A stretch of 64,000 bases of DNA from Haplodiscus bocki (lineage: Eukaryota), in assembly GCA_965655095.1 (NCBI GenBank), contig OZ296653.1, forward strand, positions 70,432,001-70,496,000, given 5' to 3'. The position numbers and the translations under genes were made by a program. Positions 1 to 64,000 of this stretch are shown here, one piece after another; the stretch's first letter is position 1; every line of letters begins with the position of its first letter. The notes beneath the pieces were generated by a model. It saw only the letters and a list, made by a program, of their open reading frames with translations. It had not been told where the DNA came from and did not search any database.

Positions 1-3000
1 AAGAGACAGAGACCTATCCGACAAAAAGTCTGGCAGTGTTGCAAGTGACAGGTGGTAAAGAAGCGATGGTTGAAGAACACGGGGATGTGAATAAAGAGTG
101 TTTAATTGTTGGCAGTCAAGAGTGTCTCTAGTCGAGTAGTGACAGGAAGTGAAGGGCTGGAGAAGTTTTTGCGTGATAAACTTGAGTCATTCGGTGGTGA
201 AGGAATAGAGAATATTGTGGAAGTTGATCCTGCTGGAGTGCTTGAATTGTTGGATGCGAATTTGATGGATCGCGGTAATACAGGTAGTGGTGTGGTAACT
301 GTTGACGACGAAATTCCCAGGAGTCGGCTGGATAACATTTTACGTTCGGAGTTGCGAGAAAAGTCTATTGGTGGTGGAAGCAAGCGGCCATTGTGTGATG
401 TGGATATTGGCGTGGCAGATGAACGACGTTCGAAGAGTGTTGCATTTGAAATTGATGATGCAGGTGGTAGATTGTTTTCTGAAAGATGTACTTTGGTTGG
501 TGTGTCAGATGCTGGTCAATCATTCCCAAGTAGTTCCCGACCGGATGACACAGATTATGGTACATCTGAGTTGGAATCGATTGCACGAAGGCGAGTTGGT
601 GATTTGAGTGGGGGAAGGGTTTGTGAGACTGCAAAATCAGATGTTCCAGGTTTTTCTGGAGCTACAGTGCAGCCTGGTTTGGGTGCTGGGCGTTCAAAAT
701 ATTACCCCTGCGAGTCTGCAAGAACCCTGTTGAAAGAGTGTTTTTCCGATAATCCACCAGTAAAGTTAGATCCTCATCAGCAATTGACTGGACTGTGTTC
801 GGATCAAATGATACAATTTGCGAAGGCAATCGGGTTAGAAGTTTCGTTGGCCACTTTTGGAATGTTGGAGGATGTGCTTTTGAAAATCGGCAAGAAGACT
901 GGAAGGAATGTTGGTGAGAAAGGAAGTGGAAGGTCTGTTTCGCTCTGTAGGTCAGGGTCTACTGTCATGGAGAGTGTGGCTTCACGTTCGTTTTATTCTT
1001 TGCCGACGATTACAGAGTCGTTTGATAGTGATCGTTTGGCGGCTGGTCTTTCGCAGCAACCATGTTCCAGTCGGCAGGCAGATGCGGCTCTGGGCTTCTC
1101 TCGAACAGAAGTGACTGAAATTAACGATACTGACAGCTTGAAAACTCTTGGACAGATTCGTTCCGATGCTCGTAAGAAAGGGGAGTTATATAGGTGGTCA
1201 AGAGAAGGTCGGCCGAACCCATTTTTGCCCAGTGGGTCGGATGGCGGTAGGTATGTTTTTACTGAGGAGATGCTGGAGATTGCCCCTTTTGCGAAGATCT
1301 TTGCTACTGGACCCGAAAATCCGTTGGAAAATCGGCATTGTTTTTATTGCATGATTCGTAGGAGGAACGTCTCGATGAAGTCTCGGGGCTTGTATGAATT
1401 GAAGCGACATTTCCAACGGGAGCATCATTTGAGGGCAGATCAGAGGTTCCGTGCCCGGTATCATCCTTCAAAAATACGTGGGTCAGATGGGCGTACTCTG
1501 TATGGGTCTATGTTGGAAGCTGAGAAGGAGCTGTTTATGCATTTGGATGTACCGGAATTGGATCATAAGCGTCCGTTCTACTATGATGTCGTTGAGGGGA
1601 AGCCGTTTATCTTTACCTCGACAAGTTCGCGGACTTTGATACAAATTGAACTGCTGTTGATTTTTCTGAGAGGAGGAGGCCAACTGTGGACATTGGAAGA
1701 ATACTGGACCAGGGTGGGAGTGTTGACGAGTCATTCTGCGAGCACCGCTGACTTCAATTAGAGTTTGAGCTATGTTTCTGTAAGTATATGAATATATTTT
1801 GTTATAGTCATAAATGGGTAATAGTGCCGTAGTTTGTCCATGGGTCAGATGTACGTCGGGGTGGGTATTTTGACTTTATTTTAGTTGTGATGTTTCAGGG
1901 ATTGTTGCATCATCTGTTTCTGGAGTTAGTGAAACATGTGTCGTCTGTCATTGCTCGTGAAGGGGCATATTCAATTGAGTTCTCTGTGGGTTCACATCGC
2001 AGGACGTTGAGTGTTGGGTTTTGGGAGGGCAAGCGTTTTGTGTGCATGCCCATGTTGTATTGTGGAAGAGATGTTCCGCCCACAAAGATTTATATTGATC
2101 TGGTTTCGCGATTGCTTAGTGCCATTTCTAGTGACGCAACAATCATTTGTTGTGGTGGTTCAAACGTCGATTTTTGAAAGTCCTCGATAAAAGTCCTGGT
2201 CGGAAGGCGGGCGTTCAGTACCCTTCTGCATTGGCCCCTGTGCAGTTTGAGCGTTTGCTACGCAAACCCAGCTTCAACGTAATGGGGAGAATTTATATGT
2301 GTTTGATGCTGCGTGCTCTTCTACTGAGTCTGAATGGACTCCTTGATGAACGCTGGGTGCAGTCAACGCAGTACTTCAGAATGGTACATATTGGTAATGA
2401 TTCCTCTGGTTGCCTTAGTAGTACAACTGTTGAGTGGTAATTTTGCATTGCAGGCATTGGAGGATGGGAAGTTAGAGTTGTCCACTGCATTTCTTGTGGT
2501 TCAGGAAATGATCGCGCAATGGCCTCAAATTGTCACATACAGCAGCAACACCAGTCAGCGTCAAGAGTTTCAGCATGTGGAAGGAAGGGTGGGTATATTT
2601 TGCGTATAATTACATATAAGTAATCAGATGTTGATGGGTTTGCATTGTAGGGTCAAGCATTTGATAGTCAAGTCACTGGGGATCCCTACTTCGAAGCTCG
2701 TCTGGAACTATTCAAAGTCATCGTTCAAGACTATCGTGAAGCCTTCAAGCGGTCAACTGTGCCCAGTCGTGACCAAGGGTTTTTCTTGTGCGGCCAAATG
2801 TGCGATTTTTTGCATCGTCTGCTGCGAAGGATCGCGTCGCGGAGTTGTCTGCCTGCTGAATGAGATTGGGATGCGTTACGATCTTTTGACTTTGCTGTTG
2901 GTGAGCTATTGGGCATCCCTGAATTCATGCAGAAGACGGAGTTTCGAGCGAAAGTACTGAAAGTTGCGAGATCAAAAACTGATGTAGAACGTGAGCGTGG

Positions 3001-3919
3001 AAGGAAGGCAAAGTCTGATGTTGTTGCGAAGACGGTGATGGAGAATCGTTTAATCTTTTTATTGACCAGGGTAGACAATATATTAAATACGTTGCGAAAA
3101 AAATTAATGAAACACCCCACATTTAAGTCAGACCCGGTTATTGGTTTAGCGTGCTTCGACTATTCAATACTGTTCAAATTGCCAAAGACTGTTGCTGTTG
3201 ATTGTTACCAGCATTTGTTCCGAAGTTTCAGTTCACGGGGTTGGGTTGCACGAGAGCTGCGAAACGTCAACATTGACGATTACATAGAATTCATAGACGA
3301 TGTGCGACATGTGTATCTGGATGAAGTGTGTGTTGGGCCAAGTGTTGAGGACATGGTTTCTTTTCTGTCATCATGCCCCGAATTGTCACGTAGGGGGTAT
3401 ACTTGGGATTTATTCAAATTGTGTTGTCTTTGTTTGGGACATGTTGCCCCAAAATTGCCTGATGTTTCGCTTGGGTCGAGCAAGGTTGGAGTGACCTGTG
3501 TTGACTTGTCGTCAGTCGTGGAGCCAATACAAGGATATCTGTTGAGCGGTGATGCTGAAGGAAACTTCTTCACTGATCCTGGGTCTGTTTCGTCCTGTAT
3601 GGAGTTGCTGGAGACCTTTAGTGATAGTGCATTGCAATGTGATTACAATCCTTGGGAATCTGTTGACGTTCATGGTTACGGAAAGATTCGAGCTGAGCTG
3701 GAGAAGTCGTTTAAGGCTATACGAGTTGCGAGTGATGTGGAGTCTTCTGCGTCTTTGAGTGAGCCAGTATTTGTCTCAGAGAGACTACTCGAGCAGCGTC
3801 GTCGTCCTGGACAGCGTCCACGAATTTACATTAGTAAAACTCCTCATAGTGGTGTTGCTGAGTTGCTGGCTGGGAAATTGCGATAAAAGCGCAAAACTTC
3901 CAATGCAGAATCGTCTTGA
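1..3919 (+). pseudogene. Spliced gene encoding a BED/C2H2-like zinc finger plus degenerate hAT-transposase-like protein; 5' end outside window; antisense to adjacent Gypsy pol
   Basis: Three phase-0 GT-AG introns (1780-1898, 2384-2453, 2589-2650) join ORFs 106-1761, 1887-2177, 2147-2440, 2334-2609 and 2909-3886. Few lesions: TAG 1759, frameshift near 2150-2175, TGA 2861, TAA 3884. Zn motif HCFYC...LKRHFQREHH. ATTAAA at 3926-3931. Confidence 0.7.
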
Positions 3920-4123
3920 CTTTTAATTAAAGTTGCCGTTCTATACTTTGTTAATTTTTCTTCTGTTGCTTTGTTGAGTGAATTCCGCTTTGTTGATGGT
4001 ATTGGTATTTTTGTATATGCCCCGAAAAGAAAAAAGACAAGAAGATAATGATGTGTGTGCAAAAGATAGAATTAGAGAATATAAATGGCACACGAAAGGG
4101 GCTAGAATAAAATTTTGCACACA

Positions 4124-7100
4124 TTAATATCTGTATATCTCTGAGTAATTGGGATTGGGATTGGGGCGTAAGTTGTATTTACCGCCTCTAGAGTAATCAG
4201 ATTCCTTTTTGGGAATATTTTCAGCTGTTGGATTGTTGCTGTCAAGCGTTGAAGAGGTGTCACTCTGCATTGATGGTGGCTTTGTGACAGGTTTACATGT
4301 AATTTCAGCGTCGGTGATTGACTCATAAAAGTGTTAGGCGTTATCGTTGTGAGTTAGGTCAGTACTGGTCTCAATGTCTTTACTTTGACCATTTGATTTA
4401 GGCGTTAAAATTCGGGTTACTGATGGGTTAGAGATGGGGCGTGTTTCCCTGTTTTGACCGTTGCTTGAATCGTGAAATTAGGAACGTGGAACAATAACAG
4501 TATCTGGTCCCTGTGTATGGCTATCATCAAAATCAATTGCATTAGGGTCGGTATATATGATAGGAATATCAAATAGGTGTCCACCAAATTCCGCTTCCCG
4601 TGCAATTGTATATAGATCCTTTTGTGGGACAACGATATTATCGTCAACTTGCCATTGAATTTCCTGATAGTTGTCTTCAGGAGGTTTTTCAGGGTTGTAC
4701 TTTCGGAGGCGGATTCTGTGTAGGATTTGAGTTTTGTTTGTATTAAGTTTTCGTACAATGTAATTGTTGTTTGGTATTACCTTTTCTACTAGGTAGGGGC
4801 CAATCCATCGGGAGTCACGGATAGGTATCTTTGACCCTTGGTGGTCCGCTTTTGGTTGAAGTATAAAGCAATAATCTTCTTCTTTTAAAGGTGAAGCTTT
4901 TGCTTTTTTGTCGTAATACTTCCTGTATTTGATATATGACTGCATGACGTTTTTCTTGGTTTTGTCATATAGGATTTTAGTTCTGAGAAATAATTCTTCT
5001 GCAAAATCTGTAGTTGGTGTGATATCAGGGTTAAAACGTAAGCCAAGTTTGTGATCTAGGATGTTGTGTGGGACTTGGCCATGGAATACTCGGCTTGGTT
5101 CACAATCGATACTAGAATGATATGTTGAGTTATATTTCAGGATTGCAATGGGTAAATATTTGTGCCATTGTTTCCTGTATTCGCCTGATGCCATTTTTAA
5201 AGAAGTCTTGATTGTGGCATGGGCCCGTTCTAGGACCCCGATAGTTTGACCGTTTTTTGTTTTGGCATGTTTTAAATTTATGCCCAATATTTCAGCTACC
5301 TCGTGTATAACTTGGGAGACGAAAACGCTTCCTTTGTCTGTTATAATGAGTGTAGGTAAGTAGGCGTGTCTTGTCATGATGTCTATTATGACTTTCGCTG
5401 TGTTAATTGCCGTGGGGTTGGAAACTGGGTAGGCAAATGCGTATCTCGATAATACATGAATTGCCGTTATGATATTCTCATAACCCCCAATTGGCGGTAA
5501 TTCTCGCAATAAGTCGTTTTGCATGAGGTCTTCCGGTCCTAGATCCCATTCTGGGATGTAGATTAATTCTGGGGTGATTCGTGTGTTGTTTATGCGCTTG
5601 TCTTTAATGCATATTTCGCAGTCACGAATCCAGTTTCTAACGTATGTTGCAATGGAAGGAAAGTAAAACTTCTGACGGATTTCTTCCATCATTTTTGAAA
5701 CGCCTGGGTGTTTACCGGCTGTTCCATGTAATGATTGTAATAACACTTTGAGTAATTGTCCGAGCAGAAGGACCTGTAAGTGACTGACTTCACCAATATC
5801 GTTGTAATATTGTCGGTAGATTATATCATCTCTGATGATTATACACTTTTTGTTTCTGGAATAATGCATGTAACGTGCGTCGTTTAATAAAATTTGTTCG
5901 TCAAATGGTAATCCCAACATTTCTCGTTTGAAATTGAGTAGTGTTGGATCTGAATCTTGTTCAATGAGTATGCGTGATGGTTTCGTTAATTGTGCTATGT
6001 TCACAATTGTTGTGTCTTTGTGTAAGTCATTTGCGTAGTAACACGACACTGTGATGACTGCTGGATCGCTAGGTATGGCGTTTCGTGCTTCTTCTTTACG
6101 TTTCCGAAGTCCTTTCTCTGTGGTCTCTAGTTGGTTTGTTGGATCAAAGAAGACCGTTTCTTCTTGTGCGATGCCTGTGGATTCAATGTTCACTTCAATT
6201 GGTTTTGTTGGAATGTCTTCTCTGATTTTAAAAATTATTTTTTCGTTTGGATCCATTTCTAATTGAGATAAGAAATCTGCTGCAGTGTTCATGTTTCCTG
6301 GAATGTTTGCGATAGTAAAATTGAAATGTAGTACAAAGTCACATGCATTCCATAGGGCTGGAGGAAGCATTTTTGTTTGGAAGAATCTAGTAACCGATTT
6401 GCTATCTGTCATGATAATCACTGGTTTGGTGGCACCCCAAAATATATGTCCAAACTCTTTGAAGGCCATGTAAATGGCTAAAAATTCTTTTGCGTAAACG
6501 GATACTTTGATTCGGGATGATGAGTGTGTTTTTGAGCCATAAGCTATGGGAGCGTAAGTTTTGCGTGTTGAGGTGTACTTCTGGTTAGGATCGTCTTCTA
6601 TTAGCACTGCATAGCCAGCTGCTTGAAAGCTTGCATCGGTCATGAGGACCAGTTGTTTACCAGGTAATGGTTGACGTAAGGCCAGTTGGCAACAACGGTC
6701 GAGAGCTTCGTTTATTTCCCTGAACTCTTTCTTGATATCAGGGGTAATCGGTATTTTGGTTTTGGCGTCAGTTGTTTTGAGTAGTTGGAAGAACGGTGTG
6801 AGTCGTTCTGCCAATCTAGGTGTGTAATTTCGGCAATATTTCAAAAATCCGATGTACCTTTGAAGTGCTTTCTTGGATCGTGGGAATTTAACTTTTTCAA
6901 GGAATTTGGTGATCTTTTGTTTTTGTGGGGCAACTCGCTTGGTTGTTATTGTTCGTCCAAGGAAGTCTACTTCTTGTACCCCAAAATGGCATTTGGCCAT
7001 GTTTAGTTTAGGGCCAGCTTTCCGCAGGCACTGGAAAACTGCTCGTAGATTTTTGATCAATTGTTCCAGGGTATTGGCGGCTATGCCAATATCATCAACA

Positions 7101-9304
7101 TATTGTGCACATTGATCTGCTTTGATTACTGGATCGAGGTATTCGCGTATGAAGCTCTAAAATGCTGATAGCGAACGGCTAAGTCCTTGTGCCAATCTTA
7201 GGCACGCAATTGTTCTACTTGCAAAGTTGAATGCAAAGAGCTCAATTGATTGCTGGTCGGCCATTTGAAAGCAGTGATATGCCTGGGAACAATCAAGTTT
7301 GCAGAAAAAGTTTTTACCAGCCACATGTTGTGCTGCATCTGTCAATGTGCTAACCGGATGATTGTTGTTGATGTAATAATCTGCAATAAGCATATTAATT
7401 TTGCGGAGGTCAACCAAAAGGCGTAGTTTTCCATTTGGTTTCCTTTGTGCGACAATTGGACTAGCATATTTGCTGAAGGGTAGTGTTGTGATGATTCCAT
7501 ACTTGTGTAATAGGGCTAGTTCCACTAGGATATCGTCCTTCAGGTTGATCGGTGCAGGAAGGCTTTGACTATAAGCAGGCCTGTTGTCTAACGGTGTGAG
7601 TTGTACTTTGAACTCTGTATTGATACCGATGTCAAAGCGGTGCCGTGCAAAAATGTCATGAAATTCCACAAGTAGGTTTTCAACGGCTTGTTTGGCTTCC
7701 AGTTGTAAAGTAGATTCTGTCCAATGGAAATTGGATAGAAACTGGTTTCGAGAGTTGATATTTTCAAATGGATTTAATTTTTCTAATTGTTCTAGTTCCC
7801 GTAGCTCATTGAGAATACGTGTCTGGATGGGCGTGTGTTCCGTTTCATTGCCCGGGTTTTGTGTTGTTGGGAACCAGTAGGTTTCGTTGACTTCGTTATC
7901 TTCCGATGTCTTCAGAAGGCTGTTTATATAATGATTAGCGTCGTCATGATTGCTGTTCAGAAGCTGCCTCACTGAGATAGGGTTGACTGGTCCAATGTGT
8001 TTTGTTTGTTCAGGAGTTAATATTGAGAAATTCGCAATGTGCGTTCCTTTCTTTAGGGTGTAAGAGTGGTCTAGAAAATTGCTAATTTGGACCATATGTT
8101 TAATATTTTGGGTTGATGAAAGAGCTGGACAGATGAGAAGATCTTCGTCGTTCTCTAGAAGTGGCGAGGGTTGAATTATTCCTGTCGCTTCGTTATCTGT
8201 GTAGATCTGTGACTTTACCCAAATTGTGGTTCTTTTTCCCGGTTGTACTGTGGTTTCTACTGGGTTTAGTGGAGGTTCAATGACATTTGGGTATGTCCGG
8301 TCTTCATTTTTCAATTGCATTGAAAAGAAGGGAAAGTTCAGGATTCCTTGACGCATATCGAGTATGATACTGTTGCGTTGTAGGAACAAATGACCGATCA
8401 AATGACTTGTGAGAATTGTCATGACTATGAACTTTTCTCTGAATGTAATGTCACCGACTTCGAATTGCAATTCTACTGTTGCAATAGGTGCTTCTAACTG
8501 TCCATTGGCAACCATAATTTGGAACTCAGGTTGTGGGCCTTCATTTAATATTGTGTGTGGAGCCAGTAATCGGATTTTGCGTAAGTCGGCTTCCAGAATG
8601 GCGCTTGACAAAGCACCCGTATCTATGAGCCCGTCAATATTTAACTCCGCGAAATCCATTGGAAAGTAAAGCATTTTTCGCTTATTCTTTAATGGCAAAT
8701 TTGTTGAAAGCGGGAGAAACCTTGTGAGTCCGTCTGGTGTTACCTGGAGCTGTGGTAAAATTTGGTCATCAATGACTGCTGTGTGCCTTTGTTGGTTTTG
8801 TGGTCTCGGTCGAAAGTTTGGTAATGCTGATGTATCAGGTAAATGTGGGTTCACTGTCCACAAATCTATCAATGCATATCGTAGTGCGTCTGATACGTGT
8901 GCATCCGTAATTAAGTCATCACTTTCAATTTGGTTTGTAGGTTTGTTGTAAGTATCTTTGTACTCCAATTTGTCTTGGTCGTATATTTCTGCATCCCAAT
9001 AGGGGTCAAATCCATATTGAGGGTCAACGAAGTATGCGTCGTATGCAACGACTTCTGGAAGGGGTCTAAATTGAGTGTCAAAGTTGTCTGTGTAGTCGTA
9101 TTCGTATGTTGGGAAAATTTTATGGATTATGTGCATATTATTATATCTTCGAATGTAGGCTTTTTCCATTTGCTGCTGCCAGACAACCGATGGAATTCCT
9201 GTGCTCGACGTTTGGTGAGAGTGGTATATTATGGTGGGTGGGTCAGTTATAACGTATTGTCTCACTGATGTGTAATCTGCCCATTGGAGTCGTGGCTTTT
9301 TTAG
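4124..9304 (-). pseudogene. pol: Gypsy pol polyprotein (protease, RT, RNase H, integrase with GPY motif)
   Basis: LIDTGA at 8615-8623; RT LRLLVDLR, KLDCSQAY and YVDD (7091-7102); RNase H MTDAS...EFLA; integrase HHCC, ITDKG, LERAH and WIGPY. One in-frame TAG at 7157 and frameshifts below 4478. C-terminus GGKYNLRPNPNPNYSEIYRY* ends at 4124. Confidence 0.95.
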
Positions 9305-11100
9305 TTTAAAGAGTTTTTAAGAATTGATGAAGGTCCTGAATGGGTCAAGTTTCGTTGTTCCTGCCCGTCATTTCTATTTTCTGGGTTATATTCTTGTTTG
9401 AACCGTTTGAGTCTGTTTGCTGCGTTGGGACCGCTCCAACACTTTTCTGGAGGGTGGTTTGTCCGTTGGCAATGAGGACAAGGTGGAAAAGATTTGGATG
9501 TCGAAGGTTTTATATTTTGGTTTGAAGGATCATTTCTTTGCTCCTGTTCTTTCCTCATCCTTTTGCGACAATCTCGTATAACGTGGCCTGGCTTTTTGCA
9601 ATAAGGGCATACCACTTTTGTTTGTTCAGTGTTTTGTTGTTTATCGTTTGGGGGTACGGCTGTCATTGTGGGTATTGTCAGCTCCCCATCGTTTTCTAAA
9701 CCACTGAGTTCTAATTCTCTTTCGAGATGTGCGAATATTTGGTCGTATGTGCCATTTTCCAGATAGGCTAAGTTGAGTGATCGTTTCAAATGAGGTGGCA
9801 ATTTCGCGTAGAGTAGACTGTCAATCATGTGTTGGGCGTTGTCACCGAACGCTCTTTCGGCACATTCGTTGAGTTCTTCTAATAAATCGGGAAGTGATTT
9901 CTTGTTAGCATCGAATGTGAGTTTGTGCCATTTGTGTTTAGCTGTAGCTTGAGATTCTGGTTTAACATATTTGCGTCGAAACACAATTAGAACGTCATCG
10001 AGCGTTTTCTTGTTTAATGCACTTATGTTTCTGAATGTTTGAAGTGCTTCTTTTCGTAGATGGGCGTGAAAATGGTTAATTTTCATAGCTTCTGTCATCT
10101 CCGGTTGCATTTTGAGCATTGTGTGAAATAAGTCCTCAAAGAGCTCGAATTCTTCATTTTTGCCATCGAAAATTAGTGTATTTGTGGATACGGGTTTGAG
10201 CATTGTGGCTGCTTGTGGTCGTTGTTGGGTTGCAACCCCGGCAATTGCGTCAGCTAGACGGTTAATGGAATTGTTTGCGTCTGAGCTTTGGTTTCTTGGT
10301 GTTTGTTCAACCACTGGTAAATTGTTGTCTTGTGATACTTGTGTTGATAGGTTTTGATATTGATGTGATGGTGGGTTGCGTGGTGTTACAATGCGTCCTG
10401 TAAGGAACCTGGCGAATTGATTTGTTTGGGCTGTTTGTCGTGTCACCATGTGATGACCATTGCGAAAATTTTCTGAACCTCTCGTCACCATGTCATGGTG
10501 GTTATGAATATGTTCTTTGGCTCCCATCACCATGTGATGAGTGTGTGGTTGCCGGTCAAAACGTGTTACAGGGAGCGACAATTCACTTACCTCGTCTGGA
10601 ATGTTGTGTCGAGTCTCATCATTTACATTTGATACGTCTAGTGTATCATTGTTTCTGGATGCGTTTTCAAGAGAGGCATTAACCCCTACACGCTCCCTAC
10701 GTTCTGAATTTGCGGACACACTGGTCGCATCCCGTCCAGAAGCTGCATTTATTGACCTGACTGCTAGTTCAATTTTAGGAGCAACGATATTTTCAATAGC
10801 GGTCAAAATTGCATTCTGTATCCTATCTTCAACCGTATCTACGATACTACTCAATTCCCTGTCAATCCTTTCGTTAAAACACCTTTCCAAAGTTTTCACA
10901 GTCATTGCACTTCCATTAACAACTGAATCATTATTAGAGGTACCAACGGTAAAGTCTTGGTCATCATCAGTACCTTCATTGACCACAGCATTTTCTAGTC
11001 CCTCGCTAACGGCGTTGCCAATAATCATATCTCGATCGAAGTCATCTAATTGGCTGAGAAGCCTCTTGTTTGACTGTCTTTTCTTACGAGTGGAGACCAT
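9301..11100 (-). CDS. gag: Gypsy Gag with two CCHC zinc knuckles; first ~189 codons lie inside the LTR
   Basis: Open frame from ATG 11100 (MVSTRKKR). Capsid-like FDGKNEEFELFE; CPYCKKPGHVIRDC and CPHCQRTNHPPEKC. Confidence 0.93.
   Translation of the reverse strand: MVSTRKKRQSNKRLLSQLDDFDRDMIIGNAVSEGLENAVVNEGTDDDQDFTVGTSNNDSVVNGSAMTVKTLERCFNERIDRELSSIVDTVEDRIQNAILTAIENIVAPKIELAVRSINAASGRDATSVSANSERRERVGVNASLENASRNNDTLDVSNVNDETRHNIPDEVSELSLPVTRFDRQPHTHHMVMGAKEHIHNHHDMVTRGSENFRNGHHMVTRQTAQTNQFARFLTGRIVTPRNPPSHQYQNLSTQVSQDNNLPVVEQTPRNQSSDANNSINRLADAIAGVATQQRPQAATMLKPVSTNTLIFDGKNEEFELFEDLFHTMLKMQPEMTEAMKINHFHAHLRKEALQTFRNISALNKKTLDDVLIVFRRKYVKPESQATAKHKWHKLTFDANKKSLPDLLEELNECAERAFGDNAQHMIDSLLYAKLPPHLKRSLNLAYLENGTYDQIFAHLERELELSGLENDGELTIPTMTAVPPNDKQQNTEQTKVVCPYCKKPGHVIRDCRKRMRKEQEQRNDPSNQNIKPSTSKSFPPCPHCQRTNHPPEKCWSGPNAANRLKRFKQEYNPENRNDGQEQRNLTHSGPSSILKNSLN
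9304..9310 (-). promoter_or_regulatory. -1 programmed ribosomal frameshift slippery site U UUA AAC
   Basis: Heptamer sits immediately before the gag TAA; the pol frame is exactly -1 and open from this point. Confidence 0.85.
10435..10532 (-). repeat. Three PBS-like TGGTGA motifs at a 42-nt period, each preceded by an LTR-end-like CAT(C/G)ACA
   Basis: TGGTGA starts at 10532, 10490 and 10448; translated as HHMVM/HDMVT/HHMVT within Gag. Confidence 0.7.
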
Positions 11101-12329
11101 GTTTGTTTTAATAACTGAATTGTATTGAGAGACGAGAATTAACAATAATACAAAGAGTAAAATGACACTTCAAATCGTGAAACTTGCAAAAGATTTTTAA
11201 TTATCACAAAAGAATAACACCAGTTTTGAAATTGTTTTTTGGTGAACCGTTTCCTGGTATGACAATTTTCTCCTCTGATGATTCTCGTTTCTCTTGAGGG
11301 TCCCCCTTTTTCGTTTTCCTCCTGCTTTGTCGACCAATTGGATGTTGTGTTCCTTGACGTCAAGCTCTCGGTTCTATTTATAATTAAACATCGAAGGGTT
11401 TAACCAGAAATACATATTTCATCATTATGACATCACCTTTAAAAATAGTAATAAGATTAATCATCAAAGAATAAATACCGCAAAACCATGACCATCAAAG
11501 TATAGTTATGAAAACTGGATAAATGTTCAAGGTTAATAAAATCATGTTTGCATGTATGGTTCATTATTATGGGCGGTCAATTATGGTTATAATATAATAG
11601 GTATGACAAGAATATTGATATTGAGCTTCATGCACAAGTTTTAACTTTGAGCTAAAATATAGTGGTCAAACTTGGCCACTAGGACCGTCTTTTGACCATG
11701 TTATATTTTTCACTCGGGATTCATTAATAATAAGCACTAGGTAATCTGAAATCACCTAATTAAATAATTATATGCTTATATAAGTACATAGCAACGTCTT
11801 TTAATTGAATATGGTTAAATTTCGATTTTTCTGACTTCGTTTGGCCGTAATTCGCCTTTTGTTTGAGAGCGACCACTCGCTTTGAGCGAAATGGTCAAAA
11901 TTAGGTCCTGGTGACCAATTTTGACTACTTTCCAGCAGTGCCGTTGCTTGGTCAAAATTTGATACGAATACTTGCTTTGACCAATCAAATTTAATATAGG
12001 ACTTCAAATGAATTGAGCGCCATAAACATTTGTTCAAAACCTTTCTCTCGTGATACAAGCTTCATTACTATTTGTTTGGATTTTGCTCAGTAATAAAATA
12101 AGTGTACAGATATATAAATATACGTAAGATAGTATATATATATTAAAATATAAATATGTATCATATTTTATATAATGAGGGGGGAGGAAATTTATCCAGC
12201 GAATCAATTAATAAAAGTTTTGTCAGTTTTAGTCTTCAAATAGGGGCAAAGCATATCCCTGTGTGCCCATGTTTTGTCCATTAAGGTTAACGGAGTAGAC
12301 TAGGCCGTCACAGGCGGCAGCCTGCGACA
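10533..12329 (-). repeat. 5' LTR of Gypsy element 1 (TG...CA), probably with a MITE-like insertion around 11400-11720
   Basis: Starts TGTCGCAGGCTGCC and ends CATCACA before TGGTGA; same architecture as the TSD-bounded solo LTRs. Confidence 0.7.
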
Positions 12330-12967
12330 ATCATGAGGCCGCAACCGAAACACAATCTCTGAGTTTACTCTTGGTTTCAATTGGCTCGTTATTTTCACTT
12401 CGCTGGATTCGTTGTTTCGGCAATGACGTCAGAAAAGTTGGACAGTTTTAGTTTTGAAAAGCCGACACATGGTTCACTAACTTCATTTTATATAGTATTG
12501 GGATGACCCTAATTGTTTGAATCGATATGAATGACAAGTTATGCTGGGGTTGATGGCCATGATCAAACATGATGAGCCTGACATGTATTTGGTGTCCCAT
12601 GCTCGCTTTGATATTCACAGCATTCTTCTCATGCTTGTCATGCCGGCTAATAAGGCTTCTTTGCGAAGAAAATTTATAGCAAGTCGAAGAGTCTACTGTG
12701 GGTTCATTCTTGCATTTCTCTGCCATGTATGAAAAAAAAACAGACATCCAAGACCAATACTGAAAAACGGGGGCAGAATACCTTGGTCATAAATTGCACC
12801 TTCAGTAACTTGGAGGCAACTGCAGGTTTGGTTCATTTTATTGATTCAACCGGTGGCCCGTTAAATTCGATTGTCAATCAAGATATGCTTGGGTAACCAA
12901 GAGCAAAAAAATTAAACGGTCTTTACATGTTTTTTGAACGTTTCATTTTTTGAAAAAAAACAATGTC

Positions 12968-13193
12968 TGTCATACGGTGAACTCCGTTAATCCGGTTATG
13001 CAACCGTACCGAATTAGAAGATACAGAGACTAAACTTAGAAACTTGTTTATGTACATATTTGAGAACAACAGACTGTGCTATGTTCCCAACACCGTAAAT
13101 TGACAAGTCATTATTACCGAAGAAATCATGCATGTAACAAATAGAGCTTAAAAACACAATTGATTTTTCTATTTATTTAGCCTGAATAGAACA
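12968..13193 (+). repeat. 5' LTR of Gypsy element 2
   Basis: TGTCATA...AATAGAACA, a diverged direct repeat of 22020-22255. Confidence 0.88.
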
Positions 13194-16100
13194 TGACGCA
13201 GTAAGCAAGATTTCTCATTGTCAATTTACCGGGACTTACCGCACACACCCAACCAATTATCATATCAAAAAAAAAGGACCGAAGACAGAATACAATTACC
13301 ATGCCTGGACGAGAAAGTGGTAGATGGGAAAAGAATCTACAAGTACCGGCAAGGGTTAGAGCGATTTAAACAACATACGAAAAGAAAATACGATGCAGAC
13401 ATTCGACCGATAATCAAAGAAGAAACAATGAACGGAACAGAATGGGAGGTAAAAGAAGAAAAGGTACAACAACATTTCCTTTCGATATTGGGACCCAAAA
13501 GCAACACACCAAAGAACACGATCTTAATACCGAAACGAACCGGATAAAGTTAAAATCTACAACCTAATCAAACTACACAACAGACATTCCTTAGCGAAAA
13601 CGAAAAAATATAACTCAAGAAGAGATGTTTTAGGCAAATTAAACAGATACGGAAACACCGGAAGACCACTGAGAGAAACTGATCGAACAACAAAAACAAG
13701 GCGATTTTCTGGATTTTAGCACCGAGGTATTTATATCAAAATTTATAACGTCAATCACCGAGAGCAAACTACGGGACAAAATGTTGAAAGAAAAAGATAT
13801 AAATGTACCGAAAGTAGTCCAACAAATACAAAAATATACATATGACAGGAAAAACAAAAGGAATACTGTAACAGTAGCACTAATATCGAACCGAAAAAAA
13901 ATAAATCGAAGAAGACTCTTTACACAAATTAATGTATATAGAAACATATGGAACAAAACCGAAAGAAAGACCAAAAAAACGAAAATCTAGATATTGCTAT
14001 GCACCAAATTGGAACCCAAATCATGAATATCCACCCCGAGGATCATTATGCCATAACTGCAAAAGAAAGGTCACTTCGCGAAAGTTTGCTGATCCGAACA
14101 TCGAAAACAACAGAAAACTAAAGAAATCACGAAACCAGATGATACCGAAGAGAACGATACCCACAAGTCCATAAATATACAAACCGGAAAAAACATGTAA
14201 GCGACCAAAAAAATCACCTAACCATGACAGTAAAAACTGACGGAAGAAAACAAACTTCTGTTTTGACACCGGATCACCGGTTAGAATAATTCCACTGGAT
14301 TGAAAAATAACAAAGAACAAGAAAAGTTCACCGACAACAAGAAAATAACAGGACGTTAATAAAAATAGAGTTAAATTTACCGGAAAAATTACGGTAAAAG
14401 CCGAGACTAGAGGAACTAGAAAGAAATGGCTACGTTTAATACCGAACGACAAGATATAATGCCACTATTTGGTATGGATTCTGTACGAAAATTTAATTGG
14501 ACGATACGAAATATTGAAAATACGACGACGATGACCGACCAATCAGAAAACGACAAATTCCCTCCCAAACTTCGGAAAATTCATCTAGACGTACCGAACA
14601 ATTGAAAATACCAAGATTAAAATACAGGTGAAGAGGGGACACCCACCATGAAAACAGAAAGTTGGACCCATAACATACCATTTACAAAGCTATGTAGAAA
14701 AAGGAATATATTAACTAAATCAATCTGCCCACTTAGAAAAAATGCAATTTCTTGAAAACGACTGTTTGACTGTTTCGTATATCCGGTAGTAATAATCATA
14801 ACAAAAGACAAATCAGTAAAAATTGCATTGAATTCAAGAAAATCAACCAACAGTTTTTAAAAAATGAGGCTACACATGCTAAATACGGAAGAATTACTAT
14901 ATCAAACATTGACCGAAATAACAAGAGAACAAAACGAACCATTATGGATATCGAAAAATGACCTCAAGTACGCATACTGACAACCAAACCTATCGAAGGA
15001 AACAAGTAGAGAATGCAACTTTGCAAAAACGGGAGGAAACATGAACATCTATTAGAAATTATTATAAATAACGACTTTTACGGTCTATCTGACATTTCGA
15101 CAAAAATCCAAGAAAAAAAACACCAAACATTAAAGTACCAGACACCGGTGTGGCTGGACGATTTAAAAAATGTAACAAAGGGGATTTAAAAAACACCGGA
15201 AAAAAACTATTTACGATAACAGAGAAACTTCAAGATGCCGGCTACCGAGCAAGCCAGGAAAAATTCGAATTTTACCTCAAACGAACAACTTGGCTGGGAC
15301 AAGAAATAATTGAACACGGAATAAAACCGAAAACAAAAAAGATTAAATCAATCTTACTGTCAAAACTACCGAAGTCAATTACAGAATTAGAATCATTCCA
15401 CGGAGCAATAAAAAATTTTGCAAAACTTACACCCAAATTTTCGGAAAAAACTGACCGATTGACACAGCTATAAACAAAGAAATAGGAAGGCAAATAAGCA
15501 AAAAAAAGAACACCTCAATCGAATGAAGAAATTGATGATAGAAATACCAAGCTTAGCACATTTTGCTATAGACGGAGATAAAATGGTGAAAACTGATGCG
15601 GGTAGAACCTGACTCAGAACAACTTCATGGCAAAATCAAACCAACAACACAATCCGACTAACAACACAATCGACAGCAGTTCTCTGAACAACGCCGAAAA
15701 GAAATATTCAAATGGAGAGTTAGAATTTTTAGCAGTGTTATGGCGATTTAAAAAAATTCATTTCTACTTATACAGCAAAGTAGTAAGCTTTCACACCAAC
15801 CACCAAGCTTTAGAACCTTTAATTAAATGTAACCAATTCTACCGACATTACAGCGCACCACTAACGAGACGGCTAGATAGACTTGCAGATTTCGATATTT
15901 CAACGAAATACACGGCCGGGAAAAACTAAAACTTGCGGACTGATTGAGCAGGAACCCAATAGAAGAACCATCAACCGTGGAATGCTACGAAGAAGAATAA
16001 ATTGTCAATGTCCTCTCACAATATCTCAAATTAAATCACAAACACGGTCAGCTTTTGAACACGAACTAAAACATTCTAACGACCGACCAATCACCGAACA

Positions 16101-18426
16101 TGGCTTTATCGAAGAACCGAGAGTCGACCAATGAAATAAATTCTCCGGAGAGATTCAATCCGAACACTATATCAATACATTTCACGCGCAAACGAACACA
16201 AGGTGTTAGATCAAATAATAAGAACTATGATTTCATAGACAAAATAAACAAGTTTGCTTTTACTGGTTCGAAAACTTAAAAAGTTATACCTACGAATACC
16301 AGCACTGGGGAACCAACAAAAAGATTATGGATATCATTAATACACGAGACGAAAGCCCCAAAACTCTTCAGTTAATTTTAAAAAATGACAAGATATAACG
16401 AAGCCCCGCAACCTTTGCTTTAATTCTGACAGTAACTTAAACCAAGAAGTGTGGGTATCCAGACGACTGGACAAAAGAGGAAGAGATGAAGTGGCGGCAA
16501 TTGACTAGGAAGTACTGTTTAGCAACAATGAAAGAAACAGGCGGGGCGGTGGATCTTTCGAGTTCACCGGACCAAAGGCAAGCGCGAGTACGAAGAAGAA
16601 CCGACAAGAACCTCACGAAAAAGTGTCGTGCAGCGAGGAAAGTGAATTGGCATGCCCGTCAGCCAGTTCTTTTTCTTTTAGACCTGAAAGATTACGACAT
16701 CGCTGAGAAAACATTTCAGTAAATCCAGGGCAACCACATGATTGGAAAGCCAAAAAAAGAAAGAGCCGAAGCACGAAGCGCAGGAGAATCTTAAAAAAGC
16801 CACGTTCTATTTCATGGTTGATTCAATAACTATACTCCACAAAACTTCGATTGATCCAAATTTGTTACAGCTGAAAATTTGTCTACGAAAAAATCAAAAG
16901 GAGCGAGCCACCAAAAATTTCTCCTTGGCTTTCACCGAACTCATCAAACGATTCGGTCTACTACTTGTCGGAGACAAACATGTAATACCCGAAGAGTCGA
17001 AGAAACAAGTGGTAGACACACTGCATTCGGACATCCCGGCTCGATGAGAATGCTAGCCGAGAGTAACGTCTTCTGGTGGGCCGGGATGCAAAAAGACATA
17101 CTGGAAAAGCATGCATGAGTTCCGGCAAGAATATAAAATATCAAAAACCGATGACCGCAAAAACCAGTCTACCGGTATTAACCAAACGGGAACGAGAAAT
17201 AAAATTCGATTTTCCGGTAAATTACCTCGTAAACATGTAACGTGCGAACCGTGTTTTATTATTGGAATCGATTGATATAGTAATGGGCCCGTAGTTTGGA
17301 AATGCAAATCAACCGCGGCGGAAGAAGTCATCAGTTTTCTAGATAGTTTAATCAAACTATACGGAGTCCCGGATAAAATAAAATCAAATTGAGGTTGCTC
17401 GTTCATATCCAAAGTTTATCAGGCGTTTTGCGAAACTAAAAAAAATATTGAAATAGAATATAATCCACCGAGGCTACACACTGGAACGGGGGCAGTCAAA
17501 AGTGCAAAACAAACGTTAAAAAATTGAATCATTGCCAAACTTAGATAATAAGATCGGTTTTACCGAGAGTGTAAACCTAAGTCTGCGAGTAATGCAATTT
17601 TACTTTACACACCGAATTCAAAGTGAGACCATTTGAATTACATCATGTCAGAAAAGCAAGAACTGAATCAAACAACACAGTCATAGCTAATGAGAGTAAC
17701 GTGTCCGACCGGAAAGCAATGAATGTTTCATTACCACCGAAGCAAATCCCAAATAACGTTGCGCGAAATGAGAAAAGAGAAATAACGGACCATATGAAAA
17801 TGACTTGGATAAAAAGTGCCCTGCTGTTCATCCCACAAGTCGCCGGAGAGAAAGCCGATAAGACCAGTCAGTGGAAACTTCCAATACCTGTTTAAAATTT
17901 TCGAGAGGGGAAGTCAGAAAAAATCACCGGAAGGGAAGTATGAGGAACAACCGAAAATTGCTATTGACGGTACTAAACACACGGTCCGTACAACAGAGAA
18001 AAAAATTACACCGGAAATCAATATCAATGTCGCTTCTAAATTCAGAGATCACCAAAGAAAGATGTTTTACAAAAAAAGCAGAACCTGAGAGGACCGGGTG
18101 GAAAGTACATGAGTGCTTCGGAAAACGCAAAGACAGCTGAAGAAGAAAGAACAATCTTTGCATATAAACCGAAGGTCCGGAAAATGGAAACTGATAAAGA
18201 CGATAGTCACTCTAAGAGATACAATAAATCCGACGGCAAGCAGGTACACGTAGATATCGAGGAAGTCACCGAAGATGAAACGGCACTGGCCTTGCTACTG
18301 AACAAATCGTAAGAAGAAATAAATAATAACGGTGAGACAATGGGTGGGAATGGTAATATTAATGTACGCATGTCTAACTGAACTTTTAAACCACCGGACC
18401 GATAAGGTATTGTACCATATTTTTGA

Positions 18427-18481
18427 GGTTCTCATGGCTGCCGCGCCTACGTCGCAGAACCACCTTCAGTGATGGCAACCA
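18427..18481 (+). ncRNA. Candidate compact HDV-like self-cleaving ribozyme at the LINE 5' end
   Basis: P1 GGUUCU/AGAACC; P2 UGGCUGCC/GGCAACCA (7 of 8 pairs); P3 GCG/CGC; 7-nt L3 CCUACGU; first P1 base is the first base after the TSD. Confidence 0.65.
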
Positions 18482-21400
18482 CATATTCCGATGAGAGGAG
18501 AAGAGAATCCGGGACTTCGAGAGCGGGGCGTGCTGACCCAGCGGGCGCTCCCCGACGCATCCCACCCCCATCCCCATCTGGGACCCTCAAGCAGCTACTG
18601 ATCATCATGTTGCTGCTGATGGCCGGTATCGAAGCGAACCCGGGACCGAGGAAGTTGCCGCAGTGGCCATGTGGAGTTTGCACCCAGGAAGTTCCTCACA
18701 CCTGCATCCAGTGCATCGATTGTCTCGCATGGACTCACTTTGCCTTCGCCCAACTGGACTCAAGCAATCTTCCCCACACCTGGACCTGCAAGGACTGCAC
18801 CGCGCAAGCATCCGCGCCGACCGACAGTGCGATGAGGATCCTCCAGTTTAACTGCAACGGGATAAGAGGAAAACTGGACGAAATTACTCACTACATGAAG
18901 ACAAAGAACTGTCGCGTCGCAGCTCTCCAGGAAACCTTCCTGACGGCCAAGTCCAACTTGAAATGTGAGCCGGACTTCACGCTAATCAGAAAGGATCGCA
19001 TGAAGAATAAAGGTGGAGGAGTTGCATTCCTTGTTCACCATTCACTCCAGTATCGCAACCTGGACTACACCGTCCCTGATGAACACACCGAAGCACAAGG
19101 AATAGCGATCAAAGGGGACGATGAAGTGCACCTGTACAACGTCTACATTCCCCCTGTTAGCAGCTGCTCGAGCGGATTCCGACCACAGCTGGATGAGCTC
19201 TTTGACAGTCGACACGCCATTATAATGGGAGACTTCAATGCTCACCACAGCACCCGGCGATCCACCCTTGCCGAAGACACCAGAAGCCAGCTACTGGCGG
19301 ACACACTGGACAGCAAGACATGTGTTGTCCTCAAAGGAGATGAACCTGCGAGAGCTGCCTCGAACGGAACACTAAGCTCACCGGACATCACGATAGCCAG
19401 TGCCAGCCTCGCAACCACTGCCAATTGGAGCACGGAAACAGCACTCAATTCCGACCACAATCCTATCATCGTGGAGCTCCAAATACAAGAACCTACCGTC
19501 AACTCAGAGCGCAGAAAGTACGTGAACTTCGCAAAGGCCGACTGGGACGGGCTCAAGAGTTTCATGGAGGACAGTATCCAGAACCTGCCGCAAGGAGACC
19601 TTCTTCAGAGTGAACGTGCCTTCAGGAACAAGATGCAGAAAGCCGCTCGAAAATTCAATCCAAATGGTAGAATCTCCACCGTCCAACCTGGATTCCCCAC
19701 TGCAGCAGCCAAGCTTGCGGACGAAACAAATAAACTTCGGGCTCAAAATCCGGCCAAACCACAAATAAACGAGATGAACAAGAAGATTTGTGATCTAGTC
19801 GAGGAACACCGCCGCGAAAAATGGACAGAGCATCTGGAAAAATGCGGCCTAAGAAGCGGGGTCAAGCGTCTCTGGAACACGATCAAGACGCTCTCTGGAA
19901 ATGTGAAGAAGACCGGATCACAGGCCATCACCTTCAAGAAGCCAGTCTATGACCCGAAACCGATCGCGAACAAATTCAATCAGCAATACACCCCACCGAT
20001 CAGGAAGAAAGTCGTGCAAGAAACTCGTCAGACGCTCCGGATCTTGAAGACCAGCTCCATGGAACGCGCCGTGATTACCACAATGGAGGTCGAGAGAGTA
20101 CTTCAAAGCACAAAACCTTCCGAGGCCCTCGGTCCGGATGAACTATCAACGCTGATGCTGAAACGCCTGGAACTGAAAGCCCTCAATTACATTGCGGGGA
20201 TGTTCCAGACGAGTCTCAACACGGGAGTGATACCAAGTATCTGGAAAACGGCACGTATCATCCCGTTGCTGAAAACAGGTAAACCGGATGACACTGGCAA
20301 GAGCTACCGCCCCGTCTCGCTCCTCTCCCCGCTAGTGAAGGCGCTAGAGACGCTCCTCCTTCCTACGCTGACTGAACACCTACCGATGGCTGACCATCAG
20401 CATGGATTCCGGAAGGGACGGTCCACTACGACAGCTCTCTACGAAGTCGAGTGCCACATAACAATAGGCCTCAATAAGCGCAAACCGGTTGACAAAACAA
20501 TTCTCGTTGCCTTGGACCTCCGAGCCGCTTTTGATACGGTCATTATCAACAAACTACTGAACATCATAATTGCCTCAAAGATCCCAAAGTACACCAAGCG
20601 CTGGCACTGCTCCTACCTACGAGGACGCCAGACGTATGTGGAGTTTAGAAACGCCAAGTCCACTTTTCGCAAAGTGAGAGCAGGTGCACCGCAAGGAGGT
20701 GTGCTGTCACCCATCCTGTTCAACGCCTACATGTCTGGACTGCCAACACCACCTGACGGCATCAAACTCACATCGTACGCGGACGACTGCACGTCATACG
20801 CGTCAGGGCCTACTATTCCCCCGATTTGTGAGAAGTTGAACAGCTACTTGACCACCCTGCATGAGTGGCTTGAGGAGCATGATCTGGAACTCTCCCCTGG
20901 CAAGTCCACGGCAACAGTCTTCACCACCTTCAGTCAGGAAGTGAGCATGTCACTGCCGATTAAAAACGGACAGCATACAGTACCGACCACGAAGAACCCG
21001 AAGATACTGGGAGTCACCCTGGACAGCCTTCACACATTCAACGCCCACTCCAACAACACTCTCAACAAAATAAGGAAGCGGAACTCCGTGCTGAAGGCTC
21101 CTGCTGGTTCGAGCTGGGGAAAAGACAAGGAACTCCTCACAACTACCTACAAGGCCATCTCACGGTCTGTTGTCAACTATTCCGCCCCAATCTGGACACC
21201 AGCACTTCGTGACACTCACTGGAGCAAGCTGCAGGCGGCTCAGAACTTATCTTCACGCATCATCACCGGATGCACCAAGATGACACACATCGATGAGCTT
21301 CACCGCGAGACGACACTCCTACCAGTGAAAGAACACAATACGATGCTTTCCAGACAGTTCCTTCTCCGAACTCACCAGACGAACCAGCCTAACCGACAAT

Positions 21401-21858
21401 GTAACCACACGGACCCACATCAAAGACTCATGAAGCCGACCCTAATCAGCTGCCACCAAGACTCAATCGAGCCACTACTGACGAACACCGAAGGATGGTA
21501 CAAAAGTGGCATCAAGTCGATTCATACAACCGCAGTGAGCAACACCATCAACGGATACGAACCGAACAAGGTTTTGCAGAAGATACCTCCAGTAATCAGC
21601 CCTGACGAGCGGAGACTATCACGAAGCACCAGAACAGCCCTGGCTCAGCTCCGAAGTGGCTACTGTCCTCTTTTGACCTCGTACATGAGCCGACTGGACC
21701 CGATTGTCAAGAATGAGTGCTCCCTCTGCGAATCCCAACCTCACGACACAGCTCACCTTTTCCGTACCCCACAAAAGCCGACCACTCTGGAGGCGACCAG
21801 CTTGTGGGAGAACCCGATAGAAGCGGCCCAGTTCCTCAATCTCATCCCAGACAACTAA
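18472..21858 (+). CDS. LINE polyprotein: 2A-like peptide, PHD finger, APE endonuclease, reverse transcriptase, C-terminal Zn finger
   Basis: GIEANPGP; CGVC..CIQC..H..CKDC; QFNCNG, LQET, GDFNAHH, SDH; YRPVSLLS, QHGFR, LDLRAAFD, PQGGVLSP, YADD; QLRSG...CSLC...H. Confidence 0.95.
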   Translation: MATTYSDERRRESGTSRAGRADPAGAPRRIPPPSPSGTLKQLLIIMLLLMAGIEANPGPRKLPQWPCGVCTQEVPHTCIQCIDCLAWTHFAFAQLDSSNLPHTWTCKDCTAQASAPTDSAMRILQFNCNGIRGKLDEITHYMKTKNCRVAALQETFLTAKSNLKCEPDFTLIRKDRMKNKGGGVAFLVHHSLQYRNLDYTVPDEHTEAQGIAIKGDDEVHLYNVYIPPVSSCSSGFRPQLDELFDSRHAIIMGDFNAHHSTRRSTLAEDTRSQLLADTLDSKTCVVLKGDEPARAASNGTLSSPDITIASASLATTANWSTETALNSDHNPIIVELQIQEPTVNSERRKYVNFAKADWDGLKSFMEDSIQNLPQGDLLQSERAFRNKMQKAARKFNPNGRISTVQPGFPTAAAKLADETNKLRAQNPAKPQINEMNKKICDLVEEHRREKWTEHLEKCGLRSGVKRLWNTIKTLSGNVKKTGSQAITFKKPVYDPKPIANKFNQQYTPPIRKKVVQETRQTLRILKTSSMERAVITTMEVERVLQSTKPSEALGPDELSTLMLKRLELKALNYIAGMFQTSLNTGVIPSIWKTARIIPLLKTGKPDDTGKSYRPVSLLSPLVKALETLLLPTLTEHLPMADHQHGFRKGRSTTTALYEVECHITIGLNKRKPVDKTILVALDLRAAFDTVIINKLLNIIIASKIPKYTKRWHCSYLRGRQTYVEFRNAKSTFRKVRAGAPQGGVLSPILFNAYMSGLPTPPDGIKLTSYADDCTSYASGPTIPPICEKLNSYLTTLHEWLEEHDLELSPGKSTATVFTTFSQEVSMSLPIKNGQHTVPTTKNPKILGVTLDSLHTFNAHSNNTLNKIRKRNSVLKAPAGSSWGKDKELLTTTYKAISRSVVNYSAPIWTPALRDTHWSKLQAAQNLSSRIITGCTKMTHIDELHRETTLLPVKEHNTMLSRQFLLRTHQTNQPNRQCNHTDPHQRLMKPTLISCHQDSIEPLLTNTEGWYKSGIKSIHTTAVSNTINGYEPNKVLQKIPPVISPDERRLSRSTRTALAQLRSGYCPLLTSYMSRLDPIVKNECSLCESQPHDTAHLFRTPQKPTTLEATSLWENPIEAAQFLNLIPDN

Positions 21859-22019
21859 TCCTCTCAACGGCTACAACAACAACAACAACCATATTTTTGA
21901 AAGTAATATTTAATTCCGAAAAGAATCACCGAAGCCCAGATTGATGACAATCGAGGAGATAGACTCGGACAGAGTTTACGATCTGAACAACAACAAGTGA
22001 ATAGATGGAAGGAAGGGAA

Positions 22020-22255
22020 TGTCATAAAGTGAATTCTGTTAATCCGGTTACGCAACCGTACCGGATTAGAACTGATTAGAAGACACAGAAATAAACTTAG
22101 AAAATGGTTTACGAGCATATTTGTGAGCAACAGACTGTGTATCTGTTGGGAACAACGTAAATTGATAAATCATTATTACCGAAGAAAACATACATGTTAC
22201 AATCAGAATTTCGAAACGCAATTGCTTTTTATATTTAATTAGCCAGAATAGAACT
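22020..22255 (+). repeat. 3' LTR of Gypsy element 2
   Basis: Follows the PPT; TGTCATA...AATAGAACT, alignable along its length with 12968-13193. Confidence 0.88.
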
Positions 22256-22989
22256 TTATCAAGATAGTTAAAGACTGGCGGAACACATTTCATTCTCTTT
22301 TTGCATGTAATACAAAATCTCTTTGGTGCATATTAAAGCGGAGTCCGAATCTTGACTCCTAAGCTCATCTTTTAAACCCAACCAGAAACAATTCTGTTTA
22401 GATTACGATCGTGCTTTTTTCAAAATTGAAAAGATGGTTGTTTTTTATGTTTTTAAAATTTCCTACTTCTATATAAAATGGAGACATGAAATGATGTCAC
22501 CCCGAAGGTAACGGGAATGGAAACTTTGTAAGAATTTTCTAAGAAGCTTGAAGGAGCTTCAAAGAAGATGCGTCCTTGCAAAAGTATGATTTTTGTCCAA
22601 AATCAATATTTAATTTATATTCCATGTAAAGTCCTTGAAAGGATTTGAGAAGAAATATATAAAATGTAAAGGGTCTTGGAAGGAATCAATTTGCTCACAG
22701 TATCCTGGCGAGGAATATTTTTCCTTCAGGCACCTCTGAACGAGTTTATAAACTTTCAAGGATGTTCAGAAAAAATCTATCGAACGCAATGATCATGCAA
22801 CATGCTTGCAAGAACTGTATAATTCGCAGTCTTGGGTCTGTTTTTTAATTTTGGGTTTACAATTAAGTTTACACTATTAGAAGTTTTTGAACATTATTCA
22901 TTAAGGAACGAAAAGAAAATAGCCAGCCAATAGAAAAGCGAGCTATTTCTTAGAATTTAGAATTTCTTCTAGCTCCTAAAATTTCTTTG

Positions 22990-23403
22990 TTTTAAGTACC
23001 TTCTGCTTAGTTTTTGTTCACATTTCATATAACGTCAAGATGCCCTTCATCAATTGATTACCTTCAGTGTTTGCACTATCAAAGAACATAAACACTCTTT
23101 GAGGCATGACCACCATTAAAACGTATTACCATTGGGAATGATACTTTTTCTCAAGGAATGTCTATGTTAACTGAGAAGTTGGCAGTTCCCCAGTGTTTAT
23201 ACTAACAAAAAATGAAAACATTCTTTGACAAAAATTATCATTCCTAATGTTACTGCGTTTTAAAGGTGGTCATACTTCGAAGAATGTCTATATTATTTGA
23301 TAGTGTAAACACTGGGGAGTTGCTGACTTCTGAGTGTAATCAGTAGATGACGGGTTTCTTGACAGTATATGAAATGTAAGCAGAGCCGAGTAGGTACTTA
23401 AAA
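22990..23403. repeat. Foldback / long imperfect inverted repeat (MITE-like)
   Basis: TTTTAAGTACCT...AGGTACTTAAAA arms with internal inverted matches (CATGACCACC/GGTGGTCATA, CAGTGTTTGCACTATCAAA/TTTGATAGTGTAAACACTG). Confidence 0.7.
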
Positions 23404-26221
23404 CATCGGAAGTTGTGATGCAAAATCAACTTCCTATCTTAATACACAGAGTTACAACATCTCCCAATTTCCATAAAAATGATCCAGTAAATTTCGAACA
23501 GACATCATTATAAACTAAAGAAAATTCTAAGGAACTTCTCTTTCGACCACAATTTGTGATTTTCAGTTGCTTTTGAGTATTACGCAATTATATGTAGCGT
23601 TTCAAAAATAATGGTCAAACAAAAGTTTTTTCTGGTACTTTTGTACGTGCTTTATTCATTCAACGCGATAACAGTGACTGCTGGAACCTGGTCGACTTTG
23701 CATGGAAGTTTTGCAAGTTTTTACAAGATGCATGTGGTTTTATGTGCATGAAATTTTGACTGCAGCACGGAATTTTTCAAATTTTTTCACGCAACTTATA
23801 AAATCTAAATGCAGCAGACATATTTCATTTTTCACAAAATTTTCCCGGCACTTTTCCAAATATTACATGCAACCAAAAATTTGCATGGTGATAATTTATT
23901 TATTTCACGGATTTCTTCTTGTGCCCCTGGAAGGTTTCATACGCAACAGATGTTTCTCATTTGATAAAATAGGACATTTCAGCAATATGTGAGCGAATTT
24001 TTGATCAAAAAACAAAATTTTTGGAAAAAGAATACTGACTTGAAAGGTATTACCTAATTGAGATCGTACATATACATCATTAATAAAGTGTCGTCAGAGT
24101 GTCGGCGATAGGTTGTTTTTATTTCTAACTGTTTGTAGAGAGATGACAAATAACTAGTATTACTTTGCTCAGGTAAAGTAGTGATTAAAAGAAATTGGGA
24201 AAGTGAATTCAGATAAGTTCTGCCAATATTTTGCATGAAAATTTTGTAAAACTCTTGCATGTTGCAGGCTATTTTTGTAACATTTTTCTATGCAAGATTC
24301 CTGAAATTAATGTTTACTGAAAAATCTTCCCTGCGTGCATTCATCCAACATACCAAAAGTTCATACAGGCTCGACTAGGGAACCAAAAAAATATGAACGG
24401 ATCTTCAAAGTGTCTTGGATAGATTGAAAATTCAATCTGCTGATCTGCTAATAGCGTTTGCTAGTTAACTTTAATGGATTCACGAAACCGACGAAGTGTT
24501 TTTTTAATCTGCAAGTGACACAATTTGAAAAGTAATGGCTTTTTCGAAATAAAATATCTTCTGGGGTTTCGTTAAAGTTTGTTAGGATTTTATTACAGAC
24601 CTTTTATTCCATAAAATTTGATAAAAAGCACCTTATAGAAGTCTCTAAGGACACAATGCTGAGAAAATATTCTTTCGGATATCGAATATTCATTCAATCA
24701 CTGTGGGCAGCGCCAATTTAGGTCAAATGAATATTTCATCTTAACTAGCGTTATGTGATTTGGGACGGGGATTTATTGGTTTCTCACTGAAGTAGGTTGC
24801 AAATGGCAACTGACATTCAGTCAACTTGAACAATGTTCCAAAGAACAAAAGCTTTGCGTTTTCAAGTCCAAGCAAACCTAATTTCATTTATGAAATCCTA
24901 CAACACAAAATTGGAAGTCAAAAAGTTACCTGCTCTGAAATTTTTTGAAGTTTGGTTCAAAAATGGAGTTAACTTGAATCAAAGAGAAATAAACCCCTGA
25001 CAAGGTCTATTTTATCAAAATCTCCATCATTTCTGCGAAAGTTCAGGGTTGTTATATAAATCGATAAATTGATATCGATTTTCTGCTGCCAAAAGGGTTT
25101 GAATTGTGCCTCAGTCAAATCAACTGCCGTAAAAGTTTTATGAACTCAGAAAAAGCGGCACTTTTAAGTATGTTAGCAAGCATTTAAAAATCATTGGGTC
25201 ATGTTTAAGAAAAAAAATTCACAGCCCCATTTCTTTCATGAACAAGTTCATACAAGAGTTGCGTGATATTTAGACTTGGTAAAACTCAGACAATTGCAGT
25301 CTCGAAGTCATGCTTTAAGCAACATTCAAAATCAGTCCCTAATCCACCTTGCGTATTCTCTTGTTACGACAATTTGGTTTATTACTCGCTCTTATTGAAC
25401 TCTGGCGAAGCTCAGATCAAAGAATATTTGCAATCAAATTACACGCATCCCTGAGGAGACATCAGAAAAATACTTAATTCGCTTGGAAAAATTAGTTGAC
25501 GAAGAAATCCTTTTACTATTAGGTTGTTCATTAAATTGAATTATAATTTTGTTTGAATGTCTAGACTAAGTTCATTACTTTTTGAGTCTCGAACCCCGCC
25601 AACTTCATTGCTGATCGATTACATGTATTTGAGGCACGTTGTTGACCAGTTTCCAAAAGTGGAATGAATTCATTAACTGTTAACTGTGTCGTGATGGCAT
25701 AAAAAAACATACTCATATTAATTGTTGACAAACATTGAAAAACTAGAAAGGTGCCGCATTTATAGTTAACCATGAATAATGGAGCATTAAAATTTCAATT
25801 TACCCAAGTTGATAAAGTCGATTAATACATTATTAAAAACACTTTACCGTTTTTATAACAAACTGAATCTTTAAAAAAAATAGATCCAAATTTGAATGAA
25901 AAATGGGAACATTACAGAGAAAATGGAACAATTGCGAACATGGATACGTGCCGGTGTAGAATTTTCAAGAGTGCAAAAGTCACCGTGTTGTAGTTTCAAT
26001 TTATGAGGCGTTTTCACTTTCTGATTTCTCACAGTTTCTGAGGTTTCAAACATAATGAAGGCTGGTTAATCAACCCTTATCGAAAACATAAACAAGATAG
26101 ATAGGGCTGAGAAACTAACAAACAATATGACTATGAACACCATCAATCTTCGATAGAAATTAATCAGAAGAATATTGGTACTGATTAACCTAAGAAAAAA
26201 CTGATCAGCTTTCCGAAAATC

Positions 26222-26225
<4 letters not shown>

Positions 26226-26255
<30 letters not shown>
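26226..26255 (+). repeat. (TC)n microsatellite
   Basis: Direct observation. Confidence 0.95.
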
Positions 26256-26256
<1 letters not shown>

Positions 26257-27266
26257 ACCCTTTGAATCCACCTGCACGAGAATACTGCAAACTAACTCCG
26301 CGGTCTTTAGGTTGTGAACCCACCACTAAACATATATAGAGGAAAATAAAAGGTATGGAGGAGTCACCAGAGATCAGAGTCGAGGGAGGGGGGCTATAAT
26401 CAGATAATCAGACTGACCCGAATTTTGCATACTCAAATTTTGAACACATTTGCAACTAAGCGATGGAGTAGCACGTACATCATGTTCGCAAATAATGCCG
26501 AACTATAGTTATGGGTATCACAAAACTGGCAAGAATAAGTGGTAAGGGAAGCTGTTTCACATCTTAGTTCAGGAATAAGTTTTCACCCTGCTGCGCTCAC
26601 AGAGAAAAGTGTGCCACGGTTGATATCCGACCATTCATCAAATAATATTCTTAATGATCACAAACCTACTAATTCAGACGTTATTTTAACCTATTTAGAC
26701 GTTGCTAAATCTATGGCGGAACAGAAGTGTCGTCTTCGGAAGCTTAAGAAAATGCATTTGGAGTGTTAAACGTAATACACGAAAAATATCCAATGGAAAA
26801 CTTGCAGAGCGACAAAATTTTTACTCCATGGTCGAGAGTAGAGAAACCCCATTCAATGAATACGACTAATCTATCAAGTGTGACTTTTGGATATTTGACG
26901 CTGATTTTTAGGTCTTTGGTTCTAAACCAAGGTTCTTTTAGGTCTTGTCGTTTTTGGCTACGTGGCTACGTCGTTTTCGTTTTGGGTGTACATGCTCTGC
27001 TTCGCTTATGTTCGTTATTTTTTTAGTTATCGCCTTTTAATGATTGCTCAATGATTGCTCAATGATTAATCTCAATGATTGCTTATATCAATAAAAACTG
27101 AATCAAATCTCGAAAGAAATCGCTCAGTTATAGAACCATCAAATAATATTTTCTGGACTCAAAGAAAGATTGATAGTAAGACTCAATTAATTAAAGCTTG
27201 TTTTTAAACGGTGCTGAAAAAGCCTACTCTTGCATTAAGTTTTCAAGGTCGCATCGAAATTTTCTC

Positions 27267-27406
27267 TTTTTTAGTCGGCGCGTGTAAACAAACCCGACTG
27301 TTTGCGCGACTTTATTCAAGCCGGTTATACTCACAGATTTTATTGGTCACGTCAGTGGCCACTACGTATAATATACCGCGCCGACTTGAGCCGTTACAGC
27401 CTTGTT
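27267..27406 (-). mobile_element. ~140-bp mini HINE-like element with subterminal inverted repeat
   Basis: Starts AACAAGGC on the minus strand; AGTCGGCGCG (27273-27282) / CGCGCCGACT (27377-27386); A/T-run end. Confidence 0.5.
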
Positions 27407-29275
27407 ATTTTTCGCCGTATATGTAATATACAAGAAAAATTCTTCATTCAGTAGGGTCGTTTTTCTTTTTTTTATCTGACCAAACTGCCAACTCTTTTTA
27501 TTCGAAAATAAATGACAGCGGTAGGCTTAGGACAACAAGCTTCTCAAGCAGTAGGTTCGGGGTTCGAGTCACTACCCTGCCAAAAACTTTTAAGATTTAT
27601 CCCGAACATTTTTCGATACCCGAAATTAGTGAAATTCTAAGGGGTTCCCTTACAAAAATTTTCGGCACTGTGAGACAAAAAATTTTGGACGGTAAATCTT
27701 GATACTACCCCCCCTCTTATCCATAAACTTTTTGGACCCCGGAAATTTTCTGAATCACAGCCCAGAACGGTTCCCCTGCAAAGTTTTTCGGTACTGCGAG
27801 ACAAAAAAAAATTCGACGAAAAATTGTGACATAACCCTCTTAAGCATAAAATTTTTCGATACCCGAAATCAGTGACACCCTAAAGTGTTCCCTTACGAAT
27901 TTTTTGGCACTGTGAGACAAAAAATTTTCGACAGAAAATCGTGATACTCCCTCCCTCCTCCCCCCCCCCCCTCTTATCCATAAATTTTTTCGATACCAGA
28001 AATTTTGTGGAACACAGAAGGGTTCCCCTACGAAGTTTTTCGGTACTGTGAGACAACAAATTTGTGACGGAAAATCGTGGCACTCCCTCGCCCCCCCCCT
28101 CTTAAGCATAAAACTTTTCGATGCCAGAAATTTTCTGAAACACAGAAGGGACCCCTAACGAAATTTTTCGGTCATGTGAAACAAAAAATTTCCGATAAAA
28201 CCATGATGCCCCCCTCCTATGCATGAAAACTTTCGATAAGGGAATTTTTTGAAAGAGAGAATTTTCTCGGCACTGTGAGACCAAAAACATTCATCGGAAA
28301 ATAGTGATTTGCCCTTCTTATGCATAAATTTTTATGAAACCCCATTTTTTTGAAACATTGAATGGTTCCCCCACGGAATTTTTCGGCACTGTGAGACAAA
28401 AACAGTTTCGACGGAATAACCTAATACAACCCCCATCTGTTATCCATAAACTTTTTTCCAAACGAGAAAATTTCTGAAACACAGAAGGGACGCATTTGAA
28501 GTTTTTCGGTCATGTGAAGCAAAAAAAGTTTCGACAAAACCATGATGCCCCCCTCCTATGCATGAAAATATTCAATACCTGAATTTTTTCGAAAGGCAGA
28601 TTTTTTTGGCCCTGTGAGGCAAAAAAATTCAACGTAGAATAGTGATATCCCCTTCTTATGCGTAAAATTTTTCGATACCCGAAATTTTCTGAAACATTGA
28701 TGGTCCCCATGAAGTTTTGGCGCACTGTGAGACAAAAAATTTCAACGGAAAGAATGATATCACCTTCCCCATCTCTTATCCATAATTTTTTTCACAGTAG
28801 AAAATTTTTGAAACACACAAGGGATCTCTTACGAAGTTTTTCGGTCCTGTGAGACAAAAAAGTTTCGGCAAGACCTTGACGCCCCCCTCTTATGCGTAAA
28901 ACTTTTCGATACCAGAAATTTTTTGAAACACAGAAGGGTCCTCCTACGAAGTTTTTCGGTACTGTGAGACCAAAACTCTCCGTCAGAAAATCGTGATATC
29001 CCCCTATGCATTTTTTTTCGATACCCGAAGTTTCCTCTTACACCGAATTGTTTCAACAAAATTTTTTGGTACTGTAAGACAAAAAAAATTGAACGAAAGT
29101 CGTGATATCTCTTCTTTTGCGTAAAATACAGAAATCAGTGGTGGCATTGACGTATGTAGAAAACATTCAAAAACTAGATTTTAAACTGTGATCTCGTTTT
29201 TAACTGTTTGCAAATGTTGATCAAAAAATTTGTATTCCGGCGTAAAATATGCCGGTGCTAGCCTACCGTCTTGTT
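27406..29275 (-). mobile_element. Non-autonomous Helentron/HINE(DINE-1)-like element with central tandem array
   Basis: Terminus AACAAGACGG(T/C)(A/C)GGCTAGCACCGGCATATTTT; subTIR TATTTT(T/A)CGCC / GGCGAAAAATA; inverted short copy at 31677-32143. Confidence 0.6.
27610..29130 (+). repeat. Tandem array of about 13 diverged ~100-135-bp units
   Basis: Recurrent TTTTCGG(C/T)ACTGTGAGACAAAAA...CCCCCTCTTAT...TTTCGATACC...GAAACACAGAAGGG. Confidence 0.92.
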
Positions 29276-30196
29276 TATATAAATTAGATCGACTTCTTTA
29301 GAAATATAGTTTTTTTAGGACTATTGCAGGATAGTTAAAAATGAAAACATACAAGTCCTCAAAACCACCAAACACCAAAGAACCAAAGATCAACCATACA
29401 ATTGTTTTTGGTACTAGGATGCAAATTTTTGGCAAAAAACCGTGATCTTCCTTTGGTGAATAAAATGTTTCGATACCAAAAATTTTCAGAAACACCAAAG
29501 GGTGGCCGTCATTGAATTTTTTGGTACCACGAAGCAAAAGCTTCTCCAAATAATATTATGATAAATCATCGATCGTTTACCCAAGTTTTTATCGTGCAAC
29601 TATAATGAAATCATGCAATTGAAGTCTACGTAATTTCACTTTTTTGGGAAGAGATCCAATTCAGTAAGCGTCTCCCCGAAACTTTGCGATGAGTTCTTTC
29701 AACTTGTTTCTCGTTAAAAAGTAGCGGACCACCACATCGATATAAATTAACAAAATTGTTTCGATAAATGGCGTCTAGACTGCATTATATACCACTGTCA
29801 GCGCCAAAGACTTTGATACTCTAAAACTCGAACATTTTTCATTTTTTTTTTCAAGTTCTTTGAATAGCTCAAACAATTTTCACCATGGCCGTCAACCCAG
29901 GTATTCTTATACAGTGTTTTAAAATTTAAAAATCGTTACCTTTTTCGAAATTTCAATCTCCTTCTTGTTTAAAATCAGGCCTTGCACGAATAGCAAAAAT
30001 AGAATTCGCACGTGTGTTCGTTCGGTTTTCTCAATTATTTTCTGGTTACAAAAGGAAAAAAATTAATTTAAAAACTTAGATGAACTGGAATTTTGAGATG
30101 AAAGTTGATGTCTCTGCTCACCATTCCTTTTTTATTATATGATTAAGAAGGAAAATGAGCAGAAAAATCAATTTTTCTCATAAAAATCCTCATGAA

Positions 30197-30306
30197 AATC
30201 TGTCAATCTGCCTTGCAAAAGCCGCTTAATGCACCGTGTGTTCGATATACATGTATATCAAACACACGGTGCATTTAGCTGCTTCTTCAAGGCAGACTGG
30301 CAGATT
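30197..30306. repeat. 110-bp near-perfect spacerless palindrome
   Basis: Symmetric about 30251/30252 (GATATACA|TGTATATC), pairing out to AATCTG/CAGATT. Confidence 0.9.
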
Positions 30307-31676
30307 CTTCCATAATTAGATTCAATTTTAAATGGAAAATGAAAGACATTCATGCTTTTGTACTTTTAATACACCATTCAAATTTTAGGTCGTCATGTAG
30401 CACTGCATCATGACTCAAAAGCAACCAGTAATTGACCTTCTGCCGCAACCGCGTGAACTAACAAATTGCTTCGTTTGAAGATAAGCACTTCTATTGAATC
30501 AGGTCTCTATGAATGTGTTTCGGTGATGAGCGATGGAGCTTTGAAGTATCAAAAATGGGCAATTCGCTCTGGGACAATTTGACGTGACTTTAAGGATCTA
30601 TAATGAAGACATTTGATCTCTGAGATGCTCTTTTTTTATTTTAACCCTTTTGATAGATAAGCCTGTCATTAAGTCGAATTTAACAATTGATAATGTGGTA
30701 ATCACCTGAAATTGCCCCTTTTAGTGTTTCGTAGTTATGCATCACTGTTAGTGATAAACCAATCTGTACATTCATCATAGATGATAGACACAAAACAGAG
30801 CCAGACGTTACTGCCAGACTGGTTGCATGGCTGCCGGACCGTGAGCTAGACCTTGGTCCCTTATCAAACAGGTTCACGTTGCAGTCGAACTCTGAAGTTG
30901 GAACACGGGCACCATATAAAGTTCACAAAGTGAACCTTTCAACGTGGCTACTGGAGGCCCGAGGGCGTTGGAGCCCATCTTTGAGAGCCAATAGGTCTGC
31001 GAGCTTGGTTTCAATGCAAAAGGGATTCCGAAACCATGTTCAGATAATTTCAGCAACCATAGGAAACGAAAGTGGACCAATATGTCGAAACTAAATGAAA
31101 ATCAAACTGAGTCAACCGAGCATAAAAAATCATTGTTTTAGAAACTGTATCAACTTCAAGGTGATTTTTTTATCTTTTACTTTCGCTTCTCAAAGCAATA
31201 CTTGTGTATGATGGCTCTTTAGAACTCTAGTCCCTATAGTACATCCATTACTTTTGAGGTCTCATAAGAAGAATGTGCGTCATCGAGCACCTGATTACGA
31301 ATGCTTGTTTCACTGGGCATTTTAGCTTTGAGACTAATTAAGAAGTTTCAGACTACTATGTAGTGGCATCAAAACTTGTAGGTGGAAACTGGTTGCAGCC
31401 GTAACACGGCCTCCAATAACAAACAAAGCTTGTAATTAGAGAAATTTGTAGCCTTGTTGGTAGTTGGAAGCCTAACAAAATTTTCCAGTGACAAAAATTT
31501 TTGAGCAATTCTGAACTAGATTGTCTGACACAATTTCATTAAAGATTGATGAGTTTCGGTAGCACGTGATTTCTGCAAGCTGTAGCCCTGACACATAGGT
31601 TTTCATTGGAGTTCCACTTGGTTGCTAAGCTTCAAATTATAAAGCCACGTCAAATATTTCAGCCCATTGAATGAGA

Positions 31677-32143
31677 CAACAAGACGGCCGGCTAGCACCG
31701 GCATATTTTTCGCCCAACTACAAACATTTTGATCAACTTTTGCAAACGGTTAAAAACAAAACAACTGTTTTGATATTAGTTTTCAAATAGTTTTTACGAA
31801 CATCAATTCGACCACTGATTTCTGTACTTTATGCAAAAAGGTATCACGATTTTCCGTTGAAAAGGTTTTGTCCCACAGTGTCGAAAAATTTCGTTGGGGA
31901 ACCCCTTAGTATTTCACTAATTTCGGGTATCGAAAAATGTTAGGGATAAATCGTAAAAACTTTTGGCAGGGCAGTGATTCGAACCCCGAACCTACTGCTT
32001 GAGAACCTTGTTGTCCTAAGCCTACCGCTGTCATTTATTTTTGAATAGAAAGAGTAGGCAATTTTGGTCTGATAAAATAAAAGAAAAACGACCCTACTAA
32101 ATGAATAATTTTTCTTGTATATTACATATACGGCGAAAAATAA
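31677..32143 (+). mobile_element. Short copy of the HINE-like element (about one repeat unit)
   Basis: Same termini and tRNA-like block as 27406-29275, in opposite orientation. Confidence 0.7.
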
Positions 32144-34864
32144 AAATGTGAATCCATTTCACGTTGAAAATTATACTGTAGTCTGTCAACAACTCTGATG
32201 GCGTCCGAGTAGAAAATGTTGAACAAAAATGAACTAAGTGGTCACACTAACAGATCAACCAAAAAAGCACATGGCTGTCTAAACGAACAGAAATTTTTGC
32301 GTGCCAAATTCTTTGCTCTAGTAACCCATCTGCTGATAACTGGTAGCTCAAAAAATTTTTTACGAAATGTTACTTTTTTAGCTGGAAGGCGAAAAAATGA
32401 GCCCATGAAAGGAAAAATTCCAGAATACTTGTCTCATAAATGAAGAGAAAAACCAAATTTATTTAAAAGGGTTTTGTTCAGCACTCCATTGAATGTCTAA
32501 ATTTTTTTTCCAAAAAGATTGAGTCAGTTAAATAATTACAAGACAACAAATTTCTAAAGTGGGAAAATGAATTGATTCTTCTTCATTGACAGGTGCTTTT
32601 CGAGCTAAAAACTACCAACATACCGTTCCTCACAAAAATTTGAACTTTGGTCGGAATTGACCAATAATTGCGACCAATCTTATTGATTGGTTCGAATCTT
32701 ATTGATTCCAAGTAAGTCTCTCAGAGCTCAATCTGTGCTGAAACTTTCAGTAGTCATATGCATGTCCAACCAGTTGAATCCATTTACCACCACATTTTTC
32801 AAAATGCCATGCAAAAACTTTTCAAAAATGAACACGTATTTTATAAAGTATTTTCATATAGTGGAAGTTTTGGCAATCTGACATCATGGACAGCTTTTCA
32901 GTATCTTTACGTCATTTCTACTATACACATGTGTATCTTAGACTAGAAACTGTTATGTAGTTCAAGGAGTGACTTGGTACCCAAAGGTTTAAACAAATAT
33001 ATTTTTGTCTTTGTTTCAGCAAGGTGACGTAATTTGTTTTATAATCATGAAAAAAGTTCAAGCAACCATATCATCACAAATTTAGAGATCAATCAATGTT
33101 GGATAAAAGCAAAACATCAGTGCTAAAAATAGTGGTGATGCTATACCGATATAAAGATTTTAACTTCTCAATCAAATGAAAAAAGGATGACACAGCAGAA
33201 AAATCTAACGGTTCATATCTTCATATCATTTCACGTGCTTTAGACCACAAATAAACCGGAACCGAGAGCAACTTTTCCAAAACATTCATTCCGTTGATTT
33301 ACTACTTAAGAATCTCATCTTATACTTTAACTGTCGTCTTTTGACTTGCTAAAATTTCTTTTTTTTTCAATTTTTCGAAATATTCCTCAAGTTTTTCCTA
33401 GCTTTGGTAATTATCTTGTCTTAGACTATTTTCCTACTCTAACTCGAGGGTTAACCCAAAAAATATTTAGCTTGCAATGGTCTCCATAACTAAACAGGGG
33501 TGAAAGAAGAGTGTAGGGGACTCGGCTTAGTAAAAAAATAGTTCATCCAGTTCAGATGAGAGGGTGATCACTGAGTTAGAAACAACTCTGATTGAAAATG
33601 CCGCAACTGGAACTAGAGTCAAGTAAGACGAACGTTATCAGCGTCAATTCAGAGTGACAATAACTTTCAAAATTTGTCGCAAAGAATCAATGGTAAGGTT
33701 CAAGATGAACTAGAGAAGAATTCAAAACTTGAGTGTAGCATTTGATGGTCTTAAAGATAAATCAAGCAAAAAGTTGTCAGATTTAGGTTAATCAGGAAAT
33801 GTATCCGCGAATCGATTCAAAAATCCTCAAACACAAGGTCAGATAATCTTCTTGATCGTGGGATTATTTTTCCTCAATGAGTCTCCGAAACACCTTCGAG
33901 CGAGAAAGAGGATTATCACAGTAAATATTTGCTCGTCCACAGTGACTTTAATACTACATTATGGTGAAATTTCGGGTTGTTTTCAGATTTCAAATGTTCT
34001 CGCAAACTTTGAATGAAATCAAGTTTATAGTACTTCTTTGGTGGTAACATTTTATACAACTGAAATTGTCTCACTTTTCAGGTATCACCCTGAACTATAG
34101 ATCTTTCCAATAACCTTTACAGCTCGATTATTTGCAATAATGATTCTTAGAAACTAGGCATAAAATTCTAGAAATTGCGAGTGACACAAATACAGCACAT
34201 TCCTAAATGCTGGTTGCTTGAAAAAAATAATGTCAATGGTGTCAACCACAGCAAGATGTTATTGGAAGATGGTGAATGGCAATGCAGCCGTAATACCTCA
34301 AGTTGCAAAAACTAAAATAAAAAGTGGAGCGAAAGTGCCCTAACTCACATAACAATGTGCAGACGGAACAAATGAACTCGAGGGATCTCTTCAATCAGAA
34401 ATTGAAAGAATGAAAGATGAAAATGGAGACAGTATCTCATAACCTTGTTCATCTTGCGACTCGAGAACTTGTCAAAAGAGTCCTCAGGTGTTTTTCACTG
34501 CTGCCAACAGATAGTGGACGCCGAATTTCTCTAAATTCTATTATTTTTCGTCAAACGTGTCTTGACGCAACATTGATGATTGAATTGATTGACGGCTTTA
34601 GAAGAAAGACAAGTGATATGTGTGAAAGACAAAGGAACTTGCTATCCAACTTCTAACTAATATACAATAGTTTCTTTTCCGGGAGATTATTCAAAGTTTT
34701 CCAAATAAACCTAGCAATTGACGGCTATGGATATATTCTAGGGTAGTAAAGCCTTTTGTTTGCAGCATTTAGGTCGCATGATAATTGTGAGAGCAATGAC
34801 AGAAAAATATGAAATCACAAAATTCACATTGAAAAATAATGAATCTCAGATGAAAGCCAGTCCT

Positions 34865-37800
34865 TATTATTTTCCGTCACATTTTTTAAACATGTAAGAA
34901 AAATTATAAATTCAGAAGGGTCGTTTTTTTTAGTCTACTTTTGCCAACTTTTTTTGAAAAATAAATTTCAGCAGTGGAGCTAGGTTAAACATATCTCAAG
35001 CAGTGCTTTCTCTCTCGAATCTCTGTCTTAGCATATATCATTATGATTTCATTGGCATTTGTCGGAGTTTCCAATGGTTCTCATGGGACAGTGGGTAGGG
35101 CAACAGAGTCTTGAAGCGCTAGGTTCGAATCCCAGCATTTACCGGCTTAATAATCTAAAGCATGCAAATGCAGTCTATGCCAAGCACAGGCAGGTACTCA
35201 CAAACACCAAAAATACCTTCCAAGAACAATTTCGATACTGTTACACAAAAGTTCTCGACGAAAAATTGTGATACTTCTCCTATGCAACATTGTTCGACGA
35301 CAAGAACTTCCAAAAACACATCGAAAAATTTCAGTACTGTCAGACCGAAAACTTTTGGCGAAAAATTGTTATAACCCAATTTCACATGGTTTTTTGGTAG
35401 CAGAAATTTTCAGAAACACCAAAAAAGACCCTCACGAATTTTTGCTCGCAGACAAAAAGTTTTCGACATTTTTTAGTGATAAACCCTTCTATGGTTTACC
35501 AAAAATTTTCAACAGGACAAATAGGCAGCGCCAGAAATTTCTATAAATACTAGAAACTACCAGAAGTAACAAAAAGGCTCTCTTACATATTTTTCTGTAC
35601 TGTGATACTGTGAGTTGAGAAGTTTTTGACGCTTTCTGTTGACACCCTCTATGGTTTACCGAAGTTTTCGGGCCGCAAAGATGAGAAACGTTGATTCTGA
35701 CGTGTTCTCAGCTTGTTTCAGTTTCCGTTCATATAATTTCGAGAAGAAAAATGGTCACTCCAGGTGTGAAGTTTCTTTTCTTTTTCCAGAATTCGTGAAA
35801 ACCACGAAAACGCCGTGTTGCAGATTCAACTAGAGGTGGCGTCACCGCAGCTAGGTAGCCGCAACTTACAACTCGCCAACTCTTTTTTCCAGTTGGTTTT
35901 ATGTTTCTTGAAACTTTTCTACTAATTCGATTCTCTGTGTTCCACAAAACAATTCCTTTCGATAAAATTTAAGGTTCTTCATTCCCCGAAAAGAATTCAT
36001 TTTTCCACGAGACTGAATCAAATGAACTCGTTCAATTTGCACAAAGTTCGCCAAAAAACAGACCATTCAATAATTTTAAACTATGCAAATTTTATAACTT
36101 CATTCTTTAAAAAATATCCGATTTGGAAACTTGATACGTTTTCCCCGAGGAGATTCCTCGAGTACCTGTTTTCTATTTTCGTAATTGGGCCTCCAACACC
36201 AAAAAAGCAATCCTTGACCATCTCTCTTGCAACATGTTGTTGTGTACATTCTATAATCCTTAGAGTGAGACCAGGCTCATAAAACATATGGATTTTTTTC
36301 TTCTGGATTATGAAAATCATTTTCCTCCAAAATGACCGAATTGACTTCTTCTACGAAGGCCACAATCGACAATTCCATACATGTAGAAGGCTCTTCGTTG
36401 TCAAAGTACTTCTGTTCAAACATCTGGCATATGAGGCAAGAATCAGTTTTGCGCGAAAAGTGTCGGACCGATACTTTTCTGATTCGAAATTCAAAGCTAA
36501 AGTACTTGAATAATATTTGCTGATTTTCATGTATCAATGTCCTGCTCGTCTATTGTAACCTTGTACAACGGTGTTCAGTTGATAAGTTTCTGCTGATTGA
36601 CTTCTCCAGTAGACACCACTTTGAACAGCATTAGCCACAATTGCGTTTAAGTATGATCATCCTTGATGTTCAAACTCATTTTTGTTCAAAAATATCGGCT
36701 ATGACTGTTCCAACAGTGTCTCACTTGAGAGTTTCTAATTTGCAAAAACACCCTTGAGCAGCAAAATCTCCGTTCTCGGTTCTTGCATCGGAATCTTTTT
36801 GAATGGAATTAGCCGAAGGTTTTGCACAGGATTGATTATTCTCGGGACTCAAACCTGAAAGTTGCCAAAACTACCTGTTACATTTTTTCAACCAATGTTT
36901 CTGTCGACGTTTTTAAATCGTAAATTGCTCCCATACTGTCCAATATTGTGTTTAGTTCCTCGGAACGGCAAACTGATACGACAAAAATTTCAACAAGCCA
37001 ATAATTGTAGAACCGTAAGTGATGAACAGACTCGATTCTTTCCGAAAAAAACGTTCCCAATTAATGCTATCAAAACTTCAATCAACATTTTTTTATATGC
37101 AGACAATCATTCAAAGGTAACGTCTAAGAAAAATTTCATTGTATGGCAACCTTTGGGGGCTGATATAGTTGCGAGTGGTCTCGCTTTCCCAGAAAACGAA
37201 CATACTTTTCTCAGAAACCAGTCGCTGAACTTCATTCATTGAAGTATCAGTCGATTTTTTTCTTTTTTTTTGTAAAAAAAAACAAAGGATTCTCAATTGT
37301 TGTGGTTGGTTCCTGGCAAAGCGACTTTGATAGGCGGTAAGAGCTGAAAGTTGCAATCCGGGCTAATTGTCTTCATATTCAACTTCGAGTTTTTCAAAGC
37401 AACCCGCTGAGTTCTAAAAAAACAACTCAATATGTTAATCAACAACTCGCAAGTAAAAAACATCTTTCAATACTAATATTTTGTAAAATGTTTTTTAAAT
37501 AGGAAACATAAAAAACCGAAAAGCGAGAAAATGCGAAAGATTTCGTTTTTATCCTAAGACTCAAACATTTTGCTTTCCAAAACGTCTGGTGCGTTCGTCC
37601 ATTAGTATGTCAATCGACACTTTTCTACACCTAAAAAGTTACTTGACAGCCAAACAATGCATCTGGTTCCTTGCATCTGAAACTTGATGGGCGAAACTAG
37701 CCAAAAACTGAACATTGGTCTGATTCGTTTTGATAATCAAACTCGGTGTCCCTTCAAGTAACTGTCAAAATTTCTTCCGCCAAGGTCTCAATGAACAATT

Positions 37801-38594
37801 GTGTACTTGAACAAGATGATTTTTTTTCAAGTCTTCTTCTTTCATCCTTTCTAGGAAAGCTTGAAAACCTTAAACTGCCAAAAGTTAGGCATTTTTTCGA
37901 TGTTTTTCTGTATTTAAAAAAAACAATGTTTTCCAGAGCTACCGCCTCTATTTCTTCATTTCTTTCTTTTCTTTTCTTTTCTGCAAGAAAAGACGAGTTT
38001 CATTTCTTGAATAGTTTTGGAATGAGAAAACTGAATTTCCATTGCTCTCAGCGGAAAAATGGTTAGTTGAAAAATCCAAAACTCGCATATGCATGTAGTT
38101 ATTGTTGAGATTCCAATTGGTAACCCCAAAATTACCAACTGAACTTCCTCCACCACGCTCTCAGTGGATAATTTTGATTTTGTGTAAAGCTCCTCAATAA
38201 ATAAGCCTTCGTTATCTTTTAGGCTGCGATTGGCAGAAACTTGATTCTTAGTGGCTTTTCTTTTATATTCAAAGTCATTCTCTCGAAAAGTACTGGCTCG
38301 TTTTCCACTGTCAAGTTCTCACACTTTAGTTTCAAACTTTGAAAACTCAAACTTTCAATCAACTCTGAAAAGCTGATTCAGAGAATTACCTCGGGTTTAG
38401 TACTCTGCTTCGGAGGCCTGGTTGGTCGATAATGCCAAAAAACTGTTGAAACCAATGTTGGAAATTATGTTTAAGGAAAACCGTTGAAAACTAGACTCAA
38501 AACAGTAATCTCGTTTTCTAACAAAATCCGTTTCAAAAGCAAACATATCATAATATGGCAAAAAATATGCCATTGCTATCCGGCTGTCCTGTTT
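34865..38594 (-). mobile_element. Long diverged HINE-like copy carrying ~2.6 kb of decayed coding-like cargo
   Basis: Terminus GGCAAAAAATATGCCATTGCTATCCGGCTGTCCTGTT at ~38557-38594; degenerate array at 35180-35680; interior homologous to 61380-62450. Confidence 0.55.
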
Positions 38595-38765
38595 AGCTTA
38601 AGAAAGCAATTTTTTCATGAGTTTTGACCTGCCTTTTGTAAATAACCCAAATTCAATCAAATGCATAAATACACTTTTTCCAAAACACTTTTTCCAATCG
38701 AGGCCGTGATATTAAGAGAATTATGATAATTTAAAAGCTCCTAAAGCATTTCTAGATTTCTACAA

Positions 38766-39927
38766 CCCAATCGAGAACACACTGATGACATTGATAAATC
38801 ATTCATGTCGTCAGTAGCATCAATAATGCATCAATTCTACATCGAACATCGTAAATTCTGATGACTTTTTGATGTTGCATCAATGTTTCATCCATGAATT
38901 CAATAGTTTTCCGCAATGAAGTCAGCGATGTTCCATCTAGTGAACGTCAATGATTCATGTATGAAAAAACAATGAATCATCACTGAAACTATGATGAATC
39001 ATCGATGAGGAAATAGCTACGTTTACGTGTTACTTCTTCGAATTGCATTATTTTTGAAGTTTTTCCAGCTTCAAAGCGTTTATCAAGATTTGTCAATCCT
39101 GGAAATACTCCGCGGAAAGTGTAAATGTGTTGTTTTGTTTGAAGAGCGCCAATCTGTCATTATTAGTGTGTTAGAAGAAAAATTCTCACCACAACTGATT
39201 TTCGTCTACTTTCATGAAAAAATTGTAAAAGATTTAAGAGATGGGTAGTATAATATTTAAATGACAAGTGCCGTTTAGATTTTCCATTTCAATTGTTTTA
39301 AGGTAGTCTTGTTTCATAGCATACGTTCAAAACCGATTTGATTATTTTATTCCAATCCTTGATATTTCTTCCGCAGACTACTTAGTTCGGCATTAGTACG
39401 CATTTCTTTATCGGCAATTCAAAAGAAAAAGACTGTAATGGTCGTTGAGCTTTTTCCGCTGCAAGTATGCTCCTTTGACTTAAATTTTTTCAAGCTCTGA
39501 TGCACAGCTTGTTTACCTGATCCTGCAGTTAATTTTGGTCATCAACATTCTTGTATATGGTAAAGTTCTGCTAAAATTGAGATTTAAACCATCAATGATG
39601 CATTAATAACAAAACAAGCATCAATGTTTTGAAATTTTGTCCTGTTCAAAAAATATTGATCTTCAATGTTTCTTCAATGTTACTTTGATAAATCTTCAAG
39701 GAATCGTAAACGAATCCTCAGTGGAACATCAATGAAACATCGACGTTTCACAGATTAGCACATTAAAAACATTGATTATTAATATTTGCATCGAAATCAT
39801 CAATGTTTCATCAATGTTTCATCAATATTGCATCGATGTTGCGTTATTGTCTCTTTAATGAACAGGCTTGTTTTTTCGATGGCGACATCATTGATTCAAC
39901 AATCTTATCAATGTGTTCTCGACTGGG
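38766..39927. mobile_element. CCC...GGG MITE with CATCAATG-type subterminal repeats
   Basis: TIR CCCAATCGAGAACACACTGAT / ATCAATGTGTTCTCGACTGGG. Confidence 0.65.
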
Positions 39928-40567
39928 GCACAGAAGAAGCTAGTTCACAAATAACTTACGTTGAACGACCATTGCTAGGCCAATTGGTTGTAAATACCGT
40001 ACCAAAGTTTGCTCTATAGAGAAATAGGTTTCATAAAGGACTGTCGACGGGTGAAAAGCAGGTTTGCTTATCTGGAGCCGCGTTGAGGTATCAAGAAAAA
40101 CCCATGTCTCCTTTTATCCAATTGTTTTTTGCCAAATCTCACCACTTTTATGTTTATCAAATTGATCTATGATTAAATGGAATGTTTCTTTTATCTGCCA
40201 GCGGTTCAGTTACAGTTGTGGCAAAATTGTTTAACTGAAATGAGTCAATTTCTGCATTCATTGTGAAATAGGCCATAATTGATGCGAGTTGATTTGACCA
40301 ATTTTCTGTCTGTAACTGCATGCTAAATAACTATCACTAGTTTGTTCCGCGTTCTCCAATTTTTGACTCCATTTCACAATTTCTTGTTTTCGTTATGCAA
40401 AAAACTCTATTTGAGGTCATGAAAATAAAACTGTGAATCACGCGAAGTTACACCATTGTGAAAAATTAGTCATGACTAAAAACATCCATTTTAAACGGAA
40501 TAACAACCATGGTCAAACATGACAATCATGCTATGTCATAACATGTCTGAACATGGTGTTTCATACT

Positions 40568-42242
40568 TGTGGGAGGTCTCGTCCGGGTCTCAGTCAGTTA
40601 GATTGCTAGCACGACAGGCAGAGAAATCCACTTCAGGATGGGGATCATTCGGGGAACGATCCCCGCTTGGTTCCTGTTTTTCTACGTCAGTGTTCCGGAA
40701 TGTTCCTGGAACGGTTCCGGAGAATGTCTGTACTTGTGAGTTCAAGAGAAATTCGTCTAAATTGGAAAGAGCAGCCAAGATGCGAGACTCTGTCCTGCTG
40801 AATTCCTGGGATAGTTTCTTAGTAACCCTTCCCTCAATCTCTTCGAAAATTTTTGCTATATAATCCTCGGTGATTCCAGGGGCAGCTGAGTTTTGCGACT
40901 GGTTGTTCCTAGGATACTCATGTGTTTCTCTTGCCATAGCTGCTAAAGTCCGCTTATTTCTTGACGTTGCCATAATCTTGGAAGAGGGAAAAATTCTCAA
41001 CCGTTGTGAAGACTGAAAGATTTTTGTTTCTCAAATTAAAAATAACACAGCTGAAAATGTTGTTTTTCAACAAAAGCAGGTTTCCAATCAACAACAGTTA
41101 ATCGAAATGAAAAGTACTTGAAACTAGTTATACAGTACAGTGCAATATTTCGTAACATTAATAGTACTCTCACTTCTCCTATTTATACCTTTTGCTTCAC
41201 GGGAAACATAGTTGTTTACACGCCAACTCAAGGTAGAAATAGGGAAAAGTACTTTAATCATATCAACCACAAAGACACAATATGCCGACTCTGGCGGGAA
41301 ATAAACACATTTCCATCCATTTCTTCCCTCACAGGTTGCGTCTTTTCCATCTTTCGGCGCAAAAAGTACGAGCCTAATCCGTCAGAAAGGGACATCAAAG
41401 TGCTGATTCCCGCGCCGACATACTAAATAGTAATATAAACAAAAGATCAAACATTTTTCCATAATAGGAAAATAAAAATAATGAAAATTTGTCTGATTAC
41501 ATAGAATAGTACAAAGATTCGTGTTTCATGCTCAAAATAAATATTTCATCATCCTTTCGGACCATTTTGGACCGGTACGAGGTTTTCTAATAGTCCTTAC
41601 TGTTCTGTTCCTCGTTTCTACATGGCCGTATTCATTTGTAGCACTGCTTGCAGCAGTGCGGCCATAGGAGTGAAAATCAGTAAAAACGGAATAGTTCCGT
41701 ATTTGGCTAGAAACGGCACAGCATAGTAGCACATATTGAAAAGAAATTGGAGTGACGTCACCAGACTGGTAGCGACGGAACACGTACGGAACAAATGTTA
41801 ATTTTGAAACAAGCTCAATATACTGCAGTTGTAATCAATCTAGTCAAACTTATTGACCTTGTCAATTTCGCCTTAAATCACTGCACTGGATTTTTAAAAA
41901 GGTGGATCTGTATGACCAGTACACAAATAATTAATAAAAATAACACCTCCAAAGGAGAATATAAAAGGGACATAGACTCGGGTGAATATTCGTTCTGTTC
42001 CGTAGTAGTTCCGTCACAATCTGGATCAGTACACTGGGATGCTACGTAGATGATACGTTTCGATTACATGTAAAATGACGTAATACGTAACTGCTCCGTA
42101 TCAGATAAATTAAATTTGTTTAATTTGTAAGTGAAATATACAATTTACAGTTTGTAAAGTCTATTTCAGTCTGTTGAGGGTACAGAAATATTCTTTCCTG
42201 TAAGGAGAGTTTGTCCGCAGGCTTCGCAGACGTGCTGCGACA
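40568..42242 (-). mobile_element. Solo LTR (1675 bp) containing a Gag-like N-terminal ORF (ATG ~40973)
   Basis: TGTCGCAGCAC...CCCACA termini; TSD ATACT/ATAGT; ORF MATSRNKR...EIEGRVTKKLSQEFSRTESRIL. Confidence 0.85.
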
Positions 42243-45200
42243 ATAGTAACCGCCAAAGCCTCATGGCTAGACAATGACCTGTTTGTCATGGCCTGACCAA
42301 ACCATGATCACCAAGGAAGATTCCATGATCTGCCATGTTAACCATGGTCAACATTATCTTGTAGTCAAGACGCTAGATATCCAAATAACTTCGTCAATTA
42401 GAAACCAAGTGGTTATCTGTTACGTTTCAAAGTGGAACATGTTGAAGGAAACAGTCAGAAACAACTCAAAAATCCAAAAACATTCAATATTCAGTATCCA
42501 GCTAGTGGTCCAAAATATCAACTGTGAAAATTTCAGAAGAACACATTAAAAACTACCCTTTAGACGTTTACTAAAATAGAACTCTTTCTCAACAACTCGA
42601 AATAACCAAAATAACGAGGAGCTGGAAAGATGAAATCATTGAAAGTTTTATTAAATAAAAAGTCACTCTATGGTTATCATACAAAAAACTCTAAGTCTTT
42701 CCGGTTTAATCGCCTTTCAATTTTAAAAAATCGGCAGTTCGAGGGCGAACTTCTTCTAAGTCACAAAGTTGCGCTGGCATACAGAAAACAGAAATCAAGC
42801 AACAACTTATATCAAGCTACAACTGATAACAAAAACCAACACCGAAAAAAAAACAAATACAAAACAGCGGAAGAAGAAATTACAAATGGAAACAAAACAA
42901 ATTCAAAGCCGAAAACAATGGAAAAGCCCTAAAGTGCGGTAAAATTTTGAGTGCTTTGAAGAATAAAAAAAGTTTTGTAAATTATAGGCGTTTTAGCAAA
43001 TCAAGTATCTATTTGTTTTTTCACCCCTTGATTCGTTTGAAGTGTAGCTCCAGTCTGCTTTTGATAACGGTGCAAAATTACAGAAAATTTCTTCATGCGG
43101 GGTGCGCAAATCCCATTCCGTTTAGGAAACGCGCGCGGTCCACAAAATTCCTTTTTTTGTCCTTCGCAGATAGTAGCATCATTTTGGTTCCAAAACGCAT
43201 TATCACAAGTTTGGTTTGCACACTTTTTGCAGGGCCAGGCGAGGGTTCCCAGACATTCAGCGCAGTCGAAGCCCTCTTGAAAGTTTGCTTTTTTGTTCAT
43301 CAACAGAATATAAGCTGTGAAAAAATGGACGACCGGTGACTTTGAAATGAAGGTGTAAATTTGATGAAATAGCCGGGGGGAGTTTTATATCTTCTATCAG
43401 CGTGTCAATCTGAACAGTGTTCAAATTGATCCAAAACCCTGTAGGATATGAATTTTGCTTTGGCAAAAGGGGCGCAAATTTCCACAGTTTCTTTGTTTTT
43501 CTACGCAACACACTAATGGTTTATTCGATGAAAGTACATCGGCTCACTTAGAACTACTGAAAGATGTGGCCCCTGGTATGATAACACGCGGGTGTTCTGA
43601 ACCAAAATATTTTCTCTCTCATCTTCTTCTGGTCTAAAAGTCACGTTAGAGGCAAGTAAGTCTTTGAAAACCTCTTTAAAATAGAAATTTTGCTGAAAAC
43701 ATACACCTAATTGAAAAAACTTTTCAAGAAAGCGTCACACGCGCCACGCTTGATAAAAATTTGAACAGTTTTTCATTCACCAAATTAATTCGAAAAACAT
43801 ACGGAAACGATAATTCTTTCTCGTTGAGCAGAGCACAAGGACACGTCAAAACGGTTTCGTTTTTTCCCTGTCCCTGGCATCCTTCAGCGATTCGTCTTTT
43901 TAAAGCATATTTTTTCGGCACCTATTGGTCGGATTTATCGGACTTTTGTACGAATACTACGGCAAGGTCACGATCTATCATATTCCAAATTGTTGGCCGC
44001 CATTTTTTTCCGCGAGTTATGAGCGAACAGATTTTCAATTGTAGGATTTTTTAGAGGGCAAAGGCTATGTTTTGAGTCCTGACTTAAAAGTAATTTTGCA
44101 ATTGCTATTGTTTTTGCACTAGTTGATGCAACACCGTTCAGTTAAGGGGTGTGTTGCAATAGTTTTTTCCCGAAAACTTTTTTCGGCCAGTTCTCGCCCG
44201 AAAAGAGCGGAAACTTTTCAATTTTTCTAAAACAGTTGACATTCCCATTGCTCACTGCGTTTCTTAACTTTGACTCTCATTTTCTACGAATGCACTTCTA
44301 AGATCTATTGGGTTGTTCCTTACAAGCATTGGCAAGGTTGTAATTGAACGTGGTCGAAATTTCCGGTGCACGAAAGGTTTTCGCCGGCGAGTTTTTGGCG
44401 AAAACAATGGAAAACACAGGTTTATTCAGTGGTCAAGTGTTAGTTCGTTGCACCTTTCTGGCCTAATACCCCATGTATGGCATCCCGATTCTGGTTAGGC
44501 GACGAAATTCGAAACGTTAGTTCCATTCAGTTCGTAGGCGAAAGTTTCCCGATGTTCCACAAGATTCTGGACGAAAAAGTTCTGGAGAAATGGTTTTCGA
44601 ATAAACTTCGGAAAAACGCGGCTTTTTGGTAAAATTTTCTATTTTCTGATTCATTTTTCTTTTTTTAACGCCTTAGTTGTCAACTTTTGCAAACTTGGTT
44701 CTCTGAGACAGCATTTGCCAAAGAGCGTCTAGCTATTGTTGACTTTTGAGTTGTCAAATTTCTCTTTTTCAGCTAATATTTGATTGAAATTAGGACAGTT
44801 ACTTTGAACCTCCTGTTATTTCTAATGGTTGTTCTCTGCATAATCTCTCCGGATTTTGCTACATGCTTGGCATAAGCATGTGGTCAGCGATGTAATCAAG
44901 AGGTTGAGTACCTTCGCGAGCTTTGCGCTAAGCACCTCAGCGGCTATCTATCTTTATTTTTTGAAACTACACCAAGTGATTGACTTGATTCATCAAGGAC
45001 AACAACTTCTTTTATTATTATTATTGCGAAAGACTTCTCTTCTTTCAGGTCGAAACGCCATGAAGTCATCCTATTCTTCCTTGTTCCATGAAACTCTGGT
45101 TCCTTCGATCTACATTTGAAATTTTCAAAAAACCTTACCATAAAGAATTATTGGAATCAAACGCTTAACTAGAAATAATTGTTAGCAATGTTTACTCTCA

Positions 45201-48200
45201 GTTGTGTTTACGCGAAGCTTTTTTTTAGCAAGTCTAAATTTAATCATTCCCTCAACCATCAATTGAGATAATTCATCTTCAATTGTGATCAATTCAGCTC
45301 AGTTCCGAAAGTTATTGACCTAATTTGTCATCAGCCACCGCATGATATCATTTGACTCTTGATTTCAGCTGTAACGTGTGGAAAGTTACTTCCGTTACCA
45401 CTTTGCAAGATTTATCGCTTGACAGTACTTCTCGTTTTCAGAAGTTTACCACGTATATGTATTGGGCAGCAAGTATTTTAAAATAAATTAGCAAAAATCC
45501 AGCAAAAATGAGGAAAACATAGTATCATACAAGGATCATAGCCTAAATGATGGCAAACATGGTGATCATACTAAGATGATGATTCGAACCATGGTGACCA
45601 AGCCTAGAAATATTGCGACCTTGCCATCTTCCAGGCAAGATCATGGCCCTGTTTTTCCCTTATGTATGATCATGGCATCGTGGTCATGTTTTCCTGCCGT
45701 GCTATCACGGCCTGCTCGAATGTTGAACGAACAGTTAGGGAAAATCAGGAAACGTGCCAGTTGTTAAATTTGAAAAACCAGTGATCAAGTGTTTGAGTTA
45801 ATTGCAGAAAGAAGCAGGAAAAAAATTGGGATCACCACTACTTGTCAATCTTCAGTTCAAACCTGCATGAGCCAAAGATAGCACACTGTGATACCTGAAC
45901 TGTAAAAGAACATGTAAGTAAGGACAGTTTCATTAACCAGCCGTGCAGCGATATCTTTTGTCGATAAAATCTGAGAAACAAATTAAGAAAAACGTCTTGA
46001 AGTTTTAAAAAAAACATCTGAACTTTTTCTATATGCTAACTTCCAAACAAGTTGAAAGCTGTTAATCCAGCTTTGATAGCAGAAACTGAGCCCATAGATA
46101 TGCATAGAAGCGACATTGAAATCAAAAAAAGAAGCAGCAAACTGTTTCTGATATAACTTTGGCACCATGAAAATTGAGGGAACAGGATTTGATGGACAAA
46201 ATCGAGTTCATAGAGTTGGAGAAAACTGAGTTTGGAAATCCAGGAAAATCGAAGCTAATAGTTTTTTTTGAGATTCTCTGTCTGAGATTACCTAAGCCAT
46301 GAGCAAACTCTTAGATCTCATTGCGGAAACCTTTTTGGAAATTTGAAACTCATCGGTTAAGATATTGATAGAAGCGATCAAGCCGTCTTCTGGCTAAAGT
46401 TAAGTTTCAACTTCGAAAGCAGACACCACTGTGATGAATGCTTTTCTACAAGTAAAATATTTCTCAGTAAGGACCACGAAGAAGCAAAAGAGCCAAAAAC
46501 TTTAAAAAGAGTCTGAATTTTGAAAAAAAAGTAAATGAAATTTTATGGCATTTTTAGATTATGAAACTTCCAAAGCAATAGCAGAACCCCATGTTCAGAC
46601 GTATACGTTGAATTCATTTTCACAAGTAAAAACGGTTGAATGGCACTTTCGGGGAAGAAAAAAGCTGAGTAGTTTTCAGGAAAAATGAGATCGACATTTG
46701 TGAAGAGTGAAGACTAGTGGCACTTTTTGGAACCTTTGGTCATCAAAGATTGCAATGTAAGGAACAAAATGCAAGGAACTGAAAAGTCTCCGGAAAATTA
46801 TGATCCGACTAAACTGACTCTGTTCCTTTTTGAATGCAGAAGAAACACTTTGTGAAGTTCTCTAGAAGTGTTTAAAAGTATTTTCGCCGACAATATTTAG
46901 TTGACTTATCGTATTCATAACGTTCGTTTCAAATAGGAAGTATTAGAAAAAACTCGACTTTTTCGGATTTTATTGTACATTTGGGAACTCAAATTACACT
47001 TTTCAAATTGAGCTAAAAGTTTCATTCTGAAATATTTTTGTTGAATATTTATCCCGAAATATAAGACTCCATAGCGTTTTCAAACTTTAAACATTTAGTT
47101 CAAATTGATCAAAAAACACACTGCGCTGGAAAAAATTTGACCGCTGGAATCTGGAAAATATTCGAATCACAGCCTTCCAAGTGGCAGAAGTGTAAGGATT
47201 TACTGTTTTTGTCGATAAGTACTAGACTAGAGCATATGCAACGATGAAATTGAAAGTTCGAAAGATTTTATTCTTGAGATAGCATCCCTGAAATGGCAAA
47301 CGGCCGGGTTAAAAAATTGTACTGAATTCATGATTCTGTTTTCGTGACAAATTAAACAAAAACTCCAAACAACTACCCCAAAGGGCAATGAAAATGATAT
47401 CAATTGAAAAACGAGAGTAAGAAAAGGCAAAATAAGAACCACATAATTTTCCATTTCAATATTTACAAAGATTTATTCAAGTAGCTTCACAACTATGTCC
47501 TCTTTTCTCATCATTTCCGAGTAACTAAGGTAACAAAAAGCGCAACAGTGCCCCGATATTTTATGTTGACAAGTTTAAAAAAGATTGACGATGAGAAAAA
47601 CTACAAAATTCTGGCAAAAATGTGCATGTTACCTAAAAGCGACTTTATAAAAGACTTCTGGGTTTATCTGCTTAACCGTGTTCTGATGCAAGCAACAAAG
47701 CCGAAAAAAACTTTACTGAAAGATTTTTTACTGAAAAAAACTTTCAAAGGATGCTTTGATGCGAAGTTTTGATGCAGGAAACCAGCGAAAAGTTCTGGAA
47801 AGAAAAGTGTTTGATTCTGGAGGAACAACCTGTTGAATTTTGCAAAATTCACTTTTAGTTAATCATCAGAGTTCCGAGGGAAAGAATGTTTGTGTGCTCA
47901 ATAATTTTAAAATAGTAGAACACAGTCAATTGAGACCTTAATAGAGAAAATCTAGTTGAATTTCTCGCCGCAATTTCCTATGAAAATCGAGAACAACTGA
48001 GAAATAAGGACACGATTTGGGCTCTGTGCCCTATACAAATCCCGAATCGTTTTATAGAAGTTGATATCAAATTCTCGAATAGCCTTTAACAAGTAGAAAA
48101 CTGTGAATTGATGCTATGGTGGAAGACATCAAGCCAATAGACTTAGAAAAAAATCTGCAATTGAAAATCAAGAATTGTCATTAGTTATCGCGCTTTTGGC

Positions 48201-49605
48201 AGTATTGGCCTGTCATGGTTCCATGGCCATAAAAGAGTATAATTTGTGTCTGAGAGGACTTCAGGCCAACTAGCCGATGTTGGTTTAGAGTTTCATGCGG
48301 AAAATTCAGTTCAAAGTTATCGAGAATGTTGGGTTCCAACATACTGGAAGATCTCCAAAAAAGGCACTTTTTGATAGTCTCAGCCTTCGAAAAAGAAAAG
48401 CAAAAATTTTTCTGACCAGTTTTTTGTCTTATGATGTTGTCAATTGAAGCTTTCATGGGAAATTGAGTATTTAGATGTTGATAAGAATGAGTTGTTTGAA
48501 TAATGGTATTTCTTGACAATTCCCCTCTGAGGTTCTTAAGGCCTTGAAGAAAATTCCTGATTGAATCTTGTTTGAATGTTTGAGAACTGTTGGTTAAGAC
48601 ATTGTTAGTTTAACTTCAGTCAGTTGATTTGAGGAAAGTTGTGTTTCAAAAGGGAGAAAAGTTATTGCTGCTGAATTTTTCGGGCTTGTTCGGCCTCGCA
48701 GTATTGCAGTCGAAAAAATCAAGACTATCTTTTTTGCATTGAACGCTCTTCTACACGCATACAATTCTCCATTGATGCCTTGAAGCAAACTAGAAGTGGT
48801 CAATTTAGTAGAAAGCGAACTTCAAAATCGACAAAACGCAAATCTAATGGCATATTACAATTTGTCTTTTCCAAATATGTACCAGTTTTTAAAGTTTTTA
48901 CAACTTATGAGGGTTTGAAACAGATATTTGTAAAAACTGAAAGATTGGTATGAGGATGTATATTCCGAAAACTATGAATCAAGACATGTGATGATACATA
49001 GTATTGTAACACTGATAAATGATTGTGGTCAAATATGTGTCGACAATTGTCCTTTTCCAACTCTCTCTACATCCTGGTTTATACTGGAATATAGAAAAGA
49101 TTTAAAAGGAATAATTGTATATGCCTACTCGGGTTGACCTAACATGAAAGTCATACATTGTTAATATAATGGACCATACACCTCCATACGAAAAAAAAAC
49201 AGTTAAAACCTTCATGAAAATCATTTTAAGACTCTTCCATAAATCATGAAGATCATTTTTGCAAGCAATTTTTGTAATTTTTTTTATTTTTAGCAATTTG
49301 ATTGAAGTAGAGGTCTTGAAAGTTTCCAGACTTACCAATAAGATCTGCTGTCAAAAACTATGCTTTGTTTCTCAGGTAAACGGCTGGATAGCGTGTCTTT
49401 ATTTCTCCCAGTAAAAATGACTGAAGATCATATATTTTGTAAACGGGATTTCAGAAGTTCTGCTATCTACTTCTATTTAATAAAAAAAGAACTTCAATCG
49501 CTTTGATTCCAATCCTTAGTCTGATTAATGCCAAAACTTCTGAGCTTCACAATTTAATTTAAGTTTTTCCATAAGATGTCGAGTCAACTTTTTGTTCATT
49601 AGAAT

Positions 49606-52215
49606 CCTGGGATGAGATCTCAGAATAATTCAGCGCCGATTTCAGTCACCTCTGATTCAAAAATTATCAGTTCTGGCAAGCGCTGTTTCAGTTCTGGCAA
49701 GTGCTGTGCAATACCTGAAAATCTGTGAACAGAGCTGATTCAGCTCTGATCAGCGCTGAAAAATGTATTTTTCAGAACACAAAAATTAGCGCTGAACAGC
49801 GCTGTTTGAGAGCTGATTTCCTCTGAAACAGCAATTTTCAGCTCCAAATTTTTCGTGGATTCAAGATAACAATTTTCTTCGAAATATTTCGAAATACTTC
49901 AATTCCGAGGGCCAAAATTCTGAATTTCAGCCCATATTGTTGAAAAGGGGAACGAAAGAAAAGTATTTGTAGCAGCACACCTGCTAGGCATGCGGCCAGC
50001 CCCATCCAGCAAGAAAGACACCCTAATGCTCAGGAAGAACTCAAACACTAACACTATTAATCAAACTCTTAACTATGTACTCTTATACTATTTTTAAGCA
50101 TTGTGCATATAAATGGATACGTATCTAATACGTATCGATAACAAACCTGCATATATATTGATACGTATTTATACGGAACCAAACTGATCCGGACTACGGT
50201 GGAACCGTTACGGAAAAAACAAGTATTCATAGAGTAATATTAACCTAATAGGTGCAATTTTTATATCATTATATATTTTTAATTATTAAATATATATCCA
50301 CCTTTCGCAATAGAATCTGATGGTTTCATTGATTGCATCAAGTGTAATTTAATTAGAACTTGTGACTAAATCGATGCTATAAGCACATTAACTGATTTTA
50401 AGTGTATTATTGACTAAAGAAGTGAAAATTTGTTCCGTACGTGTTCCGCCGCTACTAGTCAGGTGACGTCACCCATACTACCCTTACAATGCCGTGCTGC
50501 AGTGCTGTGGAGAATACAGAGTGATTCCGGATTCACTCCTCATTTGAGTACAGACTACTACCCCTACTAGTGAAAACGGAAATATCCAGAAACCACTAAT
50601 CGCTATTCCTATGAAATAGGAGTAAAGTAGTAGTGCTACTAGTTTCTCCTCCTTTCTAAAGAGTAAAGACTGATGAATTGTTACAAGTAACGATGAAGTG
50701 AGCACGAAGGTGATAATTATTCATATTCTCCACAATTTTTTCTTGTAAAATGGTATCACTTTCATACTTAGAGTCATGCGTTTTATTTTTTTTTTTTATT
50801 TTCCTGACTAGAAGAAATATGTAATCTTTTCCCATTTATGGAAGGCACTTTTTCAAAATGTAAACAAAATGTCGACGCAGGAATAAACACTTTGATGTCC
50901 ATCTCTGATGGATTAGCTCCGTCCAATTTCTCTCGGAAGTTGGAAAAAGCGCGTCCTATGACGGAAGAGATGGATGTAAAAGCCGTTTTTTCCACCAGAG
51001 CCGGCTTTTTGACTTTGATTTTGTGATTTATAAAGTAGTTTTCCCCATTTGTACCTTGACTTGGCATGTAAACAAATATGTTTCCCGCCTAGCAAAAGGT
51101 ATAAACAAGAGAAATGAAAGTACAGTAGGACAGAATTTTTTTTATAACTCTGTAGTATTGATGATATTAACCATTATTGTTACTTCCACTATTAAAAGAC
51201 TGTAAAACACCAATTTGATTCTCTCTTCACTAAAGACAATCAATTATCATTCACCGACAACCACTTTTCCCGTACGGAATAGCAACTCCTAGGAACAAAT
51301 GGAAATTGGCAGCGTTAAACAAGGAAAATTGTGAGGAACATCCTAGGAGCAATTTGGCGCGAAACTCGAATGTTCCCAGGTCACAAGAAGGCTACATAAC
51401 ACAAGTTTCTGAGGAAAATGAGGAAAGAATCACAAAGAAGTTGTCTCAGGAGTTCGGTAGGACGGAAAACCGCATATTAGGCGAGTTGTCACGTCTTGAC
51501 GACTTTTTCATGAACCCGCTAAATCAGGCCACTCCGGAACCGTTCCGGAGACGTCCCGGAACACGAATAGCTCAAACCAAGGAACGAATGAGGACGACTC
51601 CAAGAGTGATCCTCATCCTGAAGCAGGCATCTTCCACAACCAGATAACGCGAAACTTTGGCCCAGAAGTTGGCCACGACAGTATTTGTTCTGCTTTCTTA
51701 CTACGGTCCAAAGATAATACATAAACTCAATTTTTTGGGTTTTTGAGTCTACTCAAGTGAAAAAACTGATATGGTTCAAGTTTTCAAAAGCATTTTCTCG
51801 TTTAGTGGAATAAAATTTAAAGATTTTTGCAGAAATTTTGAGTTTCTGCTGTAATTCAACAAAAAATTGTAAAAATTCAAATTTTTCAGTAACTTGGAAT
51901 GCCATTTCGTTAAACATTTTGTGCGTTTTCATCACTTTGTGACTATGTTATGACAATTTGATATTCTTATTCCGGTGTGTTAATATCAGAGCTGATTGAG
52001 AACAAATCAGCACTTAATCAGCACTGAAAACCCAATGAGTCATAGCTGAAAAAACCAGCGCTGAAACTTTCTATTCTGAACACCCTGCTTCAAAGAAAAT
52101 CAGAGCTGATCAGCTCTGAAACAGCGCTGAAGAACTACAAGTTTCTCAAACAGCGCTGTTCAGCACTGATTCAGAAAAAAATCAGCGCTGATTATCTCAA
52201 GGATTTCAACCCGGG
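49606..52215. mobile_element. MITE with CAGCGCTGA repeats, split by a solo LTR
   Basis: CCTGGGATGAGATC / GATTTCAACCCGGG termini; AT on both flanks; repeats at 49630-49840 and 51985-52190. Confidence 0.6.
49968..51680 (+). mobile_element. Solo LTR (1713 bp) containing a Gag-like N-terminal ORF
   Basis: TGTAGCAGCAC...CACGACA termini; perfect TSD GTATT (49963-49967 and 51681-51685); ORF LAALNKENCEEHPR...ITKKLSQEFGRTENRIL. Confidence 0.9.
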
Positions 52216-53706
52216 ATACGTTATCATAGTTTCACAAAAGTCGCGCACGTTTTCTCATACAATGGCCATAAGATGGTCCAGTTTATGACTTCCATGGAAT
52301 CATACCATACTATGGCCATGAAATTCATTAACCACCATTTTATGGACTCTTTATGACTGTCATGACATCCATTTGTCTTTATGCTACAGTGTATGACCTT
52401 CATGTTTTCATTCACCACCATAAATGACAGTGTATGAGTTCAATGTTTCTTTTCATTGAGGTCAACTCGGGTACCGGCAGCTTGAGTAAAATTTTGTGCG
52501 AACTGTGACAACTGTGACAAATTATATGCTCCGTGGGTTCAGAACGGCTCGCTTTTGGTGTAAAAAGAAGATACCAAGACACAAATCAAACGTGAAAAGT
52601 TTTTTAGACGGAGTTTCTAAAATGTGACATAATTGTTATAGTTCTGCTTCACCTATCTTCAAAACCTAATTAATTTTGCAGGAAAAGATTTGTTGAAGAA
52701 CTGATTCGAAAAGCAGTCCGTCTGTTGACGACCTATTTGTATCATGCTGCGTGAAAATCTTCAATGAGAACTAAAATTCCAGACTTGAGCTAATTTAAAG
52801 GAGGTTATCATGGAAACGTTTGAGCTTTGAATGTTGATTAAATCACGTTGGTTTAAGGCAGTATCACAAAATTTTCGCAGATACAAGAGAAAAACGGTGA
52901 AAAGCGAATAAATATAGCTTATTCGACGAACAGGATTCGGCATACGCAAAAAGAAATCAGGAAAACTATATATAGTCTAGTCGTTCCAAAAGCTTTGGCG
53001 GTGATCTATTTAAAAAAAGGTATGTTCATTTAAAAGAATGCACAGAAAAATTTTTACCGCTTGGGAATTGAATAATTTTCATAATATGTACCAGAAGATA
53101 TCACGAAAAATGTCCACATTTGACTGAGAGGAAAAGTTGACATTTTTCAGTTATGTTCGAAAATCCTGAAAAAAAAACAAAATTTTGCCAAATGTGATTT
53201 CTGTGTTGATTTATGATAAACTTGTATCTAAAATTAGAAAGCAAACGCAATATGCACGTTCGCTCACCCTAGTCGGCAACGGATGTAAGTTTTGTATGAT
53301 TTTGTATGTTACCGAAAACCTTGTGAAAAGTTTTCAGAGATTCATATAAAACTTCCGATACCTAAATTTTATCTGTAGCGTTGACATTTTCCGTTTCGCT
53401 GATGAATTTTGAAAAAATTGGAGGGTTTTATAAATTCCATGTAAAATTAAAATTACAAAAAATCATTGAAATTTCTCAAGTGTCACAATGCAAACAAAAT
53501 TATTATATAAATAATTCCCAACGGCTTTACGACAATTCGGACCAAGGACCAATTGGAACCGAACACCAGATTCAGAAAAACGACAAATTTAGACCCAATT
53601 TTGAAATTTGCGCCACAATTAATTGGCTAAATAGCCTAATTACTTTATTAGCAAAAAACTTAACCCAATTTATTTTCTGAAAGTATACCAATTTTGCTAC
53701 CACTTC

Positions 53707-55724
53707 TGTCGTAAGAGTCATCTGGGCCAAAAACTTGTGGTGTTTGACTCTCAGAGACCCTAGCTACAGGATGAGGATCAACTTGGGAGCCGTACTCATT
53801 TGTTCCTTGGTTTTTTATGTTCAGTGTGTTTCGGGATGTCGCCGGAGCGGATCCGGAGTGGACTTGTGTTTGTGGGTTCAGAAGAAACCATCAAGTTGGG
53901 AGAGAGCGCCAAAAATGCGGCTCTCCGTCCTACTGAACACCTTAGACAACTTCTTGGTTATTCTAATTTCCATCTCCTCGGAGACTTGAGTATTATACTC
54001 CTCTTGTGACCTGGCAACACTTGTGCTTTGTGCCAAGCCGTTCTTGAGATTTTCCTCACAATTCTCCTTGTTAAGGGCTGCAAATTTTTTCCTATATTTC
54101 AGAGTTGCCATCAGCAAATTTGCCATAGGTGAAGACTGAATTATTTGTTCTTTAGCTTTAAGTAAAAGTTTTAAAACAACAAATAACGAAGAACTACCTT
54201 CAGACCAAGACAGTCAAAAGTATCAACAAAGTATTATGCCATGCAACAAGTATCTATTTTTACTATCATGTTGTACTTTCGTTTCTCCTATTAATACCTT
54301 ATCCTTAGCGGAAAACATAAATGTTTACACGCCAAGTCAACGTACAAGTAAGTGAAGTTATAACTATAGAATCTTTTAATAATAAAAAGATACAATCAAG
54401 GAAATAGATTAATATCCGTTTGTTCCGTAGCGGTTCCGTCCCAATCTGGATCAGTGCACCAGAATTGCACGGATAAGATACGTGCCATTTACTTGACATC
54501 AACTATCAGGAACGATACGTATACACCACAATCGCAACAATTTTAAACACTGTACATTCGTTTCTCCTCTTTATATTTTTTCTTTGGTGGGAAACACAAT
54601 TGTTTACGCCAAGTCAACGTATAAAAAGGTAAAAGTACTGTACTCATAAAACTTTTAAAGAAAAAATGCCGACTCTGGCAGGAAATACACATCTTTTTAT
54701 CCAATTCTTCCATTCTAGGCCGCGTTTTTTCCATCTTTGAACGGAAAAAGTATGGGCCTAATCCGTCAAGAAAGGACATGAAAGTGCTTGTTCCGGCGCT
54801 GACGCCATAAATAATATTTCAAGCAAAAAGATCAAAATAATTTCCTCAATTGGAAAATATTTTAAAATTCTTCAATTGTTAAAAAAATAAGATAAAAGAA
54901 AATTTAGAAAAAAAGGAAGATCATGGTTACATAGCAGAAATATAATTGCATCGTTTAAATTCACTTTTAGGAACAAAACTAAGCCCTTTCTTAGTCCGTT
55001 CCTCAGTGCTACCCGGCAGTTCCTCATTTTGGCCCAAGAGTTTTGGAACGACTACGTCGCCACCTGTAGCACTGCTCAGCGCAGTGCTACTGAGATGATC
55101 GAAATGAGTGGCTAGGGAACCGCTTCGTGTTTGTCCAAAATAACACAGCATAGTAGCACAGTGGATTGGATTTAATTCAACAGACGTAGCCAGATTGGTT
55201 GCGACGGAAGACGTACAGAACAAATATTGACTTATAAAGTCAAGCGCTATAATTGGTATCATAATATCTACAGCAAAATCATTGACATTGTCAGTCGGAA
55301 TTTAAATCATAGCACTCATATGTCAACTGGTGGGTTCATATCCATAAATACATAAATAAGTTATAAATATAGCATCTATTATTTATATAAATATACAGTT
55401 AGGGAAATAGATGAATATCCGTTTGTTCCGTAGCGGCTCCGTCCCACTCTGGTTCAGTGCACCAGAATTGAACGTGAAGGATACGCGCCATTTACATGAC
55501 ATCAAATATTCTGAACGATACGTATACACTACGCATCGTTTACATGAACTACATATACAGGGAGGTGTTACGTAACTACTACGTTTTATTTACATGAAAT
55601 TAGTAATCTATTTCTGTTAAATTTCAGTTTTGATGAGGTTTTCAGTTTATCTAGTAGAGGGGCCTGGGGTGCCTTTCACTTCAGGAAGCGTCTGTCTGCA
55701 GGCTTCGCAGACATGCTGCGAACT
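53707..55724 (-). mobile_element. Solo LTR (~2.0 kb, with internal duplication) containing a Gag-like N-terminal ORF
   Basis: Ends TACGACA; degenerate start (..TCGCAGCATGTCTGCGAAGCC); ACTTC on both flanks; ~54410-54530 duplicated at ~55415-55530. Confidence 0.8.
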
Positions 55725-57360
55725 ACTTCTGATATAATTTATATAAATCACCCGGGCCGCATTAAATTCGTTCTCTTGGGGCGGTAGACATCCCAGTGAA
55801 TATCTAAAAAGCTATAACTCCAGAACATTTTTTGAAGCAACAAACTCAGAACGACCGAAGTCGGCTCTGACATTAAGTCTCAAAAGATTCATGGGGAATT
55901 TTCTGTGTTATATAGTTTTTCTGAAAAATTATTTTTCGAACTAGCAAAGGGAGTATGACGACGTTGGGGATTAGTATTTTCCGCCCACATTTTACCTTGC
56001 CCCATTGTTTTTTATTGTAAACTTGCCAACTACACAATTTTTGCAAATTTGAACTTTTTTCTTCTGAATTTTTTTCTATGTGGGAAGAAGTAAAAAAATT
56101 CTACACAATTATTTTTTTCTCTAACACACTTGTAACAAAGTTAGAACGAGTAAAATATCCGCGTGGTAGCCGGGCGTCTTGTTTTTCATGTTTCTATTTC
56201 ATTTTGAAAAAATTGGAAAGCGGAAAACATTGAGGTAGATTTCAGGGCATTGGGAATGCCAAAATTTTGAAAATGAGAAGATCAAATCGCCTCTGTAATA
56301 CTTTGGTTGGTATTCATTCACACTTCTAATTGGCGATGATAGCTATGATGATCTATCATTCTCAAAGATTTTTTAAACGTTGCTAATTATCTCTAATTAG
56401 AAGTAGTTAGAACTTTGGGCCGAATTCGTCTTTGGTCCGAGTTTGCTATGTGGTCCGAATTGTCGCACCACCGTTTTCAACCACTGCTTAAATATCAATG
56501 AGCTTTCCAGAACTAGGCAACAATTTTGCAATTTTGGATATTCAAATAACTAGAAAAGTCTTCGCGGGCAATCTGGAATTCGTTAATTTGTTGAAAGCTG
56601 TAATAACATAATATTTTACACATTTATATGAAAATTGTTCGACAATTATTTCGAGTGATCCATCAAAAAATGACTCTTGAAAACTTTTTTAGACAACTGA
56701 TATATAATTCTGTAGCAACTGTATAATAGCAGTCACATAGCGATTATCGATTCGAATACCTTTTGACACAACGTTTGTAGCACCTTTTTCAGTTTTTTAC
56801 ATAAAATGTTTCCAAAGGAAAACTTTAATTTGTTCATTGTCCGCAATGCAAACAGTCCGCTTCCATAAAATAACATTTACCCGATCCTGGAATCAAAGTC
56901 AGTCAAAATTTCAAAGCACAAACATGCACGTCCATTAAATTTTGTTCTTAAAGAAAACTATTCAGTTTCAAAACCTCAGGTTTGGACGGCATGATAAACT
57001 CTTACTGTTTTTTCCTTGAAATTTTATCTTCAGCCATGATGACTATTTGCATTGGTATAACAGAAAGCTCCAGAAGAAACGGATTGCATACGGTGGAGAA
57101 ACACGAGGCCCAAGACTACCGAAAATCTCCTACATCCGGCATGCTGGGTCACTTTTAAACCTAGGGTTTCCATGTGTGTGCTGGCTCTGCGAGTGCGGAA
57201 AATCCACTGCCAATTAGGCTAAAAACTAATAAGTCAGGCTAAATTTTTAGTCCAAAACCAGCAAAAACCTCATAAAACTTTGCCCCTCAGTAGGTGATAC
57301 TAAGATCCAAAGTTTCTGCATTCTGTGAAGAAAAAAACAAAGAAATATGCAACATTCCCA

Positions 57361-57993
57361 CCCAGCGTTTGACTTCCTGGAGAATCTTGAATTTCCTGCC
57401 AGGAATTATTGATTCCTGAATTTCCACGTGGGAATCCTGAATTCCTGAGCTTCCTGGTAAGACTCCTAGAATCTTGAATTTCCTGGTATGAACCCTGAAT
57501 TCTTGAGTTTCCTGTTAGGATCTAGGTTCAGCACCTGAATGCACTAAATTCGAAAGACACATGCGCTAAATGTTTTAAAAACATTATTACATTATTTCTA
57601 ATTCATATTACTATGCTCTATCAATGCTCTATGTTCGCTTTGACAATAGCAATTCCAAATTAAATAAATATAAACGTGGCCACATGCTCTACCTCTATGC
57701 TATATCAATAACAGTTGCTACTACCACGTTGAAATCTAATCAAGCTGGAATTGGTAAGGCAAAATCAGATTTGGCAGATAGCACAGTGGTAGAGTATTAG
57801 GTTACGGTTCCAAATCACTGTGGTTCGAACCCGAGTGGAAAAATTTTGGTTTTTTACACGTTTGCCTCCTGGATTTACTGTATAATCTTCCATGATCTTG
57901 CAAGATCCTGGTAGATTCCTGGATATTTCTACCAGAAATCCTGAGGAATCCTGGAAGGATCCTGGTAGGAAATCCAGGATGTCAAACGCTGGG
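57361..57993. mobile_element. CCC...GGG MITE (CMC/EnSpm-type termini) with GAAT(T)CCTG repeats
   Basis: TIR CCCAGCGTTTGAC(T/A)TCCTGGA; 2-bp TSD CA. Confidence 0.8.
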
Positions 57994-58719
57994 CAGTTTG
58001 ATATTACCCGATAATAAACAGAAAATTGATATTAAGTTTGATTCTTCATCAATCTCGTCTCTTAGTTCTATCTTTTATCTTGTTATATCATGCTTCTCCA
58101 AGTGCCTTTCAGCCACAGCTGTCTTTTTGCTGCTAACCATGTTCATAGAAAGTCATCAGGTCATTTAGAAATTTTGACGTCATCCACGCAAACAAAACAT
58201 TTGGCAAAAAATTCGACGCCAATTGCTTTCGATTACATGAAATCAAAGAATATCAAACTCGGCGTCACGTGGATACCGCATTCAAGAAAACTATACTGAT
58301 ATTATTTATACCTTCAATGTTTCCATGAGCAGTTTGAAAAAATAAATTGAAAATTTTCATCGATGCCATGATTTCAAAAAATATCGTTTCGCCACTTTTG
58401 TTGACAGTTTTAGAACCAAAGATGTTGAAAGAAATCGGTTTCGGCAATGTTCGAAAAGTGTAATTTGGTAATGGTTGATACATCTGATGTAATTTTTTTA
58501 GTCCGAAACACTTTCACAGAAAGTGAAATTAAACGCATATTAATGCACCTGAATACTAGCCCGGATGTAAAAACCCGAAGAAATTGGTGACGAAAATGCG
58601 CGCTTACGGTATACAATAATTCCCAGGCACTTGATGGCATGCTTCTCTTGAGGAAAATTGAATTTGAAAACATCATCAAATTTCTACAAAATGGAGCTTG
58701 AGTGGAACCCCCCCCCCCC

Positions 58720-58720
<1 letters not shown>

Positions 58721-58766
<46 letters not shown>
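58721..58766 (+). repeat. (CA)n microsatellite preceded by poly-C
   Basis: Direct observation. Confidence 0.95.
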
Positions 58767-58767
<1 letters not shown>

Positions 58768-60495
58768 TGCCAACAATTAATTTCAATTGAACTTCAAATG
58801 GGTTTAAAAAATTCTTAAGATTTTCATATGTTTGAAGAAATGTTACCCATTATTGCCAAAAATATTATTTTATAATAAAAACTGCATTGAAAACTTCGTT
58901 ATGAAATAACGTGTGAGTAAAAATAAAAAGAACCTCTTGAGTGTCTGAACAACGGATTATTTAGCGATGCTAAATGTGGGCCAGTTATTTCTCTCCGAAG
59001 TATAGGCACAAACCTAACCACAAGGCTCCTCGATTGAGTGTGGTACCGAAAAATGCAACAGATTGTCTGGAGTCTGTAAAGTTTGTAAGTGTGTTCAAAA
59101 TTGTTTTCCAGGAGCCCTCAACGCTAGACAGTGAAATTAAAAACTGTATTATTGTTTGACTATGGAAAAAAACGTTGATTTGATTGATTCGTCGACGGTT
59201 TTTCTGTGGAATGGAAGGCGGAACATTAGCGGCGACTATTTTTAGGCCAAAATATTTTATCTCGCTCTGCCAAAAAACTCAGTAGGGGAAGCACTGAAGT
59301 TTTTGAGAAGATTGTATGTTTTTCTGCACTGCAGTACATAAAAACATACACATTTTTTGAAATGGTTGCATTGCTTGACTGCGGTATATGGTTTTCTGTC
59401 TTCACCACTGTTCTTTTAGGATGCGCAAAATATCAACTCTTTAATTTCGTCGAACACTCGGTGAAAAAAAAGTACCTTAGGTTGGCAGTTTTACTTAAAT
59501 CAAAAGCACCGTCTGAAATTTGTTTTCTTCTTCAGCTACAAAATTTATAATTTAGGGAAAGAAAATGTCTCGGTGGCCTAATATTTCTCAGGAAAAGTTA
59601 ACCTGAGGAAAAGAGGCAAATTGGATTAGGTTCAAAGACATCACGTTAAAAATCAATTTTTTCATTACTCCTTTCCTATTTTATGAAGCTAAAGGGTCCA
59701 ACGTGTTAATAGTTAATTCCAAAATTTATGAAGATTTTTTCACGGTGGGAGTTTTGACGAGAAGTTTTCTCACGGAAAAAATCAATTAAATAGATAAATA
59801 GGCTCCCGAAGACTTTCAGCTTCTATTCACGATAACCCGTTTGAAAATCGATATACCATGCCCCAGTTCCTTGGGGTGTTAGCGGAAGAAAGTTTACTAA
59901 GTGGAGCTGACCATTGGGAAAGTTAACACTTTTACGAACCTTCTTTGTGAGCATAGAGAGGCTTATAAAAGCAGAAGAAAATTTCGCACTTTCGATTTTT
60001 TTTGCGAAAGACTGCTGACCATTTCGCCACACAAACTAAAGCGCTTCAATTAAAAATACCAAAAAAAAAGAATTTGGAGATGAGTAAAATGTGATGATTT
60101 CTTCTTGATCAAAACCAGTTTGTTACATCAATACACAAAAAGTGGAATCTAACACAGAGCGTTCTCGTGGACACGTAAAAATTCAGTTTTGAGAGCACCA
60201 TTCGAAATTGGTTTGTTCAAAGCCCGAGAAAATCACTAAATTTTTGATAATTTTTCAAAAAAAATTGCTCAAAATATTCCCCTGGACACATAGAAATCAG
60301 TTTTGAGACCCCAGTTATTGTCCAAAATTGCACTTTTTGAGCTAAGATCGAGCCTCCTCGCATCATAGGCTGCCTGTTTTTCTTAAATATTTCGAGCCAT
60401 TTGTGACCACTTTTTAATTTTGTAGTGCCATTGCTCCTTATTGCATAGTATAAAAACTTTTATCTCACAATAATAAATTTTATCTCATAATAAAC

Positions 60496-60496
<1 letters not shown>

Positions 60497-60550
<54 letters not shown>

Positions 60551-60572
60551 TATTATCACTAATATTATTATT
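60497..60572 (+). repeat. (TAT)n microsatellite
   Basis: Direct observation. Confidence 0.95.
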
Positions 60573-60679
60573 ATGATTACTATTAAAATTATCGACATTT
60601 TGGTTCAAGTTATTATTATTTCCAAGATCACATCAAAACTTCTACTTTTTCCCCTAAATGTTTTCCTCAGCATAAAATT

Positions 60680-62450
60680 TTGAGGCATGCAAGAGCAGTC
60701 TATGCCAGGCAAACAACTTACAAATACCAAAAAAAACCCTTCTACAGAAATTTTTGGTACTGGTCTTTAACTCCTTTTATGCACAAAGCTTTTTGATACC
60801 ACCAACTTGCAAGAACACAAAACAGTTCCCTTACGAAATATTTCGGTACTTTCCGCGAAAAAAATTTAACAAAGATTCGTGATTTCCCAATTTTGCGTAA
60901 ATTTTTGGTAACAGGAACTTTCAGAAACATCAAAAGGGCCCCCTCACGAAAGTTTGCTGATTGGCGAAAACTTTACCACATTTTTTTGTGATACCCCGGT
61001 TATGGTTCACCAACATTTTAGCATCAGACACGCAGACAGCGCTACAAGCTTCCAGAAACACTAAAAATTTCCAGAAGTACCAAAAGGGTTCCCTTACTTT
61101 CTTTTTGTTACTGTGATACTGTGCGAAAAAACGTTCCCCTAATTTTGTGGTGATACCCTCCTATGGTTTGCCGCGCGAGACAGATGAACAGGGTCAACTA
61201 TGACGTCTTCTTCTTAGCTTACCTTAGTCACCGTCAATAAGTCTCCGAAAAGGAAAAAAGTAACTTGTTGTGCAGTTTTATTCCTTCTCCAGAACTTTCG
61301 AAATTCACGCAAAAATCGTGTTGCAGAATCTTTAGTCTCTTCTAAAGTACATATATGAATTGTCACTACAAAAACGTAACCCCAACCTAGAACGCACCAA
61401 TTCTTATACGATCTGGTTTTTTGATTTCTGAATCTTTCGGAGTCAAATTTCGTTTCATTTTTGTTCCACGATCCACGACACAGTCATTTCTGATCTGCGT
61501 TAGTCTTTTTTTGTGTTTCCGAAAGATTCTTTGTTTCCACATAGAAGAAACAACTAAACTTGTTCCAGATTTCGGAAGAACTGGCAAAAGCTGGACCTTT
61601 CAACAAATTTCAACTCTCCGAAACCTATATCTTCATTTTATGAAGTGACTTCAGTTCTGAAATTTGAACTGTTTCCCTCAAAAAACATTCTCCAATACTT
61701 ATCTACTGCTTTTTCATCTGGGCTTCAAACAAAAAAAAGCAGCTGGTCAACATTTTTCCAGGAACACGTCGTTGTGTACGTTGAATGGTCCTTAGAGTCA
61801 GGCCGGTATTAAAAAAATGTGATATTTTTCATTCTCGAAACTCAAAGTCCTTTTCTTTGAAAACGACCAAACGGATTTGTTCAATGAAGGCCACATAAGC
61901 CAACTTTCCACCTGTAGGAATTCATTTGTCATCAGAAAGCTGGCATTTGAGATATTGATCATTTGTGTCAGAAAATAAGGAGCAGGTAATTTTCTGAACT
62001 GATATTCAAAACAACCTTAGATTCTTCGAAACAACCTGCTGATTTTCATCCACCAATGTCCTGCTCGACTAAGGTCACTTTTTTATTCTATGTTCAATAA
62101 ATAGTTTTCTGCTATTTGACCTGTCCAATGGAAACCTTTTTGACCTGAATTAGCAAGAACTGCGTTTATATATGATTATTCTTGGTAATCAAACTGAACT
62201 TTTCTTCAAACCTCCTGGCTATAACTGTTCCATCATTGTCTCAATCAAAAGTTTTTTACTTGCAAAACAGCCTTCATCGAAGTATTTTACGGTATCGATT
62301 TTCCTCGCAATTCAAATCTAAACTTCGCCAAAACTAACGGCTACGTTTCTTCAATCAAGGTCTCAGTCGATTTTCGTATACTTGTAAAATAATACTCGAC
62401 TGTTCAAAGTTCCGTTTGTTTATTGGGAACGGAAGCCCGATAGGGCAAAA
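60680..62450 (-). mobile_element. Partial second copy of the long HINE-like element with cargo
   Basis: Colinear matches to ~35160-36990 (GCAGTCTATGCCA, GAAGGCCACA, CAATGTCCTGCTCG, GGAACGG). Confidence 0.55.
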
Positions 62451-64000
62451 ATTTAAAAAATGGTTTCATATATGCATGCTGTGTGTTAAATTTTCATGCA
62501 AGGTCGATTACGTACGATCTTTAGTCATATTATTGCCAGAAGTCCTCAACTTCACCCTTTAGTATACGGTTTTCCAAGAATATCTCAAGTTCAATTTTTG
62601 CTCATTAGACTATAATATCATAGCTAACAAAAATTGCGCATTCTTCTCCATACCATTTCCATAGTATGGTCCAGTTTATGACTTGCATAGAATCAAACCT
62701 GACCTGTATGTTTCGGCCCGTTCATGAATTTAATGATAGTTAAATAAGGAACATTGTATGACTCAACTCTTCTCATGTATCGCCATATTTGATTTTGTAT
62801 GATTTTCATGTTTTCCTTGTATGTTTGTATGTTTCATGGATCAATCCAGTTAAATCCATTTTAGGTGATTTTGTAAGCGCAAGAACTGATAACTAGAGTT
62901 GTGGTTCAACTTGATCGCATAGTGCGTCCAGATTTTAAAATGTGAGACTCACTCATCCAGCGATTTTGCTGCATATACGTTCTAATGCATACCAGTCCGG
63001 TGACGCCATTTGATTGCTAATCTACTTCTTGTACCACTATGCTATATTTAATCAATCCCGAAAGGATAGAAGTAATTCACCGTATCTTCCATATTAATTG
63101 ACACTTATCTCAAGGCCAGTAGTAAAGCTGGTACTCGGACGGAATTAGTTCGGATGAAGTTGCAAACAACACGGCCGACAACCACCGGCATATTTTTTGC
63201 CCTCTAACTTTGCTAAAGATACCTTTTAGAAGGAAAAAAGCGTTGGCAGAATCGCTCACATCAGATATTCCTCGCAGCAATTTTGCAAGAACAAATATAT
63301 CTTGCAAGTACAGAAAAATCTTGCAAAAACAGAAACCTCTTGCAAGTTTGTTGCAAGAAACCGTAAGATGAATCCAAGAATTTTCCAAGAAAATGTATGA
63401 TCTCCAAAAAATTTGTAGACTGTCTCCATGTCTATTTGGTCGCACTTCTTTGAGAATCAATTCTGAAACAAAGAAGCGTTTTTGGTGGCAAGTTTATTCA
63501 TGGACGCAGGAAGAACATCCTCGAATTTGTTTCGATTTTTCAAAAATATATATTTGCGAAAGCACTTGCGAATACAAGCGAATCTTTAACCTTTCTTGCA
63601 AGAATCTTGCAAAAAAACGTGAAACAAATCCGAGAAACTTGCAAGATAATGTATGAATTCTACAATATTGCTACCAAATGACATTGGCCGAAAATCCTTG
63701 AGAAAGAGTTTTGAGAGTTCGAAGAATTTCTCGCAGCAACGTCATCTATGAATAGCGGAAGAACACCCCAGCCACTGCTTCACCACCACCCCCTTCTGTT
63801 TCACACCCCCCCCCCCCAATGCCCCATTGATTAAAACCCCCTCCCTCCCTCCCTCCCTCTCTCCCTTCCTCCCTACCCCCCACTGCCACAAAAATTCACC
63901 CCTCCTCCTCCCCCCCCCAAACACACACAAACGCGTTTGTTATTTCTGTTTTGAGGGGAAGTTTCTTCAGAATGGGTCCAAAAAAGACCAAATTTTGGCC

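What the first reader, a model, noticed from the sequence alone, without database searches (positions are those of the whole stretch)
18427..18481. Minimal HDV-like ribozyme fold starting exactly at the LINE 5' end and overlapping the start codon
Seen: P1 18427-18432/18456-18461, P2 18435-18442/18474-18481, P3 18443-18445/18453-18455, L3 CCUACGU, in HDV nested order. The predicted cleavage site coincides with the TSD boundary. Only 12 nt (ACCUUCAGUGAU) lie between P1' and P2', so P4 is nearly absent. P1.1 could be a single U-A pair, and the C75-equivalent seems to read U (GUGAU). The AUG at 18472 lies within the fold. Established: R2, RTE and L1Tc/Ingi elements use HDV-like ribozymes for 5' processing. 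A ~55-nt form with a 6-bp P1 would be unusually small.
Basis: partly seen in the sequence, partly recalled or inferred. Interest (0 to 1): 0.7.

Follow-up and report, generated by a model that had tools for sequence, protein, structure and literature searches.

The report
Decayed HDV-like ribozyme heading a LINE
The 55-base "minimal ribozyme" is a damaged copy of an ordinary 68-base hepatitis-delta-type self-cutting RNA that heads this family of jumping genes. This copy has lost 13 bases, including the catalytic cytosine, so it is a relic of a known device and not a new small ribozyme.

Summary
Taken alone, though, the 55-nt fold is no better than chance: 2 hits in the window against 2.1 per shuffled window, and an MFE z-score of -0.09.

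It is real because it is homologous to the 5' end of about 34 other copies of the same 3.5-kb single-ORF LINE (2A peptide, Cys/His finger, APE, RT). Those copies carry a canonical 68-nt HDV-like fold:
- P1 of 6 bp, P2 of 8 bp and P3 of 3 bp
- L3 UCUACGU
- a 7-bp P4 with a GAUG loop
- J4/2 CCAAG

Two paralogous LINE families (31-39% aa identity) begin with the same architecture and covarying helices: 16 of 24 pairs change on both sides, and 91.6% of cells are paired.

The window copy lacks 13 nt, namely the P4 3' strand and all of J4/2 including the catalytic C. It also has U>C at the first L3 base, a C·A mismatch in P2 and three C>U changes in P4. Contigs from other runs of the same organism show this same insertion without the deletion, so the loss came after insertion.

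HDV-like ribozymes at LINE 5' ends are already known. This scan has reported them before on other DNA of this genome, including what appears to be a related 2A LINE (s1-362051).

The parts
18415..18426 (+). 5' target-site duplication (CCATATTTTTGA)
   Evidence: Repeated at 21889/21890-21900, directly after the (CAA)n tail.
18427..18432 (+). P1 5' strand. G18427 is the predicted cleavage-site base and the first base of the LINE.
   Evidence: Perfect 6-bp complement of 18456-18461. 22 of 25 full-length family copies start here with unrelated flanks. P1 covaries at 5 of 6 pairs across three families.
18435..18442 (+). P2 5' strand, with the private change T>C at 18438
   Evidence: Pairs with 18474-18481 at 7 of 8 positions. 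The family form is a perfect 8 bp. Copy L008 has a compensated change in P2.
18443..18455 (+). P3 (GCG/CGC) enclosing L3 CCUACGU. The first L3 base is C here but U in the other 21 aligned sequences of families A, B and C.
18456..18461 (+). P1 3' strand (AGAACC)
18462..18475 (+). J1/4 (AC) plus the remnant of the P4 5' strand and GAUG loop, with three C>T changes (18465, 18466, 18470). The 13-nt deletion site lies at about 18475/18476. It removed the P4 3' strand, J4/2 (CCAAG, including the catalytic C) and two G of P2'.
   Evidence: Comparison with 12 aligned copies, the covariance-model alignment and the difference table. The canonical descriptor finds no hit in this copy.
18474..18481 (+). 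P2 3' strand as it now stands. Its first two G derive from the old P4 loop/stem.
18472..21858 (+). Single ORF of 1128 aa. APE spans about 18841-19470 and RT about 20296-21021. The AUG is the family's P4-loop AUG.
   Evidence: In the family either AUG8 or AUG46 is in frame with the ORF, depending on copy.
18625..18648 (+). 2A-like ribosome-skipping motif G-I-E-A-N-P-G-P, followed by a Cys/His finger
   Evidence: Translation. The same motif sits in homologues P0002-P0012. The architecture is described in PMC3708506.
21873..21889 (+). (CAA)n 3' tail of the LINE
   Evidence: The same tail is present on the internally deleted copies L032 and L033.
21890..21900 (+). 3' target-site duplication

Best explanation
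The stretch is the mutated 5' end of one copy (18427-21889) of a single-ORF, APE-type LINE family. The family's RNA starts with a canonical HDV-like self-cleaving ribozyme of 68 nt. In an intact element, a read-through transcript from upstream folds into the nested double pseudoknot, and the C that opens J4/2 catalyses cleavage 5' of G1. That releases an RNA whose first base is the element's first base. This is why full-length insertions all begin at that G, next to their TSDs. The ribozyme lies inside the coding region (AUG at nt 8 and in the P4 loop at nt 46). It may therefore also help translation start on the uncapped product, as proposed for R2 and L1Tc. After this copy inserted, one haplotype lost 13 nt (P4 3' strand, J4/2 with the catalytic C, two G of P2') and gained three C>U changes. 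With the older U>C in L3 and C·A in P2, these leave a 55-nt remnant that still shows P1, P2 and P3 but should not cleave. Shown: the fold, its covariation, the uniform 5' ends, the deletion and its polymorphism. Inferred: catalysis, co-transcription and any role in translation.
For: (1) About 34 copies in the genome match a covariance model of the 68-nt fold. Five are perfect at 104 bits; the window copy ranks 32nd at 53 bits. (2) 22 of 25 full-length copies start at G1 and 3 at G2, all with unrelated flanks. (3) A canonical descriptor hits copy L004 exactly at its first base with P1 6, P2 8, P3 3, P4 7 and J4/2 CCAAG. Folds of that quality (P2>=8, P4>=5) occurred 0 times in 20 shuffled windows. 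(4) Paralogous families B (4 copies) and C (8 copies), at 31-39% aa identity, start at their own first base with the same architecture but different helix sequences. L3 is UUUUCGU or UCUACGAU and J4/2 is CAAAU or CCAAGC. The family-A-only model finds them at E 0.008-0.05. (5) Pair counts: 91.6% of cells are paired against 26-48% when partners are slid, 16 of 24 pairs change on both sides, and 0 of 500 shuffles reach this. P2 was not part of the model, so its counts are not fitted. (6) Nested MFE folds recover P2+P3+P4 for family A and P1+P3+P4 for family B. (7) Contigs of runs X1, X2 and X4 cover the same flank and element up to 18464 at 96-97% identity, with no listed difference at 18438 or 18446. 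They then continue with the undeleted P4 3' strand and J4/2. The flank's best paralogue is only 79% identical, so these contigs are allelic. (8) Literature: the catalytic C is the invariant of HDV-like ribozymes, and a cytosine is the general acid (PMC3774820, PMC6765202). HDV-like ribozymes process R2, L1Tc, baggins and RTE (PMC6765202).
Against: No biochemical or RNA-end evidence: no RNA run of this organism was on record. No Rfam HDV-like family matches families A, B or C even at E<=10. P1.1 can only be a single U-A pair in A and C (two U-A in B), which is weaker than the G-C pairs of HDV. G1 pairs with C rather than the G·U wobble usual in HDV (from memory). Covariation rests on only three lineages from one genome, and P1, P3 and P4 in the alignment were fitted to the model. 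Logan contigs are de Bruijn assemblies, so the allelic reading rests on overlapping 31-mers and not on single long reads.
Confidence: 0.85

Rival explanations
1. The window copy is a functional, naturally minimised ~55-nt HDV-like ribozyme. It would work without P4 and use another cytosine of the 12-nt linker (e.g. C18467, 7 nt before P2') as the general acid.
For: P1, P3 and 7 of 8 pairs of P2 survive. P4 is dispensable in some natural HDV-like ribozymes, such as silkmoth R2 (PMC3774820). The copy keeps an intact 1128-aa ORF.
Against: It is the only one of 34 copies with this deletion. Another haplotype of the same insertion is undeleted. No C lies at the J4/2 position. The first L3 base, U in every other aligned sequence, is C. 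P2 is mismatched. The fold alone is at chance level, with z -0.09.
Confidence: 0.04
2. The conserved 5' fold of the family is not a self-cleaving ribozyme. It would be another 5' RNA or DNA element, such as an internal promoter, an RT-binding site or a translation-initiation structure. Transcription initiation would then set the fixed 5' end.
For: No cleavage data exist. P1.1 is weak. The start codons lie inside the fold. In L1Tc the same 77 nt are both promoter and ribozyme (PMC3383444 abstract).
Against: The order of helices, the 7-8-nt L3 with U...CG, a C-initiated J4/2 with AA, and P1' directly after P3' all match the HDV-like definition (PMC4908430, PMC3774820). They are kept in three families while the helices covary. 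A promoter would not need P1/P1' or P2/P2' complementarity.
Confidence: 0.08
3. The fold is a chance arrangement of short complementary runs.
Against: The stretch is homologous to a 68-nt fold that never arose in 20 shuffled windows at its quality. Covariation is seen across three families. It sits exactly at the first base in all families.
Confidence: 0.01

Closest known systems
L1Tc/ingi HDV-like ribozyme (L1TcRz) of trypanosomatid LINEs
   Same: An HDV-like ribozyme occupies the first ~77 nt of an APE-type, single-ORF LINE and cleaves co-transcriptionally at the element's 5' end (PMC3185411, PMC6765202). These elements also carry a 2A sequence at the N-terminus of the ORF (PMC3708506).
   Different: The host is different (an animal genome here). 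Here the ribozyme is 66-76 nt, lies inside the ORF, and in families A and B has an AUG in the P4 loop. No sequence similarity or clade membership was tested, and promoter activity is unknown.
R2 retrotransposon ribozymes
   Same: The double-pseudoknot fold is the same, the cleavage site defines the 5' end, and P1 covaries between lineages. P4 is variable or absent in some lineages while the catalytic C is invariant. A role in translation initiation has been proposed (PMC3774820, PMC6765202).
   Different: R2 has a restriction-like endonuclease, inserts in 28S rDNA and is co-transcribed by Pol I, often with a very long J1/2. The present elements are dispersed APE-type LINEs with a 2-5-nt J1/2.
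RTE and baggins HDV-like ribozymes (Ruminski et al. 2011, as summarised in PMC6765202)
   Same: They are dispersed APE-type LINEs without an evident promoter of their own, carrying a compact HDV-like ribozyme at the exact 5' end.
   Different: The protein architecture differs (2A, Cys/His finger, APE, RT, with a (CAA)n tail). The primary paper was not held in the library, so details could not be compared.
Minimal or P4-less HDV-like ribozymes (silkmoth R2; human-microbiome minimal ribozymes, Riccitelli 2014)
   Same: P4 is short or absent and the overall size is about 50-60 nt.
   Different: Those are conserved, active forms that keep the catalytic C. The window copy is a unique deletion derivative that lost J4/2.
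CPEB3 ribozyme (mammalian intronic HDV-like ribozyme)
   Same: From memory only: a 3-bp GCG/CGC-type P3, a 7-nt L3 ending in CGU and a weak P1.1.
   Different: It is not associated with a retrotransposon. Rfam's CPEB3 model does not match here.

Membership tests
HDV-like self-cleaving ribozyme (structural class) | Nested double pseudoknot in the order P1-J1/2-P2-P3-L3-P3'-P1'-J1/4-P4-J4/2-P2' | tested here: met
   Family consensus-type copies and families B and C meet it. The window copy keeps P1, P3 and 7 of 8 pairs of P2 but has no P4.
HDV-like self-cleaving ribozyme (structural class) | Catalytic cytosine at the start of J4/2 | tested here: not met
   For the window copy, J4/2 is deleted and the bases 5 and 4 nt before P2' are G and U. 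It is met in the family consensus (CCAAG) and in families B (CAAAU) and C (CCAAGC).
HDV-like self-cleaving ribozyme (structural class) | The cleavage site is the first nucleotide of P1. In retrotransposons this is the element's 5' end. | tested here: met
   G18427 abuts the TSD. 22 of 25 family A copies, 4 of 4 family B copies and 8 of 8 family C copies start at the predicted base. Cleavage itself was not observed.
HDV-like self-cleaving ribozyme (structural class) | Conserved L3 core (the G shown to matter in R2, with U...CG spacing) directly followed by P3' and P1' | tested here: met
   L3 is UCUACGU, UUUUCGU and UCUACGAU in families A, B and C. The window copy keeps CG, but its first U is C.
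HDV-like self-cleaving ribozyme (structural class) | P1.1 (1-2 pairs between L3 and J1/4) | tested here: inconclusive
   Only a U-A pair is possible in A and C, and two U-A pairs in B (sequences). One-pair P1.1 variants exist (PMC4908430 speaks of 'one or two base-pairs').
HDV-like self-cleaving ribozyme (structural class) | Helices supported by compensatory change | tested here: met
   Both-side changes occur in 16 of 24 pairs: 5 of 6 in P1, 4 of 8 in P2, 2 of 3 in P3 and 5 of 7 in P4. 91.6% of cells are paired against 26-48% when slid, and 0 of 500 shuffles reach this. Only three lineages contribute.
HDV-like self-cleaving ribozyme (structural class) | Mg2+-dependent self-scission giving 5'-OH and 2',3'-cyclic phosphate | not testable with these tools
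   No RNA runs are on record. A bench assay is needed.
Rfam curated HDV-like families (HDV_ribozyme, CPEB3_ribozyme, drz-Agam and others) | Match to a family covariance model | tested here: not met
   No HDV-like family is listed at E<=10 for the window copy, L004, L036 or L040. These models are narrow and cannot score pseudoknots.
APE-type non-LTR retrotransposons with an N-terminal 2A (Odon et al. 2013) | A single long ORF with the 2A motif (G-x-E-x-NPGP) N-terminal to APE and RT, optionally followed by a PHD finger | tested here: met
   GIEANPGP lies at 18625-18648. APE and RT are found by Pfam. Homologues share the layout. A PHD domain is called by Pfam only in relative P0016, not in the window ORF. 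Clade (CR1, L2, Rex1, Crack or Ingi) was not tested by phylogeny.

The most novel reading that the evidence does not exclude
At family level, the 66-68-nt ribozyme would serve three purposes. First, it is a self-cleaver with an all-U-A P1.1. Second, it is the coding sequence of a short leader peptide that the downstream 2A releases. Third, it is the platform for cap-independent initiation at an AUG displayed in the P4 loop, with a (GAGAGG)n microsatellite switching the ORF between the AUG at nt 8 and the AUG at nt 46.
Probability: 0.2. Interest if true: 0.5.

Novelty: new member of a known kind. Interest (0 to 1): 0.2.

Why it matters
The finding itself matters little, because the proposed 55-nt natural minimal ribozyme is a broken copy. 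Two modest points remain. HDV-like 5' processing extends to a group of 2A-bearing, single-ORF LINEs in this genome, in three paralogous families with good covariation. The polymorphic 13-nt deletion also gives a natural matched pair for a cleavage assay: the same insertion with and without P4 and J4/2.

Tried and rejected
- **Rfam scans:** E-value scans of the window copy, a consensus-type copy and families B and C listed no HDV-like family.
- **5' UTRs from other species:** Covariation therefore rests on this genome alone.
- **RNA evidence:** no RNA run is on record. Read laying could only use DNA-type contigs, which cannot show RNA ends.
- **Whole-genome model search:** model R1 returned only family A, because only 150 candidates were scored.
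- **MAFFT alignments of families A, B and C:** these misplaced family C (A1) or the 3' half of family B (A2). I used the model-guided alignment A4 instead and added P2 by hand.
- **Descriptor stringency:** my first strict descriptor missed families B and C, because of a 1-nt bulge between P2 and P3 in C and a 4-bp P2 in B. The relaxed one finds them but gives 9 hits per real window, so it is not specific by itself.
- **Family D (L051-L054):** it has only an imperfect candidate fold (a P1 mismatch and no C right after P4). I did not count it.
- **Papers not held:** Ruminski 2011, Webb 2009 and Jimenez 2015.
- **Organism names:** cluster look-ups returned none.
- **LINE clade:** not resolved by phylogeny.

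Full report
**What is at the coordinates**

The window holds a 3.46-kb LINE at 18427-21889.
- It is flanked by an 11-12-bp target-site duplication: CCATATTTTTGA at 18415-18426 and again at 21889/21890-21900.
- It ends in a (CAA)n tail.
- It has one ORF, 18472-21858, of 1128 aa. Pfam finds an APE endonuclease at aa 124-333 and a reverse transcriptase at aa 609-850.
- About 50 codons in, it encodes a 2A-type motif, GIEANPGP (18625-18648), followed by a Cys/His finger.

- P1 is GGUUCU/AGAACC, 6 of 6 pairs.
- P3 is GCG/CGC.
- L3 is CCUACGU.
- P2 is 8 positions with one C·A mismatch (18438·18478).
- Twelve nt separate P1' from P2', and the ORF's AUG (18472) lies in that linker.

**Is the 55-nt fold more than chance?**

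On its own it is not.
- The nested MFE structure of the 55 nt is an unrelated hairpin with z = -0.09.
- No Rfam family matches.

**What the family shows**

The first 300 nt of the element find 38 places in the genome.
- After orienting the copies, 22 of 25 full-length copies begin with the same G. Three begin one base later. All have unrelated upstream flanks.
- All other copies are longer than the window copy in this region. Their first 68 nt read P1 GGUUCU, J1/2 CA, P2 UGGUUGCC, P3 GCG, L3 UCUACGU, P3' CGC, P1' AGAACC, J1/4 AC, a 7-bp P4 closed by a GAUG loop, J4/2 CCAAG and P2' GGCAACCA. This is the canonical HDV-like order of helices, with a C opening J4/2.
- My canonical descriptor hits copy L004 exactly at its first base. 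Folds of that quality (P2>=8, P4>=5) occurred 0 times in 20 shuffled windows, and P2>=6 occurred 0.15 times per window.
- A covariance model of the 68 nt finds 34 copies genome-wide. Five are perfect at 104 bits.
- Nested MFE folding recovers P2+P3+P4 for this family.

**Covariation**

The protein's N-terminal 280 aa find paralogous 2A-bearing LINE families in the same genome, and I fetched their 5' regions.
- Family B (4 copies, 36-39% aa identity) and family C (8 copies, 31-32%) each begin with a G, exactly where their flanks diverge.
- Both show the same architecture with different helix sequences. P1 is GGGUCC/GGACCC in B and GUUGGC/GCCAAC in C. P3 is GCC/GGU and ACG/CGU. P2 is UUCC/GGAA and CCUUCC/GGAAGG. 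The P4 stems are longer.
- L3 (UUUUCGU, UCUACGAU) and J4/2 (CAAAU, CCAAGC) stay similar.
- The model built from family A alone finds them at E 0.008-0.05, at exactly those positions.

I counted pairs on the model-guided alignment A4, with P2 added as a pseudoknot. P2 was not part of the model.
- 91.6% of cells are paired, against 26-48% when partners are slid.
- 16 of 24 pairs change on both sides: 5 of 6 in P1, 4 of 8 in P2, 2 of 3 in P3 and 5 of 7 in P4.
- 0 of 500 shuffles reach this.

Two caveats apply. Only three lineages from one genome contribute. P1, P3 and P4 were also aligned by a model that contains them.

**What happened to the window copy**

Relative to the family form it has five substitutions and one deletion.
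- T>C at nt 12, which gives the P2 mismatch.
- T>C at nt 20. This is the first L3 base, and it is U in the other 21 aligned sequences of the three families.
- C>T at nt 39, 40 and 44, in the P4 5' strand.
- A 13-nt deletion that removes the P4 3' strand, all of J4/2 including its C, and two G of P2'.

The G-G that now starts P2' comes from the old P4 loop/stem. The canonical descriptor finds nothing in this copy, and it ranks 32nd of 34 by model score at 53 bits. It is the only copy with this deletion.

Contigs of four runs of the same organism were laid on 18100-18900.
- In X1, X2 and X4, one contig covers 18100-18464 at 96-97% identity. All listed differences are in the flank, and none is at 18438 or 18446.
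- Each of these contigs then continues for 23 nt with the family's undeleted P4 3' strand and J4/2 in place of the window's sequence.
- The flank's best paralogue in the genome is only 79% identical, so these contigs are another haplotype of this very insertion.

The deletion and the three C>T changes therefore arose after insertion. The inserted RNA most likely carried the full-length fold. The 3' 1.2 kb of the copy is 93-96% identical to at least 39 other copies, so this is a moderately old family in ordinary decay.

**Mechanism**

Inferred from established knowledge: in HDV-like ribozymes the cleavage site is the first nucleotide of P1, the core is built from L3 and J4/2, and a cytosine acts as general acid (PMC4908430, PMC6765202). 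In R2, L1Tc, baggins and RTE the ribozyme frees the element RNA from an upstream co-transcript and may help translation of the uncapped product (PMC6765202, PMC3774820).

The same reading fits here. It explains the uniform G1 start in three families. For the window copy, loss of the J4/2 cytosine predicts no cleavage.

A P4-less ribozyme would not in itself be unprecedented. P4 is absent in silkmoth R2 ribozymes, and minimal forms were described by Riccitelli 2014. Those keep the catalytic C (PMC3774820; PMC4908430).

**Coding overlap**

The family's ribozyme holds two AUGs, at nt 8 and at nt 46 in the P4 loop.
- In 8 copies the 2A frame is joined to AUG8. In 5 copies, including the window, it is joined to AUG46.
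- The switch comes from length changes in a (GAGAGG)n run just downstream.
- In the window copy the 13-nt deletion and a new UGA also close the AUG8 frame.
- In family B the P4-loop AUG is the ORF start.

**Comparison and novelty**

The closest known case is L1Tc/ingi, which combines a 5' HDV-like ribozyme with an N-terminal 2A (PMC3185411, PMC3708506). R2, RTE and baggins are the other described cases. The 2A, PHD, APE, RT layout is described for CR1, Crack and Rex1-type elements (PMC3708506). I did not place the family by phylogeny.

This scan has already reported HDV-like ribozymes at LINE 5' ends on other DNA of this genome. One of these, s1-362051, describes a 2A LINE with the start codon in P4, which appears to be a related family. 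So this is a further, damaged member of a known kind.

**Limits**
- No RNA data exist for this organism in the tools.
- Key primary papers were not held.
- Statements about the G·U wobble at the HDV cleavage site and about CPEB3's core rest on my memory, not on a tool result.

Noticed in passing
L022:1478-1500, L034 (minus strand, just upstream of the element start), L031 (minus strand): Three family copies carry a partial duplicate of about 14-19 nt from the element's own first 20 bases directly upstream of the true start. L034 repeats nt 1-19, L022 repeats nt 2-20, and L031 holds a degenerate copy of roughly nt 5-18. This may record template switching at the RNA 5' end during cDNA synthesis.
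   Followed up: no
L032 and L033 (both minus strand; the element occupies about 130-150 nt in each): Internally deleted mini-copies keep only the ribozyme plus about 20 nt, joined to the last about 40-60 nt and the (CAA)n tail. The layout resembles non-autonomous R2 SIDE elements (compare PMC3414825).
   Followed up: no
window 18490-18510 and the same place in L002-L030: A (GAGAGG)n-like microsatellite just after the ribozyme varies in length between copies. It switches the main ORF between the AUG at nt 8 and the AUG at nt 46.
   Followed up: partly
L051-L054 (family D; element start about 150 nt upstream of the ATG at about 720-768): A fourth 2A-LINE family (DIHPNPGP motif) begins with GCGGCAAAGAGAGACCG. 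It shows an imperfect HDV-like arrangement (P3 CCG/CGG, P2 GAGAGA/UCUCUC, 7-bp P4) with a mismatch in P1 and no C right after P4.
   Followed up: partly
window 18060-18426: The LINE sits inside an older interspersed repeat with at least 40 copies at 74-79% identity in the genome.
   Followed up: no
window 18100-18464: The other haplotype(s) seen in public contigs differ from the assembly by 9-14 substitutions in 365 nt. This implies high heterozygosity or distinct populations.
   Followed up: no
window 56993 (+), 35809 (-), 52947 (-): These are other hits of my strict HDV-like descriptor in the window. Their number (3) is near the chance expectation (0.9 per shuffled window), and none was examined further.
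   Followed up: no
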